Source: Dehalococcoidia bacterium (GTDB lineage: Bacteria; Chloroflexota; Dehalococcoidia; Plut-88900). Taken from it: 64,000 nt of DNA. The notes under the pieces were generated by a model. That model was not told the origin of the DNA and did no database searches. It saw nothing but the letters and a program-made list of their open reading frames with translations. Location: the NCBI GenBank assembly GCA_965207225.1, contig CBDBLV010000004.1, positions 352,001 to 416,000 on the forward strand, given 5' to 3'. This document shows positions 1 through 64,000 of this stretch, piece after piece. Each line of letters opens with the position of its first letter. The first letter of the stretch is position 1. The position numbers were made by a program, and so were the translations under genes.

Positions 1-240
1 TACGTTGACGCCGAAGTGGGCGAAGGTCTCCCTTACGCTCATTCGCATTACGTCTACGTACTTGCCGCCTCGGGTCTCCTGGATGACGGGTTCCAATTTC
101 TCATATCTGCCGTGGACTTCGTAAGGGTCAAGGGAAAGGCCGCGGTTCTTGATAACAACGGCCAGGGCGGACCGCATTCCGTCCTCCCAGTCGATGAGGG
201 TTCCATAGCAATCAAAGGTGAGGACCTGATAGTTGGGCAT
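1..240 (-). CDS. HAD-superfamily hydrolase (haloacid dehalogenase type II-like), 3' end outside window
   Basis: Manual translation from ATG at 240: MPNYQVLTFDCYGTLIDWEDG..., HAD motif I (FDxYGTLID); frame open to window edge. Confidence 0.85.
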   Translation of the reverse strand, partial: MPNYQVLTFDCYGTLIDWEDGMRSALAVVIKNRGLSLDPYEVHGRYEKLEPVIQETRGGKYVDVMRMSVRETFAHFGVNV

Positions 241-381
241 GGATAGTCCTTTCACGGTCACGTCTTCTGTGTGCTGAGATTATAGGGCAACCCCTGCAAG
301 TTCAACATCCGTTGACACCCGACACTGCCGATGTTCTAATTCCCTCATCGGTGGGCAGCTTTTGAACGGAGGTGTGAGGCC

Positions 382-1530
382 ATGAAAAACGGTTTTCGCG
401 TTATAGACGGCGACGGTCACATGCAAGAGCCGATGGACATGTGGGCAAACTACACCGACCCGGCCTACATCGAGCGCATTCCCAAGGTGAGCGGCCACCT
501 AGCTCGGGCGATATACAGCTACGACCCCTGCGAGGCGTTTCCCGAGGGCCACAAGATCATCTACGAAGACTCCGTGTTCGCCGACATGGAGGAGCGCTAC
601 GGGGACGCCTACCGGTCGTGGTGGAGCCTCGAGACCCGGCTGGCCCACCTGGACCAGGACGGGGTGGACGTCCAAGTGTGCTTCCCAACCAACGGGAGCG
701 TTGCCACCTCCGCTCACATCACCGACTACGGGTTGCAGGCTGCGCTGTGCCGGGCATACAACCGGTGGTGTGAAGACTTCTGCCGGCCGTCGGGGGGCCG
801 GGTGCAGTACATAGCGCAGATAACGCTGAAGGACATCGGACTGGCGGTGGAAGAGGTGAACCGCGTTGCGCCAACACAAGAGGTGGCAGGGGTAATGCTG
901 ATGGGGTTCGGAGATGATGGCGCAGGCCAGCACTGGTCGGACGACACCTTCGAGCCTCTCTGGAATGCGCTTAACGAGCACGACATCACGGCGGCATTCC
1001 ACGGGGGCGGGGCACAGCAGAGACTCTTCGGCGACTATACGGGGCAGTTGTATTCCGTGAGCCACGCCATCTCCTTCCCGGTCGACTGCATGCTGTCCAT
1101 CGGGGACTTGATATTCGGGGACGTATTGGAGAAATACCCGAATATGAGATGTGGTTTCTATGAGGCGAACGCAGGATGGACGCCCTTCTGGCTGGCCCGG
1201 ATGGACGACCACGGGCCCGGGCGGCAGGGGGTCTTCCTGCAGGGCCACCACATGCCCCTGACGCCCAGCGAATACTTCATGCGGCAATGCTACGTGGCCT
1301 GCGACCCCGACGAGGGCACCCTACCGTTTGCGGTGGACTGGCTGGACGGCGACAACATCGTCTTCAATACCGACTACCCCCACCCCGACGCCCCCTTCCC
1401 GGGCTCGGTGGATAAGTTCCTGGTCCAGCCGCTGAAGGACGACCACCGAAGAAAGATCCTGTGGGACAACTCCCAGGCACTGTACGGGAGCCGGCTGGCC
1501 AGCGGCGCTATCTCGGGGAACGGGCATTAA
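382..1530 (+). CDS. Amidohydrolase family protein (Amidohydro_2)
   Basis: IDGDGH, FHGGG, EANAGW, NTDYPHPD motifs; GGAGGTG RBS. Confidence 0.9.
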   Translation: MKNGFRVIDGDGHMQEPMDMWANYTDPAYIERIPKVSGHLARAIYSYDPCEAFPEGHKIIYEDSVFADMEERYGDAYRSWWSLETRLAHLDQDGVDVQVCFPTNGSVATSAHITDYGLQAALCRAYNRWCEDFCRPSGGRVQYIAQITLKDIGLAVEEVNRVAPTQEVAGVMLMGFGDDGAGQHWSDDTFEPLWNALNEHDITAAFHGGGAQQRLFGDYTGQLYSVSHAISFPVDCMLSIGDLIFGDVLEKYPNMRCGFYEANAGWTPFWLARMDDHGPGRQGVFLQGHHMPLTPSEYFMRQCYVACDPDEGTLPFAVDWLDGDNIVFNTDYPHPDAPFPGSVDKFLVQPLKDDHRRKILWDNSQALYGSRLASGAISGNGH

Positions 1531-1601
1531 GGTTTCGGCGCGGGTGGCAGGGTGATCGGACCGGATAGTCGCAACGCTCCTTCGGAGACCCCTGGCATCC
1601 T

Positions 1602-2315
1602 ATGAAGGCGATTATTTTGGCCGGGGGCCTGGGCTCCAGGCTCAGGCCTCTGACCGACTCCACCCCCAAGCCCCTACTGCCCGTTGCGGGAAAGCCGATT
1701 ATCCAGTGGCAGATCGAGTGGCTGAAGAACGCCGGCGTCGAGGACTTCGTACTCTCTGTGGGGCACCTAGCTGAGAAGGTACAAGCTGTCATGGGAAATG
1801 GCTCGGGGCTGGGGGTGTCCATACGGTATGCCATAGAACACGAGCCCCTGGGCACGGCAGGAGCGCTGAGAAATGCCATGGAGGCGGGCTCCGTGGATGA
1901 GCCTTTCTACGCGGGCAATGGCGATGTTCTCACGGACCTAGATCCACGCAGGTGTGAGGGTTTGAGGTCGGGGCAGGGGCTGGTTGCCGCACTGGCACTG
2001 GTGCCTCTGCCTTCGCCTTACGGGATAATCGAGGCAGAGGACAACGGGCTGGTTACGGCCTTCAGGGAGAAACCCCTGCTGCCCCACTGGATAAACGCGG
2101 GCTTCTATTCTCTGTCCCGGGAGGTATTCGACTACCTGCCAGAAAAGGGGAGCCTGGAGCGAGACGTATTTCCCGTCCTGGCCAGAAATGGGTTGCTGGG
2201 AGGAGCGAGGCTTCACCCACGGTTCTGGCGTTCGGTAGACACCCACAAGGACCTTGAGGAAACGGCGGAGTTCATCGACTCTTCAGGGGAGTCGTGGTAC
2301 GCGCGTCGGGGCTAG
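1602..2315 (+). CDS. Sugar-phosphate nucleotidyltransferase family protein
   Basis: ILAGGLGSRLRPLT...PKPLL, EPLGTAG, FREKP, INAGFY. Confidence 0.9.
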   Translation: MKAIILAGGLGSRLRPLTDSTPKPLLPVAGKPIIQWQIEWLKNAGVEDFVLSVGHLAEKVQAVMGNGSGLGVSIRYAIEHEPLGTAGALRNAMEAGSVDEPFYAGNGDVLTDLDPRRCEGLRSGQGLVAALALVPLPSPYGIIEAEDNGLVTAFREKPLLPHWINAGFYSLSREVFDYLPEKGSLERDVFPVLARNGLLGGARLHPRFWRSVDTHKDLEETAEFIDSSGESWYARRG

Positions 2316-3361
2316 GCCCAGGCGAGGGCGTAAACATGGGTTGCTCCATCGGGTAAGGGGCTTTCCTCCCAACTAGAACCAGAATCTTCGCTTATATAAA
2401 CTTGACCCCGATAGGACGCGCAGGCCATGCGGCTGGGGTTTGAGTGGTCGAAGGCGATGCAGAAGATGGAGCTGGGGGGCTGCACCCCCATATTGATGGG
2501 ATTCCAGTTGTCGCCACCGTCCTCGCTTTTGTACAAGCCGCCGAGGCCTCCATCGAAGCCGTTGCCTGCGCCGACCCAGATGACGTTGGGGTCTGTCGGG
2601 TCTTCCTGGATGGCGCGGGTGTAGAGTCGGCCCGTGGCGTCGAGGGGAGTCAAGGGTACGTGACCCCAATGGTTACCGCCGTCGGGGCTGCGGAAGAGTC
2701 CTGCACCGGTGATGCTGAAGACCAGGTCCGGGCTCACACTGCTGGCGAGGATGCCGTGGGTGTCGACGGCCTGGTCAGTCTGGTACATGCCGTGGCTAAG
2801 ATTTTCCCATTGTAGACCCCCGTCCATGCTCCGCATCACGCCGCCGACCTCTATGGCGCCGTATAGGATTTGGGGGTCGAAGGGGCTGGCGCCCATCATC
2901 AGTACTCTCCTGGCGGGGTTGGCGCGGGGACGCATGGTTATCTCGGGGAAGCGCATGTCGGTTATGAGTCGGGTCCAAGTCTGTCCGCCGTCGGCGCTGG
3001 AGTGGACACTGGCCTCTTCGCCACCGGCGTACATGGTTGTGGGGTCATTGGGAGCGAATAGGATGGACCAGACTGGAAGCCCGCTCTCGACACCCGAAAC
3101 CCGTGTCCAGGAGTCACCCTGGTCTTCGCTGAGGTAGGGGCCGTCCTGGGTGCCGGCGTAGATTGTGTTGAGCCGGGAGGGATGGGGGGTGAGGGCCCTG
3201 ACTTCCGGGGCGTCGGGGAGTCCTGCGGCCGCGTTTTCCCAACCTCCGTTCCCGGGGTCGAGCCTGAACAGTCCGGAGTGCATTTCGTATCCCGGGGCGG
3301 TCTCACCTGCTAAACCCACGAATAGGCACGGATTCTTGCGATCACTACCATTCATTGCCAT
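2312..3361 (-). CDS. BNR/Asp-box repeat beta-propeller protein
   Basis: Repeated SxDxGxxW boxes (SEDQGDSW, SADGGQTW, SMDGGLQW, SPDGGNHW, SEDGGDNW, SEDSGSSW). Confidence 0.85.
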   Translation of the reverse strand: MAMNGSDRKNPCLFVGLAGETAPGYEMHSGLFRLDPGNGGWENAAAGLPDAPEVRALTPHPSRLNTIYAGTQDGPYLSEDQGDSWTRVSGVESGLPVWSILFAPNDPTTMYAGGEEASVHSSADGGQTWTRLITDMRFPEITMRPRANPARRVLMMGASPFDPQILYGAIEVGGVMRSMDGGLQWENLSHGMYQTDQAVDTHGILASSVSPDLVFSITGAGLFRSPDGGNHWGHVPLTPLDATGRLYTRAIQEDPTDPNVIWVGAGNGFDGGLGGLYKSEDGGDNWNPINMGVQPPSSIFCIAFDHSNPSRMACASYRGQVYISEDSGSSWEESPLPDGATHVYALAWA

Positions 3362-3407
3362 GACTACTCCTTTCCCCTGAGTTTGTATTTCCAGACAATT
3401 CGAAGAA

Positions 3408-4571
3408 CTATTTGATCACCAATTCATGGGGGACATGGGTGATAACCTCGACGCCGTCTTCATGGATTATCGACTGTTCTCCCAGAGACATGGTCAGCCT
3501 GGATTCCCGATCAACCAGGATCATGTGGGTAAAGAAGGTCATGTTAGCCTCCAGGACCATGGGGCTGTCGGCGACTATCATGGGGTGTTCCATCCAGGAA
3601 GGGGACCACGTAGCGCCCATGGTATAGCCACAGGCATTCAGAAGAGCGTGTCCGTAACCGTGCCTGGTGAAGGCGTCAGCGTGGGCCTTGAAGACCTCGC
3701 CGACTGTGTTGCCGGGCCTCAGGGCTGCTTGTACGGAGGTCAAGGCATCGAGGCAGGCCTCGTGCATGCGGCGGTGCCGATCGTCGATTTTGGGGCCGGT
3801 GAGCACGACTACCATGTTAGCGGCATGGTAGTGCCGGAACCCGCACCCGATTTCATAAGTGATCTGGTCGTTTTCGCCAATCGTGCCTCGGCCGGTTGCG
3901 TAGCGGACCAACATGGCCTTCTTCCCGGAGCCCAAGGGCCAACCGCCCGCCGGAGACTCTCCATCGGACCTGAATATAACGCTGTCCATCTCGGCGATGA
4001 TGTCGCCCTCGAAAGCACCGGGCTGGGTCAATTCGATGCCCTTGGCGAGGGAGCGGTCGATGATCTTGCCCGCCTGGCGCAGGTATTCGAGTTCCTGGGG
4101 GCTCTTGACAACCCGCATCAGCCGAATGAGGTCTGACATGTCGACCAGCTCGCAGTAGTCGCCGACAGCGGCATCCAAGTCTTGGCCCATTTTACTGGTG
4201 AGGCCGAAGGTGTCCCTCTGTACGCCAATTCTCTTGCCTTTCAGGTTGAATCGCTCCAGCACTTCCCTCACCGAGTTGAAAGGTGAATTCTCGAGGCTGT
4301 CAACCCAGAGGTGGACGTCGTCGCAAATGGAGGAGTACTCGATGCTGGGTACGTCTGCGGAGCGGGTGATGTGTGTCAGTTCGCCGTTGACGCCTATGTA
4401 CATGGCGTGAAAGATGACGAAGCCCTGGGTGTCGAGGCCGCAGAGCCAGTACATGTCCTCGATCTTGAAGAGGAGCATCCCGTCCAGGCCATTATCGGAG
4501 AGGGCGGCGCGGACTCGGGCCTGGCGGTCAGCGAATTCTTCCCTGGTGAAATGAATGTTTGGTTCCGGCAT
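3408..4571 (-). CDS. M24/creatinase-like (Xaa-Pro peptidase family) hydrolase, paralog 1
   Basis: Creatinase N-domain, RVVKSPQE linker, pita-bread C-domain; GGAGG RBS. Confidence 0.85.
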   Translation of the reverse strand: MPEPNIHFTREEFADRQARVRAALSDNGLDGMLLFKIEDMYWLCGLDTQGFVIFHAMYIGVNGELTHITRSADVPSIEYSSICDDVHLWVDSLENSPFNSVREVLERFNLKGKRIGVQRDTFGLTSKMGQDLDAAVGDYCELVDMSDLIRLMRVVKSPQELEYLRQAGKIIDRSLAKGIELTQPGAFEGDIIAEMDSVIFRSDGESPAGGWPLGSGKKAMLVRYATGRGTIGENDQITYEIGCGFRHYHAANMVVVLTGPKIDDRHRRMHEACLDALTSVQAALRPGNTVGEVFKAHADAFTRHGYGHALLNACGYTMGATWSPSWMEHPMIVADSPMVLEANMTFFTHMILVDRESRLTMSLGEQSIIHEDGVEVITHVPHELVIK

Positions 4572-4633
4572 TGTTCCTCCGAGGCGTTCGCTCCATGAAT
4601 GATAAGGAGCCCGACTAGCCTGTTAATCAGGAC

Positions 4634-5797
4634 CTAGTGAACAATCAAGTCGTGGGGGATGTGGGTAATGATCTCATTTGCTTTGTCGAGGACTATGACC
4701 TGCTCGCCAAGGGACATGGTGAGTCTCGATTCCCGGTCCACCAGGATCATGTGGGTGAAGAAGGTCATGTTGTGTTTAATTACGAAGGGGTTGTTTTTGA
4801 TTATGAGCGGCTGCTCCATCCAGGAGGGTGACCAGGTGGCTCCCATTGTGTAACCGCAGGCGTTGAGCAGTGCGTGACCGAAACCGTGTTTAGTGAATTC
4901 CCTGGCGTGGGCATCGAAGACTTCTCCGATGGTGTTGCCGGGCCGCAGGGCATCCTGAACGGCTGACAGGGCATGCAGGCAGGCCTCGTGCATCCTGCGG
5001 TGACGATCATCCACCTGGGGCCCGGTAAGCACGGCAATCATGTTGGCCGCGTGATAGTGGCGGTAACCACACCCGATTTCGTAGGTGACCTGGTCGTTCT
5101 CGCCGACCGTGTTCCGACCGGTGGCATAGCGTACAAGCATGGCCTTCTTGCCGGAGCCGACGGGCCAGTGGGCCGCGGGAGGATCGCCCCCGTTGCGCAG
5201 GATGATGCCGTACATCTCGGCCCAGATGTCGCCTTCGTAGGCCCCGGGCCAAGTCATTTCGATGGCCTTGACCATGACCTGGTCCATTATCCTTCCGGCC
5301 TGCCGCACATACTCAAGCTCCTGGGTACTCTTTACGACACGCATGAGACGAATCATATCCGAGGCGTCTACGAGCTCACAGTAATCCCCAACCGCGGCAG
5401 CCAACTCTTCACCCATCCTGCTTGAGAGGCCATAGGTGTCGCGCTGAACACCGATCCGCTTGCCCTTCAGATTGAACCGCTCCAGGACTTCGCGGACGGC
5501 ATTGAAGGGGGAGTTGTCGAGGCTGTCCACCCAGAGATGAACATCATCGCAGACCGACGAGTATTCGATGCTGGCGACGTCGGCGGAGCGGGTGATGTGA
5601 GTGAGTTCGCCGTTGACGCCGATGTACAGGGCATGGAAGATCTTCCAGCCCTGGGTGTCGAGGCCGGTTAGCCAGTACATGTCCTCTATCTTGAACAAGA
5701 GCATGCCTTCGAGGCTTTGATTCGACAACTCGGCGCGGACTCGAGACTGGCGTTCGGCGAACTCTTCCCTTGAAAAGTAGATTGTAGGTTCAGGCAT
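4634..5797 (-). CDS. M24/creatinase-like hydrolase, paralog 2
   Basis: Same length (387 aa) and colinear with 3408-4571. Confidence 0.85.
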   Translation of the reverse strand: MPEPTIYFSREEFAERQSRVRAELSNQSLEGMLLFKIEDMYWLTGLDTQGWKIFHALYIGVNGELTHITRSADVASIEYSSVCDDVHLWVDSLDNSPFNAVREVLERFNLKGKRIGVQRDTYGLSSRMGEELAAAVGDYCELVDASDMIRLMRVVKSTQELEYVRQAGRIMDQVMVKAIEMTWPGAYEGDIWAEMYGIILRNGGDPPAAHWPVGSGKKAMLVRYATGRNTVGENDQVTYEIGCGYRHYHAANMIAVLTGPQVDDRHRRMHEACLHALSAVQDALRPGNTIGEVFDAHAREFTKHGFGHALLNACGYTMGATWSPSWMEQPLIIKNNPFVIKHNMTFFTHMILVDRESRLTMSLGEQVIVLDKANEIITHIPHDLIVH

Positions 5798-5930
5798 GGG
5801 TCCTCCAGGAAAAACTGTTTCCCGAATGATAAGGCGTCGGGGCTGAGTGTCAATCGTTCTTTGTCACACAATGAATCCAGGCCGAAAGTATGCTAACGTG
5901 TCCCTACCAGCCACCAAAAGGAGAAATTGA

Positions 5931-6596
5931 ATGGCGAAGTCCCCAATAATCTACACCGTCCGCATGGATGTTACTGATGATGTTAGAGACCTTTTCGAAG
6001 AGTGGTCGTCGGGCAGACACATCGACGACTTGCTGGCGGCGGGATTCCTGAGCGCCCAGCGATTCCGGGCGTCAAAGGGCAAGCCGGAGTTTCTCCACCT
6101 CTACGAACTGGAGAACGTCGATCTTCTCAGCACCGACACCTACAAGGCCGTGGCGCAGAACGACCCCAACATCGGACAGGTCAGGACGGGCCTGCAGAAC
6201 CACTCGGCGTCTCTGTATGAGCAGGTTGTGTATCTCCCCTCGGATGGAAACGGGGAGCTAGTCCCGGGGGTCGGGGCACGGCACCTGATCACCGTGCAGC
6301 TGGAAGTGCAGGAGGGGAAGGAAGACGAGCTAATAGAGTGGCACCGGGCAGAGCACATACCCACGCTGCTCCAAGCCGAGGGGATGATTGCCGGCCGGCT
6401 GTGCCGCAGGACAGCCATGCATCCATCGACACCGTGCCTGGACCCGACATGGGTGTCGATTTACGAGATGTCGGGGTCGGAGACGCTGCGCGACCCCAAG
6501 GTGGGGGAGGCGAACGGGACGGAATGGGCACAGCGCATGCACGCCGTCACAACCGAGGCCCGGCTCTGCATCCTGGAGCGGATAACTCCCGCCTAG
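5931..6596 (+). CDS. Tandem EthD/DUF4286-like alpha-beta barrel protein
   Basis: Two repeats of F/L-x-EW...H-I...G-x-x-A-x-R...YE pattern; AAGGAG RBS. Confidence 0.65.
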   Translation: MAKSPIIYTVRMDVTDDVRDLFEEWSSGRHIDDLLAAGFLSAQRFRASKGKPEFLHLYELENVDLLSTDTYKAVAQNDPNIGQVRTGLQNHSASLYEQVVYLPSDGNGELVPGVGARHLITVQLEVQEGKEDELIEWHRAEHIPTLLQAEGMIAGRLCRRTAMHPSTPCLDPTWVSIYEMSGSETLRDPKVGEANGTEWAQRMHAVTTEARLCILERITPA

Positions 6597-7546
6597 CCAA
6601 CAACCATAATCACCCCGGCGAAAGTTACGAAGACACCGGCGAGAGTCTTTAGCGTCAGCCGCTCTCTCAGGAATATCGGGCTGGCCAGGGCAAGCCAGAG
6701 CAGGGAAGTGTTGCTGAGGGTGAACGCGACAGCCAGACCGGCGTGGTCAATGGCCAGGAGAATGAACAGGCTGCCGATACCCAAGTTCAGCACGCCATTG
6801 AAGATGGGGACTATGTAGCCTCTGATTGTCGCCTGCAATCCGTTTTCCCTGCCGGAAGCTAGTGTTGCAGAGGAGGTGGAGGGAGAATTGGCTTGGTCTC
6901 GGGGGCGGAGGAACTTTCCGACGCCGAGGAAGGATAGAAGGGTGAGGAAGAGGAAGATGGCGGGCAGTCGGGCGAAGTTCAGGATTACGGCGTCGACTTC
7001 TCGTAGGGCCACGGTCTGCATGGAAAAACCGGTAACCCAGAAGGATGCCGCAAACACTAGGAAGGCCATTCCCTTGAAACCGAGCCAGACGGACTGGGCA
7101 ATATCGGTCTCATTCCTTTGGAAGAAGCTGAGGGCGTAAACGCCTATCAGGATCAAAGCGATGCCGCCGAGGGTGAGAGCCGACAGCCTCTCCCCAAGGA
7201 TGAAAATTCCGGAAATTGTCGAGAGTATCGCCGAGACGCCTCCGGACAGCGGGATGGCTTTGTTGGCGTCGACGGACTTGAGGAAAATCAGGAAGAGGGA
7301 GAAGCCGATACCAAAGGAGACCAGGCCACCGCATATTCCCAGAACCAAGGACGGAACATGGACAATGGGCAGGTCCTGGTATCTTCCCATTGCTGCCATT
7401 AGCACGAAGGTGAACAGAGCGCCGCCGAAAGACAGCAGGGCGGCTTGCTTCAGGGGAGGGAGGCGTCGGGTGAGGGCCTTATCGATCAGCGAGCCCGCCG
7501 AGTGGCTTATAGCCGCGCCAAGGGCGAAGAGTTCTCCTACCGGCAC
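6593..7546 (-). CDS. DMT/EamA family transporter
   Basis: About 10 TM segments; two internal repeats ending in (G/R)ERL(S/T). Confidence 0.85.
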   Translation of the reverse strand: MPVGELFALGAAISHSAGSLIDKALTRRLPPLKQAALLSFGGALFTFVLMAAMGRYQDLPIVHVPSLVLGICGGLVSFGIGFSLFLIFLKSVDANKAIPLSGGVSAILSTISGIFILGERLSALTLGGIALILIGVYALSFFQRNETDIAQSVWLGFKGMAFLVFAASFWVTGFSMQTVALREVDAVILNFARLPAIFLFLTLLSFLGVGKFLRPRDQANSPSTSSATLASGRENGLQATIRGYIVPIFNGVLNLGIGSLFILLAIDHAGLAVAFTLSNTSLLWLALASPIFLRERLTLKTLAGVFVTFAGVIMVVG

Positions 7547-7711
7547 GCTTCACCCGGACGGTGGCGGTTTTTCATGGGCGCAATCATATCACCCACGCCT
7601 GCCTTATTTAGTAAATTCCCGACACCGTTACCTGGACTGCTTGGGGATGAAGCCCTAAAGGCGCCTCTGCGTCATTCGACCGCTCCTACAATTAGGAGTA
7701 CACTTTCCGAT

Positions 7712-9058
7712 ATGTCGGTCGCCTCCAAGCTTCCCCTCGCCGGTCGGCTCACCTTTTTCTATGGCTGGCGTATCATCGCGCTGGGCTTCCTCCTGAACCT
7801 TATGACCGCAGGCCTGAGCTCGTCGGCATTTTCGGTGTTTGTGAGCCCAATGGGAGACGACCTGGGCTGGTCACGATCGACAATCGTGTTGTCCACCACA
7901 ATCGGGACACTGGCGGCTGCGGTGTCGGGGCATTTCCTGGGGCTGGCTCTAGACAAGAGGCAAGGGGCGAGGCTGCTCGCAACCGGCGGGATGCTGATCA
8001 TAGGGGTAAGCACCATATTGATTGGCAGGATTCAGGAGAGCTGGCACCTGTACGGGCTATTCCTGATTGGAGGGGCGGTCGGGCTTTCTGCGTACCCGGG
8101 GCTCATTACGCCAACCATAGTGTCCAAGTGGTTCGTGCGCCGGCGGGGGATGGCCATCTCCTTTGCGAGCATGGGTCTACCGTCCAGTGGATTCATCCTG
8201 AGCCCCTATGCCAACTTCCTGATAAACGAGGTGGGCTGGCGTCAGGCCTGGACGTTTCTCGGGGTTACTGCCCTGGCTTTGACCGTGCCCTGGACTGCGC
8301 TTTTCATGCGCCGCCGCCCCGAGGACATCGGCCTCCGCCCTGACGGCGACGATCCGACAACGCGGCGCCTTGCGGGAGAAATGCCGCCAGTGGCGCCGGA
8401 TGAGCATTCCTGGACGATCCGGCAAGCTGTTACAACCCGGGCCTTTTGGCTAATTCTGATATCCAGCAGCCTGGGGATGTTCTGCTTTATCGGAGTACTT
8501 ATCAACTTCTTTGCATCGGTCACTGACTCGGAGTTCGGGTTTACCCGGGACCAGGCGACCCTGGCATTCAGCACTTTCTCTTTTCTTTCTCTTATCGGGA
8601 AGCTCCCGTGGGCTTACCTGGCCGACCGTATGGACCTGCGTCTCTCCAACGCTTTCACGTATGCAGGGCCGGCAATAGCGATGGCTGTGCTGGTCAACGC
8701 GAGCTCTCTGTGGATGCTGATCCTGTGGGGAGTGATATACGGGATTGGAGCGTCGGGTATATCCCTGCTTCCCTCTCTTGCGTGGGGAACGTACTTCGGT
8801 AGGACATTTCTGGGGTCAATCAGGGGGATTACATCCCCGGTGGCTTTCTTCGGGCAGGCAGTCGGGCCCCTGTTCGCGGCATTTCTGTATGACGAGCTGG
8901 GAAGCTATCAGGTCCCGTACTCGGTATTTATCGGCCTGTTCCTGCTGTCGGCGGCGCTGATGCTGTTTGCCCGAAAGCCCGTACCCCCAGCTCCAGAGCC
9001 AATTCCGGAGAGCCAGCGACTCTTTCCCAAAGACGCCTTAGAAAGCGTTTCCGGCTAG
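7712..9058 (+). CDS. MFS transporter (OFA/MCT-like)
   Basis: FFYGW, LGWSR, SKWFVRRRGMA, YFGR motifs; ATG 7712 preferred to the upstream TTG that overlaps eamA. Confidence 0.88.
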   Translation: MSVASKLPLAGRLTFFYGWRIIALGFLLNLMTAGLSSSAFSVFVSPMGDDLGWSRSTIVLSTTIGTLAAAVSGHFLGLALDKRQGARLLATGGMLIIGVSTILIGRIQESWHLYGLFLIGGAVGLSAYPGLITPTIVSKWFVRRRGMAISFASMGLPSSGFILSPYANFLINEVGWRQAWTFLGVTALALTVPWTALFMRRRPEDIGLRPDGDDPTTRRLAGEMPPVAPDEHSWTIRQAVTTRAFWLILISSSLGMFCFIGVLINFFASVTDSEFGFTRDQATLAFSTFSFLSLIGKLPWAYLADRMDLRLSNAFTYAGPAIAMAVLVNASSLWMLILWGVIYGIGASGISLLPSLAWGTYFGRTFLGSIRGITSPVAFFGQAVGPLFAAFLYDELGSYQVPYSVFIGLFLLSAALMLFARKPVPPAPEPIPESQRLFPKDALESVSG

Positions 9059-9061
9059 TCC

Positions 9062-10306
9062 ATGAGAAGGCGGCCCTTCTACGGCTGGTGGGTCGTCACG
9101 ACCGGATTTATCGACCAGTTCACCGCTGCGGGGTTCGGAGTATACGCCTTCAGCGTCATGGTCAAGCCGATGACCGACGATCCTGAACTGGGCTGGTCGC
9201 GAACGGAACTGACATGGGGCATAACCATCGGGATAGTGGTGGCTACCAGCACGGGGCCCCTGTTCGGGGCTTTTCTGGACAAGAGGCATGGGCCCCGACT
9301 CCTGATGCTTACATTCGCGCTGATGGGTGCATTCGGGCTGATTATGACCAGCCGCGTACAATCCCTTTGGCAGTACTACTTGATGTTCGGAGTGGTCTCG
9401 GCGTTTTTTCTTCACACGACGATTTTCCTGATAGTTCCGACGGTGGTCTCCAAATGGTTCATACGGAACAGGGGTAGGGCGCTGATATTCTCGACCATGG
9501 GCCGACCGGCAAGCGGGCTGGTGATGCTGCCACTGACCCAGGTCTTGATGTCGGGGTTGGGGTGGAGGACAACCTGGCTGTTGCTGGGGATAGCGATCCT
9601 GGCCATAGTCATCCCGCTAAACGCGTTGTTTCTCCACCGCCGCCCCGAGGACCGGGGCCTCCTCCCCGATGGGGACCCCGAGCCGCCACGGTTCACACTT
9701 TCAGATGACGGGGGTGAGGCCAGCTGGACCCTCGGGTTGGCACTAAGGACTCGGGCGCTATGGCTGGTCCTCCTGGCGACGAACCTCAGTGGGGCAGGGA
9801 TCATAGGGGTGCTGGTCAACCAGGTTGCCTACTTGAAGGAGTTTTACAGCGACGCGGGGGCGGTGGGGGGCGCAACGCTGATCACGGCGTCAAGCCTTTT
9901 TGGCAGGCTCGGGTGGCTGCTGATAGCGGACAGGGTGAACCCCAGACACTCGGCTGCACTGAGTTTTCTGCTGTCGGCAGCAGGGATGTTCTTCCTGATC
10001 TATGCGGACAACGTGGTCATGATGGTGCTTTGGGGACTATCATTCGGGGTGGGGATAGGGGGGATGGACCCGATGACCTCCCTGGTGTGGGCCCGATTCT
10101 TCGGGCGCCGGTTCCTGGGTTCGATAAGAGGGTTCGTGACGATGACCAACATGGTCTCTACGGCAGGTTCGCCGCTGCTGGTAGCGGCGATATTTGAATC
10201 GACCGGCACCTACAGGCCGGCATTCATCATTCTGCTGGCAGCGTTCTTATTGGCAGCGGCACTGATTCTCGCCTCTCGGGCCCCGAGGCTTCCCGAAAAG
10301 AGGTAA
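9062..10306 (+). CDS. MFS transporter, paralog of upstream gene
   Basis: FYGW, LGWSR, SKWFIRNRGRA, FFGRRFLGSIRG. Confidence 0.88.
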   Translation: MRRRPFYGWWVVTTGFIDQFTAAGFGVYAFSVMVKPMTDDPELGWSRTELTWGITIGIVVATSTGPLFGAFLDKRHGPRLLMLTFALMGAFGLIMTSRVQSLWQYYLMFGVVSAFFLHTTIFLIVPTVVSKWFIRNRGRALIFSTMGRPASGLVMLPLTQVLMSGLGWRTTWLLLGIAILAIVIPLNALFLHRRPEDRGLLPDGDPEPPRFTLSDDGGEASWTLGLALRTRALWLVLLATNLSGAGIIGVLVNQVAYLKEFYSDAGAVGGATLITASSLFGRLGWLLIADRVNPRHSAALSFLLSAAGMFFLIYADNVVMMVLWGLSFGVGIGGMDPMTSLVWARFFGRRFLGSIRGFVTMTNMVSTAGSPLLVAAIFESTGTYRPAFIILLAAFLLAAALILASRAPRLPEKR

Positions 10307-10307
10307 C

Positions 10308-11330
10308 GTGCTATACATCTTTCACGGCGAAGACGATTTCTCCCGCAAGGAGGCGCTGGCGCGGCTTGTTGAGGGGCTCGGGGCTGCGGAGGAGCTGGCA
10401 ACCAACACTTCGAAGCTGGACGGGGCGGATGTTACGTTTGACCAACTGATGTCGGTAATCAATGCCCTGCCTTTCCTGGCTGACCATAGGCTCGTAATCG
10501 TTGAAGGCCTGCTGAGCAAGTCCAATCCTCCCGAACGGCAAAGGGGTGGGACGCCAGCGAGTCGGGCCAAGAGGGGAGCAAAGGCTGCAGGCCAATGGGA
10601 CGGCCTTCCGGAAGCGGTCAATGCCATGCCGCCGTCAACGGTCCTTGTCTTTGATGACGGCCCGCTGCACAGGGACAACACCATGCTCAAGGCCCTGGCT
10701 CCGGTGGCCAAAGTGAAGGCCTTCGAGCCTTTGAAGGGTGGAAAGCTACAAAGCTGGGTCCGCGACCGGGTCTTTGAGTCGGGTGGGCAGATATCTCCGA
10801 AGGCGACTTCTCTGCTTACGTCTTCCTATGATGGTTCACTCTGGAAATTGGCCGGGGACATCGAGAAATTGACGCTTTACGCCGCTGGGAGGGTTATAGA
10901 GGAGTCGGACGTTGAGAAACTGGTGGTCGGGAGCCAGGACTCCAACATCTTTGCACTGGTAGACGCGGTGATTACGGGGAACCGGACTCGGGCGTATAGA
11001 CAGTTGTCGGCGCTTTTGGCAAACGGTGTTTCGGCGTTTCACATCCTGACCATGGTAGGGCGTCAGCTGCGGATGATGGCCTTGGCAATGGACCTACGGT
11101 CGCGTCGGGTCCCAAGCTCGGAGTACCCGAGGCACCTGGGCACGAGCTCCCGGTTCGCAATAGATAAGGTGATGGAGCAAGCCTCGGGGACTAGCCTACC
11201 TGCCGTAACACGGGCCTACGAGGCTGTGCTGGAGACCGACCTGAAGCTGAAGTCGACGGACGAGCCAGAGGAAATTGCGTTGGAGATGCTGGTCGGGGCA
11301 CTGGCCACGACTCTCCGTTCCAGGAACTAG
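10308..11330 (+). CDS. holA: DNA polymerase III subunit delta
   Basis: YIFHGEDDF, LPFLADHRLVIV, EKLTLY, NIFALVDA, DLKLKS. Confidence 0.9.
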   Translation: MLYIFHGEDDFSRKEALARLVEGLGAAEELATNTSKLDGADVTFDQLMSVINALPFLADHRLVIVEGLLSKSNPPERQRGGTPASRAKRGAKAAGQWDGLPEAVNAMPPSTVLVFDDGPLHRDNTMLKALAPVAKVKAFEPLKGGKLQSWVRDRVFESGGQISPKATSLLTSSYDGSLWKLAGDIEKLTLYAAGRVIEESDVEKLVVGSQDSNIFALVDAVITGNRTRAYRQLSALLANGVSAFHILTMVGRQLRMMALAMDLRSRRVPSSEYPRHLGTSSRFAIDKVMEQASGTSLPAVTRAYEAVLETDLKLKSTDEPEEIALEMLVGALATTLRSRN

Positions 11331-11366
11331 GAATGCACGGATCAGAAGGCAGAGGATGGGTCGGGT

Positions 11367-12002
11367 CTACCTGAGAGGGGCGGGGTGGAACCTTCCGGCC
11401 TTGAGTTCGGCGATCAGGTCTTCGAGCCCAGTGATTTGTCGCTCGAACTCGGTCGCGTTCTTGGCGATGTCGTGGGTCTGGTGGGAGTCGCTGGTGGCGA
11501 CGCCTTTCAGGTTCAACCTGCGGCACACCTCTTCGGCAAAGGCGTTTTCCTGGTCAGACCCGCGCCCATTGTTGACCTCCGCTCCTTCGACGATGGCTAG
11601 CATGCTGTTGGTACAGGCTTTCTGTAGCATACCTTCATATTCTTCGGCGTCCTTGTACTCGGGCCTGAAGCGTCGGCGATAGGGATGGGCGGCCAGCATC
11701 GCACCTCCGGCCTTGTCAACCATATCTTTCAGGAACCAGGTCTTGTGCATCCCGAAGACGTAGTGATCGAGGCCGAAGACGAGGAGGTGTCCTTCGTCGG
11801 TGTTGATCTCAACAGCGGGAATTACCAGGAATTCCATGCGCTTTCCTAGGTTGACCAACTCGTCGTGGTCCCAGAAGAAATCGTGCTCGGTGATAGCTAT
11901 GCCGTCAAGACCGGCTTTTTTTGCTTCGTCAATCAGGTGTTCGGGGGGAAGGAGGCTGTCATCGGAGTATCGGGAGGTGTGGTTGTGGAGATCTATAAGC
12001 AT
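11367..12002 (-). CDS. PHP domain metal-dependent phosphoesterase
   Basis: IDLHNHT, AITEHD, AHPYR, SDSH; ATG 12002 likely start. Confidence 0.88.
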   Translation of the reverse strand: MLIDLHNHTSRYSDDSLLPPEHLIDEAKKAGLDGIAITEHDFFWDHDELVNLGKRMEFLVIPAVEINTDEGHLLVFGLDHYVFGMHKTWFLKDMVDKAGGAMLAAHPYRRRFRPEYKDAEEYEGMLQKACTNSMLAIVEGAEVNNGRGSDQENAFAEEVCRRLNLKGVATSDSHQTHDIAKNATEFERQITGLEDLIAELKAGRFHPAPLR

Positions 12003-12192
12003 TGCATCGGGGTTGTTCTGCGATTCACAATAGTCTTGCATGTCGATGTGGCCTAGTCAACCGCGACCTTGTATCAATTCCTGTGGTAATTGGACAGCGC
12101 ACGTTAAATTAAGGATGACAGGTTGGGTTGCCTCATATCCAATATCTTCTTATGTTAAAATCGCGGTATAGCGAGACAGGAAACGTGTACGA

Positions 12193-12420
12193 ATGGACTA
12201 TTCCACAATCATCACAATCGACCCCCAGAAGCGAGGCGGCAAGCCCTGTATCAGGGGGCTTCGGATAACTGTTTACGATGTGTTGGAATATCTTGCATCC
12301 GGCATGTCGGAGGAACAGATCCTTTCAGATTTTCCAGATCTGGAAGAAAAAGACATTAAGGCGTCGCTGGCCTTCGCCGCAGATCGCGAGAGGCGACTGG
12401 TTGCTCTGCCTCCACAATGA
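12193..12420 (+). CDS. DUF433 antitoxin
   Basis: GGKPCIRGLRITV...ILSDFPDL. Confidence 0.9.
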   Translation: MDYSTIITIDPQKRGGKPCIRGLRITVYDVLEYLASGMSEEQILSDFPDLEEKDIKASLAFAADRERRLVALPPQ

Positions 12421-12749
12421 GGCTCCTCTTCGATCAAAACCTGTCCCATAGGCTAAAGATTCTACTCAATGACCTCTTTCCGGAATCTCTCCACGTCAGG
12501 GACGCTGGGCTTGGAACATCAGATGATTGGGCAGTCTGGGAATACGCTAAGGCCAATTTCTTTACTCTAGTCTCCAAAGACTCCGACTTTAGACAGCTAA
12601 GCTTTGCCTACGGGCATCCCCCCAAAGTTATTTGGATAAGACGCGGCAACTGCACAACCACACAAATCGTTACAATTCTGCGTAACGGGTATAAGGACAT
12701 TATCGACTTTATCGAGGACCCTCAAGGTTCTTTCTTAGCAATCGTCTAA
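12417..12749 (+). CDS. DUF5615 PIN-like toxin
   Basis: LLFDQNLS, DxxVW, SKDSDF, PPKVIW; ATGA overlap with DUF433 gene. Confidence 0.88.
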   Translation: MRLLFDQNLSHRLKILLNDLFPESLHVRDAGLGTSDDWAVWEYAKANFFTLVSKDSDFRQLSFAYGHPPKVIWIRRGNCTTTQIVTILRNGYKDIIDFIEDPQGSFLAIV

Positions 12750-12805
12750 GCCGAAATCTGACCATATTTACGCAGCCGAGCGTATATGCTAACCACCGGA
12801 CACCC

Positions 12806-14131
12806 TTGGAGGACCCTTTGGACCCGACCACCGACAGCGTGACAATGGAAAAGATTGTGTCCCTTTGCAAGCGCCGCGGGCTGATATTTCAGAACTCGGA
12901 GATTTACGGAGGTCTCGGGAGTGTGTGGGACTACGGGCCCCTGGGGGTGGAGTTAAAGCGCAACGTGAAGGACGCCTGGTGGCGGTCCATGGTACAACAG
13001 AGGAGCGACGTGGTGGGTCTGGACTCCGCGATCCTAATGCACCCGCGGGTGTGGGAGGCAAGCGGACACCTGGAGAGCTTCACCGATCCGCTAGTCGAGT
13101 GTCGGGAGTGCAATCAGCGTTGGAGGGACGACGCCCTCGTCGAGGGCCGCTGTCCAAAGTGCAATGGCGAGGTCGGTGAGGCGCGGATGTTCAACCTGAT
13201 GTTCAAGAGCTTCATGGGCCCCGTGGAGGACGATGCTGCAGTAGTCTACCTGCGCCCCGAGACCGCCCAAGGTATATTCGTCAACTTTGAAAACGTGCTC
13301 AACTCAACTCGCAAGCGGCTCCCTTTTGGAATAGCGCAGATCGGGAAGTCCTTCCGCAACGAGATCACGCCGGGCAACTTCACCTTCAGGACCCGGGAGT
13401 TCGAGCAGATGGAGATGGAGTATTTCGTAATGCCTGAAGAGGCGGATGCCTCACTCCAATACTGGGTGGAGCAGAGGTTCCAATGGTACCTGGACCTCGG
13501 GGTGCGGGCCGAGAATCTGCGCCTCCGATGGCACGGTCCCGACGAACTGGCCCACTACGCCAAGGCCACCGCCGACGTGGAGTACCTGTTTCCCATGGGC
13601 TGGTCCGAGTTGGAAGGTATAGCCAACCGCACGGACTTCGACCTGCTTCAACATTCGAAGGTGAGTAGCAAATCGCTGACAGTGTTCGATGAGCCGAACA
13701 AGAGGCATGTCACGCCGTTTGTGATCGAGCCGTCGGGCGGGGTGGACAGGGCCACACTAGCCTTCCTCGTGGACTCCTACAGGGAGGAGGAGGTGAGGGG
13801 AGAGACCCGTGTCCTGCTTAAGCTACACAAGGACCTATGCCCCGTGCAGGTGGCAGTGCTGCCGCTCAGCCGTAACCAGCGTCTTCTTCCTCTGTCGCAA
13901 GAAGTGTTTGAGTCGGTCAGGGTCAATTTCAGGGCACAATATGACGATGCGCAGTCCATCGGGCGGAGGTACCGCCGGCAGGACGAGATCGGGACTCCGC
14001 TGTGCGTGACGGTCGACTTCGACTCGCTGGACGACAATGCGGTGACCATAAGGGACCGGGACACGATGAACCAGGCTCGGGTGCCGATTGAGGGTTTGGT
14101 GGCTGAAGTTCGGAGTCGCCTGGGCATCTAA
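12806..14131 (+). CDS. glyQS: Glycine--tRNA ligase (alpha2 type); start may be ATG 12845
   Basis: KRRG...EIYGG, YLRPETAQG, FRNEITP, FRTREFEQME, IEPS, RQDEIGTP. Confidence 0.95.
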   Translation: MEDPLDPTTDSVTMEKIVSLCKRRGLIFQNSEIYGGLGSVWDYGPLGVELKRNVKDAWWRSMVQQRSDVVGLDSAILMHPRVWEASGHLESFTDPLVECRECNQRWRDDALVEGRCPKCNGEVGEARMFNLMFKSFMGPVEDDAAVVYLRPETAQGIFVNFENVLNSTRKRLPFGIAQIGKSFRNEITPGNFTFRTREFEQMEMEYFVMPEEADASLQYWVEQRFQWYLDLGVRAENLRLRWHGPDELAHYAKATADVEYLFPMGWSELEGIANRTDFDLLQHSKVSSKSLTVFDEPNKRHVTPFVIEPSGGVDRATLAFLVDSYREEEVRGETRVLLKLHKDLCPVQVAVLPLSRNQRLLPLSQEVFESVRVNFRAQYDDAQSIGRRYRRQDEIGTPLCVTVDFDSLDDNAVTIRDRDTMNQARVPIEGLVAEVRSRLGI

Positions 14132-14190
14132 GTCTCACCCTTCTCCGGCGGGCCGGTATACTAAGGCTATGCCGCCAACGAGACATCTAA

Positions 14191-15444
14191 TTGCGTATAG
14201 TCCATTTCTCTGATTTGCACATAGGCGTCGAAAATTACGGCCGCCTGGACCCGAGCACGGGCCTTTCGACGCGGATGGGTGACTTCCTTTCGGCGCTGGA
14301 CGAGCTAGTGGAGTATTCGCTGGGCAATGACGTGGATTTGGTGCTTTTTGCCGGGGATGCGTTCAAGAGCCGGGAGCCGAAGCAGACCCAACAGCGGGAG
14401 TTCGCCAAGCGAATAGCCCGGCTGGCAAACGCGGGGATTCAGGTGTTTCTGCTGGTCGGCAACCACGACCTTCCCTACGCGTTGGCCCAGGCCACGGCAA
14501 TCGAGATATACCACACGCTGGAGGTTGAGAACGTAGTCGTGGCCGACAGGGTTGGTACGTGGCGGATAGACACGAAGTCGGGGCCCGTTCAGGTTGTCGG
14601 GCTTCCGTGGCCACGCCGCTCTGTCCTGTTGACCCGGGACATGATCAGGAACCTCACTTTCGACCAGATCAACGACCGGATGCAAACACTTCTTACAGAG
14701 CTGTTGCAGAATGAGGCTGATTCCCTGGACCCATCCGTACCCGCGTTCCTGGCAGCGCATGTAACCGTGGCTCAGGCGACGGTCGGGTCTGAGCGAAGCA
14801 TGATGATTGGAAACGACCACGTGCTTCTCCTCAGTAACGTAGCGTTGCCACAATTCGAATATGTGGCGCTTGGACACATCCATAAGACGCAGGTGTTAAC
14901 GGAGTCGCCGCCGGTGGTTTACAGCGGCAGCATGCAGCGCGTTGACTTCAGTGAGGAGAAGGACCCCAAGGGGTTCTACGTCGTGGATGTCGACGCGGGA
15001 CTGCCACAGGGGAGTCGAGTGACGGGCTACAGGTTTCAGCCTGTCCAAGCCCGACCCTTCCTGACCATTGACGTAGACATTGCCACCGACGACCCCGACC
15101 CTACATCGACCATAGTCAGGCGTATCCAGGACTCGGCGGTGGCGGATGCGGTGGTGCGGCTGCGTATAAAGGTTGCGGCAGAGCTGGAAGCCATGATTAT
15201 TGATTCGGAGATCCGGAAGGCGCTGGCGCCGGCACACTTTGTGGCTTCGATCAACCGGGAGGTGGACAGGACGCGGACATTCAGGCTGGAGGGTCGGGCT
15301 ATTGACGGGATGACTTCGCTCGACGCCCTGAAGGCATATCTTGACGCCTCAGCCGAGGATCGGGGGTGGTCACATTCACAAGTGGACGAGATGCTGGCAC
15401 TGGGCGAAGATCTAATCCGGGAGTCAGGGGAATCCAAGTCCTGA
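14191..15444 (+). CDS. sbcD: SbcD/Mre11 nuclease subunit
   Basis: SDLHIG, AGD, GNHD, ALGHIH, YSGS...DFSE. Confidence 0.9.
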   Translation: MRIVHFSDLHIGVENYGRLDPSTGLSTRMGDFLSALDELVEYSLGNDVDLVLFAGDAFKSREPKQTQQREFAKRIARLANAGIQVFLLVGNHDLPYALAQATAIEIYHTLEVENVVVADRVGTWRIDTKSGPVQVVGLPWPRRSVLLTRDMIRNLTFDQINDRMQTLLTELLQNEADSLDPSVPAFLAAHVTVAQATVGSERSMMIGNDHVLLLSNVALPQFEYVALGHIHKTQVLTESPPVVYSGSMQRVDFSEEKDPKGFYVVDVDAGLPQGSRVTGYRFQPVQARPFLTIDVDIATDDPDPTSTIVRRIQDSAVADAVVRLRIKVAAELEAMIIDSEIRKALAPAHFVASINREVDRTRTFRLEGRAIDGMTSLDALKAYLDASAEDRGWSHSQVDEMLALGEDLIRESGESKS

Positions 15445-15484
15445 GCCCACGCACACCTTTAATCTACTCTACAGGAACAGGTCT

Positions 15485-16546
15485 ATGAAAATTTTCGACT
15501 ACATGGAGGAATACGGCTACGAGGAGTTGGCCTTCTACACGGACGAGGCTGCGGGGCTGAGGGCCCTTGTCTGCATCCATGACACGACTCTCGGGCCTGC
15601 ATGCGGAGGGACCCGGATGTGGCCCTTTGCCACTGAGGAAGAGGCAATACTGGATGTGCTGCGGCTGGCGCGGGCCATGACCTATAAGTCCTCGCTGGCG
15701 GGGCTGGACTACGGCGGGGGAAAGGCGGTCATCATCGCCGACCCGACCACCGACAAGTCGGAAGCACTCTTTCGGGCACACGGCCGATTCGTGGACACTC
15801 TGGGCGGGCGGTACTTTACGACTGAGGATGTCGGGATTGTGGCTGAGGACGTAGTAAACATGCGCAAGGAGACGCAATATGCGGTCGGGCTGCCGGAGTC
15901 CCATGGAGGGCTGGGAGGGGCGGAGGTAATCACGGGATATGGTATCTACCGGGGGGCCCGGGCGTGCATGAAGGAGCTCACGGGTTCGGACTCGCTGGAG
16001 GGGAAGACGGTGGCCATCCAGGGTTTCGGGAAGGTTGCCTACCACTACGCTCGACACCTGAAGGAGGACGGGGCACGGATTATAGCCGCAGACATCAACG
16101 AGACCCGTATTGCAGAGGCCGCGGGCATGGGGGCCACTATCGTGGCGCCGGAGGAGATTCACGCTGTCGAATGCGACATCTTTTCACCGTGTGCGCTGGG
16201 TGGGGTGCTGAACGACGAGACGATACCGCAGATCAAGGCTCCAATAGTGGCGGGGGCGGCCAATAACCAGCTACAGGAGCCCCGGCACGCAGAGGCCCTT
16301 GCCGAAGCCGGAATCCTATACGCGCCCGACTACGCCATCAATCCTGGCGGCGTCATAACAGTCGCCTGCGAAATAGAGGGGAAAAGCAAGGATGCAGCCC
16401 TGGAGAAGATCGGCGGGGTACACGACACACTGTTGGACATCTTCGCCCAAGCGAAGGCCAGGGGAATTACGACAGCAGAGGCAGCAGACCGGCTGGCGGA
16501 GGCTAGGATAAGGAGCGTGGCGGGGGTGAAGAAGATCGCGAGGTAG
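15485..16546 (+). CDS. ldh: Glu/Leu/Phe/Val (leucine) dehydrogenase
   Basis: GPACGGTR, MTYK, GGGKAVI, EDVG, QGFGKV, GAANNQ. Confidence 0.9.
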   Translation: MKIFDYMEEYGYEELAFYTDEAAGLRALVCIHDTTLGPACGGTRMWPFATEEEAILDVLRLARAMTYKSSLAGLDYGGGKAVIIADPTTDKSEALFRAHGRFVDTLGGRYFTTEDVGIVAEDVVNMRKETQYAVGLPESHGGLGGAEVITGYGIYRGARACMKELTGSDSLEGKTVAIQGFGKVAYHYARHLKEDGARIIAADINETRIAEAAGMGATIVAPEEIHAVECDIFSPCALGGVLNDETIPQIKAPIVAGAANNQLQEPRHAEALAEAGILYAPDYAINPGGVITVACEIEGKSKDAALEKIGGVHDTLLDIFAQAKARGITTAEAADRLAEARIRSVAGVKKIAR

Positions 16547-16552
16547 GGTTCT

Positions 16553-17305
16553 CTAGGGTTCGCGGATCTTGGTACGGGCGTCGTGGGGGTAGGTGTTGGT
16601 CTCGATCATGCGGGCCTTGACTGCGGTGCGGAGGAGCAGCAGCTCCTCGTCGGAGATTTGGGGTGTCATGGGTGCTTGCTCGGCGGTGCCCTTGATCGAG
16701 AGGTCGAAGCCCGTGTTGTCCCTCACTTCTTCCAGGGTGTGACCCTGATGCACCGAGGCCAGTTCGAGGTGTCCCGACTCCCGGGAGAGCTCCATGCGGG
16801 CCATGGGGGTTACAACTATCACCTCCCTGTTGCGTCGGGAGAATCCCTCGGGGGAAGAGGCGGAAGCGGAGACGTAATCTACTTTTTCGACGAAGGTGCG
16901 ACGGTCGTGGCGGGTGCGGAATAGGACGACTTTCGGGACGGCGTAGTAGAGGAGGCCGGAGCCGTACTGGCCGGGCATCCTGACGTCCGGGGCGTCGGGG
17001 TCTCCGATGAGCTGGAGGTTGAAGTTGGCCTCTCGGTCTATCTCTATACCGCTTAAGAAGAAAAGGTCGAGCTTGCCGCGCTGGGCCAGGTAATGAAAGT
17101 CTTTGCCGCCCACGAAGGGGTTGTAGTAGTCGCTGTCCAGGATTATGAACTCACCGTTGGGGGCGTGGGAGGCCTCGGCGAGGAGGAGGGCGCAGGCGGG
17201 GATGAAGGAGAGGGCGCCGCAGGCAGAGGTCTCCCAATCCCGCACCTCCCGGGACAGGAGGACGGCCATGAATTCTTCGAAGGCGCAGTCGGGAGAGAGG
17301 GTCAC
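16553..17305 (-). CDS. CoA-transferase family I-fold subunit B (GctB/IpdB-like)
   Basis: DLFFLSGIEID...N, RMPG, H..RTFVEKVDYVS, NTGF; GTG start overlaps alpha-subunit TAG. Confidence 0.8.
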   Translation of the reverse strand: MTLSPDCAFEEFMAVLLSREVRDWETSACGALSFIPACALLLAEASHAPNGEFIILDSDYYNPFVGGKDFHYLAQRGKLDLFFLSGIEIDREANFNLQLIGDPDAPDVRMPGQYGSGLLYYAVPKVVLFRTRHDRRTFVEKVDYVSASASSPEGFSRRNREVIVVTPMARMELSRESGHLELASVHQGHTLEEVRDNTGFDLSIKGTAEQAPMTPQISDEELLLLRTAVKARMIETNTYPHDARTKIREP

Positions 17306-18174
17306 TAGCCTACAGCGGCGGGGATTTCCACGCCCAGGCCCCTGGCCCGGCAGTAACTCTCATGGTCGTTGAAGGCGAATACCTCGGCGGCGAGGTAGTC
17401 CTGGAAGGCGTCATCGGATGAGGAAGCTTCCAAGTACTTCTTCATCTCGTCAACGTCCATGGCGTAATGGCCGGGGCACGCGCTGGGGAAGGCGCCAAAG
17501 GGGGCGTGGGCCACGGCTTTGACGTGAATGGCCGGGATGTAGGTACCGGAAGGGTCGTCGGGGGAGACCTGATCGACTATCTCTTCGACAGTGACGATAA
17601 CCCGGTCCGAGGCTTGAGCCAGCATCAGGGCTTCTCCGCCCTTCTTGACGAGCACGTTGCCTCGCCTGTCAGCCTTGGTGCCGTGGAAGAGGGCCACGTC
17701 GGGGTTGATGGCCTTGGCCATAACTATCGGCTCGGAGGGGTTGAAAGGGTTGGGGGCGATGGTGAAGTCATCTCGTTGGCTAATCACGTCGCTGTTGGCG
17801 TAGCCGAGGGTCGGGACGAAGGGGATGCCCATTGATCCAGCCTGGACCATGCTGTAGAGAACGCCTCAGGTATTGTCCTTCATCTTGACCCGGCCCTCCT
17901 TCTGGAGGCGCAGGTAGTTGGGGGCGACCCGGGCGAAGGGTTGGAAGTTGAAGTCGCAGGTCTCAACGGTGGCGGTACGGCCGGCCCCGACGAGGAAGTC
18001 GAGGTTCATGGAAGCGCCGACCACGCCGACAGTGTTGAGCTCCGTGGTCTCGCCGCGGACGATCTCGCGGAGGAGGGCCATGGGGGTATTGTCCAGGCCA
18101 CCCATCATGATCACCTTGTCACCGGTGCGTACCAGGCTGGCGGCTTGTTCCAGGGTTACTAGTTTCTCTCTCAT
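17305..18174 (-). CDS. CoA-transferase family I-fold subunit A (GctA/IpdA-like), 289 aa if TGA 17866-17868 is read as selenocysteine
   Basis: ORFs 17866-18174 and 17305-17850 share one frame: ...AAG GAC AAT ACC TGA GGC GTT CTC TAC AGC ATG GTC...; joined protein is full length; SECIS-like hairpin follows. Confidence 0.8.
17830..17851 (-). promoter_or_regulatory. Candidate bacterial SECIS hairpin
   Basis: RNA CAUGGUCCA-GGC-UGGAUCAAUG: 9-bp stem with one bulged A; G-first loop 24 nt after UGA. Confidence 0.6.
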
Positions 18175-18224
18175 CTGTGCTTCATTCCCTTCATCGAACC
18201 CAGAGCCTGTACAACGTTGGACTC

Positions 18225-18253
18225 AGGTTATATTTCGACACTGTGGGTGTCAA
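18225..18253 (-). promoter_or_regulatory. Sigma70-type promoter of CoA-transferase operon
   Basis: TTGACA-17-TAACCT. Confidence 0.55.
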
Positions 18254-18282
18254 GGCAGGAGTGGCGGAGGTCATGGGCACCT

Positions 18283-20679
18283 TTAGGTTGGGGTGCGGGC
18301 GCGGGCGCCGCCGAGTCGGGCCTGCACCCGACGCCAGACCATCCTGAATTCACCCTTCTCCCACATGACGAGCACCTGCGGGCCGATCAGCATGGAGCTG
18401 TAGGTACCGGCGAGGACACCTATAAGCAGCACCAGTATGAAGGGCAGGAGGGTCCCGCCGCCGAACAGGACTAGGGCGAGCAGAGTAAACAGTGTTGTGA
18501 GGCTGGTGTTGACTGAGCGGCCCATGGTCTCAAGCAGGCTGTTGTTAACCGTGACCTCGAAGGGGTCGCCGGTGCGCCTTAGCATGTTCTCCCTGATGCG
18601 GTCGAAGACGACGATGGTGTTGTTAATGCTGTAGCCGATGACGGCAAGGATAGCCGTGATGACCATGGTGTTGAGCTCGACGCCAAAGACCTTGCCGAGC
18701 AGGGAGAAGAGGCCGAGGACGATCAGAACGTCATGGGCGAGGGCAAAGACGGCCGCGGCGCTGTAGCGGAAGAAATGGGGCATCTTGCGGAAAGCCCACG
18801 CTATGTACAGGAATATACCGATGATGGCGAAGAACACGGCCAGAGCGGCGTTGCGCACCATTTCGGCGGCGACGATGGGAGAAACGAAGTCCACCTCGAA
18901 GCGGTCTATGCTGGTGGGGCCGAAACGTTGGGCGAAGGCCTGCTGAATGAGCTGGCTATCGGAAGGCCCGACATTGCCATCCTGGTCAATCTCGCCCTGG
19001 CCTAGGGTCTCGGTGCGGATGAGGAAGGCGTTGGTCTCCAGGGCCTGGACGATGGCGTCGCCGTGGCCCAGTTCCTCCAACTCTTGCCGCACAGCTGTTA
19101 CCGTTACTTCTCCACCTGTGAGCCGGTCGCGGTCGGCGGGGTTGATGAAGCGGACCTCGATGGTGGAGCCGCTGGAGAACTCGATGCCGGTGTTGAAAGC
19201 CGGGGGGAATATGAGAGACACGATACCCGGAAGTATCACGGCACCGGAGATTGCAAAGTACCAGAACCTCCTGTTGACGACGTTGATGCGGCGGCCGGGG
19301 GTGGGGTCCTGGGGGGTGTCGGCCAGGGTCTTGGGCACGCCGAATACTCCGGGCTTCTCCTGGGCCCAGGAGCCGACGAAGAATCTCAGGAAGCTGCGGG
19401 TGACGAACATGGCGGAGAACATGCTGGTGACGATGCCAATGGCGAGGGTGATGGCGAATCCGGTGACCAGGGGGGTGCCCAGCTTGTCGCCGAACCACCA
19501 GAGAATGGCGCAGGTTATGAGGGTGGATACGTTGCTGTCGCGGATGGCCACCCAGGCCCGGTTGAATCCGGCTTCGATAGCGACGCGGAGGCTACGGCCG
19601 GCGCGGAGCTCCTCTTTCAGACGTTCGAAGATGAGGACATTCGCGTCGACGGCCATGCCGATGGACAGGATGAACCCGGCGATGCCGGAGAGGGTAAGGG
19701 TGACGGGGAGCAGCTTGAAGGTGGACAGGACCACGAGGCCGTAGACGATGAGGGCGCCGGCGGAAAGGACGCCCGGGAGCCTGTAGTAGACCATCAGGAA
19801 ACCCAGGACAAGGAGCAATCCCACTATGCCCGCCACCATGCTCTTGTTGACCGACTCGGCGCCGAGGGTGGCATCGACGTCCTGCTCTCGGATGAGCTGG
19901 ATAGGAATCGGCAAGGCACCGGCGTTGAGCTGGATGGCGAGGTCATCAGCCTGTTCGATGCTAAGACCGGTGATTACACCGTTTCTGGATATGACCGCCT
20001 GGACCACGGGGTCGGAAATCAAAAGGCCGTCCAGGTGGATTCCCAGGGGCTGGTTGAGGAGCCTGCTGGTGATGTTTTCGAACATCCTGGCGCCTTCGCT
20101 GTTGAACTCGAAGGCGACCTGGGGAAGGTTGGTTGCAGGGTCTAGCACGACCTGGGAATTCGGCAGCATGTATTCGCCTGTGAGGGGGACCAGCTGGCCG
20201 GTATCGTTTGGAGCTAGGACGGGGTCCCAGATGATGCTGCCGGTCTGGGGGTCGGTGACGAAGGTGCCATCTTCCTGTCGCCGCTGCTCTCGGAAGTCGA
20301 GCTGGGCGGTGCGGCCGATAAGGCTCTTGGCCCGCTCCACGTCCCGGATACCGGGGATCTGTACCATGATCCGGTCGTCGCCAACTCTTTGGACTATGGG
20401 CTCGGAGACTCCGAAGGCGTCGACGCGGTTGCGGATGATGCTGATAACGCCCTCGACCTGGGAGTCGGTGACGGCTTCACCTTCGGGGGGTTGGGCCTCA
20501 TAGACGAGGTGGGTGCCGCCCCGGATGTCGAGTCCCTGTCGGAAGCCGACCCTGTCGATGCCGGGCGTCTTGTCGGGGAGCAGGACCACGAGACCGGCTA
20601 TGAATATGAGGCCGATCATGATCAGACAAAGGGTGTTCCCCTTCGGGATAAGCCTGTATAGCCTGAGTAGACCTAGCAA
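18283..20679 (-). CDS. secDF: Fused protein translocase SecD/SecF
   Basis: GLDIRGG, RVDAFGVSEP, GMAVDANVLIFER, GIEFSSG, GYSINNTIVVFDRIRE. Confidence 0.93.
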   Translation of the reverse strand: MLGLLRLYRLIPKGNTLCLIMIGLIFIAGLVVLLPDKTPGIDRVGFRQGLDIRGGTHLVYEAQPPEGEAVTDSQVEGVISIIRNRVDAFGVSEPIVQRVGDDRIMVQIPGIRDVERAKSLIGRTAQLDFREQRRQEDGTFVTDPQTGSIIWDPVLAPNDTGQLVPLTGEYMLPNSQVVLDPATNLPQVAFEFNSEGARMFENITSRLLNQPLGIHLDGLLISDPVVQAVISRNGVITGLSIEQADDLAIQLNAGALPIPIQLIREQDVDATLGAESVNKSMVAGIVGLLLVLGFLMVYYRLPGVLSAGALIVYGLVVLSTFKLLPVTLTLSGIAGFILSIGMAVDANVLIFERLKEELRAGRSLRVAIEAGFNRAWVAIRDSNVSTLITCAILWWFGDKLGTPLVTGFAITLAIGIVTSMFSAMFVTRSFLRFFVGSWAQEKPGVFGVPKTLADTPQDPTPGRRINVVNRRFWYFAISGAVILPGIVSLIFPPAFNTGIEFSSGSTIEVRFINPADRDRLTGGEVTVTAVRQELEELGHGDAIVQALETNAFLIRTETLGQGEIDQDGNVGPSDSQLIQQAFAQRFGPTSIDRFEVDFVSPIVAAEMVRNAALAVFFAIIGIFLYIAWAFRKMPHFFRYSAAAVFALAHDVLIVLGLFSLLGKVFGVELNTMVITAILAVIGYSINNTIVVFDRIRENMLRRTGDPFEVTVNNSLLETMGRSVNTSLTTLFTLLALVLFGGGTLLPFILVLLIGVLAGTYSSMLIGPQVLVMWEKGEFRMVWRRVQARLGGARARTPT

Positions 20680-20800
20680 CTAAAGTGACCGCCGGACCAT
20701 GAGTGGTAGTCTGTCATGTGTATTGTACGCCGCGCTTGGCGGAAATCTGTTAGTGAATGTTAGCACAATGGGCTGGGAGATGGCGTGGGACCCGGACCCG

Positions 20801-21292
20801 CTATCCTTCTTCCTCTTCCTCCGCCGGGGTGTATTTGTGGAGCTTGTCCATGCTCTCCAGCAAGTCGGTGTAGAGGGAGCCCTGGATGTGCCCGACCTCA
20901 TGCTCGAGGGCCTGGGCGAGGAGTTCGGTGGCCTTGATGCGCACTTCCTTGCCGGCCAGGTCCAGCCCTTTGGCGACTACGGTCTCGGCGCGCTTGATTT
21001 CGCCGCGGTAGCCGGGGATGCTGAGGCAGCCTTCGTTGACTTCCCGTTCGCCGGTCTTCTTGACTATTTCCGGGTTGATAAGGGTGATGATTTCCTCGTC
21101 GGGTATGCCTATTACTATGACACGCAGGGAAACCCCTACCTGAGGCGCCGCGATGCCGACGCCGTCGTAGGCGTGCATGCTCTCGACCATGTCCTTGGCG
21201 AGCTTCTTGATGTAGGAGTCGATGGCCCGGACGCGCTTGGCTTTCAGGCGCAGTATGGGGTCGGGGGTGACTTTAAGAGGAAGTACGGCCAA
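20801..21292 (-). CDS. def: Peptide deformylase
   Basis: [18 protein letters not shown]. Confidence 0.93.
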
Positions 21293-21345
21293 GGGGCGCC
21301 TCTGGGGCGTGAAGGATGATCACGTATGATTCGGGCATCGGAACA

Positions 21346-21374
21346 ATTCTAAGAAAAGGGTTGATGCCTGTAAA
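21346..21374 (-). promoter_or_regulatory. Promoter of def
   Basis: TTTACA-17-TAGAAT. Confidence 0.55.
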
Positions 21375-21418
21375 GGTTAGGCGCTCGTCGGGGGGGCCGG
21401 TGAAGCATCGGGGGTTTA

Positions 21419-22028
21419 TTCAGTTGTGGGGTCTCGGTTTTCGTTTTGATTGTTCTGTCGGGTTTTGGGTCGGCGATGGAAGGTCCGGGACTCAGTTTCA
21501 GGGGGCGGGAGGCCAGCCTGGTTCAGCCCCGTGTTCCTGTGTCACATGGCAGACAAACGAGGGGTTCTCGCCTGAGGGCGTCTCTACCACCAGTTTCTCA
21601 GTTTTCCCGACCCACTCGGAGGGGTGGGTGGGTGTTTTCTCGCTGCCGTCGCTGGGTTTATGGGAATCTCCGAGGGGAACGACGGGGGAGATTTTTCCAA
21701 GGGCGTAATTGCCCGAGGTTTTTCGGCAGGGCTCCTAAGTGAGGAGCGTGCCGCTTAATGTTGTGGACCTTCCATCGCCTGGATGGATGGGGAAGGGGCA
21801 CGGGACCCTTGGGTTGAGGAGATGGCGCCCCCGACTTCTCGGGGGCAGGCTTTTCGCTTGTGCCACAACCTGCCGTCCTCGCAAGGGGGGGCGATTGGCC
21901 GGTCGCCTCCCTATGGGAGGGGAGAGGTCTTGGGATGGGCTAGGGCGTTGAGTCCTCTTGGGTCTCGGGGGCTTCCCTTAGGTTTTTGGTTCCTCCTTTG
22001 ATGATGTGACTTAGTGTTCGATCAGACG
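21419..22028 (-). ncRNA. Candidate large structured ncRNA, copy 1 (conserved 5' part, stem-enclosed 278-nt insert, conserved tail)
   Basis: Colinear similarity to 51837-52586; 15-bp IR 21472-21486/21765-21779; upstream promoter; no credible ORF. Confidence 0.5.
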
Positions 22029-22034
22029 CAGGGT

Positions 22035-22063
22035 ATGATAGTACCATCGGACAGCTGTGTCAA
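22035..22063 (-). promoter_or_regulatory. Sigma70 promoter of ncRNA copy 1
   Basis: TTGACA-17-TATCAT. Confidence 0.65.
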
Positions 22064-22080
22064 GAGCAAATGTGCGGCTT

Positions 22081-22251
22081 TTGGGGGAATATCCCCCAGC
22101 CCCCCAAGGGAACCCTCTCCCCCTTGGTCCCCCTCTCCCCCTCGAGGGACTCGGGGCAGGCTCTTAGGGCCTTTAAGGGAGAGGGGGAAAGAAGAACAGA
22201 GGCCCACGTGGGCGCGCTGCACCCACGTGGGCCTCTAGTTCAGTACTGGGG
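22081..22251. repeat. Multi-hairpin repeat module, copy 1
   Basis: Matches 52638-52785 and 52867-52982. Confidence 0.85.
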
Positions 22252-22307
22252 AGGAAGGGGATGGCTCGGTTTGGGGGACATGCAAGTCTTAGCGTGGGTG
22301 GCGGGCA

Positions 22308-22372
22308 GGGTACCCACGAGGGGCACCCCTACGGGGGAGGGGATGGATTCCGGCTCGGGGGCCGGAATGACG
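22308..22372. repeat. REP-like palindromes (…CCCCTAC type and GATTCC…GGAATGAC type)
   Basis: gggtacccacgaggggcacccctac; gatggattccggctcgggggccggaatgacg. Confidence 0.75.
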
Positions 22373-22381
22373 ATTGGAGGG

Positions 22382-24805
22382 TTAGAGGAGGGTTACGGGG
22401 TCTACTTCGACGGCCCAGCCGTCTCCGGGGCCAACTTTTTTGAGGAGCAGTCCGGGTTCGTTGCCGCGGATGAGGACCTGCCAGCGGTAGCGGCCCTTGA
22501 CCCTGGGGATGAAGCAGGGAACGGGGCCGAGAACTTCGGTCTGGGGAAGGCCGAGCCGGTCACATTCGTGGCGGAGGGCCAGGGCGACACGACTGGCCTC
22601 AGTCTCGGCTTTTTCGGCATTGACCTGGGAGTGGGTGAGCCTGGTGAGTCGGGCGAAGGGGGGGTAGCGGTTCTGGAGTCGGTAGTAGATTTCCTGGCGG
22701 GAAAATCGCTCGTAGTCGTGGGCAGCGACGGAGCGGATGGCGTAGTGCTCAGGGTTGAAGGTCTGTATGACGACGCGCCCGCCTCCCGGGCCCCGGCCCG
22801 CTCGACCGGCGACCTGGGTGAGAACCTGGAAGACGCGTTCGCCGGCACGGTAGTCGGGGAAGTTGATGCCGACGTCGGCGCTCATGACGCCCACGAGGGT
22901 GACCTGGGGGAGGTGGAGACCCTGGGCCACCATCTGGGTGCCGACGAGGATATCGATCTCGCCGGACTGGAGCTTGCGGAGGACCTCCTCGTGCTCGGCC
23001 TGGTCGGAGGCGGTGTCCCTGTCCCAGCGGAAGGTGCGGGCGCCGGGAAACCGGGAGCGCATTTCCTGCTCGATGCGCTGGGTGCCTGCTCCGATGTACC
23101 CGAGGTCGGGGCTGCCGCACTGGCGGCACATCTGGGGCCTGTTGATGCTGTAGCCGCAGTGATGGCACAGGAGCCGGCCCAGGGCGCCGTGATAGACCAG
23201 GGAGACCTCACAGCGTCGGCACTGTACTACGTTTCCGCAGTGGCGGCAGTGGACGGAGGTAGAGAAGCCCCGCCGGTTGATGAAGAGGATGATCTGTTCT
23301 CGGGCGTCGAGGGCCCTGGCCATCTCGGTGCGGAGGAGGCGGCTGAACATGTCGCGGTTGCCGCTGGTAAGCTCCTTCTTCATGTCGACCACGTCGACCC
23401 GGGCCAGGGCCGAGTCCTCAGTGCCCTGGCGGATGCGCCGGGGGAGCTCCAGGAACTCAAGCTCGCCGGTTGCGGCCCGGTAGGAAGTGGTCACGTCAGG
23501 GGTAGCACTCCCCAGAATAACCACCGCGCAGGTAAGCCGGGCCATTTCCAGAGCGGCCTCCCTGGCATGATAGCGGGGGGCGGGCTCCGACTGCTTGTAG
23601 GAGGCATCGTGCTCTTCATCGAGGACGATAAGGCCGAGGTCGGGCTGGGGGGAGAAGAGGGCGCTCCTAGGTCCGATGACGACGCCGAACTCGCCCTGGT
23701 GGATGCGCCACCATTCGTCGAACTTCTCGCCGGGCTTTAGTCGGCTGTGGAGGACGGCGACCTGGCCCGGGAACCGGGAGCTGAAGCGCTGCACGGTCTG
23801 GGGGGTGAGGGAGATCTCGGGGACGAGGACAATGCCACGCCGCCCGAGTTTCAGGGTGCGTTCCAAGGCACGGAGGTAGATTTCGGTTTTGCCACTCCCC
23901 GTGACTCCCCTGAGCAAGAACGCCTTACTTTCCCCACCCGACGCCACATCCTCCAAGGCTTTTTCGATGGGTTCCCAGGCATATTGCTGGTCTTCCGTGA
24001 GGTCGGGGGCGGAGATCTGTTTGTAGTGCCTGGAGGCGAGGGGGTCGCGGATGACACGAACCTTCTTGCTGGCGGCCACGCCTCTCGATACCAGGGCCTT
24101 GATGGCTGTAGGCGAAATGCGTCTTTCCCTCAACTCGGAAACGGAGATGCCCTGCGGTTGTTCGAAGAGGGCGTCGAGGAAGGCACGCTGGTTGACGGCG
24201 TTAGACTTCAGGTTGGCGAGAGATAGGGCGTGCTCGGGGTCGGGCTTTAGGTAGTACTGGGTCTCGTACTTGGCGGAGACGGCGGGGCGGGGAAGCTCCC
24301 ATTCGCGGGTCACGACTCCGATCCTGACCAGGGAGTCGAGCCTCTGCTGGGCCCTTCCTCCGAGCTCCTTCCTCAAGGCTGGGAGCTGCGAGCGGCCCAG
24401 CTCTTTCAGGGCATCCAGGGCTTGTTGTTGGGGGTCGTTCGGAGAGAAGGAGTCGGGCCAGGGGGCGAGGGAGTAGAAGGTGCGCACACGACGGCGCACG
24501 CCCTGGGGTAGCATCACGGAGGCGGCTTCGAAGAGGGAGCAAAGGTAGCGAAGGCTGGTCCATCGTGAGAGGGAGAGGTGGTGGGGTGAGAGGAGGGGTA
24601 CAGGGTCGACGAGGCCGACGACGTCCCGGGTCTCCTGGAAGGCAGGGGCCTCGGTGACTTCGAAGACAATGCCCTGAAGGGTACGACGCCCGAAGGGGAC
24701 CCAGACGCAGTGGCCGGGTTCCACTTTGAGGTTGCCAGGGATGGAATAGGTGAAGGTACGGCCCGGTTCCAGCGGGGCGTCGACGGCTATTTCAGCGAAT
24801 GGCAT
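22382..24805 (-). CDS. priA: Primosomal protein N'
   Basis: GVTGSGKTE, VPEISLTPQ, DEEHD, CxxC zinc motifs, QVAGRAGR. Confidence 0.95.
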   Translation of the reverse strand: MPFAEIAVDAPLEPGRTFTYSIPGNLKVEPGHCVWVPFGRRTLQGIVFEVTEAPAFQETRDVVGLVDPVPLLSPHHLSLSRWTSLRYLCSLFEAASVMLPQGVRRRVRTFYSLAPWPDSFSPNDPQQQALDALKELGRSQLPALRKELGGRAQQRLDSLVRIGVVTREWELPRPAVSAKYETQYYLKPDPEHALSLANLKSNAVNQRAFLDALFEQPQGISVSELRERRISPTAIKALVSRGVAASKKVRVIRDPLASRHYKQISAPDLTEDQQYAWEPIEKALEDVASGGESKAFLLRGVTGSGKTEIYLRALERTLKLGRRGIVLVPEISLTPQTVQRFSSRFPGQVAVLHSRLKPGEKFDEWWRIHQGEFGVVIGPRSALFSPQPDLGLIVLDEEHDASYKQSEPAPRYHAREAALEMARLTCAVVILGSATPDVTTSYRAATGELEFLELPRRIRQGTEDSALARVDVVDMKKELTSGNRDMFSRLLRTEMARALDAREQIILFINRRGFSTSVHCRHCGNVVQCRRCEVSLVYHGALGRLLCHHCGYSINRPQMCRQCGSPDLGYIGAGTQRIEQEMRSRFPGARTFRWDRDTASDQAEHEEVLRKLQSGEIDILVGTQMVAQGLHLPQVTLVGVMSADVGINFPDYRAGERVFQVLTQVAGRAGRGPGGGRVVIQTFNPEHYAIRSVAAHDYERFSRQEIYYRLQNRYPPFARLTRLTHSQVNAEKAETEASRVALALRHECDRLGLPQTEVLGPVPCFIPRVKGRYRWQVLIRGNEPGLLLKKVGPGDGWAVEVDPVTLL

Positions 24806-24875
24806 AGCCAACAGTCGCGGCCACAAATGCCGCCGTTCAGGGACGAATTAGAGGGCGCGGGGAGGGGTGTCGGGG

Positions 24876-25238
24876 CTAGGCGAGGCGCTTCTCTTTTATT
24901 CGAGCGGCTTTGCCGGAGCGCTCCCGCAGGTAGTAGAGTCGGGCCCGCCTTACTTTGCCCAGTCTCACGCGTTCCAGCTTCTGCAGCCGGGGGGAGTTGA
25001 AGAGGAAGGTCCTCTCGACGCCGACGGCGTGGGTCACCCTACGCACGGTGAAATTGGCGTCGATTCCGCCGTTGCGAATCTTGATGACCGTACCCTGGAA
25101 GACCTGGATACGCTCCCTTGTACCTTCGATGACCCTGTAGTGCACCTTCACGGTGTCGCCGGGGTGTATCTCGTCGAGGTCGGGGTTGGGTTCGGCCTTG
25201 ACGGCCAAGCTTTCGTCGATTCCTTTAAGACCGCTCAT
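24876..25238 (-). CDS. rplS: 50S ribosomal protein L19
   Basis: RIQVFQG, FTVRR...[18 protein letters not shown]. Confidence 0.97.
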
Positions 25239-25432
25239 GACAGATTGACCAATGCGGGGTCAGGCTAATCCGACTACCGCTCCTTGCTTCTGAATTAGTG
25301 CGTATACTCTAGCACAGTTTAACGCCAAGGTTGAAGGGTTAGCTTCGCGTGAACGCGAAGTGCGCCCCCTAAGCCTTTAGTTCTCCACTTCTGATTGCTA
25401 GAATAAGCCGACTACAGTCTTGGGGGCATTAC

Positions 25433-26545
25433 ATGGTGCAATCACTTGAGGGAATGGACTTAGATGAACGTGTGCGAGAAGTTTCAAGTCGCGCTCAAAA
25501 GCGGCTTGACAAGATTCAAACAGAGGAGTCCACAAAAAACGCCCTGGTTATGCCATTCATCAATCACGTACTCGGATATAACGTCTTTGACCCTTCGGAG
25601 GTAATGCCCGAATTTACGGCTGATGTCGGGACTAAGAAGGGTGAAAAGGTTGACTATGCAATTCTTCAAGATGACCAACCGGTAATCCTATTCGAGTGCA
25701 AGAAGTATGGGACCCAATTGGATAAGGATCATGCGTCACAGCTTTACAGGTACTTTACCGTCACTCAAGCCAGATTCGGGGTCCTTACTGACGGGATCAT
25801 TTACAGGTTCTATTCCGATTTAGAAGAACCAAACAAGATGGACGAAAGGCCATTCTTTGAGCTAAACCTCTTGGACTTTAATGATGCTGAAATCGAAGAG
25901 CTAAGAAGGTTTACAAAAGCCTCCTTTGACCTCGATCAAATATTAAGCAATGCAAAGGACCTTAAGTACACACGTGAGATCAAGAGGCTCCTGGCAAACG
26001 AGTGGGCAAGTCCGTCAGAAGAATTCGCCAGGTATTTCGCTGGTCAAATATATGACGGCCTAAAGACGAAAACTGTAATTGAACAGTTCCTTCGCTCCAC
26101 TAAGAAAGCGCTAAGTCAATTCCTAACGGATCGCGTAAATGACAGACTCAAGTCTGCTTTACAGGGCGGAACAGAAACTGAAGAAGAGGCAGAGCAACCG
26201 CCCGAGGATACTGAAGTAGAGGAGAGGAAAGCGGGCCCCTCGGGAATCGTTACAACTGAAGAAGAACTCCAAGGATTCTTCATCGTAAAGGCCATACTCA
26301 GTCAAGACATTCCAATAAGTCGTGTGGCTATGCGAGACACAAAATCCTATTGTGGTGTGCTCTTGGATGATACCAATAGGCGGCCTATCTGTAGACTTTA
26401 CTTCAACGGAGAGCAGAAATACTTGGGCCTATTTGATGAAAACAAGGATGTGGAGCGCGTAGCAATTGAGGCGCCTGACGATATATTCCAGTTTGCTGAT
26501 CAACTTCGTGAAACAGTTCGGCGTTACGACTCAGTTGCCGGATAG
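25433..26545 (+). CDS. Stand-alone HsdR N-terminal (type I restriction-like) nuclease domain protein
   Basis: TEESTKNALVMPF, KKGEKVDYAI, ECK, QLYRYF, LTDG; visibly lower GC. Confidence 0.8.
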   Translation: MVQSLEGMDLDERVREVSSRAQKRLDKIQTEESTKNALVMPFINHVLGYNVFDPSEVMPEFTADVGTKKGEKVDYAILQDDQPVILFECKKYGTQLDKDHASQLYRYFTVTQARFGVLTDGIIYRFYSDLEEPNKMDERPFFELNLLDFNDAEIEELRRFTKASFDLDQILSNAKDLKYTREIKRLLANEWASPSEEFARYFAGQIYDGLKTKTVIEQFLRSTKKALSQFLTDRVNDRLKSALQGGTETEEEAEQPPEDTEVEERKAGPSGIVTTEEELQGFFIVKAILSQDIPISRVAMRDTKSYCGVLLDDTNRRPICRLYFNGEQKYLGLFDENKDVERVAIEAPDDIFQFADQLRETVRRYDSVAG

Positions 26546-26605
26546 TCGTCACAAATCGCTAGACTCCACATTCTTGACTAAGTAAGGCCAAGAAAGACGT
26601 TCTCC

Positions 26606-27568
26606 ATGCTCAATAGACCCACCTTCGCCGATATTCTTTCGGCGAGACAAGTTATCCGTCCCCATGTTACCCGGACTCCCCTTCGGCATTACCCGTCGCT
26701 ATCCGCCGCGGTGGGCGCTGAAGTCTACCTGAAGCACGAGAATTACCAGGTGACGGGGGCGTTCAAGGTGAGGGGTGGGATAAACCTGGTGTCGCGGCTG
26801 TCGGAGGAGGAGAGGGAGCGGGGGATAATCTCGGCGTCTACGGGGAATCACGGTCAGTCGATTGCGTACGCGGGTCGGCTGTTCGGTGTGAGGGCGATAA
26901 TCGTGGTTCCTGAGGGTGCGAACCCGGGCAAGGTGGAGGCGATGCAGGATTTGGGCGCGGAGGTGGTGTTCCACGGGGCGGACTTCGACGAGTCCCGGGA
27001 GCATGTTGAACGTCTCTGTGCGGAGTTCGGGTACCGGTACGTCCACAGCGGGAATGAGCCTGACCTGGTGGCGGGGGTCGGGACATACGGGCTGGAGATC
27101 ATGGAAGACCTGCCCGATGTTGACACAATACTCGTGCCGATAGGCGGGGGGAGCGGAGCGTGCGGTACGGCCATAGCGGCGAAGGCGATCAATCCGGGGG
27201 TGGAGGTGATTGGGGTCGGGGCGGCGAAGGCACCGGCGGCGTATCTTTCGTGGAAGAGCGGGGATATGGTGGAGGCGGCGATGGAGACGGAGGCCGAGGG
27301 GCTCGCGACCCGGACGGCTTTCGAGTTTCCCCAGGCCATCCTGCGGGACATGCTGGACGACTTCCTGCAGGTGAGCGAGGAAGAGATAAAGTCGGCGATA
27401 GTGATGCTGCTGGAGAAGGCACGCACCCTGGCCGAGGGGGCGGGCGCGGCGTCGCTGGCGGGGGCGGTGCAGATCAAGGACCGGTTACAGGGCAAGAAGG
27501 TGGCAGTGGTGGTGAGCGGGGGGAACCTGGCGATGCGGCAGCTGCGGGGGGTGGTGGCCGAGGGGTAA
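26606..27568 (+). CDS. PLP-dependent threonine/serine dehydratase family protein
   Basis: KHEN...GAFKVRGG, STGNHG, PIGGGSG, SGGN; no ACT domain. Confidence 0.9.
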   Translation: MLNRPTFADILSARQVIRPHVTRTPLRHYPSLSAAVGAEVYLKHENYQVTGAFKVRGGINLVSRLSEEERERGIISASTGNHGQSIAYAGRLFGVRAIIVVPEGANPGKVEAMQDLGAEVVFHGADFDESREHVERLCAEFGYRYVHSGNEPDLVAGVGTYGLEIMEDLPDVDTILVPIGGGSGACGTAIAAKAINPGVEVIGVGAAKAPAAYLSWKSGDMVEAAMETEAEGLATRTAFEFPQAILRDMLDDFLQVSEEEIKSAIVMLLEKARTLAEGAGAASLAGAVQIKDRLQGKKVAVVVSGGNLAMRQLRGVVAEG

Positions 27569-27630
27569 CGCACAGTACTGGTACACTTCGGATGGCCAAA
27601 AGCCGCATCATCCATGCCCAAAAGCCCCGC

Positions 27631-27661
27631 CCCAGATTCCTCGCGGGGCATCGGAATGACA
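27631..27661. repeat. REP-like palindrome
   Basis: cccagattcctcgcggggcatcggaatgaca, one mismatch to 53000-53030. Confidence 0.8.
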
Positions 27662-27722
27662 GTTATACAAGGCGCTCTTGATGGAAAGGAGGCCTTCTTA
27701 GGCTAGTTTTGGGCTTTCCCAG

Positions 27723-28856
27723 CTAGGTTTCCAGGGAGATGCCGACCAGGGAGCCGATGCCGTAGGTTACTCCGGCGGCCGCGGCGCCGACGAAGAGCAT
27801 ACGGCCTCCTCCCCAGAAGAGGTTCTTTCCGGTCAGGGTGCCGAGCAGGGCGCCTATTCCAAAGACCGCTGCGCCACTCAAGGCGACGGTCAGGATGAGG
27901 GCAAGGAGGTCGGTGGTGAAGAGGTTCGGGAGGAGGGGAATGAGTGCTCCGAAGCCGAAGGCCAGGAATGAGCTGATGGCGGCGGTCCACGGGTTGCCGA
28001 GCTGGTCGGGGTCCAGGCCGAGCTCCTCACGAGCCAGGGTTTCCAGGGCGACCTCGGGGTTGGAGATGATCCGCTCGGCGACGGCTCGGGCCTCCTGCCT
28101 GGTGAAGCCCTTGCGCTGGTAGATGAGGGCGAGCTCCTGGGCCTCCTCCCTCGGGACTTCTTCGAGCTCGGCCCTCTCCACCTCGATCTCCCTTTCGTAG
28201 ACGTCTCTCTGGGCCCGGACGGAGACGTATTCGCCCGCGGCCATGGAGAAGGCCCCGGCCAACAGACCAGAGATGCCTGCGATGACAATGAAACTGGAGT
28301 CGGAGGTGGCGCCGGTGACACCCATGACGAGGCTGACGTTGGAAATGAGGCCGTCGTTGAAGCCGAGAACACCGGCCCGGACGTTGACCGTGCCGCTGTA
28401 GTGACGACGTTCCAGGGAGATGATCTGGGCGTGGTCTGGGAGGCCCGAGAGTCGGCCCAGGACGTTAAAGTGCTCGACCTCTTCCTGCACGATGTTGGAG
28501 GCCTCGGGGTCTTCGCGGTAGGTGCTGGCGTCTGCGGCCTCGGCCTTCAGGATGATGGGCATGACGGCCTTGGTGCCGAAGATGGCGGCGATGGACCTCA
28601 GAACGAGCACCCTAAGGGTGCGACGGTAGTTGTCGGGGGACTGGTCTTCCATGCCGAGCTTTCGGGACCAGATGCGGACGTGTCTCATCTCGGCCTGGGC
28701 GAGGCGGCGGAAGAGCCGGGCGCGGTCGTCATCTCTCTCGACATTGGCGAGGTCACTGTAAAGCTGGACAGCCTCTATCTCGTTCTTGAGGTAGCGGCGG
28801 TAGCGTGCGCGGTCGCTCTCATCGGCGCCGGGCTTTCTTTTCAGGAGTCCGATCAT
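27723..28856 (-). CDS. VIT1/CCC1 transporter with N-terminal rubrerythrin-like domain
   Basis: ExxH motifs in N-part; GFNDGL, AGAFSMAAGEY. Confidence 0.9.
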   Translation of the reverse strand: MIGLLKRKPGADESDRARYRRYLKNEIEAVQLYSDLANVERDDDRARLFRRLAQAEMRHVRIWSRKLGMEDQSPDNYRRTLRVLVLRSIAAIFGTKAVMPIILKAEAADASTYREDPEASNIVQEEVEHFNVLGRLSGLPDHAQIISLERRHYSGTVNVRAGVLGFNDGLISNVSLVMGVTGATSDSSFIVIAGISGLLAGAFSMAAGEYVSVRAQRDVYEREIEVERAELEEVPREEAQELALIYQRKGFTRQEARAVAERIISNPEVALETLAREELGLDPDQLGNPWTAAISSFLAFGFGALIPLLPNLFTTDLLALILTVALSGAAVFGIGALLGTLTGKNLFWGGGRMLFVGAAAAGVTYGIGSLVGISLET

Positions 28857-30373
28857 TGGCTATTCGCTGGGGTCTTGGCCTGGGAGAGGACGTAGTTGAT
28901 GAGGGTCCTGACCGGGACACCTGTTGCGCCCTTGACCACGTAGCCGCTGGTCTTGGACGCCATGAAGGTGCCGGCGATATCGAGGTGAACCCAGGGCGTG
29001 TCTTCGCTGAACTCGGCGAGGAACTGGGCGGCGGTGATGGAGCCCGCGGGTCGGCCCCCGGTATTCTTGACGTCCGCCACATCGCTCTTGTTCTGCTCCT
29101 TGTACTCTTCGAAGAGTGGCATGTGCCAGATCTTCTCACCGGCCTGCTTTCCGGCGTCGATGATGCAGTCCACCAGCCCCTGATCGTTGCCGAAAGCGCC
29201 CGAACTCACGTGTCCAAGGGCGATGACCATTGCGCCGGTGAGGGTGGCGACGTCGACCATGGAGGTCATGCCGATCTTGCGGCCGTAAGAGAGGGCGTCG
29301 GCGAGGAGGAGACGGCCCTCGGCGTCGGTGTTTTCTATCTCGATGGTCTTGCCGTTCATGGCGCGGACAACATCGCCGGGTTTCTGGGCGTTGCCGTCGG
29401 GGAGGTTCTCGGAGGCTGGGACGAGGCCCGTGACGTTGATACCAGGTTTCAGCTTTCCTATGGCGCCCATGGCTGCGATTACGGATGCGCCGCCGGACAT
29501 GTCGCCCTTCATGTCGCCCATGTTCAGGGCGGGCTTCAGGGATATGCCGCCGGAGTCGAAGGTGACGCCCTTGCCCAGGAGGCCGAGGTGCCGCTCTGCG
29601 CCGTCTTCATCGCCGCGGTACTTGAGGATGATGAACTTTGGGGGCTGTCGGGTGCCCTTGGCCACGCCGGCGATGGCGCCCATACCGAGTCCGTCCATCT
29701 GCTCGCTGTCCAAGACCTCGACCTCCAGGCCGGACTCCCCGGCGACCCGTTCGGCGGTGGCGGCCATGTCGGAGGGGGTCATGAAGTTGGCGGGCTCGTT
29801 GGCCATGTCCCGGGCGAGGGCTGCGGCCTCCGCGATGATCTTGCCGCGTTCAAGGCCGGATTCCAGGGCTTCGACCTTGGAGCTATCGACTTCAACCAGG
29901 GAGAGCTGATCGATCTCCTTAGGCTCGGGGGCGGTGGTGCGGTGCCTGTTGAAGGTGTAGGTCCCGAGAAGGCTGCCCTCGGCGATGGCCTGAGCAGAAT
30001 TACCGGCGTCCATGCCGCCTATCCCCGCACCGTGGACAAGGGTAGTCACCTTCTTGATACTCTTGGCGGAGAGGTCTCGGCAGAGGCCGCCCATTATGCG
30101 GCGGACTGTGTCCTCGTCGAAGCGTTCTCTCTTGCCCAGGCCGACAATGACGACTCGCTTTGGCGCGATTCTGCCGAAGGTGTGGACCTGGACAATCTCG
30201 CCCTCCTTGCCGGTGAGCTCGCCGTCGGCGATGAGTTCGGTGATGGCGCCGTCGAGGGCGCGGTCCACGGCGCCGGTGCCGCCGCCAGGCTGCTTCACGC
30301 CTTCGAAGAGGTTGACGACTGCGGCGTCGGCTTTCAGGTCGGTAATGTCGCCCTGGACAACGTTGATATCCAT
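28853..30373 (-). CDS. pepA: Leucyl aminopeptidase (M17)
   Basis: GKGVTFDSGG, MKGDMSG, NTDAEGRL, ATLTGA, HLDIAG; AAGGGAG RBS before ATG 30373. Confidence 0.95.
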   Translation of the reverse strand: MDINVVQGDITDLKADAAVVNLFEGVKQPGGGTGAVDRALDGAITELIADGELTGKEGEIVQVHTFGRIAPKRVVIVGLGKRERFDEDTVRRIMGGLCRDLSAKSIKKVTTLVHGAGIGGMDAGNSAQAIAEGSLLGTYTFNRHRTTAPEPKEIDQLSLVEVDSSKVEALESGLERGKIIAEAAALARDMANEPANFMTPSDMAATAERVAGESGLEVEVLDSEQMDGLGMGAIAGVAKGTRQPPKFIILKYRGDEDGAERHLGLLGKGVTFDSGGISLKPALNMGDMKGDMSGGASVIAAMGAIGKLKPGINVTGLVPASENLPDGNAQKPGDVVRAMNGKTIEIENTDAEGRLLLADALSYGRKIGMTSMVDVATLTGAMVIALGHVSSGAFGNDQGLVDCIIDAGKQAGEKIWHMPLFEEYKEQNKSDVADVKNTGGRPAGSITAAQFLAEFSEDTPWVHLDIAGTFMASKTSGYVVKGATGVPVRTLINYVLSQAKTPANSQ

Positions 30374-30386
30374 GTGTCGGTCTCCC

Positions 30387-31001
30387 TTAATCTCCATTAA
30401 TCGAATTCAGTTTGTCGGCTATCTTCCGGATCAAAGGGGCGATGTCTTTCGAAGTATCCACTGTGATGTGAGGCCCGGCGACCGGTTCTTCCCGTGCTTT
30501 CATTCTCCTGTAAACGTCCCAACCTGCCTCGGAGGCGCCATCCTTCGTTTTACCTTGCTCTCTGCGTTTCAGCCTTTTGGCTATGAGGGTCTCGGGGGCG
30601 GTCACTTCGACCACCACAACGTCCGCTCCCTTTGCCGACGCAGCTTCGCGTGAGTATGCCCTGTCCCGCTCGGTGAGATTTGTTGCGTCGAGCAAGACTG
30701 GAACGCCGTGCTCAAGGAGATCCTGCATGAGCCGACGGCATGCACCGAAGACGCGCCGGTTTTCATCTGAATTATACGCGGGTATTCCGGCCAGTGTTTT
30801 CCGCGCTGCGTCCGACTCGATCACCAGCATAGGGACTTCCGCGGCCAAGAGGCGGGCGAAGTGAGTTTTTCCGGCTGCGGGGAGGCCGCACAACAGAACC
30901 AGGTATGGATTGGGGACGGGTGGAGGGGGTGGGGGGAGGCTTCTCCTGAGGGTCTCAACGTCGGCTTCGAGGCGGGAGACAGAGGGGTCTGGGGTTGACA
31001 T
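30387..31001 (-). CDS. P-loop kinase (AAA_33-like)
   Basis: CGLPAAGKT, SDAARK, LDATN. Confidence 0.8.
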   Translation of the reverse strand: MSTPDPSVSRLEADVETLRRSLPPPPPPVPNPYLVLLCGLPAAGKTHFARLLAAEVPMLVIESDAARKTLAGIPAYNSDENRRVFGACRRLMQDLLEHGVPVLLDATNLTERDRAYSREAASAKGADVVVVEVTAPETLIAKRLKRREQGKTKDGASEAGWDVYRRMKAREEPVAGPHITVDTSKDIAPLIRKIADKLNSINGD

Positions 31002-31022
31002 GGGGTGGACGGGGTCAGGAGA

Positions 31023-31718
31023 TTACCTAGTGGATCGGTCGTACAGGGCCCTGTTACGGATGACCTGCTTGATGTCTTTGCCCTCGGCGATGTCGTTGGA
31101 GAGGCCACCCGTGACCCGACGCACCATAATGGCGATAGTCGCGGCGAAGAGGGCACGGACTGCGGGTTTCGGCTCCTTCATGAGCCAGGCAAAGAGGGGT
31201 ATGCCCAGCCATCCGAGAAGCATCCCGATAGGTATTTCGTCGCTGTTCCTGCCGGGGAACTTCAGCCGCTGTTTCCAGGTGAGGTCGGTGCGGACCATTA
31301 TGGGCAGCGCCCATATAGCGCCACCGCCGAACATGGGGACCATGGCCATTATGCCGGCCCTGGGGCTCAGGGCGGCCAGGGCACCGATGGCCGTGGCATT
31401 GCCCCGACCGCCGTCAAACCTCCTGAAGACGGGCCACATCTGGCCTACCAGCCCCGCAACCGCACCGGCGGCGCCAACGCCCTTGCCCAACTTCAGCCAG
31501 TCGGCTAACAGTACGGGCAAAGCGCCCTTACCGACATCGAAGAGGCCACCTACCAGGCCGTACTTTGCACCGGAGGTCTGCCAGAGGTTTCCGGCGCCCA
31601 CCTTACCCGTACCTTCCTGCCGGAGGTCGGCGCCCTTACGTCGGGCCAGCAGCTCCGTGACGGGCAAGGAGCCGTAGAGGTAGCATCCCAGTATGAAAAG
31701 CGCTTTCAGCATAAGCAT
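31023..31718 (-). CDS. plsY: Glycerol-3-phosphate acyltransferase
   Basis: YLYGS, G-T-G-K-V-GAGN, DVGKG, F.GGRG; divergent motifs. Confidence 0.75.
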   Translation of the reverse strand: MLMLKALFILGCYLYGSLPVTELLARRKGADLRQEGTGKVGAGNLWQTSGAKYGLVGGLFDVGKGALPVLLADWLKLGKGVGAAGAVAGLVGQMWPVFRRFDGGRGNATAIGALAALSPRAGIMAMVPMFGGGAIWALPIMVRTDLTWKQRLKFPGRNSDEIPIGMLLGWLGIPLFAWLMKEPKPAVRALFAATIAIMVRRVTGGLSNDIAEGKDIKQVIRNRALYDRSTR

Positions 31719-31728
31719 ACGGAGTTGA

Positions 31729-32586
31729 TCAGTCGGCGTAGTAGGTGATTCCCAAGACCCCGGGGCCCGTGTAGATGCCCATAACGGGGGTCAGGTGGGA
31801 CATCAGGAGCTCGGTGCAGTCTATCGTTTCGGAGACCTGGCGGGCAAATTCCTCGGCCTCCGCAGGTACGTTGGCGTGGAGCATAGCCACTCGAATCGAG
31901 TCCTTGCCGCGGGTATCCCTTTCGAGCATACGAAGCATTCTCCGGAGGGCTCCCTGCCTGCTCCGGGCTACTGTAACAGGCTTCACCTGTCCCATCCGCA
32001 GTGAGAGTACGGGCTTCAGGCCGATGAGGGAAGCGCCCCAGGCGACGACTCTCGGGAACCGGCCGCTACGGCCCAGGTACTTGAAAGTATCGATAACCGC
32101 CACCAGCCGCACCCGTGCTTTTACGGACTCGGCGATGCGGGTGACCTCTTCCAGGGAGGCGCCCTGAGCGGCGGCTCGGGCGGCAGCGAGGACTACGAAT
32201 CCCTGGAGCATGGCCGCTCCCCCGGAGTCCATGACCTCCACCCGTGTAGGAGAAGAGTCTTCGGACACCATGTCCCTGGCAACGGTTGCAGCGCGGTGCA
32301 TGCCGCTGAACCTGGCGGAAACGGTGATGCAAAGAACGGCATCGACGGTGCCGATGAGCTCCTTGAAAGCTTCAACATACACACCCGGTGAGGCAGGGGA
32401 AGTGGTGGGGGGTCTTTCGGCGGACTGGAGGCGGCGGTAGAAGTCGGGCATGTCCATGTCGGGGTCGTCGGGGACTACGGTGTCGCCGAAGACGTAGGTC
32501 AGGGGCACGACACGAATGTCAAGCTCCCGCGCAAGGTCGGCGGGAATGCAGGATGTGCTGTCGGTGACTATGGCTACTTTGCGCAT
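31729..32586 (-). CDS. DegV/FakB fatty-acid-binding protein
   Basis: IVTDST, PTTS, S..FSG, L.RSGR, LKPVL, TGPG. Confidence 0.9.
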   Translation of the reverse strand: MRKVAIVTDSTSCIPADLARELDIRVVPLTYVFGDTVVPDDPDMDMPDFYRRLQSAERPPTTSPASPGVYVEAFKELIGTVDAVLCITVSARFSGMHRAATVARDMVSEDSSPTRVEVMDSGGAAMLQGFVVLAAARAAAQGASLEEVTRIAESVKARVRLVAVIDTFKYLGRSGRFPRVVAWGASLIGLKPVLSLRMGQVKPVTVARSRQGALRRMLRMLERDTRGKDSIRVAMLHANVPAEAEEFARQVSETIDCTELLMSHLTPVMGIYTGPGVLGITYYAD

Positions 32587-32658
32587 CTCTCGCTGCGTCC
32601 GGAGGCGATCAAAGACTCCAGATGAGAGAGGATGATATCGGGTGAAGGGTGTCGGGCG

Positions 32659-32919
32659 CTAGCCCAAGCTGCCGGCGCCGATGGATACGACCCAAAGAAT
32701 TAGCACCGCCACCATGGGGCTAAAGTCGAGCGAACCGCCCCTGTAGACCAGCCGCCTGATAGGGGAGAGGATGGGTTCGGTTACCCTGTAGAGGACGTGC
32801 ATCAGGGAGGCAACCCACTGCTTGTCCGTGCCCATGGGGAAGATCAGGCTCAGGATCATCCTGGCTATGATCATCCAGGACAGGACCTGGGCCAGCAATG
32901 CGATTATGCCGAAGATCAT
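32659..32919 (-). CDS. yggT: YggT family membrane protein
   Basis: VTEPILSPIRR, LDFSP; follows proC. Confidence 0.88.
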   Translation of the reverse strand: MIFGIIALLAQVLSWMIIARMILSLIFPMGTDKQWVASLMHVLYRVTEPILSPIRRLVYRGGSLDFSPMVAVLILWVVSIGAGSLG

Positions 32920-32921
32920 AT

Positions 32922-33743
32922 TCAGCCGACCCGCTGGGCCTTCTTGTAGGCCTCGACGATGGCGTTGATGAAAAGGCCTCGCAGGCCGCCCGACTCGAGG
33001 ACGAGGAGGGCCTCGGCGGTAGTGCCTCCAGGGGAGGTGACCATGTTCTTCAGTTCCGCCGGGTGTTTATCCGACTCTTTGTAAAGCTGGGCGGACCCCG
33101 CGACTGTCTCCACGGCGAGCTTTTCGGCGATGTCCCTGGAAAGGCCGACGTGTACGCCGGCGTCTATAAGGGACTCGATGACAAGAAAGGTGTAGGCGGG
33201 GCCGCCGCCGCTGAGGGCGGTGGCCATGTCGAGGTATTTTTCGTCTTCGACGTAGATCTCCTCGCCGAGGGCCTGGAGGATGCCGGCGGCGGCGGCACGG
33301 GCGTCGGGGCCTGCGCCAACGCCTGTGGTCCACATGGTTATTCCCTTCCCTATCTGGGCGGGGGTGTTAGGCATGGCGCGGACGAGTACGTCATGGCCGA
33401 GGCCGTTAGACAGAGTATCCAACTTCACTCCTGCGGCAATGGAAAGGACCATCTGGTCGCTTCCGACCCGGCCCTTCATCTGTTCGAGGACGTGGGGCAT
33501 GACCTGAGGTTTAACGGCCAGGACGACGGCTTCGGGGCCCTGGAGGGCGGCGAGGTTGTCGTCGGTGGTGGAGACGTTGTAAGTATCGGAGAGGGTGGAG
33601 CGTCGGGGTGCGATGGGTTCGCTGACTAGGATATCAGCAGGAGTGGCGACGCCCTGTTCGATAACGCCGCGCACAATGGCTTCCGCCATGACCCCGCCAC
33701 CGATGAATGAGAGTTTTATTTGGGGGCCTCCTCGCGCCGACAA
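32922..33743 (-). CDS. proC: Pyrroline-5-carboxylate reductase (true start possibly ATA at 33719)
   Basis: FIGGGVMAEA, AVKPQ, RAMPNTP, VTSPGGTT. Confidence 0.95.
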   Translation of the reverse strand: MSARGGPQIKLSFIGGGVMAEAIVRGVIEQGVATPADILVSEPIAPRRSTLSDTYNVSTTDDNLAALQGPEAVVLAVKPQVMPHVLEQMKGRVGSDQMVLSIAAGVKLDTLSNGLGHDVLVRAMPNTPAQIGKGITMWTTGVGAGPDARAAAAGILQALGEEIYVEDEKYLDMATALSGGGPAYTFLVIESLIDAGVHVGLSRDIAEKLAVETVAGSAQLYKESDKHPAELKNMVTSPGGTTAEALLVLESGGLRGLFINAIVEAYKKAQRVG

Positions 33744-33822
33744 GGCGAATGCAACGCTTGCCGGGACGGCAACTGTATACTAGATTATAGCACCCGCGCC
33801 TGTGGGACACGGGGAAAAGGAC

Positions 33823-33957
33823 AAAAGAGTGGGCACCCTGGGGGGAGGTGGCGCCCAAGGGTGCCCGGAGGTGGTGTGCGCTGGGAGGAGCAGCGCACCG
33901 GGGTAACGGCAGTTGGGGGATAGCCCGATGGCTCGGGCCGTGTTCTGGGGGAGCACG
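33823..33957 (-). ncRNA. Multi-hairpin 3'-UTR RNA with C-rich anti-SD loops ending in a terminator-like hairpin
   Basis: Hairpins 33939-33957, 33923-33938, 33876-33898 (loop CUCCUCC), 33831-33866 followed by ACUCUUUUG. Confidence 0.45.
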
Positions 33958-33990
33958 CCCCCCGTCTGCCATTGCTTTGATATTAGGACG

Positions 33991-36393
33991 TTAGCCGCAT
34001 TTGTTGTACCCGCAGTCGTAGCAGGTCACGCATCCCTCCTGGTATACCAGGGTACCGTTGCACTCAGCGCACTTGCCTGAATAGGCGATTTTTCCATTTC
34101 CGTTGGTGTGGCCGTTTCCGTTCTTTTGAAGCTGGGGTAGAGGCACTTGCGCCCCGACAACGGACGGCGCCTCCGCACCGGGCCACTTTTCATGCTCCAT
34201 GAGATGCCGGGAGAGGACTAGGGCCACGGCGTCGGGGCCGGACTTGACGAGTTCACCCTCGTTCCAGGCGGGGCAGCAGGTTATGCCCCTCAACTGGTCG
34301 ATGACGTCCTGAGTCTCGATGCCCGAGCGCAGGGCCAGGGAGGCAAGTCTGGAAATGGCCTCCAACTGGGCAGAGTCGCAGCCTCCGGCCTTGCCGAGGT
34401 TGGAAAAGACCTCGAAGGGAGTCTTTTCTTCATCGAAGTTGACGGTGACGTACATGTTGCCGTGGCCTGTGTGGACCTTCTCGGTGATGCCCTGGACCTT
34501 GGAAGGCCTGCGCCTGGGGGTCGGGCCTGAGTGGGGAGCTTCGTCGCCTTCTCGGGCCTTCTGGGTCTGGCCGGTGTTCAACACCTGCTGACTCTTGCTG
34601 CCATCCCGGTAGATGGTCACGCCCTTGCAGCCTTCCCGGTAGGCCAGCATGTAGACCTGCCGGACATCTTCTATGGTGGCGTGGTTGGCGAAGTTGACGG
34701 TCTTGGAAACGGCGTTGTCGGTGTGCCTCTGGAAAGCGGCCTGCATCTTGACGTGCCACTGGGGGCTGATGTCGTGGGAGGTTACGAAGAGGTCCTGGAC
34801 CCACTGGGGGACCTCGTCGAGTCCCTGGGCTGTCCCAAGATCGGCCAGCTTCTCCATCAATTCCTGGCTGTAGAAGCCTTCGCGCCGGGCCACGGCTTCG
34901 AAGTAGGGGTTGACCTCGACCAGCCGGGCGTTGTCCATGACGTGCCTGACGTAGCTGAGGGCGAAGAGGGGCTCGATACCGCTGGAGCAGTTGGCGATGA
35001 TGCTGATGGTGCCCGTGGGGGCGATGGTGGTGCGGGTGGAGTTGCGCATGGGCCGGGGGCCAAGCTGTCCGCCTGGGCCGTAGACCGAGTCGTCCCAGTC
35101 CGGGAAGTTGCCCCGCTCGCCGGCGAGGGCCCCTGAGGCGTCGGTGGCCTTTTCGTCAATGAATCTCATGACCTTTTCGCCGAGGTCCAGAGCGGCCTGG
35201 GAGTTGTAGGGAATGCCCATGAGGATGAGCATGTCTGCCCATCCCATGACGCCCAGACCTATCCGCCGGATGCTGGTGGAGGTCTCGGCGATCTCGGGGA
35301 TGGGGTAGTTGTTCATGGTGACAACGTTGTCCAGGAAGCGGACGCAACTCTCGACCACTTCTCCCAACTCGTCCCAGTCAACGGCGGAGCTTTCGTCAGT
35401 TTCGAGAACAAACTTGGCGAGGTTTATGGAGCCCAAGTTGCAGGAGTCATAGGAGTAGAGGGGTTGCTCTCCGCAGGGGTTGGTGGCCTGGATCGGGCCT
35501 CGCTTGGGCACGGGGTTGGAGCGTTCGTCGTTCATCCGGTCGATGAAGATGATGCCCGGGTCTCCGGTCTTCCATGCGCTTTCGACCATCTCGTCGAATA
35601 GGGGCTTGGCCTCTATGGACTTCACTTTGACCTTGCTGTTGGGGTTGACGAGGTCGTGGGTACTGCCGTTTTCCACGGACTGCATGAACTTCTCGGTTAC
35701 GGCAACAGAGATGTTGAAGTTCTGGAGAGAGGCGTCGTCATCCTTGGAGTGTACGAACTTCAGGACGTCGGGGTGGCTGACGTCCAGGATGCCCATGTTG
35801 GCGCCGCGTCGGGTGCCGCCCTGCTTCACTACGTCGGTGGCGGTGTCGAAGATACGAATGAAGGAAACGGGGCCGCTGGCCACGCCGCCCGTGGACCCGA
35901 CCCTGTCGCTCTCGGGCCTGAGGTTTGAGAAGGCGAAGCCGGTGCCACCGCCGCTCTTGTGGATGACCGCGGTGTGCTTGGCAGCTTCGAAGATGCCGTC
36001 TATGGAGTCGGGGACAGCCAGTACGAAGCAAGCGGAAAGCTGCTGGAGTTCCCTACCGGCGTTCATTAACGTCGGTGAATTGGGCATGAACTCGTTGCGG
36101 GCCATGAGCTGGTAGAAACGCTCTGCCAGGAGCTCGACGTCCATGTCGGCGGCGCCGTATTCCTTTTCGCCCTCGGCAATGTTGCGTGCCACGCGTCGGT
36201 AGAGGTTTTCCGGGACCTCGGCGGGCTTGCCGTCGACATCCTTGACCAGGTACCTGCGTTCGAGTACGGCCATTCCGTTTTCCGATACCAGGGGTATCTG
36301 ATTGCCGAATTTTTCGGAGATTTCGCTGCTAAGGCCCTTGACCATCTGGGAGTGGACGGTTGACTGATTGGTGGTCTTCTTGCTCTGTACCAA
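33991..36393 (-). CDS. nrdJ: Class II (B12-dependent) ribonucleotide reductase with C-terminal TSCPD-like and zinc-ribbon domains
   Basis: PNSPTLMNAG, SACF, QGGTRRGANM, TNPCGEQ, IAPTGTIS, EGC..C..CGY.KC. Confidence 0.95.
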   Translation of the reverse strand: MVQSKKTTNQSTVHSQMVKGLSSEISEKFGNQIPLVSENGMAVLERRYLVKDVDGKPAEVPENLYRRVARNIAEGEKEYGAADMDVELLAERFYQLMARNEFMPNSPTLMNAGRELQQLSACFVLAVPDSIDGIFEAAKHTAVIHKSGGGTGFAFSNLRPESDRVGSTGGVASGPVSFIRIFDTATDVVKQGGTRRGANMGILDVSHPDVLKFVHSKDDDASLQNFNISVAVTEKFMQSVENGSTHDLVNPNSKVKVKSIEAKPLFDEMVESAWKTGDPGIIFIDRMNDERSNPVPKRGPIQATNPCGEQPLYSYDSCNLGSINLAKFVLETDESSAVDWDELGEVVESCVRFLDNVVTMNNYPIPEIAETSTSIRRIGLGVMGWADMLILMGIPYNSQAALDLGEKVMRFIDEKATDASGALAGERGNFPDWDDSVYGPGGQLGPRPMRNSTRTTIAPTGTISIIANCSSGIEPLFALSYVRHVMDNARLVEVNPYFEAVARREGFYSQELMEKLADLGTAQGLDEVPQWVQDLFVTSHDISPQWHVKMQAAFQRHTDNAVSKTVNFANHATIEDVRQVYMLAYREGCKGVTIYRDGSKSQQVLNTGQTQKAREGDEAPHSGPTPRRRPSKVQGITEKVHTGHGNMYVTVNFDEEKTPFEVFSNLGKAGGCDSAQLEAISRLASLALRSGIETQDVIDQLRGITCCPAWNEGELVKSGPDAVALVLSRHLMEHEKWPGAEAPSVVGAQVPLPQLQKNGNGHTNGNGKIAYSGKCAECNGTLVYQEGCVTCYDCGYNKCG

Positions 36394-36487
36394 GGTTCGC
36401 TCGATTCTAGGTTTTGCAGATTGTGTCCGGGACTGATTAGAAATAATGCGGAACAGCTTGCCACGTATTCGCCGGCCCCCCGACCCT

Positions 36488-36682
36488 TCAGTCGGGGGCT
36501 GGATCAGGCCAGGGAATCTTGGTTACCAATCCCATCGATTCCAGCAGTTCGATATCGGCTTCCTCGGCCAGGCCTTTATCCATGGGGCGTTTCGGAAGGG
36601 AATCGTCCTTAGAGAGACGTTGGCCATTCCTGACGGTAACGACATAGTCATTTGCCGGAGTTTTGACCTTGTGCAGTTTCAT
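36488..36682 (-). CDS. Small hypothetical protein within nrdR-nrdJ operon
   Basis: ATG 11 nt after nrdR stop, same strand, fills the gap. Confidence 0.5.
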   Translation of the reverse strand: MKLHKVKTPANDYVVTVRNGQRLSKDDSLPKRPMDKGLAEEADIELLESMGLVTKIPWPDPAPD

Positions 36683-36693
36683 TTCAACTACGC

Positions 36694-37254
36694 CTAACGC
36701 CTTCCGGACTGCGTGCGCCCTTGGGCTGTTCGTGCGGTTTGTCGGGTGACTTCCAGGAACATCGGGAGCTGGGCTGATGGAGACTCTTCGCCGTCGGGGG
36801 AGCTGAGGAGGGAGTCAACCTCTTCTTTGAAGGTCTCCACGTCTTCGAAGTCGCGGTAGACGCTGGCGAAGCGGATGTAGGCCACGCGGTCCAGGTCCTT
36901 GAGTCGGGCCATGACCAACTCGCCAATGATGCCAGTCGGGACCTCGGCCCTGCCGAGCTTCTGGAGTTCTTCCTCGATCTCGTCGACCATTTTTTCAATG
37001 GCGCCGAGGGGCATGGGTCTCTTGGCGCAGGCCTTGTGGATGCCGGAGGCCAGCTTGGAGCGGTTGAAAAGCTCCCTACGCCCGTCTCCCTTGATGAGGG
37101 TCAGGACAGCACCTTGGATCCGCTCCAAGGTGGTGTAGCGCAGGTCACAACGGAGACACTGCCGCCGTCTCCGGACCGCACCTTCTACGGTCCTGGAATC
37201 GATGACCTTCGAATCTTCGAAGTCACAGAAGGGACAACGCACTGTTTGAGGCAC
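36694..37254 (-). CDS. nrdR: Transcriptional repressor NrdR
   Basis: CPFC...SKVIDSR, RRRRQC, ATP cone, VAYIRFASVY. Confidence 0.97.
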   Translation of the reverse strand: MPQTVRCPFCDFEDSKVIDSRTVEGAVRRRRQCLRCDLRYTTLERIQGAVLTLIKGDGRRELFNRSKLASGIHKACAKRPMPLGAIEKMVDEIEEELQKLGRAEVPTGIIGELVMARLKDLDRVAYIRFASVYRDFEDVETFKEEVDSLLSSPDGEESPSAQLPMFLEVTRQTARTAQGRTQSGRR

Positions 37255-37287
37255 CGCCGTTCAGCTATTTAGCCAAAGATTGACATA

Positions 37288-37341
37288 CCACAATATGTGG
37301 TGTCGGCGGTAAACGCTACTACTATATATGAGCGTTGTCAA
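37288..37341 (-). promoter_or_regulatory. Tandem NrdR boxes overlapping nrdR promoter
   Basis: ccacaatatgtggtgt (37288-37303) and ctactatatatgagcg (37319-37334), 31 bp apart; TTGACA-17-TAGCGT. Confidence 0.75.
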
Positions 37342-37394
37342 GCAATGGATCGCCCCAATTTTGGAGCAATTTTCGAACCAGTTCTAAATCCAGT

Positions 37395-38528
37395 TTAGCG
37401 GAAAGCACCCGTGGCCCGGGTCCCGAGCCCTTTGCGAAAGAGGCCACTAAAGCGGGAGCCATTGCTCACCCTGCGCGCTCCGTTGGGGAAACCGTTGGGC
37501 CGCTCACGGACCGGCTGCACCAATTCCTGGGGTTGGGCAGAAATTACCCTGCCTTTCGGGAGGTCTTCTACCGTGTGCTCCATCTCCAGGCCGGTTGCAA
37601 TGAGGGTCACGCGGACCTTGCCGTCGAAGGCTTTGTCTCGTACAACGCCGAAAATGACGAGAGCGTCGGGGTTGGAGGCGCTGGTAAGCATCTCGGCGGC
37701 CCGGTTGGTCTCTCCGATGGTGAGGTCGTCTCCGCCGGTGATGTTCAGCACGATGCCAGTGGCCCCCTTGAAGGAGGACTCCAGCAGGGGCGAGGAGAGA
37801 GCCCGGGTAGTGGCCTTGCTCATGCGGTCCTCGCCTTCTCCCATGCCGATGGCCATGAGGGCGCGGCCGCCATCCTTCATAACGTTACGCACATCGGCGA
37901 AGTCCACGTTGATCTCGCCAGGGACGTTGATTATGTCGGCGATGGCCTGAACGCCCTGAGCAAGGACGTCGTCTACCATGCCGAAGGCCTCGCCCATGGG
38001 AAGATCGTATTCACAGGCGTCGAGGAGGCGGTTGTTGTCTATGGCGATGAGGGTGTCGACCTGCTCCACGAGCATATCCAGGCCTTCTTCGGCGATGATC
38101 ATGCGGGAACGGCCTTCAAAGGAGAAGGGTTTCGTGACGACACCCACAGTGAGGGCTCCGGCCTCCCGGGCCAGCTGCGCCACAATAGGTGCGGCGCCGG
38201 TGCCGGTGCCCCCACCCATCCCCGCCGCTACGAAGATCATATCTGCGTCGCTGACCAGCTCCTGAAGCGCCTCCCGGCTCTCCTCTGCGGCCTTCCACCC
38301 CACGCTGGGGTCTCCGCCGCTACCGAGGCCGCTTGTAGTCGCCGGGCCGATGCAGATCCGGGTGGGGACATCCATGAGGTCCAGGGCCTGGGCATCGGTG
38401 TTGATGCAAGCCAGGTCCAGGTTCTTGGCCTTGGATACGGCCATCCGGGACACGGCATTGGACCCCCCACCCCCGACCCCAATTATCTTTACCCTGGCCA
38501 AGTTAACCTCTCTTGCCTTCCTAATCAT
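37395..38528 (-). CDS. ftsZ: Cell division protein FtsZ
   Basis: GVGGGGSNA, NTDAQ, GGGTGTG, NVDFADV, VTLIATG. Confidence 0.97.
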   Translation of the reverse strand: MIRKAREVNLARVKIIGVGGGGSNAVSRMAVSKAKNLDLACINTDAQALDLMDVPTRICIGPATTSGLGSGGDPSVGWKAAEESREALQELVSDADMIFVAAGMGGGTGTGAAPIVAQLAREAGALTVGVVTKPFSFEGRSRMIIAEEGLDMLVEQVDTLIAIDNNRLLDACEYDLPMGEAFGMVDDVLAQGVQAIADIINVPGEINVDFADVRNVMKDGGRALMAIGMGEGEDRMSKATTRALSSPLLESSFKGATGIVLNITGGDDLTIGETNRAAEMLTSASNPDALVIFGVVRDKAFDGKVRVTLIATGLEMEHTVEDLPKGRVISAQPQELVQPVRERPNGFPNGARRVSNGSRFSGLFRKGLGTRATGAFR

Positions 38529-38602
38529 TTTCCTCTCCCTTTCACGCCCTGCCAGAGGGCGCAGCTATGGGGCCGGCCAATTCCGCCAGCCGGTCCCGGC
38601 TT

Positions 38603-39532
38603 CTAGACCCGTTCCCCCACCCTGAGCCTCGCGCTTCGGGCCCGGGGGTTACCGTGTATCTCTTCGGAAGTGGGAGCTACGGCCTTGCGGGTGATCCGCT
38701 TCATCCGGCGCACCCGTCCGCAATTGCACTCCGGCTGTTCCGGAGGGCAGATGCAGCCGCCCGTCTCCCGACGCATGAATGTCTTGACCAATGCCGCTTC
38801 CAGGGAGTGGTAGGTGATGACTACCAGTCTCCCGCCCTCGGCCAGCAATCTGACCGCTCCTTCCAGACCCTTTTGAAGGTTTTCGAGTTCACGGTTGACG
38901 CGAATTCGAAGAGCCTGGAATGTACGGGTGGCGGGATGGATCCTTCGCCGCCCCCCACCCGACGCCTTTGAAATAATCGTTGCAAGGGCTCCCGTGGACC
39001 TGACCGGGCGCGCCCCCACTATCGCCGAGGCGATTCTCCGAGCCCGGGGCTCTTCGCCGAATTCTCGAATAGTCTGAGCGATGTCAGCTTCCGGCCAGGA
39101 ATTGACGATCTCCTCGGCGGTCAGGGTCTGGGTCGAGTCGAACCTCATGTCGAGGGGGCCGTCGGCCTGGAAGCTGAAGCCCCGGGCCGCATTGTCGATT
39201 TGGCGGGAGGAAAAACCCAGATCGAAAAGGACGCCATGGGCCTCCAAGATGCCAGCCTCAGCCGCCAGTGTTTCCATGTCGGCGTAGTTCCCGGCTCGGG
39301 CCTGGAAAGCAGGGCCGAAGGCAGACAGGCGTCTTGCGGCTATGGGAGGGACGGAAGGATCGGCGTCGATGCCCAGGACCCGGCCCCCGGGCAGGCAGCG
39401 CTCGAGGATCGCGGCGCAGTGGCCCCCTTCACCCATTGTCGCGTCTATGTATGCGCCGCCGGGCCTGACCATCAGACCTTCCAGCACCTCGGCTGTCATG
39501 ACGGGCTTGTGGCTGTAGTCGTTCATCGTCAT
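38603..39532 (-). CDS. rsmH: 16S rRNA C1402 N4-methyltransferase
   Basis: HKPVM, DATMGEGGH, PLDMR, HPATRTFQALRI, NPRARSARLR; ATGA overlap with mraZ. Confidence 0.95.
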   Translation of the reverse strand: MTMNDYSHKPVMTAEVLEGLMVRPGGAYIDATMGEGGHCAAILERCLPGGRVLGIDADPSVPPIAARRLSAFGPAFQARAGNYADMETLAAEAGILEAHGVLFDLGFSSRQIDNAARGFSFQADGPLDMRFDSTQTLTAEEIVNSWPEADIAQTIREFGEEPRARRIASAIVGARPVRSTGALATIISKASGGGRRRIHPATRTFQALRIRVNRELENLQKGLEGAVRLLAEGGRLVVITYHSLEAALVKTFMRRETGGCICPPEQPECNCGRVRRMKRITRKAVAPTSEEIHGNPRARSARLRVGERV

Positions 39533-39966
39533 CGGGCCAGGGTCCCGCCGGTGAGACCCTGGGCTATCTCCGAGGCCTGTTCTTCCATCAACTCTCGTTC
39601 CCGAACCCAAAGCTCCCTGCTCCAGATCTCCAGGTGCCGCCCTACCCCAGCCACTACCACTTCTTCATCAATCTGGGCGTAATCTCTGAGCGTGTTGGGG
39701 AGACCTATCCTTCCCAAGCGGTCCAGATTCAGGCGAAAGGCACTGGAAAAGACCAGCCTGTTTACCCGCCTGGCACCCTGGTCGGTACCCGGGAGGGAGG
39801 CATATTCCTCGGCGAGCCGGTCCCAGGTGGAGGCCGTGTACGCAACGATACAGTTATCGTAACCCCTGGTTACGACAATGCCGTCCTGGAAATCGCCTCG
39901 GGACTTGGGGGGGATGGCGACCCGCCCCTTCTGGTCCAGGCGATATTCGTATTCACCGAGAAACAT
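39529..39966 (-). CDS. mraZ: Transcriptional regulator MraZ
   Basis: MFLGEY..LDQKGR, LDRLGRI, EIW. Confidence 0.95.
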   Translation of the reverse strand: MFLGEYEYRLDQKGRVAIPPKSRGDFQDGIVVTRGYDNCIVAYTASTWDRLAEEYASLPGTDQGARRVNRLVFSSAFRLNLDRLGRIGLPNTLRDYAQIDEEVVVAGVGRHLEIWSRELWVRERELMEEQASEIAQGLTGGTLAR

Positions 39967-39973
39967 ATTATCG

Positions 39974-40026
39974 CCCACTTTTCCCCACTAGTTCCCACAT
40001 TTTATCACTCACAACCTATCTGTCAA
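39974..40026 (-). promoter_or_regulatory. MraZ-binding GTGGG repeats and mraZ promoter
   Basis: GTGGG at 10-bp period (39974, 39984, 39994; degenerate 40004); TTGACA-16-TAAAAT with extended -10 TG. Confidence 0.8.
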
Positions 40027-40080
40027 CGTGTTTTGGGCGGATTTTCCACGTGATATGATGGCCGGAGAAGGCCGAGGCAG

Positions 40081-40566
40081 ATGTCACAGTTCAACGTGGG
40101 AATATTGACCAGCAGCGACCTCGGGGCGCGGGGTGAACGAGAAGACGCGAGCGGGCCCCTTATCAAAGAGATGGTGGGCGAACTGGGAATGAATGCCGCC
40201 AAATACGTGATGGTGCCTGATGATCAGCACCAGATTGCGGACACCCTGCGGGAGTGGGCAGACAGTGGAGAGGTGGACTTAATCCTGACCACGGGCGGGA
40301 CGGGGCTGGGGCCGAGGGACGTCACGCCAGAGGCGACCCTGGCAGTAGTCGAAAGGCAGGTCCCCGGAATACCGGAGGTTATGCGCGCCGCCAGCCTGGA
40401 GAAGACGCCAATGGGGATGATCAGCCGACAGGCGGCCGGGGCCAGGGGGTCGTGCCTGATAGTCAATCTGCCCGGCAGTCCCAAGGCCGTGCGCGAATGC
40501 CTAGAGGCGATATCGCCGGTGCTGGAGCACGCTCTGACGCTGCTCAAGGGCGATACGGCACACTAG
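40081..40566 (+). CDS. mog: MogA/MoaB molybdopterin adenylyltransferase
   Basis: SD...[30 protein letters not shown]. Confidence 0.9.
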
Positions 40567-40582
40567 CCAGCCTGCCCGTTCC

Positions 40583-41314
40583 ATGAATTTTCACGTCTTT
40601 ACCCTGTTCCCAGCCATGTTCCAGGGCCCACTGAGCGAAAGCATCCTGAAGCGCGCCCAGGATAAGGGCCTGCTGAATGTGTCGCTGCACGACATCCGGG
40701 ACTACGCGGAGGACAAGCACCGGGTCGTTGATGACTACGCATACGGCGGGGGCCCGGGCATGGTGATGAAACCCGAGCCGGTCTTCAAGGCAGTCGAGAG
40801 CCAGCTTGAGCGGATTAAGCAGAACCAGTCGGAGCCTTCAGGAGTGCCTGTCATCTTGATGAGTCCGAGGGGCAGAGTGTTGACGCAGGACGTGGCCCGG
40901 GAGCTGGCCCGCCACCCGGACATGGTGTTGATTTGCGGGCACTACGAGGGCGTAGACCAGCGGATTATCGACCATTTGGCTACGGACGAGATAAGTATCG
41001 GGGACTACGTGCTGACCGGCGGCGAGCTGGCGGCGATGGTACTAATCGATTGCGTAGCGCGGCTCGGGGAAGGAGTGCTGGGTTCCGAGGAGTCCACTAC
41101 GCGGGAGTCCCATACCGACGGCTTGCTCCAATACCCACAATACACCCGACCCCCGGAGTTCAGGGGTTGGACGGTTCCAGAGGTGCTGCTGTCGGGACAC
41201 CACGCTCGTATTGAGGAGTGGCGTCGGGAGCAGTCATTGCTGGAGACGCGGCGTCGGAGGCCGGACATGCTGAAGCCTTCGGAAGGCACTTCCGATGAAA
41301 CAACAGACAACTGA
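40583..41314 (+). CDS. trmD: tRNA (guanine37-N1)-methyltransferase
   Basis: [39 protein letters not shown]. Confidence 0.97.
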
Positions 41315-41368
41315 ATGGCAGGGGGAACAGTCCTCCTGCCAAGGCCTTGGCAGGGGTTCGACCTTTCC

Positions 41369-41397
41369 TTGACCCTCGAAAGGCGCGATAGTAGAAT
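41369..41397 (+). promoter_or_regulatory. Promoter of tRNA pair
   Basis: TTGACC-17-TAGAAT; preceded by palindrome cctgccaaggccttggcagg (41335-41354). Confidence 0.65.
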
Positions 41398-41418
41398 CCC
41401 TCTCACATTCCGCCCAAT

Positions 41419-41495
41419 GGTGAGCGTAGCCTAGCGGTTAAGGCGCCAGGTTGTGGCCCTGGAGATCGAGGGTTCGAATCCCTTCGCTCACCCCA
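41419..41495 (+). tRNA. tRNA-His (GTG)
   Basis: G-1, acceptor GTGAGCG/CGCTCAC, anticodon arm CCAGG-TTGTGGC-CCTGG, TTCGAAT, C73, CCA. Confidence 0.96.
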
Positions 41496-41526
41496 TGCAC
41501 CTAACAACTACATCCATCGCAGACCT

Positions 41527-41602
41527 GCGCCTGTAGCTCAGTGGAAAGAGCATCGGTCTTCGGAACCGAGGGTCGGGGGTTCGAATCCCTTCAGGCGCGC
41601 CA
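41527..41602 (+). tRNA. tRNA-Arg (TCG)
   Basis: Acceptor GCGCCTG/CAGGCGC, anticodon arm TCGGT-CTTCGGA-ACCGA, TTCGAAT, CCA. Confidence 0.95.
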
Positions 41603-41641
41603 CTCCCGCACCCCACCACTCTCCGCTGCAGGAGGTCTCTT

Positions 41642-42478
41642 TTGAAATTTGGCGACCTGGACGTTCACATAATCAGCGACGGCACGATGAAGATGGACGC
41701 GGGCGTCCTGTTCGGTGTCGTCCCCAAGACCCTGTGGCAGCGCAAGGTCAAGACGGACCGCCGAAACAGACTCACCATGGGCCTGAACTGCATGTTGATC
41801 CAGGCCAACGGCCGCAACATCCTGGTGGACACGGGGGTGGGAAAGAAGGAGCCGGACCGGCTAAAAGACATCTTCGGGCTTTCGGCGGGGAAGCTGCTCA
41901 GGAGGCTGAAGGAGTACGGGGTCGGGCCACGGGACATTGACATGGTCATCCTGTCCCACCTTCACTTTGATCACGTGGGCGGGTGCACCCGGTTCAACTC
42001 CAAGGGTGAAGCGGTCCCGACCTTTCCCAAGGCCAAGTACCTGGTGCAGCGTCGGGACTGGGACGAGGCCACGCATCCCAACGAACGCACGAAAGCTGCC
42101 TACCACGTTGACGACTTCGAGCCGCTTCTATTCAACAAGCAGCTGGAGCTACTGGACGGCGATACCGAGATCGAGAAGGGTGTCGATGCGGTGCTGACAG
42201 GTGGTCATTCCGCCGGACACCAGATAGTCATGGCCGGTACCAATCAGAGGAAAGCCGTCATATTGGGAGACTTGATCGCCACCCACCACCACATCCCCTT
42301 GCCCTACATCGCGGCCTTCGACCTCTTTCCGCTGGAGAGCATGGAGCGCAAGCGAAAGCTGCTGGAAGACGCCGAGAAGTTCGGGTGGATGCTGGTGTTC
42401 TCCCACGACCCGGAGACCGTTGCCGGGCATGTGGAAAGCCGGGGAGGTCGGGTGCTTCTCAACCCCGCTAAGGTGTAG
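41642..42478 (+). CDS. MBL-fold metallo-hydrolase (YtnP/AHL-lactonase-like)
   Basis: FGVVPK.LW, SHLHFDHVGG, GHSAGHQ, HDP; AGGAGG RBS. Confidence 0.9.
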   Translation: MKFGDLDVHIISDGTMKMDAGVLFGVVPKTLWQRKVKTDRRNRLTMGLNCMLIQANGRNILVDTGVGKKEPDRLKDIFGLSAGKLLRRLKEYGVGPRDIDMVILSHLHFDHVGGCTRFNSKGEAVPTFPKAKYLVQRRDWDEATHPNERTKAAYHVDDFEPLLFNKQLELLDGDTEIEKGVDAVLTGGHSAGHQIVMAGTNQRKAVILGDLIATHHHIPLPYIAAFDLFPLESMERKRKLLEDAEKFGWMLVFSHDPETVAGHVESRGGRVLLNPAKV

Positions 42479-43850
42479 CTGCCAGCAGCCCTTTGCCAAT
42501 TTCACCCGTGGCGACGGCCCGGGTGATTTCATTTTCCACAATACCGTTATCTCGGGAGTAGGCGCGGATGTAGTTGCTGGACAAACCCGACCAGTACTCG
42601 ATGCCGTCCAGCGAAACCCGCTCTTCCCACAAAACGTCCAGAGGCCTACCGATAAACAACCGGCGGTAAGCCCTGGCTGATTCCTCGGCCAGAGCGAGCA
42701 TTTGGGACATCCTGCTGCGCTTTTCTTCGTCAGGGACGAGGCCTTTAAAGGCGTAGGCGCGGGTGCCGGGCCTGGGGGAGTAAGGAAAAACGTGGATAGC
42801 AGAGAAGGAGATCGCTTCGCAGAATTGGAATGACTCCTCGAAGTGTTCGGGCGTTTCGCCGGGAAACCCGACCATCACATCGGTTGTTATTGCAATATCC
42901 GGCACTACTTCCCGGTACCTGTGAACCGCCTCCCTGTATTTGTAAGTGCGATATCGACGCCCCATTCGCTCCAGGGTCGCATCGCTGCCGCTCTGCAGGG
43001 CAAGATGGACATGGGGGCAGACGCGAGGGTCTCGGAACACGTCTAGAAGCCGCGGGGTGATGTCCTGGGGTTGGAATGAGGAGACCCGAAGCCGTGGGAG
43101 GTCAGTTTCAGCCAGGATTCTTTCGATAAGGCCATGAAGCCGGCCGTCGTAGCCATCGGGATTTCGCCGGAACTCCGGGGTGGGGAGATATTGGCCGAAT
43201 GACCCGATCTGAGGGCCGGTGATGACGACCTCTTTGAAGCCCTCATCGACACGGGCATGGATGTCGGCGAGGACCTGTTCAATAGGGATATTGGACTCCC
43301 GCCCCCTGGTGGTCGGGATCACGCAGAAAGCACAGAACTGGTTGCAGCCGTCCTGTATCTTCACAAAGGCCCGGCTCCTCCCACCGCCCCTTAACTCCTC
43401 GGCTGGAGCAATGCTTCTTCCTTTTTCCCATCCTATAACCAGTTCCGAGGCAACATCGGCCAAGCGGGTCTTATCGGGATTAAGGACGAGGGCGTCGACG
43501 CTTTGGAGGGCTTGAACCTCATCCGGGGCCCGTGTGGCGTAGCAACCGGTGGCGATGACCTTGGCATTGGGGTTGCGGCGCTTCGCACCATTCAGCCACT
43601 GGCGGCCTTTGGCGTCGGCGACGTGGGTAACGCTGCAAGTGTTAAGGACGTACAGGTCAGCCTTCGCTGCCTGAGGGACGATCCGGAAGCCGGCGGCGGT
43701 CAGTTGTCGAGAGATGGCATCGGCCTCGGCCTGGTTGAGCTTGCAGCCGTGGGCGGCCACGGCAGCTCGGGGTCGGGCTGGCGACCCAGCTTCGCCGTTG
43801 GGGGTGGGAGTTGCCGCTACATCTGTTGGAAGTGGGGTGGGCATTCTCAT
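42468..43850 (-). CDS. mtaB: Radical SAM methylthiotransferase (MtaB-like)
   Basis: GCKLNQAE, NTCSVT, KIQDGCNQFCAFC, HVFPYSPRPGT. Confidence 0.85.
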   Translation of the reverse strand: MRMPTPLPTDVAATPTPNGEAGSPARPRAAVAAHGCKLNQAEADAISRQLTAAGFRIVPQAAKADLYVLNTCSVTHVADAKGRQWLNGAKRRNPNAKVIATGCYATRAPDEVQALQSVDALVLNPDKTRLADVASELVIGWEKGRSIAPAEELRGGGRSRAFVKIQDGCNQFCAFCVIPTTRGRESNIPIEQVLADIHARVDEGFKEVVITGPQIGSFGQYLPTPEFRRNPDGYDGRLHGLIERILAETDLPRLRVSSFQPQDITPRLLDVFRDPRVCPHVHLALQSGSDATLERMGRRYRTYKYREAVHRYREVVPDIAITTDVMVGFPGETPEHFEESFQFCEAISFSAIHVFPYSPRPGTRAYAFKGLVPDEEKRSRMSQMLALAEESARAYRRLFIGRPLDVLWEERVSLDGIEYWSGLSSNYIRAYSRDNGIVENEITRAVATGEIGKGLLAATP

Positions 43851-44056
43851 CGTTGTGTCATCGAATTGCGGTTAGGGCACTACACGCCTAAATACATTAT
43901 CGGGTAAGGGTCTCGGGGATGCCAACAAGGGGATTGCCTCTCAGAATACAAACAGCCGTTGTGTTATACTTCACATTCGATATAAATATTGCAAGCCTTC
44001 GCGTCTGCACCCTAACCCTTAAGACCTGCAAGGGCCGCAACGGCCCGGGAGTTCCC

Positions 44057-45595
44057 ATGACTTTACAGGCCACCAGGGGCGCCGGATCCCAAACATACAA
44101 CCGACCCCGTAGAGTCCTTTTAGCAGAACCGCCCAACAAGCTCTTCGTCGGCTTCAACGCCACGGTGATCGTGGAGCCGCTGGGACTGGAATACCTGGCG
44201 GGCAACCTGCTCGACATAGTGGACGTTCGGATATTCGACATGCGTGTCGATACGACGCCCCTGGCCCAAGTCATCGAGGAGTTCAAGCCCGACGTGGTCG
44301 GGATTCGGGAGGGGTACACAGTTGACGTCTCCTCAGTGAAGGAGGTGGCGCGGGACATCAAGAGCATATCCCAGGATATTGTGGTGGTGGTCGGGGGTCA
44401 TCACGTTTCGCTTGCCCCCCAGGATGCCTTCAGCCCGGACATCGACGCTATAGTAATTGGTGATGGAGAAAACACTTTCCGTCGTCTCGTCCTCAGCCTT
44501 CAAAACGACAGGGGCCTGGACGATATACCGGAGGTCTTCTACCGGACCGCGAGCGGTGAATTTGACGGGTCGAACGTCAAGAAGGCGAAAAAGAGCTCCC
44601 TCAAAGAGTTCGACTCCCTGTCCATGAACGAGCGCCCCATGCCCGCCCGACACCTGGTAGACCAGTACCGCGATGATTATTTCTTCCTCTATCACACCCG
44701 TCCCTACTCCGTTGAAATGGCGCGAGGCTGCATCTACCGCTGCAACTTCTGCTCCGTCCACGAGTTCCACCGCGGTGAATATAAGGTCCAGGGCAATGAC
44801 CGTACCCTCCTGGAACTTTCCAAGCTCCCGCGCAACTCCTGGATCAACATTGTCGATGACCTAGCCATACAAGAGCTGCCCGGATCCCTGAGGATGGCCT
44901 ACCCCGCAGGCTTCGACCCCATGGACGACCTGGCCGACAAGGTAATCGACATGGACCTGGGGCAGCGTTACTGGATGCAGGTGCGGGCCGACAACGTGGT
45001 CCGCAACCCGAAGAAGTTCGAGAAGTGGGCCAAGGCAGGCCTCGACACCGTGCTCATCGGGCTGGAGTCCTTTGAGCAGAGCGACCTGAACTCGGTATCC
45101 AAGGGAACTCGGGTGGGGGACAACGAAAAGAGCATAGACATCCTGCACAGTTTCGGGGTGCGAATCTGGGGTGCAGTCATTGTATTCCAGAACTGGATGG
45201 ACAAGAATTTCGACAACCTGAAGAACGCGGTCTACCACAACAGGATAGAGTTCCCCAACTACACCATACTCACACCGCTTCCCGGCACCGGCCAGTGGAA
45301 GGACATGCACAGCAGCCTGATCACCAAGGACCCCCCATTCTTCGATTTCCTCCACAGCGTGCTCCCGACCAAGCTGAAGGGCGAAAGGTTCTACGAACAG
45401 TACGCCTCCCTATGGAGGGCGGTCGGGGACGGGGGGATGGACAGGATCCGGAGGATGCTGGGCGAGGTGTCTACCACACGGGAGAGCGTCATGAAGTTCC
45501 TGCGCCAGTACAAGACCCTCTCCGAGTTGGAGACGTACCGCCGGGGCATCGAGCTCCTGGAACGGGGAGCACCAACCAAGCAGTCCAGCCCCTGA
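44057..45595 (+). CDS. Cobalamin-binding radical SAM protein (HpnR/BchE-like)
   Basis: EPLGLEYLA, VGGHH, RGCIYRCNFC, IGLES, LTPLPGT, FDFLHSVLPTKL. Confidence 0.85.
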   Translation: MTLQATRGAGSQTYNRPRRVLLAEPPNKLFVGFNATVIVEPLGLEYLAGNLLDIVDVRIFDMRVDTTPLAQVIEEFKPDVVGIREGYTVDVSSVKEVARDIKSISQDIVVVVGGHHVSLAPQDAFSPDIDAIVIGDGENTFRRLVLSLQNDRGLDDIPEVFYRTASGEFDGSNVKKAKKSSLKEFDSLSMNERPMPARHLVDQYRDDYFFLYHTRPYSVEMARGCIYRCNFCSVHEFHRGEYKVQGNDRTLLELSKLPRNSWINIVDDLAIQELPGSLRMAYPAGFDPMDDLADKVIDMDLGQRYWMQVRADNVVRNPKKFEKWAKAGLDTVLIGLESFEQSDLNSVSKGTRVGDNEKSIDILHSFGVRIWGAVIVFQNWMDKNFDNLKNAVYHNRIEFPNYTILTPLPGTGQWKDMHSSLITKDPPFFDFLHSVLPTKLKGERFYEQYASLWRAVGDGGMDRIRRMLGEVSTTRESVMKFLRQYKTLSELETYRRGIELLERGAPTKQSSP

Positions 45596-45620
45596 TTCCG
45601 GTCCAACTCAGAACTCTCAT

Positions 45621-46865
45621 ATGGCAGAAAATCGCGTAGCTGTTACCGGCGTTGGCCTCGTTACTCCCCTGGGTTTGGATGTCGAGTCCACGTGGAGCGG
45701 GCTAATCGGCGGGAAATCAGGGGTGGACTACATCACTGCCTTTGACTCCTCCGACTACGAGACCCACATCGCCGCCGAAGTTTCGGACTTCAATCCCAAC
45801 GATCACCTGGACCGCAAGGCCGCCCGACGCATGGACCGTTTCGTCCAGTTCGCCGTCATTGCTGCCAGGGAAGCGGCCACACAGTCGGGGCTTGAGATCA
45901 CCGATGAGAACGCCGGTGACGTGGGGACGGTAATCGGGAGCGGGATCGGGGGGCTGATCACACTATCGGAGCAGTTCAACGTGCTCCGGGACAAGGGGCC
46001 TTCCCGGATAAGTCCGTTTTTGGTCCCGATGATGATCACGGATATGGCGTCGGGGCAGGTGTCCATCGATCTCGGGATCAAGGGGCCGAACTACTGCACA
46101 ACCTCGGCCTGTTCCAGCGGCAGCGACGCCATAGGCACGGCTTACCAGCTAATCCAAGCTGGCAAGGCCAAGGCGATGATCACCGGCGGCGCCGAGGCCA
46201 GCGTCACGCCCATCGCCATCGCCGGGTTCAACGCTGCCAAGGCCCTTTCCACGAGGAACGACGAACCTCAGAAGGCCTGCAGGCCCTTTGACGCGGGTCG
46301 GGACGGCTTCGTCATGGGCGAAGGGGCGGCCCTGATGATGCTGGAAGAGATGGACCACGCTCGGGAGAGGGGAGCTCCCATCCTGGCAGAGCTAATCGGG
46401 TACGGCAGCTCGGGGGACGCGTTTCACGTCACCGCCCCTGCTGAGGGTGGCGAGGGCAGCATCCGGGCCATGAAGATGGCGCTGGAAGACGCCCAGGTCC
46501 ATCCCGACGACATCGACTACATTAACGCCCACGGCACCTCAACACCCCTCAATGACAAGTTCGAGACACTGGCCATCAAGAAAGTCTTCCAGGAAGAGGC
46601 CTACCGCATCCCGATCTCCTCGACCAAGTCGATGACAGGTCACCTGATCGGGGCGGCGGCGGCGCTGGAGGCGGCGATCACCGTGCTGGCCATCGAGCGC
46701 GGCGAGATCCCCCCGACGATCAACCTGGAAGACCCCGACCCCGAATGCGACCTGGACTACACCCCTCACACCCCCCGCCGCGGCGAGGTAAAGGTGGCGA
46801 TGTCCAACTCCCTGGGGTTTGGTGGACACAACTCGGTTCTGATCTTCCGCCAACCTCCGGTCTGA
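45621..46865 (+). CDS. fabF: 3-oxoacyl-ACP synthase II
   Basis: SACSSG, RDGFVMGEG, NAHGTST, KSMTGH, GFGGHN. Confidence 0.96.
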   Translation: MAENRVAVTGVGLVTPLGLDVESTWSGLIGGKSGVDYITAFDSSDYETHIAAEVSDFNPNDHLDRKAARRMDRFVQFAVIAAREAATQSGLEITDENAGDVGTVIGSGIGGLITLSEQFNVLRDKGPSRISPFLVPMMITDMASGQVSIDLGIKGPNYCTTSACSSGSDAIGTAYQLIQAGKAKAMITGGAEASVTPIAIAGFNAAKALSTRNDEPQKACRPFDAGRDGFVMGEGAALMMLEEMDHARERGAPILAELIGYGSSGDAFHVTAPAEGGEGSIRAMKMALEDAQVHPDDIDYINAHGTSTPLNDKFETLAIKKVFQEEAYRIPISSTKSMTGHLIGAAAALEAAITVLAIERGEIPPTINLEDPDPECDLDYTPHTPRRGEVKVAMSNSLGFGGHNSVLIFRQPPV

Positions 46866-47013
46866 CCTCGGAGTCGGGCCAGAATTGCCCAACTATTGGC
46901 CTTATCCGGTCGCGTTCAAAGCCGGGCACTGGTAAAGACTAGAGCCACCATGTACTATATTGGCGTAGGGCGATCAGCTCCTAGAATGTCATAGCCCAGC
47001 GAGGTGTCAGCAG

Positions 47014-47379
47014 TTGCAACCGGGTGAAGTAAGTTCCTCCGAACGTATGTGGGCTGCCATAGCCCACGCGAATATAGTGCTGAACGTAATAACCTTTTTC
47101 CCATATTTTGTAGCAGTCACTATGGGTATCTGGATATTCAAGAGAAGAAGCTCCAAATATGTAGGTTTTCAAGCATTACAGGCCTTTGTATTCCAGGCAG
47201 TTACCGGCTTTATAGCTTTCTTCATTGGGTCGGCGTTGGGTTTTGGGGTCGGCTTGCTCGTATTGGCAATCCCAATCCTTTATGGGATGTATGGTGCTTA
47301 CCGATGTAACCAAGGCCAGCAATTCAGATACGTATTCATAGGTGATTTACTGTCATCTATGACTTCCAAGGACAACTAG
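47014..47379 (+). CDS. DUF4870-like membrane protein
   Basis: ERMWAAIAH, FQALQA, FRY..IG; GAGGTG RBS. Confidence 0.75.
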   Translation: MQPGEVSSSERMWAAIAHANIVLNVITFFPYFVAVTMGIWIFKRRSSKYVGFQALQAFVFQAVTGFIAFFIGSALGFGVGLLVLAIPILYGMYGAYRCNQGQQFRYVFIGDLLSSMTSKDN

Positions 47380-47564
47380 TCACCCACCCAGTTGGTTGCT
47401 ACAACCCCACACCGTTATTTGACAAGCGTATAATCGGGTCAGGTAGTTGAGGGGAGGGTCTTTACGGATGACCCGCGTGGCCACGGAGATAGCAGAGCCC
47501 CGACGCCTCAAGGCGCCATTTGCCTTACTCTGCTCTGCTTGGATTCTGGCAGGGGGTTGACCTG

Positions 47565-48254
47565 ATGCCTTACGAGCCGAAAATCGACTCGAAAGTCTGC
47601 CGCCATTGCACGGTGCTTGCACTCGTCACGGAGACCAGGTGCCAAAGCTGTGGAGGTCAGTCCTGGGGCCCGATTCCCGACTCGCTCCTGCACGTAGTCG
47701 ACCCGGAAGTTATCAGGAACGGCCACGGCACTTTACGGCTCGACGGGTATCGACCCATAAGCTGGCCCCCTCCCGACGCCGACGTACACGAACGTGATCT
47801 GCCCCCCCTTCCCAAAAAGGACCCTGACATCGCGGCAATGCTAGCATCGCTGTGCGCCCTGATCGGGATCTGGGGCGTGGGGCACATATACGTGGGCAAG
47901 GTGATAACCGGCCTGCTGCTGATGATAACGGGTGCGGCGGTCTGGGGTATCTTCGTCCTGCTGACCTTCATAGGCCAGGGCACGGTTTTCTATGCTCTAG
48001 GGGTTCCTGCGTGGGCGGCGCTCATCTATGTCGCATATCCCAAAGAGGCGTCGGACCCGCTGAGGGGTCGGGCGTTCATCCTGCCGGGGCTGGCCATCAC
48101 TCTAACAGTGGGGATGGTGTGGGCCAACGTGCTGTACACGTATGTATTCATCGCGGTCGGGATCGCCGCATGGATATACCTGACAACTCGGGCGTTCAAC
48201 CTGGCCAACGAATACAACGATGAACTGGACCGCAGCGGGTTGTCACTCTGGTAA
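47565..48254 (+). CDS. Membrane protein with N-terminal CxxC-CxxC zinc ribbon and TM2-like segment
   Basis: CRHC...CQSC, KDPDIAAML...GVGHIYVG. Confidence 0.6.
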   Translation: MPYEPKIDSKVCRHCTVLALVTETRCQSCGGQSWGPIPDSLLHVVDPEVIRNGHGTLRLDGYRPISWPPPDADVHERDLPPLPKKDPDIAAMLASLCALIGIWGVGHIYVGKVITGLLLMITGAAVWGIFVLLTFIGQGTVFYALGVPAWAALIYVAYPKEASDPLRGRAFILPGLAITLTVGMVWANVLYTYVFIAVGIAAWIYLTTRAFNLANEYNDELDRSGLSLW

Positions 48255-48273
48255 CCGCTGTGCTCCTCCCTGA

Positions 48274-49962
48274 ATGACGAAGTTCCGCTGGACAATTGCG
48301 CCCCCCGTGCCCCGGGACAGGATGGCGCGATATCGGGGCATTCCCCCATCTACAGCCCAGATTTCCTACAACCGCGGCCTGGCTGACCTTGCGCAGATCA
48401 AGGCCTTTCTGTCCATTGAAGAGCACCCCCTCCCCGACGCAGGACTCCTTCCGGACATCGGGCCGGCCATTGAGCGGATCGCCAAAGCAATCCATGACCG
48501 TGAGCTGATAGCCGTATACGGGGACTTCGATGCGGATGGGGTTACGGCGACGGCACTGCTGAACAATGGTCTTACCGGACTCGGGGCTAGGACTACGCCT
48601 TACATTCCCCATCGCACGGAGGAAGGGCACGGGCTTAGCGTCCAGGGGCTGGAGCAGTTCCGGGCCCTGGGGGTCGACCTCATTGTCACCGCAGACTGCG
48701 GCGTGAGCTCGCTGGAAGAGGTGAAGCTGGCGAACGAGATGGGCATGGACGTCGTCGTCACGGACCACCACACCCCACCTCCCAACCTACCCCCGGCCAT
48801 CGCGGTCATAGACGCCAAGCGGGAGGACTCGCAGTATCCGTTCCGGGAGCTGGCGGCGGTCGGGCTTGCATACAGGATTATTCAGACCCTGCGGCAACAC
48901 CTGGGCCACGACGAAGATGAGAGCCTGCTGGACCTGGTGGCGCTAGGTTCCGTGGCGGACATGGCGCCGCTGGTCGGCGACAATCGCAACCTGGTCAAGC
49001 GCGGCCTGGAAGTGCTGAACCGGGCAGAGCGCCCGGGCTTGAGAGAACTCATGGCCCGGGCGGGGGTAACCCCCGGGGCCCTGGACACCGAGTCGATATC
49101 CTTTTCCCTGGCGCCACGGATAAATGCGGCGGGTCGGGTGGATCACGCAATTACGAGCTACCGGTTATTGACGGCTACGTCGGGGGCGGAGGCGCAGCCC
49201 CTGGCGGAGGAGCTGAACAATCGAAACAGGCAGCGCCGAAGCCATACCGAGGAAGCATTCGGCAAGGTCCAGTCCCAGCTGGGCGACTCCGTAATGGATG
49301 ACTCCATAATCATCGCCGGGGGGCCTGGGTTAGAGCCGGGGGTGGTGGGGCTGGTGGCGGGGAAACTGGCCGAGGAGCACTACAAGCCGGCAGTCGTGCT
49401 ATCAACAGGGCCGGAGGTGTCTCGGGCCTCGTGCCGCTCGATCCCGGAGTTCGACATCACGGCGGCACTCCAGCAGTGCGCCGACCTATTTGTACGGCAC
49501 GGCGGTCACTCACAGGCGGCGGGTTTCGTGATAGCCAACGAGAATCTGGATGCGCTGAGGGCTCGGCTCAGGGAGGTTGCCTCGGAGAAGCTGGCCGGGC
49601 TGGAACTTCAGCCTTCAATCAAGATCGACGTGGCTATGCCTCTGGGTGACATCGAGGCCCGGTTGGTTAAGTTCCTGCAACTGCTGGAACCCGTGGGCCA
49701 GGGGAATCCAAGACCGGTGTTCCTGTCCAAAAGGCTTACGCCGTTCGGGGCACGGACGATGGGGGCCGACGAGGCCCATCTCAGGTTGTCGCTGCGGGAC
49801 GGGGGCGCCGTTTGGAATGCGGTGGCCTTCAGGATGGGGCACAGGATAGGGGAGTTGAGGGGGCCCATCGACGCGGTATACCACATCAAGACAGACTACT
49901 GGCAGGGCAGGGAGAGGCAGGAACTGGAGCTAATCGATTTCGCTGCTGCCAGTCGGGGCTAG
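48274..49962 (+). CDS. recJ: ssDNA exonuclease RecJ
   Basis: GDFDADG, TADCG, TDHH, PRINAAGR, GGHSQAAG. Confidence 0.96.
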   Translation: MTKFRWTIAPPVPRDRMARYRGIPPSTAQISYNRGLADLAQIKAFLSIEEHPLPDAGLLPDIGPAIERIAKAIHDRELIAVYGDFDADGVTATALLNNGLTGLGARTTPYIPHRTEEGHGLSVQGLEQFRALGVDLIVTADCGVSSLEEVKLANEMGMDVVVTDHHTPPPNLPPAIAVIDAKREDSQYPFRELAAVGLAYRIIQTLRQHLGHDEDESLLDLVALGSVADMAPLVGDNRNLVKRGLEVLNRAERPGLRELMARAGVTPGALDTESISFSLAPRINAAGRVDHAITSYRLLTATSGAEAQPLAEELNNRNRQRRSHTEEAFGKVQSQLGDSVMDDSIIIAGGPGLEPGVVGLVAGKLAEEHYKPAVVLSTGPEVSRASCRSIPEFDITAALQQCADLFVRHGGHSQAAGFVIANENLDALRARLREVASEKLAGLELQPSIKIDVAMPLGDIEARLVKFLQLLEPVGQGNPRPVFLSKRLTPFGARTMGADEAHLRLSLRDGGAVWNAVAFRMGHRIGELRGPIDAVYHIKTDYWQGRERQELELIDFAAASRG

Positions 49963-50774
49963 GCAGCAGGCGCGGGGCTGACGGCCGGGGTGCGGCGGTC
50001 AAGCACTGAGCCACCCATGTAGCCGAGCCAGATCGGGACAAGGGGGAGGATGCAGGGGGACAGGAATGAGAGAATGCCGCCTGCGAAAGCGATGATTATC
50101 GACGCCCCGCCCATGCCAGTCACCTCGCTGCTTCCCGTGACCTCGGGGATGAAGGTGAAGTAAGAGTTCAACTGCTGCAGGGAGCCGGTGACTATCAAGG
50201 CCCCGATCAGGACCAGCAGGAGGCCGCTCATAAGCTCGATGAATTCGAGGTAGGGGTTTACCTTCTTCAGCCAGCGCCTGGCAACGCCGATGAATGCTCC
50301 GACCAGCAGGAACGGGACCCCGAGGCCAAGGGAGTAGGCGAACATCAAGACCGCCCCCTGCCCGACGGAGCCTTCGAGGGTCAGGGACAGGATGCCGGCC
50401 AGGATGGGCCCGACGCACGGCGTCCACCCGATGGCGAATGCCGCGCCGACCACACCCGACCTCAGCAGGTTTGGCTTGTCGCCGGCGTTGATGCCGATGC
50501 CTCTCTGGCGGTAGAGGATGTTGGTGATGGGGCCGAATCGTACAACGCCGCTCAGGTGGAAACCGAGGATTATGAGAACCGTACCTGCCCCGATCTCCAG
50601 CCAGTCGCGCCACGTTCCCGTTCCAAGAGACCCGATCAGTGCGCCGAGACCTGTGAAAACAAGGGAAAACCCCGTCACAAAAGCGACGGCATGAATAAAG
50701 GGGGCAGGCGAGAAGCCTATCCTGGCCAAGCCCCGGGGTTCGGGTTGCTGTGCTCCTGCTGCAGGCGTCGACAT
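49959..50774 (-). CDS. ccdA: Cytochrome c biogenesis CcdA/DsbD-beta, circularly permuted
   Basis: GWTPCVGPIL mid-protein; SFLSPCILPL at C-terminus. Confidence 0.85.
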   Translation of the reverse strand: MSTPAAGAQQPEPRGLARIGFSPAPFIHAVAFVTGFSLVFTGLGALIGSLGTGTWRDWLEIGAGTVLIILGFHLSGVVRFGPITNILYRQRGIGINAGDKPNLLRSGVVGAAFAIGWTPCVGPILAGILSLTLEGSVGQGAVLMFAYSLGLGVPFLLVGAFIGVARRWLKKVNPYLEFIELMSGLLLVLIGALIVTGSLQQLNSYFTFIPEVTGSSEVTGMGGASIIIAFAGGILSFLSPCILPLVPIWLGYMGGSVLDRRTPAVSPAPAA

Positions 50775-50893
50775 TAAGCTATCGATCCCTCTGTCAAACT
50801 AAACCTATATCTTTAGTATGGCAACAACGGACGGGCTCTGCAATGTGTCGTCGTTCTTCATAACGAACGAAATGCGGAAAGGTTGTCCCGGGT

Positions 50894-51730
50894 TCATGCC
50901 GTCTTAGGAGGTGGGCCCGGGGCGCGGGGAGCCTCCGGCGTCTGGCGCAACAGCAGATAGGCGCCGACGACCGCTACTGCAATCAGGGTCAAGAGGGCGA
51001 TAACGTGGGCCTGCTGCAGGGAGCCTATCCTCGCGGGGTCGTCACGGGTGAACTGGACGAGGAACCGGATGGCGGAGTATCCGGCCAGGTAGATAAGCAT
51101 GACCATTCCGTCGGGCCTGACGCGACCCAGGAGTTTCATGATTACGAAGAAGAGCAGGACGTCGGCGACCATTTCGTAGGCGACGGACGGGTGATAGCCA
51201 AGCTCTGCGCCTGACGCCGACTGAGGCACGGCCGGTCTGCCGGTGTTCAGCCCCGGCCAGCTCGGGTGGGTGTGGACCCAGCCCCAGGGAAGGCTGGTGG
51301 TGGTGCTGAAATGCTCACCGTTGATGACATCGCCAACGCGGCCTATGGTCTGGGCCACGAGCATCATAGGGGCGGTGATGTCGGCGAGCTTGCCGACGGA
51401 CTGCTTGTTGAGTATGGCCCAGGCAACACCCGTGACCGTCCCGCCGAGGAGCGCCCCCCAGAGCCCGACACCACCGTTCCAGATGAAGAAGATGTCGGCG
51501 GGGTTGTTTCGGTAGAAGTGCCAGGCGTCGAAGACGTGGACCAGCCGGGCCCCGACCACTCCGCCGGGCACGGCCCAGGCAGCGCAGGAATAGACTACCT
51601 GCTGGTCCATGCCCCGATATCGGGCCAATCTTGCAGTGCCGAAAACGGCAAATGCCACGCCGATGGCGGTGAATATGCCGTGCCAGGAGAGTCCCCCTAC
51701 CAGGTAGGGGTCCATGCTGATTTCAAGCAT
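50894..51730 (-). CDS. lgt: Prolipoprotein diacylglyceryl transferase
   Basis: GARLVHV, W.GG...G, GRVGDVINGE, HPSVAYE, RF. Confidence 0.9.
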   Translation of the reverse strand: MLEISMDPYLVGGLSWHGIFTAIGVAFAVFGTARLARYRGMDQQVVYSCAAWAVPGGVVGARLVHVFDAWHFYRNNPADIFFIWNGGVGLWGALLGGTVTGVAWAILNKQSVGKLADITAPMMLVAQTIGRVGDVINGEHFSTTTSLPWGWVHTHPSWPGLNTGRPAVPQSASGAELGYHPSVAYEMVADVLLFFVIMKLLGRVRPDGMVMLIYLAGYSAIRFLVQFTRDDPARIGSLQQAHVIALLTLIAVAVVGAYLLLRQTPEAPRAPGPPPKTA

Positions 51731-51836
51731 TCATGTTTCCTATGCCCTGTGTTTCCACATCCAGTTTAGATGCACCGAAGAATCGGGGTCAATCCGGTGT
51801 ACTCGTCCGGTGGACTGGGGGCGCAGCGGAGCTTTG

Positions 51837-52586
51837 TTCAGTTGTGGGGTGTTGGGTTTGTCTGTTGGGTTTTTGGGTCGGCGATGGAAGACGCCCTCTT
51901 GCCCTCAAACTGGCTTGCACTCTTCATTACGGGTGTTCCGGCTGTTGGGGGACCTTTAGAGCAGGCCCCGCCTGAGAGGGAGGGACTTGCAGCCGGCCGT
52001 GCCTTTTTGCTCGATTGTATTCACGGACCGGTCCGGGTCAGGACGTCCGCCAGAGACTCCTCTTTGGGCCGTATGCGCCAATGGGCACGACGGGGCCAGT
52101 GATCCAGCTGTGGCCCCACAGCCTATCTAATGATGTCCATGTTTGCCGGAGCTCTCAGGAGCGAAGTCTCCGGCGCCCCCGCGCACATTGCGCATCCTTA
52201 GCAAGAGCAGACCTATTTGGAGACGATTCTCCTCCGGGGGCAAAGGGTCCGCTGCATACCTCCTAATTAGTCACCCCCGCTGCTAAACTCCGTTGTCGGG
52301 AGAGGGGTGGGAGTAGAAAGCCAGGGCGTCTTTCCATCGCCTGGGGGACAGGGAAGGGACACGGAACCCAGTGGGATGAGGAGATGGCGTCCCCGACTTC
52401 TCGGGGATGACGTATTCGCTTGTGCCGCAACCTTCCTGCCTCGCAAGGGGGGCGATTGGCCGGTCGCCCCTACAAGAGAGGGGAGAGGTCTTGGGATGGG
52501 CTAGGGCGTTGAGTCCTCGGTGTCGGGTCTCGGGGGCTTCCCTGGGTTTTTGGGTTCCTCCTTAAGGTGGTGTCGGGTCTAGACTT
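51837..52586 (-). ncRNA. Candidate large structured ncRNA, copy 2 (425-nt insert)
   Basis: Colinear with 21419-22028; IR 51880-51897/52323-52341 with one bulge. Confidence 0.5.
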
Positions 52587-52592
52587 AGAACA

Positions 52593-52621
52593 AATATAAA
52601 GCTCAAACGTTTGCATGTCAA
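52593..52621 (-). promoter_or_regulatory. Sigma70 promoter of ncRNA copy 2
   Basis: TTGACA-17-TATATT. Confidence 0.65.
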
Positions 52622-52637
52622 GGGGTAGTGTCACGTT

Positions 52638-52982
52638 TTGGGGGGAATATCCCCCGGTCCCCCAAGGAAACCCTCACCCCCTTGATCCCCCTCTCCCTTA
52701 GGGCCTTTAAGGGAGAGGGGGAAAGAAGAACAGAGGCAGACGTGGGTGCGTTGCACCCACGTCTGCCTCTAGTTCAATACTGGGGACAATGGGGGGAAAC
52801 TTCTGGTCCAGGCGGAGGTGAAGGATGCAGGAAAGGGGAGGAGACGCCGCCCGACCCAACGGGGAGAACCCTCACCCTCTTGATCCCCCTCTCCCTTAGG
52901 TCATTAAGGGAGGGGGGAGGAAAAAACAGAGGGAAGCGCCTGCGCCATGGCGCAGGCGCTTCCCTCTAGTTTGGCACTGGGG
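52638..52982. repeat. Multi-hairpin repeat module, copies 2 and 3
   Basis: tccccctctcccttagg...ttaaggga...aacagagg-[palindrome]-cctctagtt...actgggg twice. Confidence 0.85.
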
Positions 52983-52999
52983 GATGGATGGAACCCCAT

Positions 53000-53228
53000 C
53001 CCAGATTCCTCGCGGGGCTTCGGAATGACAGGGGAGAAGGGGGTGCGACTTTTGCAGGGCTGACGAGGCCGATTGGCAAGGGGTGGGCCGCCCCCCGCTC
53101 ATACTTCGAGGGCCTCAGCATGAGCGGCCCCACCGCCCCGGGCGACCCGCCGGTCGCCCCTACACGGGGAAAGAGGACCCTTCTACACCACCAAGCAGGA
53201 TGGATTCCGGCTCGGGGCCGGGATGACG
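53000..53228. repeat. Cluster of REP-like palindromes of three families
   Basis: 53000-53030, 53095-53127, 53139-53163, 53199-53228. Confidence 0.8.
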
Positions 53229-53397
53229 GAAAAGGGGGCGGGGATAGATCACCCTACTTCTTGTGGACGGGCCAGGGATGGGAAGGGGAGGGGGGGTGGG
53301 GATGACGGGAGAGGGACCGGAGCCCTTTTAGCGTCCTACAGAGCGTTATGTTAAACTTATTTCGAACTATTCCAAAATCTTGTAGGAGAGTGGAAGG

Positions 53398-54330
53398 ATG
53401 AGAGACGTAATTGACGAGTTTCTAAACCACCTCACCGTTGAGCGGGGCCTTTCGGCGAACACCCTTTTCGCCTACCGGAACGACCTGTACCAGTTCGTGG
53501 ACTTCCTGGAGACGGGCCTGGGGCGCAGGAGGCGTGTCCATTCGTGGCAGGACGTGGACCGGGACATGGTGGCCAAGTATGGACTAGACCTGCGAGACCG
53601 GACACTCAAAGACTCCAGCATCGCCCGGAAGATAGCGGCTATCAAGTCGTTCTTTGCCTTCCTGGTGGAAGAGGGGAGCATTGAGACAGCCCCGACCGAG
53701 AACATGGTCTCGCCGAAGGTCGGGCGTTCGCTACCGAAAGCGCTGTCGGTGGAGGAGATCAACCGGCTTCTGAGTGTGACCCGGGAGAGGAAGGGCCCCG
53801 ACGGTCGGCCCAGACCCGTCACCCCGGACAGCCTGCGCGACTGCGCGATGTTCGACCTGCTGTATGCCAGCGGCCTGCGGGTAACGGAGCTGGTATCGCT
53901 AAACGTTGGCGACGTTGACGTCAACAACAACCAGGTGCGCTGCCTGGGGAAGGGTTCCAAGGAGAGGATAGTCCCCATTCACCATGAAGCCACCAAGTCG
54001 TTGCGGGAATACATGGAGCGAGCCAGGCCGAGGCTCCGCAAGCGGTTTGCCGAGCAGGCCCTGTTCCTGAACCGCCGCGGGGACCGGCTGACGAGGCAGG
54101 GGTTCTGGCTCATCCTGAAGGGCTACGCCAGGGAGGCCGATATCAAGACCACCATAACTCCCCATGTGCTGCGCCACAGCTTCGCGACCCATATGCTGCG
54201 GGGCGGAGCACCGCTCAGGCACGTCCAGGAGATGCTGGGCCATGCCAACATATCCACGACACAGGTGTACACCCACCTGGCCAGCGACCAAGTCAGGGAC
54301 CAGTACGACATGGCCCACCCCCGGGCCTAA
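53398..54330 (+). CDS. xerD: Site-specific tyrosine recombinase XerD
   Basis: ERGLSANT..AY..DL, YASGLRVTEL, GKGSKER, HVLRHSFATH, LGH...TTQVY. Confidence 0.92.
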   Translation: MRDVIDEFLNHLTVERGLSANTLFAYRNDLYQFVDFLETGLGRRRRVHSWQDVDRDMVAKYGLDLRDRTLKDSSIARKIAAIKSFFAFLVEEGSIETAPTENMVSPKVGRSLPKALSVEEINRLLSVTRERKGPDGRPRPVTPDSLRDCAMFDLLYASGLRVTELVSLNVGDVDVNNNQVRCLGKGSKERIVPIHHEATKSLREYMERARPRLRKRFAEQALFLNRRGDRLTRQGFWLILKGYAREADIKTTITPHVLRHSFATHMLRGGAPLRHVQEMLGHANISTTQVYTHLASDQVRDQYDMAHPRA

Positions 54331-54398
54331 GCCGCGTCATTTGCGACCTTTTCCAGCCCCGACTATAATTTGGTCGGAGCATTTAGGCAGGCAAAAAC

Positions 54399-54761
54399 AT
54401 GGCAAAGAAGTCAAAAAAGCTGGCCGCCCAGCGGTCTGCGAGCACCAAGCGCAAGAAGGGCAAGGGGGGTCTATCCCAGCGGCAGATAGAGCTGTCGGGG
54501 GTGGTGGCCCCTGCCCCGACGCCCGAGCAGGCACCAGAAGCGGTCGAGTCTCAGGACTCCGCTACCGACCCAGCAGCTACTGAAGCCATTGCTGCGGAGG
54601 CTCCGCCCGTCGCACAACCACTACCGACGCAGCCCAAGGCAGCCGTCGCGGCGGAGGGGCCCTGGAGATACGGCTACGTTCTCGGGGACATGAAGCGGAT
54701 CGGGCTTATGACGTCGGTAGTGGCCGTGCTGCTGGTGGTGCTGACCTTTATCCTGCGGTAG
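54399..54761 (+). CDS. Hypothetical protein: basic N-terminus, Ala/Pro linker, C-terminal TM anchor
   Basis: ATG ORF downstream of a TATAAT; Y.YV..D.KRIG + TM tail. Confidence 0.7.
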   Translation: MAKKSKKLAAQRSASTKRKKGKGGLSQRQIELSGVVAPAPTPEQAPEAVESQDSATDPAATEAIAAEAPPVAQPLPTQPKAAVAAEGPWRYGYVLGDMKRIGLMTSVVAVLLVVLTFILR

Positions 54762-54868
54762 AAGCCTGACGTTTCCTTATCCACGTCGCCCAGTATCATC
54801 CGCGTGCGGCCTCATACACTTGCAGGGCTTTGCGTAACCTGCTTGCTGGGGGAGCCCCTCCTCGGAAT

Positions 54869-55031
54869 CCGCTCGACCCTTCGAGTGGCCTCAGGATGAG
54901 CGGATTCCGCCCCACCCCTAGCCAGGGGGACACCCCACCCATTCCGCTCTTGAGACCCTTCGACTCCGCTCAGGGCGAGCGGAATGCCCCACCCCCAGAG
55001 GATGGATTCCCGATCGGAGTCGGGAATGACG
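54869..55031. repeat. Cluster of REP-like palindromes
   Basis: cccttcgagtggcctcaggatgagcgg, cccttcgactccgctcagggcgagcgg, gatggattcccgatcggagtcgggaatgacg. Confidence 0.8.
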
Positions 55032-55102
55032 GTTATCCAAAGATTGCCTTTAGGGTGATTTCACGAAGGGGAGGCTTGGCTGCGTGATAAAATTGGCTAG
55101 TA

Positions 55103-56935
55103 ATGGCTAAGCCAACCATTGCCGACCAGGTAAGGGCCACCCCTACAAAACCGGGCGTCTACATCTTTCGTGATGCCTCGGGCAACGTGATTTACGTGGG
55201 TAAGGCTGCGGGGCTCAGGAGCCGGGTGCGATCCTACTTCGCTGACTCCTCGTCGCTTACGCTCAAGGGTCGCCACCTGGCCGCGCGCATTGCGCAGTAC
55301 GAGTACGTCGTCACAGACTCCGAGGGCGAGGCCCTCATACTCGAAAACACCCTTATCAAGCGGTACAAGCCGAAGTACAACGTCCGGCTGAAGGACGACA
55401 AGACCTACCCGTATATCAAGATAGACCTGGAGGAGGAGTTCCCCCGGGTCTACTTCACCCGGAGGCGGGATGACGAGCGCGGGGCGAGGTATTTCGGACC
55501 TTTTGCGTCGGCCAGTTCCGTTCGCCGAACACTGGACCTTATCAAGAAGCTGTTTCCATACAGGTCATGCACCAAGAACATCACGGGAACCGATGACCGG
55601 CCCTGCCTGGACTACTACATTCACCGGTGTGTCGGGCCGTGCATCGGGGCGGCGTCTCGGGAGGAGTACCACCAGGTCATCGACCAGGTAATCATGTTCC
55701 TGGAAGGGAAGCACGAGACCATAGTCAAGGACCTGAGCGCCCGCATGAACGAGGCCGCCGAAGACCTCCAGTTCGAAAGGGCCGCTGCACTCAGAGACCA
55801 GGTCCGGGCAATAGAGAGGGTGTCGCAGACTCAGAAGGTCCACTCCCTGCGGTTGAAGGACGAGGACTACATAGCGCTGTCCCGGGGACAGGACGAGGCC
55901 TGGGTGGAGATTTTCTTCGTGAGGGCGGGCAAGACGGTGGGTCGGGACCACTTCATCATGGAGGGGACACAGGACGAGGGCGACGCCCAGATCATGGCCG
56001 GTTTCATCAAGCAGTTCTACGATTCCGCCTCCTATGTGCCGCCCCTTCTCCTGGTCCAACATACGCCCGAGGACGCTGAGCTCATTACAAGCTGGCTGGA
56101 GAGCAAGCGCGACCGCAAGGTCCAGCTAAAGGTGCCACAGCGGGGGGACCGTCGGCAGCTCCTTGAGATGGTCGCGGCAAATGCCGAGCAGGGGCTGGCA
56201 CAGCGGCACGTCAAGTGGATGGCCGACTCCGACGCCATAAGCGGGGCGATGTCGGAGCTGCAAGAGCACCTGAACCTGCCCGAGCTTCCGCGGCGCATGG
56301 AGTGCTACGACATCTCCAACATACAAGGTTCGAACCCTGTCGGGTCCATGGTCGTATTTGAAGACGGCAAGCCGAAACCCACCCACTATCGCAAGTTCAA
56401 GATCAAGACGGTGGAGGGCATCGACGACTATTCGATGATGCAGGAGATGCTACGGCGACGCTTCCGCCGCTTGAAGAATGCCGCCAACTCCAAGACCGAG
56501 AGCTGGACCATCATCCCAGACCTGGTGCTTATCGATGGAGGCAAGGGGCATCTCGGGGCGATACACCAGCTTTTCCTAGAATTGGGAATTGCCCATATAC
56601 CCTTAGCCAGCATCGCCAAACGATACGAGGAAGTCTTCCGCCCTGACAGCAAGGAGCCCATCATCCTGCCCCGAAGCTCCCAGGCCCTTTACATGGTGCA
56701 GCGCATCCGCGACGAGGCGCATCGCTTCGCGATCACGTTCCATCGTCAGCTTCGCAAGAGGAGCGGGGTCAGGTCGGCGATGGACAACGTGCCGGGCATC
56801 GGGCCTAAGAGGAAGAAGGCGCTTATACGGCGTTTTGGGTCGGTCAATGCCATCCGGGAAGCGGAGACTGATGAAATCGCGGCGGTGGTCGGGATGACGC
56901 AGAAGCTTGCCGAGCTGGTCAAGGAGCACCTCTAG
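55103..56935 (+). CDS. uvrC: Excinuclease ABC subunit C
   Basis: PGVY...YVGKA, LKDDKTYPY, ECYDIS, IDGGKG, RDEAHRFA, HhH. Confidence 0.97.
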   Translation: MAKPTIADQVRATPTKPGVYIFRDASGNVIYVGKAAGLRSRVRSYFADSSSLTLKGRHLAARIAQYEYVVTDSEGEALILENTLIKRYKPKYNVRLKDDKTYPYIKIDLEEEFPRVYFTRRRDDERGARYFGPFASASSVRRTLDLIKKLFPYRSCTKNITGTDDRPCLDYYIHRCVGPCIGAASREEYHQVIDQVIMFLEGKHETIVKDLSARMNEAAEDLQFERAAALRDQVRAIERVSQTQKVHSLRLKDEDYIALSRGQDEAWVEIFFVRAGKTVGRDHFIMEGTQDEGDAQIMAGFIKQFYDSASYVPPLLLVQHTPEDAELITSWLESKRDRKVQLKVPQRGDRRQLLEMVAANAEQGLAQRHVKWMADSDAISGAMSELQEHLNLPELPRRMECYDISNIQGSNPVGSMVVFEDGKPKPTHYRKFKIKTVEGIDDYSMMQEMLRRRFRRLKNAANSKTESWTIIPDLVLIDGGKGHLGAIHQLFLELGIAHIPLASIAKRYEEVFRPDSKEPIILPRSSQALYMVQRIRDEAHRFAITFHRQLRKRSGVRSAMDNVPGIGPKRKKALIRRFGSVNAIREAETDEIAAVVGMTQKLAELVKEHL

Positions 56936-56944
56936 CGCCGAGCC

Positions 56945-57835
56945 ATGGCCGACCCCAGACAAGACGCTCAAGATGCTCTTCAAGAGGGGGCACGTTTCCT
57001 TGACCAGGGGCTGATTGAAGAAGCCATCACGCTCTTCGACCGCGCCATCAAGCAGGACGGAACACTGGTGGATGCGTACCTACGCCGGTCCGAGGCGCAT
57101 AATTTCAAGGGGGAGTCGGGCAAGGCCGTGACCGACGCAACCAAAGCCCTGATGCTTGACCCTCACAATGCAGGGGCTTTCGTGGACCGGGCTTCCGCCT
57201 ACATCAACATGGGGAACTATGAACGGGCGCTGGCAGACGCCAACGAGGCAATCTCGCTGGCGCCGACTGCGGCCGCGCACGTGAATCGGGGGGCGGCGTA
57301 CCGCGGGTTGGGAAAGGTCATCATGGCGCTTGGGGATTTCAACAAGGCGGTAAGCCTCGAGCCTCGGTATCCGCTGGCATTCAGCCACAGGGCGAGCGCG
57401 TTCCTGGCCATAGGTGTCCACGATAGGGCTATTCAAGATGCTACTGCCGCAATCGATCTGGACCCCCGTCTTCTACAGCCATACATAGACAGGGGTGAGG
57501 CATATCGGCACAAGGGGGACCTGGACAAGGCCGTAAGGGACGCCACCACGGTGCTCGGGGTCCAGCCCAACCTCGTTATCGGGCTGGTCAACCGGGCCGC
57601 GGCATATCTTGACCAGGACAATGCCACCGACGCCCTGGCCGACTGCGAGTCCGTTCTCGCCCAGGAACCTGAGAATGTCCTTGCCATCAACAACCGGGCT
57701 ATAGCCCTGGCCAAGCTGGGACGTACTGATGAGGCTCTCGACTCCCTGGAACAGGCCGTGGTGCTGGCAAAGTCCGAGGAAGTGAGGATGCATTTGGCGA
57801 TGGTTATGGAACGCATTGAAGGGGCCCGGCAATAA
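56945..57835 (+). CDS. Tetratricopeptide repeat protein
   Basis: About eight ~34-aa repeats (A..D...A..L.P....A...R). Confidence 0.9.
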   Translation: MADPRQDAQDALQEGARFLDQGLIEEAITLFDRAIKQDGTLVDAYLRRSEAHNFKGESGKAVTDATKALMLDPHNAGAFVDRASAYINMGNYERALADANEAISLAPTAAAHVNRGAAYRGLGKVIMALGDFNKAVSLEPRYPLAFSHRASAFLAIGVHDRAIQDATAAIDLDPRLLQPYIDRGEAYRHKGDLDKAVRDATTVLGVQPNLVIGLVNRAAAYLDQDNATDALADCESVLAQEPENVLAINNRAIALAKLGRTDEALDSLEQAVVLAKSEEVRMHLAMVMERIEGARQ

Positions 57836-57927
57836 CATCTGCCAGCCATATCGGCGATGCCGGAGAGAATTTCGCTCATTCACTTGTTGTAAAATTGACC
57901 GTAAGTCTGAGATAAACCTGCTGCGTC

Positions 57928-58602
57928 ATGCGATTTGCATTTTTCTCCATCTTTATTCTCGCAGTGTTGGCCTTCGTGGTGGGGTGTTCCTCGGGGGGCG
58001 GGGGTGAGCCAACGCTGGCGCCCGACGTCGAGGGCGCTGCTCCGACAGCACCACCAGAGAGCCCGACGCCTCCGCCCGTGGCGCTGGTCGAATGGGGGGA
58101 CGAGGACTGCATTTTCCGGCCGCCGGGGGAGCTGGGAGAGCTGACTCGGGTCACGAGGACGTATGTTGAAAACGATCCCAAGCTCAACATCGAGCGGATA
58201 TTCCTGAGGTTCCGGCAGTCGGAGACCGAGTCCACGATCCTCCGCTGCGACATGAACACCGCCGGGCTGTTCTCCACGTGGTGGGTACAGTCCTTCGCCA
58301 CGGAAGAAGAAGCCAAGAGCCTCTTCGAGTCTATGGTGCTGGTCACCGCTTCTGAGGTGGACGAACTGAACAGCAATCCCCTCTCGTGCGCCATTATCAG
58401 AGCAGGTCGGGAAGGGTCGGAGAGCTACCAGCTGGACTTCGCGGACAAAGGGCTATGCGAGACCGACGTATTCAACGGCCGGAGTGCCGTGGTGCAGTAT
58501 GGGACCACCGTCATAGGCATCGATTCCCAGTTCTACGAAGAGTTCTTCGAGCCGCTGCTTGCCCACGCCAAGGCCGTGGTAGACAAGAGGGCTTCTTCCT
58601 GA
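57928..58602 (+). CDS. Hypothetical lipoprotein
   Basis: Signal peptide with lipobox-like VVGC, Pro-rich linker. Confidence 0.7.
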   Translation: MRFAFFSIFILAVLAFVVGCSSGGGGEPTLAPDVEGAAPTAPPESPTPPPVALVEWGDEDCIFRPPGELGELTRVTRTYVENDPKLNIERIFLRFRQSETESTILRCDMNTAGLFSTWWVQSFATEEEAKSLFESMVLVTASEVDELNSNPLSCAIIRAGREGSESYQLDFADKGLCETDVFNGRSAVVQYGTTVIGIDSQFYEEFFEPLLAHAKAVVDKRASS

Positions 58603-58603
58603 T

Positions 58604-59437
58604 TTGCGTGTCTCGGGTCTCGTCCCGTCTCCTTCTTCGTTAACCGCCGCTCCCCCGCGGCCCGTCTCGGCTCTCCTAGCCCTTCTCGAAAATCGGTATG
58701 CCAGGGAAGGGACTTTGCTGGTCCTGGGATACGCGGCCTACATGCTGCTTCGGCAGGTGTTTCCCGAGGACTTGGAGACCGTGGGCCGGGCCAACGCTGC
58801 GAGAGTGATCGACGTTGAGAGGGCGCTGGGTATCTACTGGGAGCCGGCGATCCAGTCGGGACTCCTGGCCGAGGCACCGTGGGTGGTGACGTTTTTCAAC
58901 TGGGCGTATTCGCTCGGGTTTTTGCCTGTGCTCGTGCCCGGGGCCCTGATTCTGATGACGCTGCGCTACGACACATTCATCTACTTCCGTCGGGTCTTCC
59001 TGATCAGCTATGTAATGACGTGGGCGCTGTGGTTGACCGTTCCCGTGACCCCACCAAGGCTGATGCCGGAAGAAGGATTCATCGATGCGATAGAGGTCAT
59101 GGGGCCGGCCTTTTACAACAGCAAGCAGGCAATCGCGTTCTACAACCAGCACTCGGCGATGCCGAGCATGCACTTCGGGTGGACGCTGCTATTCTCGGTA
59201 ATGTTGTTAAAGACGGGGAGTCGGGCATTGAGGTTGTTCGGGGTCGTGTACCCGGTGGCAGCGTTCGGGGCGATCATTGTCACTGCGAACCATTATTTCC
59301 TGGATGCAGTGGCGGGTGGGGTGATAGTCGGGTCTGCATTTGCGATCTATCATTTGGCGCAAGGGTCAACAAAAGCGCGGCCCGCGTCACCTGAAAAGCC
59401 TGGTGCACTAGCCTTGGACAGTGATATCACCCGGTGA
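58604..59437 (+). CDS. PAP2 family (IPC-synthase-like) membrane protein
   Basis: PVTPPRL, AMPSMHFGW, TANHYFLDAVAG. Confidence 0.85.
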   Translation: MRVSGLVPSPSSLTAAPPRPVSALLALLENRYAREGTLLVLGYAAYMLLRQVFPEDLETVGRANAARVIDVERALGIYWEPAIQSGLLAEAPWVVTFFNWAYSLGFLPVLVPGALILMTLRYDTFIYFRRVFLISYVMTWALWLTVPVTPPRLMPEEGFIDAIEVMGPAFYNSKQAIAFYNQHSAMPSMHFGWTLLFSVMLLKTGSRALRLFGVVYPVAAFGAIIVTANHYFLDAVAGGVIVGSAFAIYHLAQGSTKARPASPEKPGALALDSDITR

Positions 59438-59443
59438 TATCAT
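59415..59443 (+). promoter_or_regulatory. hicAB promoter with operator palindrome
   Basis: TGGACA-17-TATCAT containing TGATATCACC-C-GGTGATATCA. Confidence 0.7.
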
Positions 59444-59449
59444 ATTTGA

Positions 59450-59713
59450 GTGAGGCGGAAACACCGTAGGACTCTAGCCGCCATATTCGAAAGCCCTACG
59501 AGGTCGGGTATCCGGTGGGCGGATATTGAGTCTTTGCTCCTGGCTTTGGGAGCTGAGATGGAGGAGCGGGCAGGATCCAGGGTTACATTCTACCTGGGCA
59601 ATGCGGTGGGACATTTCCACAGGCCTCACCCACACCCTGAAACTACAAAGAAATCAATTGAGTCAACGAGGAGGTTTCTCGAAAGGGTGGAGATCGAAGA
59701 TGCTGACTTATAA
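59450..59713 (+). CDS. hicA: HicA toxin
   Basis: KH..TL..IF..P, GSRV, FHRPHP. Confidence 0.9.
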   Translation: MRRKHRRTLAAIFESPTRSGIRWADIESLLLALGAEMEERAGSRVTFYLGNAVGHFHRPHPHPETTKKSIESTRRFLERVEIEDADL

Positions 59714-60026
59714 GGGATATAGAGCATCAGTAATTTACGACGATGAAGCAGATGTGCTCCATGGTGAGGTCTTGGGTCCCAGGTCTGTTATCACTTTTCA
59801 GGCGACCTCAATAGAACAGTTAAAGCGAGAGTTTGAATTTTCGGTTGAGGATTATCTGGCTTTCTGCGCTGAAAGAGGCTTAGAACCTGACAAGCCTTCA
59901 TCCGGCAAAATCTCCCTCCGAGTCACTCCCCAACTGCACAGCGCCGCAATATCCGCCGCCAGCCTTGAAGGCTTGAGCCTCAACGCATGGATTTCCAAGA
60001 CGATTGAAAAGGCTGCTATCGGTTAA
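59700..60026 (+). CDS. hicB: HicB antitoxin
   Basis: MLTYKGY, SVEDYL..C, SGK..LR...LH, SLNAWI. Confidence 0.9.
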   Translation: MLTYKGYRASVIYDDEADVLHGEVLGPRSVITFQATSIEQLKREFEFSVEDYLAFCAERGLEPDKPSSGKISLRVTPQLHSAAISAASLEGLSLNAWISKTIEKAAIG

Positions 60027-60097
60027 GTCGAAATCCTTAGCAATAGCGTCGGGGGCTTGGCAATGCCAAGCCCCCGAGTCTTTTGGCCAAGTATTTG

Positions 60098-60910
60098 TCA
60101 GTGCTCCATTATCAGGCCGCCATCGATGTTTATGGACTGGCCGTGGATCCAGGATGCGGCCTTTGTGCACAGGTAGGCTATGAATTCACCCACCTCCTCG
60201 TCAGTGCCGTTCCTGCCGATGGGCGTAGTTCGGGCCATCAGTTCCCAGGCATCGGAGTAGACGAGGTCGTCCATCCTGTGGGTGTCAACGGCGCCGGGGC
60301 ATACGCAGTTCACGTTGACCCCGTAAGGGCCCAACTCCTCGGCCATCGTTTGGGTCATGGCAACCTGGGCGAAGCACCCGGCGCAGTAGGCCAGGGCGTC
60401 GGCGCTGCCCCGCTTTCCCGCCCCCGAGGACACATTGATTATCTTGCCACCCTCGCCCCGGGCCAGCATGACCTGAGCGGCGGCCTTGGAGCAGAGGTAG
60501 GTGCCCCATACCTTTATGTCTACCACTCTTTTGAATATGTCGTCGTCCAGCATAACGGTCGGTACCCGATCTGCGCCCCGGGCGTAGGCTGCGTTGTTTA
60601 CTACGATGTCGATCCGGCCGAACTCCCGTACCGTCTTCGCTGTCATGTCCGCCACCTGCTCAGGGCTGGACACGTCCAGTACCAGGGGAAGGGCCCTTCG
60701 TCCGAGGGCCCGGACCTGCTCGGCGGTGCTTTCAATGTCCTTCCAGCCTATGGCTTTCTCGTCATCGGGAAAGGAGTCGGGGTTCCGACCCGTGCCCGTG
60801 GGCACGATGTCGGCGCCCAGCTTCGCCAGGGCTACGCACGCCGCTCTCCCTATGCCCCGCAGCCTCCCGGCACCCGTCACAATCGCAACTTGGCCATCCA
60901 GTTCTCCCAT
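60098..60910 (-). CDS. SDR oxidoreductase, paralog 1
   Basis: TGAGRLRGIG, VNNAA, NVSS, YCAGC, CPG, IDGG. Confidence 0.9.
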   Translation of the reverse strand: MGELDGQVAIVTGAGRLRGIGRAACVALAKLGADIVPTGTGRNPDSFPDDEKAIGWKDIESTAEQVRALGRRALPLVLDVSSPEQVADMTAKTVREFGRIDIVVNNAAYARGADRVPTVMLDDDIFKRVVDIKVWGTYLCSKAAAQVMLARGEGGKIINVSSGAGKRGSADALAYCAGCFAQVAMTQTMAEELGPYGVNVNCVCPGAVDTHRMDDLVYSDAWELMARTTPIGRNGTDEEVGEFIAYLCTKAASWIHGQSINIDGGLIMEH

Positions 60911-60935
60911 TTGTTTCTCCGCTTGCTTTCTATCC

Positions 60936-61748
60936 CTAGTGTTCCATGATCAGCCCACCGTCGATATTTATCGACTGGCCGTGAATCCAGGAAGCCGCAT
61001 TGGTGCAAAGGTAGGCGATGAACTCTCCCACCTCGTCGTCGGTGCCGTTCCGCCCGATGGGGGTCTCCATGGCCATCTCGTTCCAGGCGTCCGAATGTAC
61101 GAGGTCGTCCATGCGGTGGGTGTCCACGGCCCCCGGGCAAACGCAGTTGACATTCACGCCGTAGGGGCCGAGCTCGTGGGCCAAGGTCTGGGTCATGGCC
61201 ACCTGGGCAAAACACCCGGCGCAGTAGGCCAGAGTCTCAGCGTCTCCCCTCTTCCCCGCACCGGACGAGATGTTGATAATCTTTCCACCCTCGCCGCCTG
61301 CCAGCATCACCTGTGCCGCCGCCTTGGAACAGAGATAGGTGCCGAGAATCTTGATATCTACGACCTTCTTGAAAACGGCATCGTCGAGGACCACGGTCGG
61401 GACGCGGTCGGCGCCCCGGGCGTAGGCGGCGTTGTTAACCATGATGTCTATTCGTCCGAACTCCCGCACCGTTTTTGCCGCCATATCGGCTACGTGCTCA
61501 GCGTTGGTCACGTCGACAATCATGGGCAGGGCCCTGCGCCCGAGGGCCCGGACCTGCTCGGCGGTGCTTTCGATATCCTTCCAGCCGACGGCTTTCTCGT
61601 CGTCAGGGAAGGTGTCGGGGTTCCGGCCCGTGCCCGTGGGAACGATGTCGGCGCCCAGCTTAGCGAGGGCGACGCACGCTGCCCGACCAATACCCCTCAG
61701 CCTCCCTGCCCCGGTTACGATTGCAACCTTGCCATCCAGTTCACCCAT
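60936..61748 (-). CDS. SDR oxidoreductase, paralog 2
   Basis: 270 aa, near-identical to paralog 1. Confidence 0.9.
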   Translation of the reverse strand: MGELDGKVAIVTGAGRLRGIGRAACVALAKLGADIVPTGTGRNPDTFPDDEKAVGWKDIESTAEQVRALGRRALPMIVDVTNAEHVADMAAKTVREFGRIDIMVNNAAYARGADRVPTVVLDDAVFKKVVDIKILGTYLCSKAAAQVMLAGGEGGKIINISSGAGKRGDAETLAYCAGCFAQVAMTQTLAHELGPYGVNVNCVCPGAVDTHRMDDLVHSDAWNEMAMETPIGRNGTDDEVGEFIAYLCTNAASWIHGQSINIDGGLIMEH

Positions 61749-61884
61749 AACCTGCTCCAAACTTTCGAGATTTATCTGCGGAAAAGCGGCGTCCCGGTCG
61801 TTTGGCAGTTTAGGGAGCAGCCCCTATTCCGTCAACGCCCGCGGCCCCTTGCACCCGACTCCCGAACGACCTACCCTACCGACT

Positions 61885-62754
61885 ATGTTGGGATTCAAGA
61901 CGGGCATGGTGACGGCTAATTCCCTCGACTTTGCCTACGTGGAGTCGGGTGAAGGACCCCTGGTGCTGTGCCTCCACGGATTCCCCGACAACGCTCTCAC
62001 CTATCGTTACCTGATGCCCAAGCTAGCTGAATCCGGGTTCCGGGCCGTGGCCGCCTATATGAGAGGCTATGCGCCTACATCCGTCCCTGCCGACGGTCGG
62101 TACCAATCCGCAACGCTGGGGCGGGACGCCCTAGACCTGATTGAGGCCCTGGGGTCGGACTCGGCCTTTGTGATTGGACACGACTGGGGAGCGCTGGCCG
62201 GATATTCCGCGGCAACCCTCGGGCCGGAGAGGGTGTTAAAGCTGGTCACCCTCGGGGCTGCGCACCCGGGCGCTTCCCTTGACCACGACTTCGATTACTT
62301 GCGGGGCACGTGGCATTCCTACTACTTCCAGCTGCCCGCGGCGGAGGCCACTTTGCCCCATAACGACTTCCAGTTCATAGCCGACTGGTGGAAAAATGCT
62401 TCGCCCAACTGGGATATACCGCCTGAACTACTGGAGTCGGTTAAGGAGACTTTCAGGCAGCCGGGAGTCGTGCAGGCTGCACTGGAATACTACCGGCACG
62501 CAGTTAACCCTGACCTACGGGGTCCTGCCCTGGAAGAAACGGAATCCAAGCTGGCAGCCGGGCCTATCAGCGTACCCACCCTCGCCCTCCACGGCACCCA
62601 CGACCGGCCCAAGCGCCTCGAGTCCTTCGAGCAGATGGACAGATTCTTCTCGGGGCCGTTGACCAAGGTAGTGCTGCCGGGCACGGGCCATTTCCTCCAC
62701 CTGGAAGAACCCGAGGGAACGTCCCGGCTAGTGTTGGACTTCCTGAGTTCCTAG
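61885..62754 (+). CDS. Alpha/beta hydrolase (epoxide hydrolase-like)
   Basis: LHGFP, GHDWGA, YYR, GHFLHLE. Confidence 0.9.
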   Translation: MLGFKTGMVTANSLDFAYVESGEGPLVLCLHGFPDNALTYRYLMPKLAESGFRAVAAYMRGYAPTSVPADGRYQSATLGRDALDLIEALGSDSAFVIGHDWGALAGYSAATLGPERVLKLVTLGAAHPGASLDHDFDYLRGTWHSYYFQLPAAEATLPHNDFQFIADWWKNASPNWDIPPELLESVKETFRQPGVVQAALEYYRHAVNPDLRGPALEETESKLAAGPISVPTLALHGTHDRPKRLESFEQMDRFFSGPLTKVVLPGTGHFLHLEEPEGTSRLVLDFLSS

Positions 62755-62766
62755 ATCTCTCGAGTC

Positions 62767-63618
62767 TCAGGCCCAGTCGGGGTCCAGGCCCGTCATCCGG
62801 CAGCTGATGTCCCAGAGGCGTCGGGCCGATTCCTCATCATAGGACTCCCGGGATGACGACACTGGCGCCTCCTTGACGAAGTACTTTCCGCTAACCCCTT
62901 CTACATCCTCTGAGGATGCCAGGTAAACCGAGGTCCGGGCCCCGGACTCCATGCTGACTGCCGCGATCCTGGTCACGGCCTTCAGCTTGCGGGGCAGTCC
63001 TCCGGCGTCGGCGAGCAGGTTTGTAGCCACGACTCCCGGGTGCAGGCAATTCACTGTGACTCCCGACCCTTCGAGTCTTCTCGCCAGCTCGTAGGTGAAC
63101 AGGATGTTGGCCAGTTTGGTCTTGCCGTAGACCCGGGTCCGCCCGTACTGCCTTTCAGACTGGAGGTCATCAAAGTCGATGGTAGCTCCCGCATGGACCT
63201 GGGAAGCAACATTCACGACTCGGGCGGGGGTGTTGGCCTTGAGCAGGTCCATCAGCAACCCGGTGAGGTGGAAGTAGGCCAGGTGATTAACGGCAAACTG
63301 CACCTCCAGCCCATCCTTGGTGATTTCCCGCCGGCGCGGGATCACGGCGGCGTTGTTCAAGAGAATGTTCAGATCACTGAATTCATGCTTTACGTCCCCC
63401 GCCAGTCTCTCGATCGCAGAAGGATCGGAGAGGTCAGCGATAAGGAGGTGCACGTTTTCGTTGCCGGTCTTTTGCTTGACTATCTGCAGGGCCTCCCGAC
63501 CTCGCCCCTGATCTCGGCTGACCATGAGGACTCGGGCCCCGAGCCTGGCAAGGCCAATGGAGGTAGCAAGCCCGATGCCCGCGTTGGCCCCCGTTATCAA
63601 CACAGTTTTGTCTTTCAT
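62767..63618 (-). CDS. SDR (retinol dehydrogenase/WWOX-like)
   Basis: TGANAGIG, NHL, YGKTKLAN, HPGVV, GKYF. Confidence 0.9.
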   Translation of the reverse strand: MKDKTVLITGANAGIGLATSIGLARLGARVLMVSRDQGRGREALQIVKQKTGNENVHLLIADLSDPSAIERLAGDVKHEFSDLNILLNNAAVIPRRREITKDGLEVQFAVNHLAYFHLTGLLMDLLKANTPARVVNVASQVHAGATIDFDDLQSERQYGRTRVYGKTKLANILFTYELARRLEGSGVTVNCLHPGVVATNLLADAGGLPRKLKAVTRIAAVSMESGARTSVYLASSEDVEGVSGKYFVKEAPVSSSRESYDEESARRLWDISCRMTGLDPDWA

Positions 63619-63716
63619 ATTCTTGTTTTGTATTCCTTGGATTGGCTATTGCCGGGGGAGGATACCAGATAACCCACCACCGACACGCCTGTATAATCCT
63701 CTCTCGTGAGGGTAAT

Positions 63717-64000
63717 ATGAAGCTGCACCTGGTAGACGGGACCTACGAACTATTTCGGGGGCATTTTGCCTTGCCGCCCCTCTCATCGCCCGATGGTCGG
63801 CCCGTGGCTGCGGTCAGGGGGCTGATCCAGACCTTGTTGCTGCTTTTGCGCCAGCCCGACGTGACCCACGTAGCCTGCGCCTTTGATCACGTGGTCGAGT
63901 CTTTTCGAAATGACCTGTTCCCGGCATACAAAGACGGGCGGGGAATCCCGGAGGAGCTGGCTTCTCAATTCGGTCTCGCCGAAGAGGCCGTGAGAGCCTT
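63717..64000 (+). CDS. 5'-3' exonuclease / flap endonuclease (PIN), runs off window
   Basis: Manual translation MKLHLVDGTYELFR...AFDHVVESFRNDLFPAYK. Confidence 0.85.
   Translation, partial: MKLHLVDGTYELFRGHFALPPLSSPDGRPVAAVRGLIQTLLLLLRQPDVTHVACAFDHVVESFRNDLFPAYKDGRGIPEELASQFGLAEEAVRA

Follow-up and report, generated by a model that had tools for sequence, protein, structure and literature searches.

Can a reading frame that is interrupted by a TGA codon within a conserved enzyme domain still encode a complete protein? The question is raised by a locus in a Dehalococcoidia bacterium of the Chloroflexota, for which a window of 64,000 nucleotides was analysed (positions 352,001 to 416,000 of contig CBDBLV010000004.1, assembly GCA_965207225.1). 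Two pieces of an alpha subunit resembling those of class I CoA-transferases lie here on the minus strand, and an original prediction, made without database searches, had proposed that they form a single selenoprotein gene. The best explanation that we can offer, and one that we hold to be highly probable, is that the interrupted gene encodes the selenoprotein subunit of a GctAB/IpdAB-like heterodimer with selenocysteine (Sec) at the column of IpdA Glu105, whereby selenium incorporation, the substrate and the reaction are inferred.

The subunit A gene and its operon

Translation of the window gave subunit A as a single frame of 289 codons plus a TAG stop (17305..18174, minus strand), which starts with ATG at 18174, ends with TAG at 17307-17305, and contains no frameshift or second stop. 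Its sole in-frame TGA is codon 103 (17868-17866, minus strand), in the context KDNT-TGA-GVLYSMVQAGSMGIPF, and read-through yields 289 amino acids, reproducing the predicted frame broken by a single TGA. TGA also has an ordinary stop role in the host genome, where it ends 486 of 1469 long frames. The pN/pS ratio was 0.09-0.13 upstream of the TGA and 0.14-0.19 downstream, and judged by these values both halves of subunit A are under purifying selection.

The proposed CoA-transferase fold was borne out as well. Pfam CoA_trans matched residues 7-223 at 2.1e-15, the PDB matches were GctA (1.5e-30), AibA (2.5e-22) and IpdA (9e-16), and an AF2 model with a pLDDT of 91.5 superposed on GctA (1poi_A) with a TM score of 0.85 and on IpdA (6co6_A) with 0.84. 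In this model, residue 103 heads a helix spanning residues 103-115.

Subunit B (16553..17305, minus strand) is a GctB/AibB/IpdB-like beta subunit of 250 amino acids. Its GTG start (17305-17303) and the TAG stop of subunit A overlap as TAGTG, as anticipated, and coupling of this type was found in 13 of the 17 listed genomic homologs. Pfam CoA_trans matched subunit B at 7.3e-09, and its PDB matches were GctB (1.6e-11 with the single sequence), AibB and IpdB. A profile of 25 B subunits matched GctB at 6e-69 and aligned Leu56, located in 'FIILDS', to the catalytic Glu of GctB ('IIV-E-SG') and to Cys56 of AibB, in agreement with the earlier remark that IILDS stands where an E-S-G motif is expected. 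The promoter, which had been called intact, is less secure. The hexamers TTGACA-17 nt-TAACCT can be read in the 108-nt gap after secDF (18225..18253, minus strand), but a scan for consensus promoters returned 0 sites, TAACCT fits at 3 of 6 positions, and a promoter and terminator scan gave nothing at threshold, so that we list it only as a weak possibility. Rfam detected only two tRNAs over the whole window. The neighbours in the window are secDF, a Leu/Phe/Val dehydrogenase, a nuclease and GlyRS, and across the loci compared no conserved neighbour other than subunit B was found. Genes for SDR, enoyl-CoA hydratase, 3-hydroxyacyl-CoA dehydrogenase, thiolase-like and family III CoA-transferase proteins are scattered near some of the Sec, Cys or Glu forms, but not consistently enough to identify a pathway.

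Active-site register and possible chemistry

Column 103 aligns exactly with IpdA Glu105, which we take to be the catalytic residue of that enzyme, in line with the expectation that residue 103 would sit at a catalytic position. Two deposited IpdA chains differ in this column (E/A), the title of PDB entry 6coj reads 'IpdAB E105A', and a catalytic role of Glu105 was reportedly described by Crowe et al. in 2018. The IpdA motif 'MDEGM' that the original prediction had named for this region aligns in register, and the homolog motif DATCPA that it gave was about right, the observed form being 'DSTCPA' (in P0075 and P0082).

In glutaconate CoA-transferase (GCT) the catalytic residue is Glu54-beta, and IpdAB has Gly57-beta in place of this glutamate (PMC5380842). 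A comparison of 87 A/B pairs related this position to the residue at column 103 of subunit A. The beta catalytic Glu was absent from all pairs in which the A residue was Sec (0/38), Cys (0/16) or Glu (0/13), and present in 15 of the 16 pairs in which it was His or Asn. With Leu56, subunit B of the window thus meets neither the beta-Glu (ExG motif) criterion for a class I CoA-transferase nor the criterion of an AibAB-type beta Cys. The presence of Sec at the Glu105 column, only where the beta-Glu has been lost, points to a substitute catalytic residue.

The known systems share different parts of this arrangement. IpdAB, the hydrolase that cleaves the ring of COCHEA-CoA in actinobacterial steroid catabolism (PDB 6co6, 6co9, 6coj, 6con), likewise pairs an alpha with a beta subunit in the class I CoA-transferase fold (TM 0.84), it also lacks the beta catalytic Glu (Gly57-beta versus Leu56 here), and its key residue is on the alpha subunit in the same column (E105 versus U103). 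It differs in having Glu instead of Sec or Cys, and a general-base Glu need not form covalent acyl intermediates, whereas a selenolate can. The identity to IpdA is only 23%, with subunit A of the window being closer to GctA in sequence, and neither the window nor the other loci have a KstR2-type steroid-pathway gene context. The steroid-catabolic neighbours echA20, ipdC, ipdF and fadA6 were not found at the window, and the other loci were heterogeneous, with sporadic SDR, ECH and CaiB-type genes. GctAB, the archetypal class I enzyme (PDB 1poi), is the enzyme that both subunits match best in sequence and fold, and it has the same two-gene layout. However, GctB carries Glu54-beta ('IIVESG') where subunit B has Leu, and GctA has Gln at column 103 where subunit A has Sec, differences that make a Glu-anhydride / Glu-CoA thioester mechanism impossible. 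AibA/AibB, a 3-methylglutaconyl-CoA decarboxylase (PDB 5mzw-5n03), has the same fold (TM 0.80) and is a non-transferase member in which the thiol of Cys56B replaces the catalytic Glu. There, it is the beta subunit that bears the thiol, in the column of Glu54, and AibA has Gly at column 103, whereas here the beta subunit has Leu56 and the chalcogen residue is on alpha. To our knowledge, AibB is not a selenoprotein.

Computation supports the integrity of the gene, the conservation of the TGA column, the Sec/Cys exchange, the SECIS element, the presence of the Sec machinery, the fold and the register of the active site, whereas selenium insertion is inferred. In the mechanism that we propose, UGA-103 would be decoded as Sec by SelB and tRNA-Sec, directed by a SECIS element in the coding region with a 7-bp stem and a GGC loop from 24 nt after the UGA. 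Together with subunit B, whose translation is coupled to its own, subunit A would make up a heterodimer that resembles GctAB and IpdAB and has the class I CoA-transferase fold, but lacks the beta glutamate on which all true class I transferases rely. In place of this glutamate, the alpha subunit of the complex would have Sec, or Cys in relatives, where IpdAB has Glu105, at the N-terminus of a helix. We infer that such an enzyme acts on an acyl-CoA thioester, not as a Glu-anhydride CoA-transferase, and that the selenolate may be the catalytic nucleophile or an acid/base. One option is a thiolase-like attack to give an acyl-selenoester, which would then be hydrolysed or transferred; another is protonation of an enolate, as has been proposed for Cys56B of AibAB. 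A Sec-dependent acyl-CoA enzyme, and not a canonical transferase, is the likely product, with its substrate and chemistry inferred. It is possible, although we would not call it probable, that Sec103 is the nucleophile of a new reaction class in this fold, forming an acyl-selenoester by attack on an acyl-CoA or beta-ketoacyl-CoA, in which case the enzyme may be a thiolase-/retro-Claisen-like C-C hydrolase or an acyl transferase. If this were true, it would be a rare non-redox selenoenzyme, and, next to the transferases with a beta-Glu and the IpdAB hydrolases with an alpha-Glu, the enzymes with Sec or Cys on alpha would make up a third mechanistic branch, one that is abundant in SAR202-type and other Chloroflexota.

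A selenoprotein in which Sec103 has a redox or regulatory function, for instance by forming a selenenylsulfide with CoA-SH or with a partner Cys, or by protecting the site, instead of acyl-transfer or acid-base catalysis, also has to be considered. The presumed substrate bears a thiol (CoA), and a recent review describes nearly all catalogued prokaryotic selenoproteins as redox proteins, many with a thioredoxin-like fold, and most of its 119 families as having redox motifs (PMC13188914). Yet no conserved CxxU/UxxC motif or second invariant Cys was found among the invariant columns of the subunit A alignment, which argues against a redox role while leaving the chemistry open, and the residue occupies the IpdA Glu105 column only where the beta-Glu has been lost. 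We therefore regard such a function as unlikely.

According to the original prediction, this fold was not known as a selenoprotein family, and the sources at hand agree with that, as far as they go. No PF01144 entry is present in the May 2026 table of 119 prokaryotic selenoprotein families (PMC13188914; its supplementary tables, which possibly list the family, were outside our scope). Nor does 'CoA' occur in the main text of the BSepDB paper, the part of that source covered here (PMC13326102; supplementary tables again outside scope). A search of the full-text literature for a CoA-transferase selenoprotein found none, and the supplementary tables of earlier large screens might list the family. 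With Sec in place of the catalytic carboxylate of a CoA-transferase-fold enzyme, the known selenoproteins would come to include one that acts on acyl thioesters, and the natural Sec/Cys/Glu series would allow the benefit of selenium in nucleophilic or acid-base catalysis to be examined.

TGA and cysteine at column 103 among relatives

The TGA was present at column 103 in all 17 TGA-bearing genomic homologs, which are 31-97% identical to the window gene. The order was sampled with 12 genomes including the source genome, and orthologs were recovered from 10 of the 11 others. Each of these 10, like the window gene, contains exactly one TGA, and the genomes span three genera, so the codon is not unique to this assembly; uniqueness would have refuted the prediction. 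Six distant homologs (31-39% identity) from five further genomes of the phylum sample also have one TGA each. A single-protein scan of genome contigs found only 8 genomes, all of the same genus, and did not cover the reach of the family beyond Chloroflexota. Column 103 was covered by 78 metagenome loci, with 40 TGA, 16 Cys, 9 Glu, 5 His, 4 Gly and 4 Asn, and the 38 top-scoring loci all had TGA. Cys was found in 12 of 27 full-length proteins and in the nearest TGA-free relatives. Pairs of TGA and Cys in this column with conservation on both sides (pN/pS 0.09-0.19) are what had been proposed as support, and homologs with Trp, Arg or Gln as refutation; the homologs carry TGA or Cys. In the tree, one clade of 64 rows, with a support of 99, is made up solely of Sec (43) and Cys (21) forms, with the Cys orthologs P0013 and P0014 nested among the Sec forms, and at least 5-8 switches between Sec and Cys are required.

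In public records subunit A appears as "hypothetical protein" pieces of about 102 and about 180 residues. C-terminal fragments of 169-189 amino acids make up 71 of the 120 database matches listed, the 24 that were aligned begin 3, 6 or 12 residues past column 103, two N-terminal fragments of 102 amino acids are also in the databases, and no dedicated NCBIfam model for the family was found. Since gene callers annotate exactly such pieces, and an ATG lies 6 codons past the TGA in the window, the TGA could be a true stop in a split gene, so that subunit B would assemble with an alpha subunit consisting of two separate chains (1-102 and about 109-289). However, the interrupting codon was TGA in 57 of 57 loci and never TAA or TAG, always at the Cys column of the relatives. 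The next Met is not conserved, being located at +3, +6 or +12 codons (only +12 in the 'SQAQAGSMG' group), and a covarying hairpin follows at the SECIS position, all of which makes separate polypeptides very improbable. Instead, the gene almost certainly encodes a selenoprotein subunit A that occurs widely in Chloroflexota but has been mis-annotated in pieces. It is common in Chloroflexota recovered from many metagenomes, and because it is stored as 'hypothetical protein' fragments, selenoproteome counts and metabolic reconstructions of these lineages miss it.

The downstream hairpin and the selenocysteine machinery

The SECIS-type hairpin (17833..17849, minus strand) has the sequence UGGUCCA[GGC]UGGAUCA (17849-17833), with a 7-bp stem formed by nucleotides 20-26 and 30-36 from the U of the UGA and an apical GGC loop at 17842-17840. 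The bacterial SECIS model places a G-containing apical loop about 16-37 nt after the UGA, and the G-first loop, with its G 24 nt after the U of the UGA, falls inside this range. The predicted hairpin is thus present, but by itself it is no more stable than expected by chance (z = 0.61; an equal or better fold was obtained for 146 of 200 shuffles), and its significance rests only on conservation and covariation. These were assessed with RNAalifold on 55 distinct TGA forms. The hairpin cells were paired in 95.6% of cases against 80.4% in shuffles, a level reached by none of 500 shuffles, 6 of the 7 pairs showed two-sided changes, and slid controls were 18-45% paired. The stem is thus kept with compensatory changes in TGA-containing homologs, as a SECIS element should be. 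The GGC loop was found in 51 of the 55 forms. Out of 7 pairs, Sec forms retained 6.7, Cys forms 4.25 and other forms 3.3, although the Cys-form control is confounded, because the peptide encoded by the hairpin codons differs in these forms as well. Synonymous sites covary too: the Ala codon in the hairpin is GCT in 52 of 55 TGA forms, against 12.9% in genomic use, and the choice between GGA and GGG covaries perfectly with the partner codon.

The host genome contains all four of selA (556 bits), selB (327 bits), selC (tRNA-Sec, 66.4 bits; ARAGORN call SeC(tca)) and selD (387 bits, with its own TGA), the absence of which would have refuted the prediction, as well as selenoprotein genes other than subunit A. 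selA was also detected in 10 of 10 other genomes with the TGA form that were tested, which discriminates little, since 308 of 401 genomes of the phylum sample have it. The selD gene has an 8-bp stem with a GUG loop at nt 31, and two grdB genes have 7-bp stems with a GGG or GGC loop at nt 22. Like subunit A, these genes contain an in-frame UGA and have homologs with Cys, and a hairpin whose apical loop begins with G follows about 20-30 nt downstream.

No RNA or proteome data turned up for the locus, so that there is no direct evidence of its expression or of selenium insertion. With hairpins after stop codons being able to stimulate read-through in general, the UGA might be recoded to something other than Sec, by near-cognate read-through (Trp, Cys or Arg), or the hairpin might be a programmed pause that sets the ratio of truncated to full-length protein. 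The repeated Sec/Cys exchange on the tree is a signature of Sec, however, the same genome holds the full Sec machinery together with selenoprotein genes that have similar hairpins, and the loop position fits the SECIS range, leaving little room for this reading.

A stop within a conserved domain, in a metagenome-assembled genome with 8.3% contamination, resembles a fresh pseudogene or an assembly error in a decaying CoA-transferase gene, but this can practically be dismissed given that 10 other genomes, from three genera, and more distant lineages have the same TGA, that both halves are under purifying selection with many synonymous changes, and that the frame is intact. Judged from these comparisons, the TGA is neither an error nor the mark of a pseudogene, and decoding as Sec remains the preferred reading. 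In place of the proposed check of reads for a sequencing error, Logan contigs of four runs were compared: an identical contig was found in run X1, probably the source sample, and an independent contig of about 92% likeness, which comes from a different study and a sponge metagenome, covers the full stretch with the gene and has no change at 17866-17868 among the differences listed, which is no proof, as the list left out 248 rows.

A crude scan also pointed to another candidate that is not catalogued, a luciferase-like monooxygenase with Sec137, and these genomes may contain further unrecognised selenoprotein families.

A reading frame interrupted by a single TGA

The gene for the CoA-transferase-fold subunit A runs on the minus strand from an ATG at 18174 to a TAG at 17307-17305, as a single frame whose sole interruption is the TGA at 17868-17866. 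Translation confirmed that the two alpha-subunit ORFs of the original prediction are one frame, and reading through the TGA gives 289 residues, with residue 103 in the context KDNT-U-GVLYSMVQAGSMGIPF. The predicted coupling to subunit B (17305-16553, minus strand, 250 codons) is also present, the GTG start of B overlapping the TAG of A (TAGTG). Pfam CoA_trans matched A (2.1e-15) and B (7.3e-09), and in the NCBIfam scan no model reached its cut-off for A (best TIGR02429, 31 bits versus a cut-off of 128.5), nor was there any match for B. The window covers 352001-416000 of contig C4, and the assembly comprises 4.03 Mb in 5 contigs (completeness 92.3%, contamination 8.3%). Downstream of the pair lies a Leu/Phe/Val-type dehydrogenase gene on the opposite strand, and directly upstream secDF, a fusion of secD and secF in one 798-aa ORF (18283-20679, minus strand). 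The 108-nt gap between secDF and A, which share a strand, holds just one weak promoter-like site.

In a search of the order (12 genomes, including the source genome), the gene was found in 11, with exactly one TGA per copy, and these copies aligned from query residue 1 (spans 1-289 or 1-280, identity 64-97%). For the phylum, 401 genomes were sampled evenly; 124 of them contained a homolog at E <= 1e-20, and one TGA was present in 8 matches from 7 genomes, the window's own counted. Mapped onto the query, all 17 TGA-bearing loci have the TGA on column 103 and none elsewhere in the aligned part, and distant homologs (31-39% identity) also carry it there (…DST-U-PV…, …EHT-U-AS…, …EHA-U-IS…). From a metagenome scan, 80 loci were retained, 78 of which cover column 103, with TGA in 40, Cys (TGT/TGC) in 16, Glu in 9, His in 5, Gly in 4 and Asn in 4; the top-scoring 38 have TGA throughout. 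Because the kept loci are biased toward close relatives, these counts are not natural frequencies. In 27 full-length database homologs, the alignment gives Cys in 12, Glu in 11, Gly in 3 and Asn in 1. Homologs do show the Cys and TGA at this column that the original prediction named as support for selenocysteine (Sec).

One alternative is that the TGA is a true stop and that A is made as two pieces. Among 120 database matches listed, 71 are proteins of 169-189 residues covering only the C-terminal part; 24 aligned C-terminal fragments start at the first Met, 3, 6 or 12 residues past column 103, and two N-terminal fragments of 102 residues were found. NCBI names the fragment records 'hypothetical protein [Chloroflexota bacterium]' and a Cys form 'CoA transferase subunit A'. 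However, the break is TGA in every case, never TAA or TAG, which makes a split gene very unlikely. Against four same-genus orthologs, pN/pS was 0.09-0.13 before the TGA (codons 1-102) and 0.14-0.19 after it (codons 104-289), with 26-80 synonymous differences per part. Taken together with the conservation of the TGA column, these values exclude a sequencing error and, being low on both sides, a pseudogene. A genetic code change is excluded as well, since TGA terminates 486 of the 1469 long stop-to-stop frames of the genome and is thus an ordinary stop that has not been globally reassigned.

SECIS hairpin and selenocysteine machinery

We aligned 55 distinct TGA-form sequences without gaps, starting at the UGA. 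RNAalifold returned a single consensus helix, nt 20-26 paired with nt 30-36, around a 3-nt loop that is GGC in 51 of the 55. Standard pairs fill 95.6% of helix cells versus 80.4% in column shuffles (0 of 500 reached the observed value), both-sided changes occur in six of the seven helix pairs (52 cells), and shifting the 3' arm by 1-3 nt lowers pairing to 18-45%. The mean number of pairs kept, out of 7, is 6.7 in TGA forms, 4.25 in Cys forms and 3.3 in other forms, a control that is partly confounded because the Cys-form peptide over the hairpin codons also differs. Stronger evidence comes from synonymous sites. Of the 55 sequences, 52 use GCT for the Ala that lies across the loop and the closing pair, a codon that accounts for only 12.9% of Ala codons in the long frames of the genome. 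Also, the Gly codon is GGG wherever the partner codon is GCC (12 sequences) and nowhere else, and it is GGA in the 38 with GTC, ATC or CTC. Folded by itself, the window hairpin does not exceed shuffled sequence in stability (z = 0.61). The hairpin noticed originally is present, and its importance, not knowable from a single sequence, rests on conservation and covariation.

The source genome contains the machinery whose absence would have refuted the proposal: tRNA-Sec (66.4 bits with Rfam; ARAGORN call SeC, anticodon tca), selA (556 bits) and selB (327 bits), both above cut-offs, and selD (387 bits), which has its own in-frame TGA. Although all 10 of the other TGA-form genomes examined have selA above cut-off, this merely fails to refute the proposal, since selA is also found in 308 of the 401 phylum genomes. 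Two GrdB-family (PF07355) genes on contig C5, at 1360052-1361380 (plus strand; 1e-133) and 902848-904176 (minus strand; 1e-136), each contain a TGA in frame, followed by a 7-bp hairpin whose triloop, GGG or GGC, lies at nt 22, and in selD the stem is 8 bp long and its GUG loop begins at nt 31; the architecture matches that in A. The two grdB genes suggest glycine/sarcosine/betaine-reductase-type metabolism for this MAG of the Dehalococcoidia.

The accessible part of a May 2026 review (PMC13188914), with a table of 119 prokaryotic selenoprotein families and subfamilies, lists no CoA-transferase or PF01144 family, and BSepDB (PMC13326102), which according to its available main text rests on previously reported families, nowhere mentions 'CoA' in that text. 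No report of a CoA-transferase selenoprotein was found in full-text literature, supplementary files not being covered. We consider it highly probable that A represents a real, conserved family of selenoproteins that has apparently not been described.

Active-site position and pairing with subunit B

Among solved structures, the best matches of A were GctA of glutaconate CoA-transferase (1.5e-30), AibA of 3-methylglutaconyl-CoA decarboxylase (2.5e-22) and IpdA of the COCHEA-CoA ring-cleaving hydrolase (9e-16). An AF2 model from a 19-row alignment (pLDDT 91.5, pTM 0.89) matched 1poi_A (TM 0.85), IpdA (0.84) and AibA (0.80), and in it residue 103 opens helix 103-115, right after strand 97-100. 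HMMER aligned this residue with the only site that varies between the deposited IpdA chains (6co6_A has Glu, 6coj_A has Ala), and PDB 6coj is titled 'IpdAB E105A COCHEA-CoA complex'; column 103 therefore corresponds to IpdA Glu105, the register proposed originally. A has the predicted Sec here, whereas GctA has Gln, AibA Gly and IpdA Glu105. The latter was reportedly identified as catalytic by Crowe and colleagues in 2018.

A profile of 25 B sequences aligned to GctB at 6e-69, with Leu56 of the window ('FIILDS') opposite the Glu in 'IIVESG' of GctB, where an E-S-G motif had been expected, and opposite the mutated AibB Cys56. According to the available portions of the respective papers, the essential transferase residue of GCT is Glu54-beta, with Gly57-beta in IpdAB (PMC5380842), and Cys56B of AibAB is a probable general acid (PMC7756340). 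We tabulated 87 A/B pairs from the loci, the related sequences not being independent. At the catalytic Glu column, B has Leu (29), Ile (4), Arg (2), Thr (2) or Asp (1) when A has Sec (38 pairs); Gly (8), Val (4), Ile (3) or Ala (1) with Cys (16 pairs); Ala (7) or Gly (6) with Glu (13 pairs); Glu (7) or Pro (1) with His (8 pairs); Glu in all 8 pairs with Asn; and Tyr (3) or Glu (1) with Gly (4 pairs). Hence, the classical beta nucleophile is absent in every pair with Sec, Cys or Glu in A, a pattern that recurs in separate clades. A FastTree of 211 rows, column 103 left out, contains a 64-row clade (support 99) with nothing but Sec (43) and Cys (21), as well as other clades in which Cys and Sec are mixed; Sec requires a minimum of 8 changes on the tree, 5 of them forced by starred branches. 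Such repeated exchange of Sec and Cys is typical of selenoprotein families. One metagenome contig, L142, carries tandem pairs, a canonical one (A 1253-2188, B 2172-2945) with ExG-Glu in beta, and a second, IpdAB-like one (3001-4728) with alpha-Glu and no beta-Glu, a natural side-by-side case of both mechanistic types.

Without the beta-Glu, the Glu-anhydride/Glu-CoA mechanism of class I transferases cannot run. We infer that a selenolate at the helix N-terminus, in the IpdA Glu105 position, would be the residue that performs catalysis in an acyl-CoA enzyme other than a transferase, either as a nucleophile forming an acyl-selenoester or through acid/base action on an enolate. Among the invariant columns of the family there is neither a second conserved Cys nor a CxxU motif, which argues against a dithiol-type redox role, and the gene neighbourhoods of the loci gave no substrate clue. 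On this inference, the family would also add a new mechanistic branch, Sec/Cys-alpha, to the CoA-transferase fold, with substrate and chemistry still open.

Other selenoprotein candidates and related DNA

Outside the window, a luciferase-like monooxygenase gene (contig C4, 149668-150750, plus strand) has an in-frame TGA at codon 137 ('LAV-U-TGG'), across which a single Pfam Bac_luciferase match (1.8e-49) runs, and a hairpin, cggcccgGUAcgggccg, beginning at nt 21. Across the genus, 9 genomes retain this single TGA, the source genome counted (identity 76-100%), and of the gene's paralogs in the source genome one has Cys and another Gly at this column. PF00296 is absent from the table of PMC13188914, as far as available, and this gene is therefore a second possible new family. 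A DsbA-like gene (C4, 260681-261301, minus strand; 'DYL-U-PYV'), fitting the DxxUP type in the accessible part of that review, and a thioredoxin-like/AhpC-TSA gene with NHL repeats (C5, 1690519-1692000, plus strand), whose TGA lies within a CxxC-like motif, both resemble selenoprotein types already known. The selenoproteome is probably larger, because the scan was crude, with 20 of 46 candidates checked.

Parts of 16553-18300 are contained in runs labelled sponge metagenome (X10, X13, X16, X17, X20 and X21); X10 was compared along the sequence, and the other five rest on small word shares. One sponge run from a different study has a contig about 92% alike over the entire operon. Relatives of the source organism may be sponge-associated.

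Follow-up and report, generated by a model that had tools for sequence, protein, structure and literature searches.

The lgt gene of the window (the whole 64,000-nt stretch analysed here, from source genome G000) is preceded by its own promoter and, upstream of that, by a unit that reaches from about 51798 to 53274 on the minus strand, later nested repeats included (Table 1). Part of this unit, positions 51837-52621, was flagged in a preliminary description as the second of two copies of an RNA carrying an insert. That reading did not hold: the source genome contains 41 complete copies, and the limits of the unit lie well outside the flagged positions. About forty copies per genome occur in one group of Dehalococcoidia, and the family is present in 8/8 genomes of the genus. 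Clean copies measure 739-902 nt, and 1.5 kb with nested repeats; MITEs are usually under about 0.6 kb, a size that these copies exceed.

Table 1. Features of the element copy upstream of lgt and of its surroundings (positions in the window)
Feature	Position	Strand	Basis or remark
lgt, same-orientation downstream gene	50894..51730	-	Pfam LGT, 1e-49
Resident lgt promoter TTGACC-18-TAAACT, outside the element	51763..51792	-	consensus scan, 9/12
Right 5-bp target-site duplication CCGGA, lgt -35 box immediately after	51793..51797	-	
Right terminal inverted repeat ("distal tail"), ends ...CCGGACGAGTACA	51798..51837	-	cross-locus similarity stops at ...CGAACGAGTACA; inverted-repeat test
C/A-rich, G-poor, unstructured tail; candidate Rho loading site	51838..51879	-	
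Domain 2 closing stem, 3' arm AGGGCGTCTTCCATCGCC	51880..51897	-	
Domain 2 interior ("insert"), class B1 (label D2.8), 425 nt	51898..52322	-	singleton in G000
Domain 2 closing stem, 5' arm GGCGATGGAAAGACGCCCT	52323..52341	-	
Domain 1 ("scaffold", type D1.1)	52342..52563	-	
Domain 1 start motif AAGGAGGAACCCAAAAACCCAGGGAAGCCC	52563-52534	-	
Palindrome GTCTAGAC	52577..52584	-	8 nt after -10 box, at or near expected transcription start
Internal promoter of the element (block P3) TTGACA-17-TATATT	52593..52621	-	consensus scan, 11/12
Short nested repeats in left arm	52625..53239	-	>200 genomic matches
Two terminator-like hairpin units within the left-arm repeats	52731-52771 + 52927-52968	-	
Decayed left terminal inverted repeat (TGGCCCGTCCACAAGAAGTAGGGTGATCTATCCCC)	53240..53274	-	aligns with G002 and G003 left end TG(A/G)TCCCGTTCACATAGAGGGGTGACATATCCCC

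Every parsed copy (38/38) consists of two helix-closed domains, the scaffold and the insert, followed by a C/A-rich tail; each also has an AAGGAGG motif without a start codon and a near-consensus sigma-70-type promoter (at least 9/12) that faces the downstream gene. These promoters lie 30-37 nt before AGGAGG and belong to three unrelated sequence blocks, and in all three types GTTCGAAC or GTCTAGAC occurs 7-8 nt past the -10 box. The internal promoter named in the preliminary description is present, in a 1.8-kb region where the consensus scan found 3 promoter-like sites against 0.5 expected from shuffles, and the view of the unit as promoter-driven is supported by the retention of near-consensus hexamers, at a fixed distance, by three unrelated blocks across 38/38 copies. 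The scaffold, which begins AAGGAGG at 52563 and has its own closing helix CAGGGAAG/CTTCCCTG, aligns as described with that of the first copy (window 21766-22000) at 84% identity; the two inserts are unlike, likewise as described, with no BLAST similarity at E<=1e-3. The 90 nt after the 3' arm average A.35, C.40, G.145, and T.105 over 41 copies, compared with a genome composition (A/C/G/T) of.197/.302/.305/.197. A C-rich, G-poor, unstructured stretch of about 70-90 nt in a genome with a Rho gene (Rho_RNA_bind, 106.6 bits) has the character of a rut site, making Rho termination a candidate; a terminator-like hairpin follows the tail in 8/41 copies.

The ends of the family are sharp, T[G/A/T]ATCCCGTTCACATAGAG ... 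CGAACGAGTACA (5'-T[G/A/T]ATCCCG...GAGTACA-3'): in alignments between different loci, the exact match begins at T(G/A/T)ATCCCGTTCACATAGAG and ends at CGAACGAGTACA. Ends of the TG...CA type are typical of DDE transposases. When the 40 nt at the left end were aligned to the reverse-complemented 40 nt at the right end, imperfect terminal inverted repeats of about 30 nt emerged (local score 11 vs a shuffle mean of 5.6; 0/1000 shuffles as high). Target-site duplication was evaluated at 28 loci with the left-end motif, both ends being present in 22. Flanking 5-mers matched at 5/5 positions in 12/22 copies, at 4/5 in 4/22, and at three or fewer in 6/22; shifted registers gave 0/22 at 5-of-5, and cross-locus pairs 2.6%. 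These 22 loci represent 13 independent sites, 8/13 of which have a perfect 5-bp duplication in at least one genome. Searching G000 for the exact left-end motif returned chance matches only, and the motif is missing from the G000 cassettes. At lgt the left end is decayed, and 42 extra nucleotides (53275-53316) separate it from the flank shared with G004; the nested repeats of the left arm include a REP-like palindromic type, CCCCTCTCCC..GGGAGAGGGG, and do not occur in the same element of G002, G003, and G006.

The preliminary description had suggested looking for empty sites and target-site duplications in relatives; both were found, and this check proved decisive. In G004 the lgt site is empty and reads GGGCGGA-TTGACC, with a single GCGGA before TTGACC; in G003 it is filled and reads GGGCGGA-element-GCGGA-TTGACC, with GCGGA on both sides. 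G004 is also without an element body at def. The resident lgt promoter, correctly predicted beforehand, is conserved in all 9 genomes of the genus, including G004 and G007, neither of which has an element body at lgt. Insertion at the same nucleotide in 7/8 relatives suggests that the lgt insertion may be old; given the site specificity of the element, independent events striking one nucleotide more than once could mimic an old, shared insertion. The DNA contig matches yielded just one contig that tracks lgt and the tail, as far as 51886, before diverging, and one joint, at 51894/52320. We consider it probable, at roughly 0.6, that the flagged positions form the transcribed core of a single copy of a transposon-like element, one that is non-autonomous and encodes no protein.

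The right end of the element lies one duplication (5 bp) upstream of the -35 box of the resident gene, always in the same orientation. TTG directly follows the right duplication at 8/13 sites, with -10-like hexamers 16-18 nt further on, and in G000 all true copies of the long-tail variant (5/5) stop 2-3 nt short of a promoter with a score of 8/12 or more, which holds for 1.7% of random genomic positions. A Pfam-verified gene in the same orientation begins within 500 nt of 34/41 copies (binomial p = 1.3e-5); downstream genes include uvrA, recA, gyrB, nusA, leuS, glnS, def, lgt, rpsO, folD, and ribF. A recognisable promoter occurs between tail and start codon in only 13/34 copies.

A location upstream of lgt, in the same orientation and with no terminator between, would also suit a gene-specific leader or riboswitch-like regulator of that gene, and an AGGAGG-T-ATG mini-ORF might suggest a 14-codon peptide gene. 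Both proposals are scarcely credible and appear already contradicted by comparisons across loci and genomes: among close relatives the lgt locus hosts three different insert classes, and in two relatives the element body is missing there; the same modules precede 34 unrelated genes, so that one structure does not correspond to one gene; and lgt retains its own promoter. The hairpins of the insert and the 14-codon ORF MQRTLCPRRRIVSK after AGGAGGT exist as first described, but the ORF is not conserved; its start is lost or absent in 10/14 homologues (ATG>ACG in 2/14, with the ORF absent in 8 more).

No Pfam or PHROGs match was obtained for the 11 ORFs of the two copies in the window, and 116/122 indel runs are not multiples of three, breaking the reading frame; the element thus has no transposase gene inside. 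Two 364-aa frames with weak scaffold matches were considered as a parent gene and rejected, as the matches reflect REP-type sequence. No autonomous partner with the same ends was identified, the three rve-type insertion sequences checked having different ends; this search took in an IS481-like element, an rve-type insertion sequence inside a G002 cassette, and two further types, and covered a minority of the rve matches (29 in G002, 22 in G003). No Y1 (REP-associated) transposase was found in G000, which is 92% complete. Phage and plasmid collections gave no match, a scan of viral contigs gave none, and most matches of a 17-nt degenerate pattern to genome contigs were due to chance. A literature search recovered no description of the element family.

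Integrase-type enzymes produce TG...CA ends with 5-bp duplications. These features would also fit an element that moved through RNA, a near-full-length transcript being copied by a host reverse transcriptase and inserted by an enzyme of the integrase type, with module swaps arising by template switching. A promoter just inside the left end, four reverse-transcriptase genes in G000, many rve genes in relatives, and the occurrence of ACCCAAAAACC twice, after both the 5' motif and domain 2, are consistent with such a route. We nonetheless consider it highly improbable: no reverse transcriptase is known to be linked to the element, a transcript would miss the left end and no mechanism restoring it was seen, and homologous recombination is a simpler account of the swaps. 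To our knowledge, no bacterial RNA-mediated element of this kind has been described.

The long-range helix proposed to enclose an exchangeable insert is supported by the minimum-free-energy fold of the 749-nt unit, which includes the closing stem, though the z-score of the whole unit is only -1.44; across the family the stem is stable in 37/38 parsed copies (-28 to -40 kcal/mol) and decayed in one. Two stem types occur, GGAAGGTCC in 26 copies and GGAAAGACGC.. in 12. Such recurrence greatly exceeds what chance would give. As first described, the outer 10-11 bp are common to both copies in the window, and the inner part differs on both arms and still pairs; the accompanying claim of co-variation requires revision, since the two stem types travel with different insert classes and do not reflect point-by-point compensation in one lineage. 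In a 14-copy alignment, 98.3% of cells are paired, and compensatory changes affect 8 pairs and 21 cells, compared with 4.5 and 8.2 in shuffles (reached by 2/500 shuffles for pairs and 0/500 for cells). Counts of G-U vs A-C mismatches at strand-independent pairs (32 vs 24) do not demonstrate selection on RNA of this strand, and folding of the antisense strand is equal or superior in 5/7 module sets, so the pairing could be selected at the level of DNA or on the other strand. Rfam gathering thresholds returned only two tRNAs elsewhere in the window, and no match inside 51837-52621 at E<=10. The element is predicted to carry a large, modular, probably folded RNA, which may be functional. The closing stem is shared by a second family, of 7 copies, which occurs in long stop-free frames that resemble non-coding translation.

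Modules are shuffled among loci, with 3 promoter-block types, 4 scaffolds, and 12 inserts, and with breakpoints within the element. At lgt, the right end is locus-specific and matches the closest relative; the promoter block and domain 2 differ from that relative. In the first 400 kb of G008, 15/15 elements checked map to element loci of G000; the domain 2 of the orthologous locus is the best match in only 1/9 pairs. Domain 2 classes are swapped at lgt and at three other loci (e10, e23, and e37). We infer that modules are exchanged by ectopic recombination between conserved junctions.

The lgt insert is multicopy in relatives and has no other match in G000 save one weak match in another cassette. 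Copies in G002, G003, G005, G006, and G007 match it at 83-93% identity, in species across which fourfold-degenerate sites of lgt are 34-62% identical; for G005, G007, and G002, respectively, fourfold-site identity to G000 is.62,.49, and.36, and insert identity 93, 91, and 90%. Conservation of internal parts so far above the neutral rate suggests that they matter to the host or to the spread of the element itself.

These observations bear on whether the copies are purely selfish or neutral DNA, in which hairpins and stems would be DNA-level features (nested palindromes, or transposition and recombination signals) and transcription would be incidental. The absence of an RNA-strand signal and the folding of the antisense strand are compatible with this, and small hairpins of the REP type have demonstrably inserted into both domains and the left arm, short palindromes related to them exceeding 200 genomic copies; gene conversion among 40 copies could maintain similarity without host benefit. 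A DNA transposon requires only its ends; the near-consensus hexamers kept by three independent promoter blocks in 38/38 copies accordingly count against this explanation, as do an insert 90% identical between genomes with saturated fourfold sites and the lack of a Y1 transposase in G000. Because the lgt insert is nearly without matches in its own genome, it is also not a pile of generic short repeats. We judge purely selfish DNA to be quite unlikely.

The same conservation would fit a family of host RNA genes, of which about 40 units are kept for a large folded RNA acting in trans (as a scaffold, a sponge, or a particle component), with transposition only the historical means of spread. Beyond the insert identities, this explanation draws on intact promoters (38/38) and closing stems (37/38), start-site palindromes common to three promoter types, and covariation above shuffles; the terminator-like hairpins in 8/41 copies and the Rho-type C-rich tail in all make the copies look like self-contained transcription units. 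One RNA function is hard to square with 12 unrelated or barely related insert classes and 4 scaffold types that are interchangeable at a single locus; strict gene orientation and contact with the -35 box are not needed for action in trans, and Rfam offers no match. A trans-acting family is possible, if rather doubtful.

Under our preferred reading of a non-autonomous, transposon-like element, firing of the internal promoter would yield a non-coding, highly paired RNA of about 700 nt, which would be either terminated by Rho, loaded at the C-rich tail, or extended into lgt. The element may serve as a second promoter that is portable and brings a structured leader, sitting before essential genes without silencing them; given the terminator-like hairpins after 8/41 tails, a leader role cannot hold for all copies. 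A fuller proposal, unlikely as a whole and offered as conjecture, is that the transposon "reads" promoters: it would insert in one orientation with its duplication touching the -35 box, install a second promoter and a conserved, modular large RNA, and be kept in about 40 copies as a shared regulatory layer before housekeeping and stress genes, with domain cassettes exchanged among loci much as integron cassettes are. An enzyme resembling TnsB or that of IS1202 might then recognise either -35-like DNA or the sigma factor or RNA polymerase bound at the promoter. Because all copies have the same kind of start-site palindrome, their joint control by one factor would be possible.

Among bacterial mobile elements, a target rule of precise, orientation-specific insertion against the -35 boxes of unrelated genes would be unusual, and it would offer a natural system for studying how promoters are recognised as DNA targets. 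The element also shows how a transposon can precede essential genes (recA, gyrB, nusA, tRNA synthetases, def, lgt) without killing its host, since the resident promoter is left intact and the element adds its own. RNA domains conserved far above neutral expectation and swapped among loci point to a function, for host or element, still to be found. With its ends and duplications defined, the family can be tested in transposition and reporter assays and sought in other genomes.

Among known systems, Correia elements and promoter-bearing MITEs are alike in being non-autonomous and protein-less, with inverted-repeat ends, a target duplication, many intergenic copies, and promoters, those of Correia elements acting on neighbouring genes. 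Correia elements are 100-155 bp long, with a TA duplication, and are not known to target -35 boxes precisely. The present element differs in its length (739-902 nt), its 5-bp duplication, its fixed orientation against -35 boxes, and its modular core, whose two helix-closed domains come in exchangeable classes. Correia, ERIC, and REPIN sequences have been discussed as mobile elements harbouring promoters (PMC3575422). Putative mobile promoters, as defined by Matus-Garcia, Nijveen, and van Passel, are sequences absent from Rfam that recur with high similarity in front of unrelated genes in one genome (PMC3575422), and copies of the element likewise share at least 80% identity over 50 nt or more ahead of such genes. 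Similarity is the sole criterion for that class, which specifies no mechanism of movement, whereas the present element has ends, duplications, an empty site, and a target rule.

Parallels in insertion behaviour are found in the ISAjo2-type IS1202 family. As described (PMC10132070), these are autonomous 1.5-kb insertion sequences, each with a gene for a TnsB-like transposase, whose targets are pdif/dif (XerC) sites; they have 5-bp duplications, imperfect inverted repeats, and TG(T)...ACA ends, and their insertions share one orientation and keep a fixed, short spacing to a protein-binding site. The present element resembles them in its 5-bp duplication, imperfect inverted repeats, ACA-3' end, fixed orientation, and fixed distance, and differs in having no protein, in targeting the upstream edge of the -35 box, and in a 5' end of TGA, TAA, or TTA rather than TGT.

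Modularity has its own precedents. The BIMEs of E. coli and the BOX elements of pneumococcus are modular and intergenic, with interchangeable sub-units and stable hairpins. They are set apart, as generally described, by a much smaller size and, as a rule, by the absence of a promoter of their own and of defined transposon ends. The large RNAs OLE, GOLLD, ROOL, and raiA are similar in size (several hundred nt) and in their helix-closed, hairpin-rich domains; these are single-copy genes with one conserved architecture, whereas the present element occurs as 40 mosaic copies with the ends of a transposon.

Direct reading of the sequence, combined with a promoter consensus scan, recovered at their places on the minus strand all features that the preliminary description had listed for copy 2, the scaffold-plus-insert unit upstream of lgt (table). 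The observation is real, and the unit stands; its interpretation needs widening, as the unit is the core of a transposon-like element with an exchangeable insert. Copy 2 is read as the core part of an insertion that is old, lies beside a promoter and belongs to a non-autonomous element of this kind, its insert being one of twelve exchangeable domain-2 cassettes; the anatomy in this reading is well supported.

Features of copy 2 and associated sites (window coordinates)
Feature	Position	Strand	Basis or detail
Left end of copy 2	53274-53240		decayed but recognisable
Internal promoter, TTGACA-17-TATATT	52621-52593	minus	consensus scan
Promoter palindrome	52577-52584
Scaffold start, AAGGAGG	52563	minus	sequence reading
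Closing stem, 5' arm GGCGATGGAAAGACGCCCT	52341-52323	minus	arms pair
Closing stem, 3' arm AGGGCGTCTTCCATCGCC	51897-51880	minus	arms pair
Insert, 425 nt		minus	both hairpins and 14-codon mini-ORF
Resident lgt promoter, TTGACC-18-TAAACT	51792-51763	minus	consensus scan
C-rich piece, 42 nt	53275-53316		TCCCTCTCCCGTCATCCCC...
Hairpin units	52731-52771, 52927-52968
Hairpin units upstream of copy 1	22163-22260
Copy 1	21380-22270

The scaffold aligns with that of copy 1, as proposed, at 84% identity, and between the two inserts no similarity was detected at E ≤ 1e-3. The idea of a two-copy RNA did not survive: a scaffold BLAST search of the 4.03-Mb genome returned 61 matches, resolving into 41 complete units. 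Insert 1 occurs 14 times in this genome (90-100% identity); insert 2 is unique, bar one weak match within another unit. The family is present in all eight other genomes of the genus and in none of three genomes from other genera of the same taxonomic family, with one weak match among 29 genomes from other families of the class and none in phage, plasmid and viral collections. No Rfam family matched copy 2's unit, even at E ≤ 10. The cassette upstream of uvrA (C1:66910-67043 and C1:69676-70082) is apparently split by ~2.6 kb of other DNA, with the promoter and domain 1 start on one side and the stretch from the end of domain 1 through domain 2 to the tail on the other. A second family, with seven copies in the same genome (C3:167328, C3:255807, C5:1005080, C5:1189888, C5:1330718, C5:1737119 and C2:179536), is built on the same closing stem (GGCGATGGAAGGTCC / GGACCTTCCATCGCC), differs in its 3' flank (TAC...) and has part of insert 1 in common; it sits in long stop-free frames of non-coding appearance.

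Among the 38 parsed copies (of 41), five modules follow in order: a promoter block, whose three types (18, 12 and 8 copies) are unrelated in sequence; the motif AAGGAGGAACC(C)AAAAACCCAGGGAAGCCC; the scaffold or domain 1, of four types, with CAGGGAAG/CTTCCCTG as its closing helix; the insert or domain 2, of twelve classes (179-519 nt), with GGCGATGGA.../...TCCATCGCC as its closing stem; and a C/A-rich tail (mean C.40, G.145 across 90 nt). Modules assort freely, copy 2 being P3 + D1.1 + D2.8. The promoter scores at least 9 of 12 in each of the 38, 30-37 nt upstream of AGGAGG, its types being TTGACA-17-TATCAT, TTGACT-16-TAAACT and TTGACA-17-TATATT. Each type carries an 8-bp palindrome, GTTCGAAC or GTCTAGAC, 7-8 nt past the -10 box, a candidate for an operator common to all three or for a site of dimerisation at the RNA 5' end; GTTCGATCGAAC is an extended form of GTTCGAAC. 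Of the 38 copies, 37 have a stable closing stem, which comes in two types. The minimum-free-energy structure of copy 2's 749-nt unit includes this stem, although the whole-unit z-score is weak at -1.44. The tail leads directly into a terminator-like hairpin unit in 8/41 copies; no terminator-like site was found between copy 2's promoter and lgt. Such units (CCCCAGTAnnnAACTAGAGG - variable stem - CCTCTGTTyTT) make up a distinct and very abundant family, with >200 genomic matches, and resemble intrinsic terminators, their stems wholly different between copies yet complementary.

Examination of relatives for empty sites and target-site duplications, as the preliminary description had proposed, revealed both. 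The lgt site is empty in relative G004 (...GGGCGGA/TTGACC..., slashes marking boundaries) and filled in G003 (...GGGCGGA/TGATCCCGTTCACATAGAG...CAAGCACA/GCGGA/TTGACC...). Copies from unrelated loci align exactly from T(G/A/T)ATCCCGTTCACATAGAG onward, and alignable similarity ceases at ...CGAACGAGTACA; the two ends form an imperfect inverted repeat whose score was reached by 0/1000 shuffles. Of 28 loci with the left-end motif, 20 of which were added to the initial set, 22 had both ends, and their flanking 5-mers agree at 5/5 positions in 12, 4/5 in four and fewer in six; a perfect match was seen in no shifted register and in 2.6% of cross-locus pairs. Collapsing orthologues leaves 13 sites, eight with a perfect duplication in at least one genome. 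TTG follows the right duplication at 8/13 sites, in most cases followed 16-18 nt later by a -10-like hexamer, and all five true copies of a long tail variant in the window's own genome (G000) end 2-3 nt before a promoter, as against 1.7% of random positions. Between copy 2's left end and its promoter lie roughly 600 nt of nested repeats, of hairpin and REP type, which the same element lacks in G002, G003 and G006; the C-rich piece lies between that left end and the flank shared with G004.

The element lies upstream of lgt in G000, G001, G002, G003 (two lgt loci), G005, G006 and G008; G007 retains a hairpin unit and distal tail only, and G004 nothing. Every genome compared retains the lgt promoter, G007 and G004 included. 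The insert there is of class B1, that of copy 2, in G000, G002, G006 and one G003 locus (G003a). G008 has a second class, for which a G000 copy at another locus is 91% identical, and G005 and the other G003 locus (G003b) have a third. Since the locus-specific distal tail is identical in G000 and G008 while promoter block and domain 2 differ, replacement was partial and internal. At priA-def the element occurs in 8/9 genomes, again with variable domain-2 class, and G004 has a tail remnant only. Two bodyless sites, L054 (G007, lgt) and L254 (G004, def), carry the distal tail (right inverted repeat) alone beside a resident promoter, suggesting internal deletion rather than sites never occupied. 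All 15 G008 elements examined map to element-bearing G000 loci; the orthologous domain 2 is the best match in only 1/9 pairs, with mean identity of 87% between orthologues vs 92.7% among G000 paralogues.

Compared with copies in other genomes, the insert of copy 2 shows 93% (G005), 91% (G007) and 90% (G002) identity; compared with those at the lgt locus in G002, G003 and G006 it shows 83-84%. Between G000 and its relatives, identity at fourfold-degenerate lgt sites is.81 (G008),.62 (G005),.49 (G007) and.34-.36 (G002/G003/G006); internal sequence has therefore been kept far above the neutral rate, reflecting either selection or continued conversion from conserved copies. RNAalifold of 14 class-B1 copies predicted 102 pairs, holding in 98.3% of cells, with compensatory changes at 8 pairs and in 21 cells (4.5 and 8.2 in shuffles, of which 2/500 and 0/500 reached the observed values; slid controls 0.011-0.027 vs 0.091 observed). 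At pairs predicted on both strands there are 32 G-U vs 24 A-C mismatches, and the antisense folds equally well; selection on pairing may therefore act on either strand and at the RNA or the DNA level. The mini-ORF is not conserved across these copies, 116/122 indel runs break the reading frame, and 11 ORFs of copies 1 and 2 matched no Pfam or PHROGs family.

As candidate autonomous partners, three rve-type (integrase-type transposase) insertion sequences were examined, all with other ends; the genome yielded no Y1 transposase and contains four reverse-transcriptase genes. Two 100% identical copies of an IS481-like element (rve + LZ_Tnp_IS481; ends TGTATAGACCGGGGA; L276, G000:C1:38900-40800, and L277, G000:C4:457300-459000) occupy the loop of a CCCCTCTCCCTCAGGGCC...GGCCCTGAGGGAGAGGGG palindrome, a location suggesting that this repeat is its target. 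At L278 (G002:C1:659000-661600, ~359-1632), a 1.27-kb rve-type insertion sequence with 42-nt inverted ends (TGGTTACCGGGAG...) interrupts a cassette between left end and -35 box.

Of the 41 copies, 34 have within 500 nt the start of a co-oriented, Pfam-verified gene (binomial p = 1.3e-5); these genes include uvrA, recA, gyrB, nusA, leuS, glnS, def, lgt, rpsO, folD, ribF, mnmA, moaA and katG. The internal promoter is probably active, its RNA would form a structured non-coding leader, and the C/A-rich tail may be of Rho type, a Rho gene being present in the genome; the element would thereby constitute a portable second promoter, tolerated ahead of essential genes. The literature searched does not describe the family. 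Closest to it in concept are promoter-bearing MITEs and the 'putative mobile promoters' (PMC3575422), together with the IS1202 family, which is site- and orientation-specific and has 5-bp duplications (PMC10132070).
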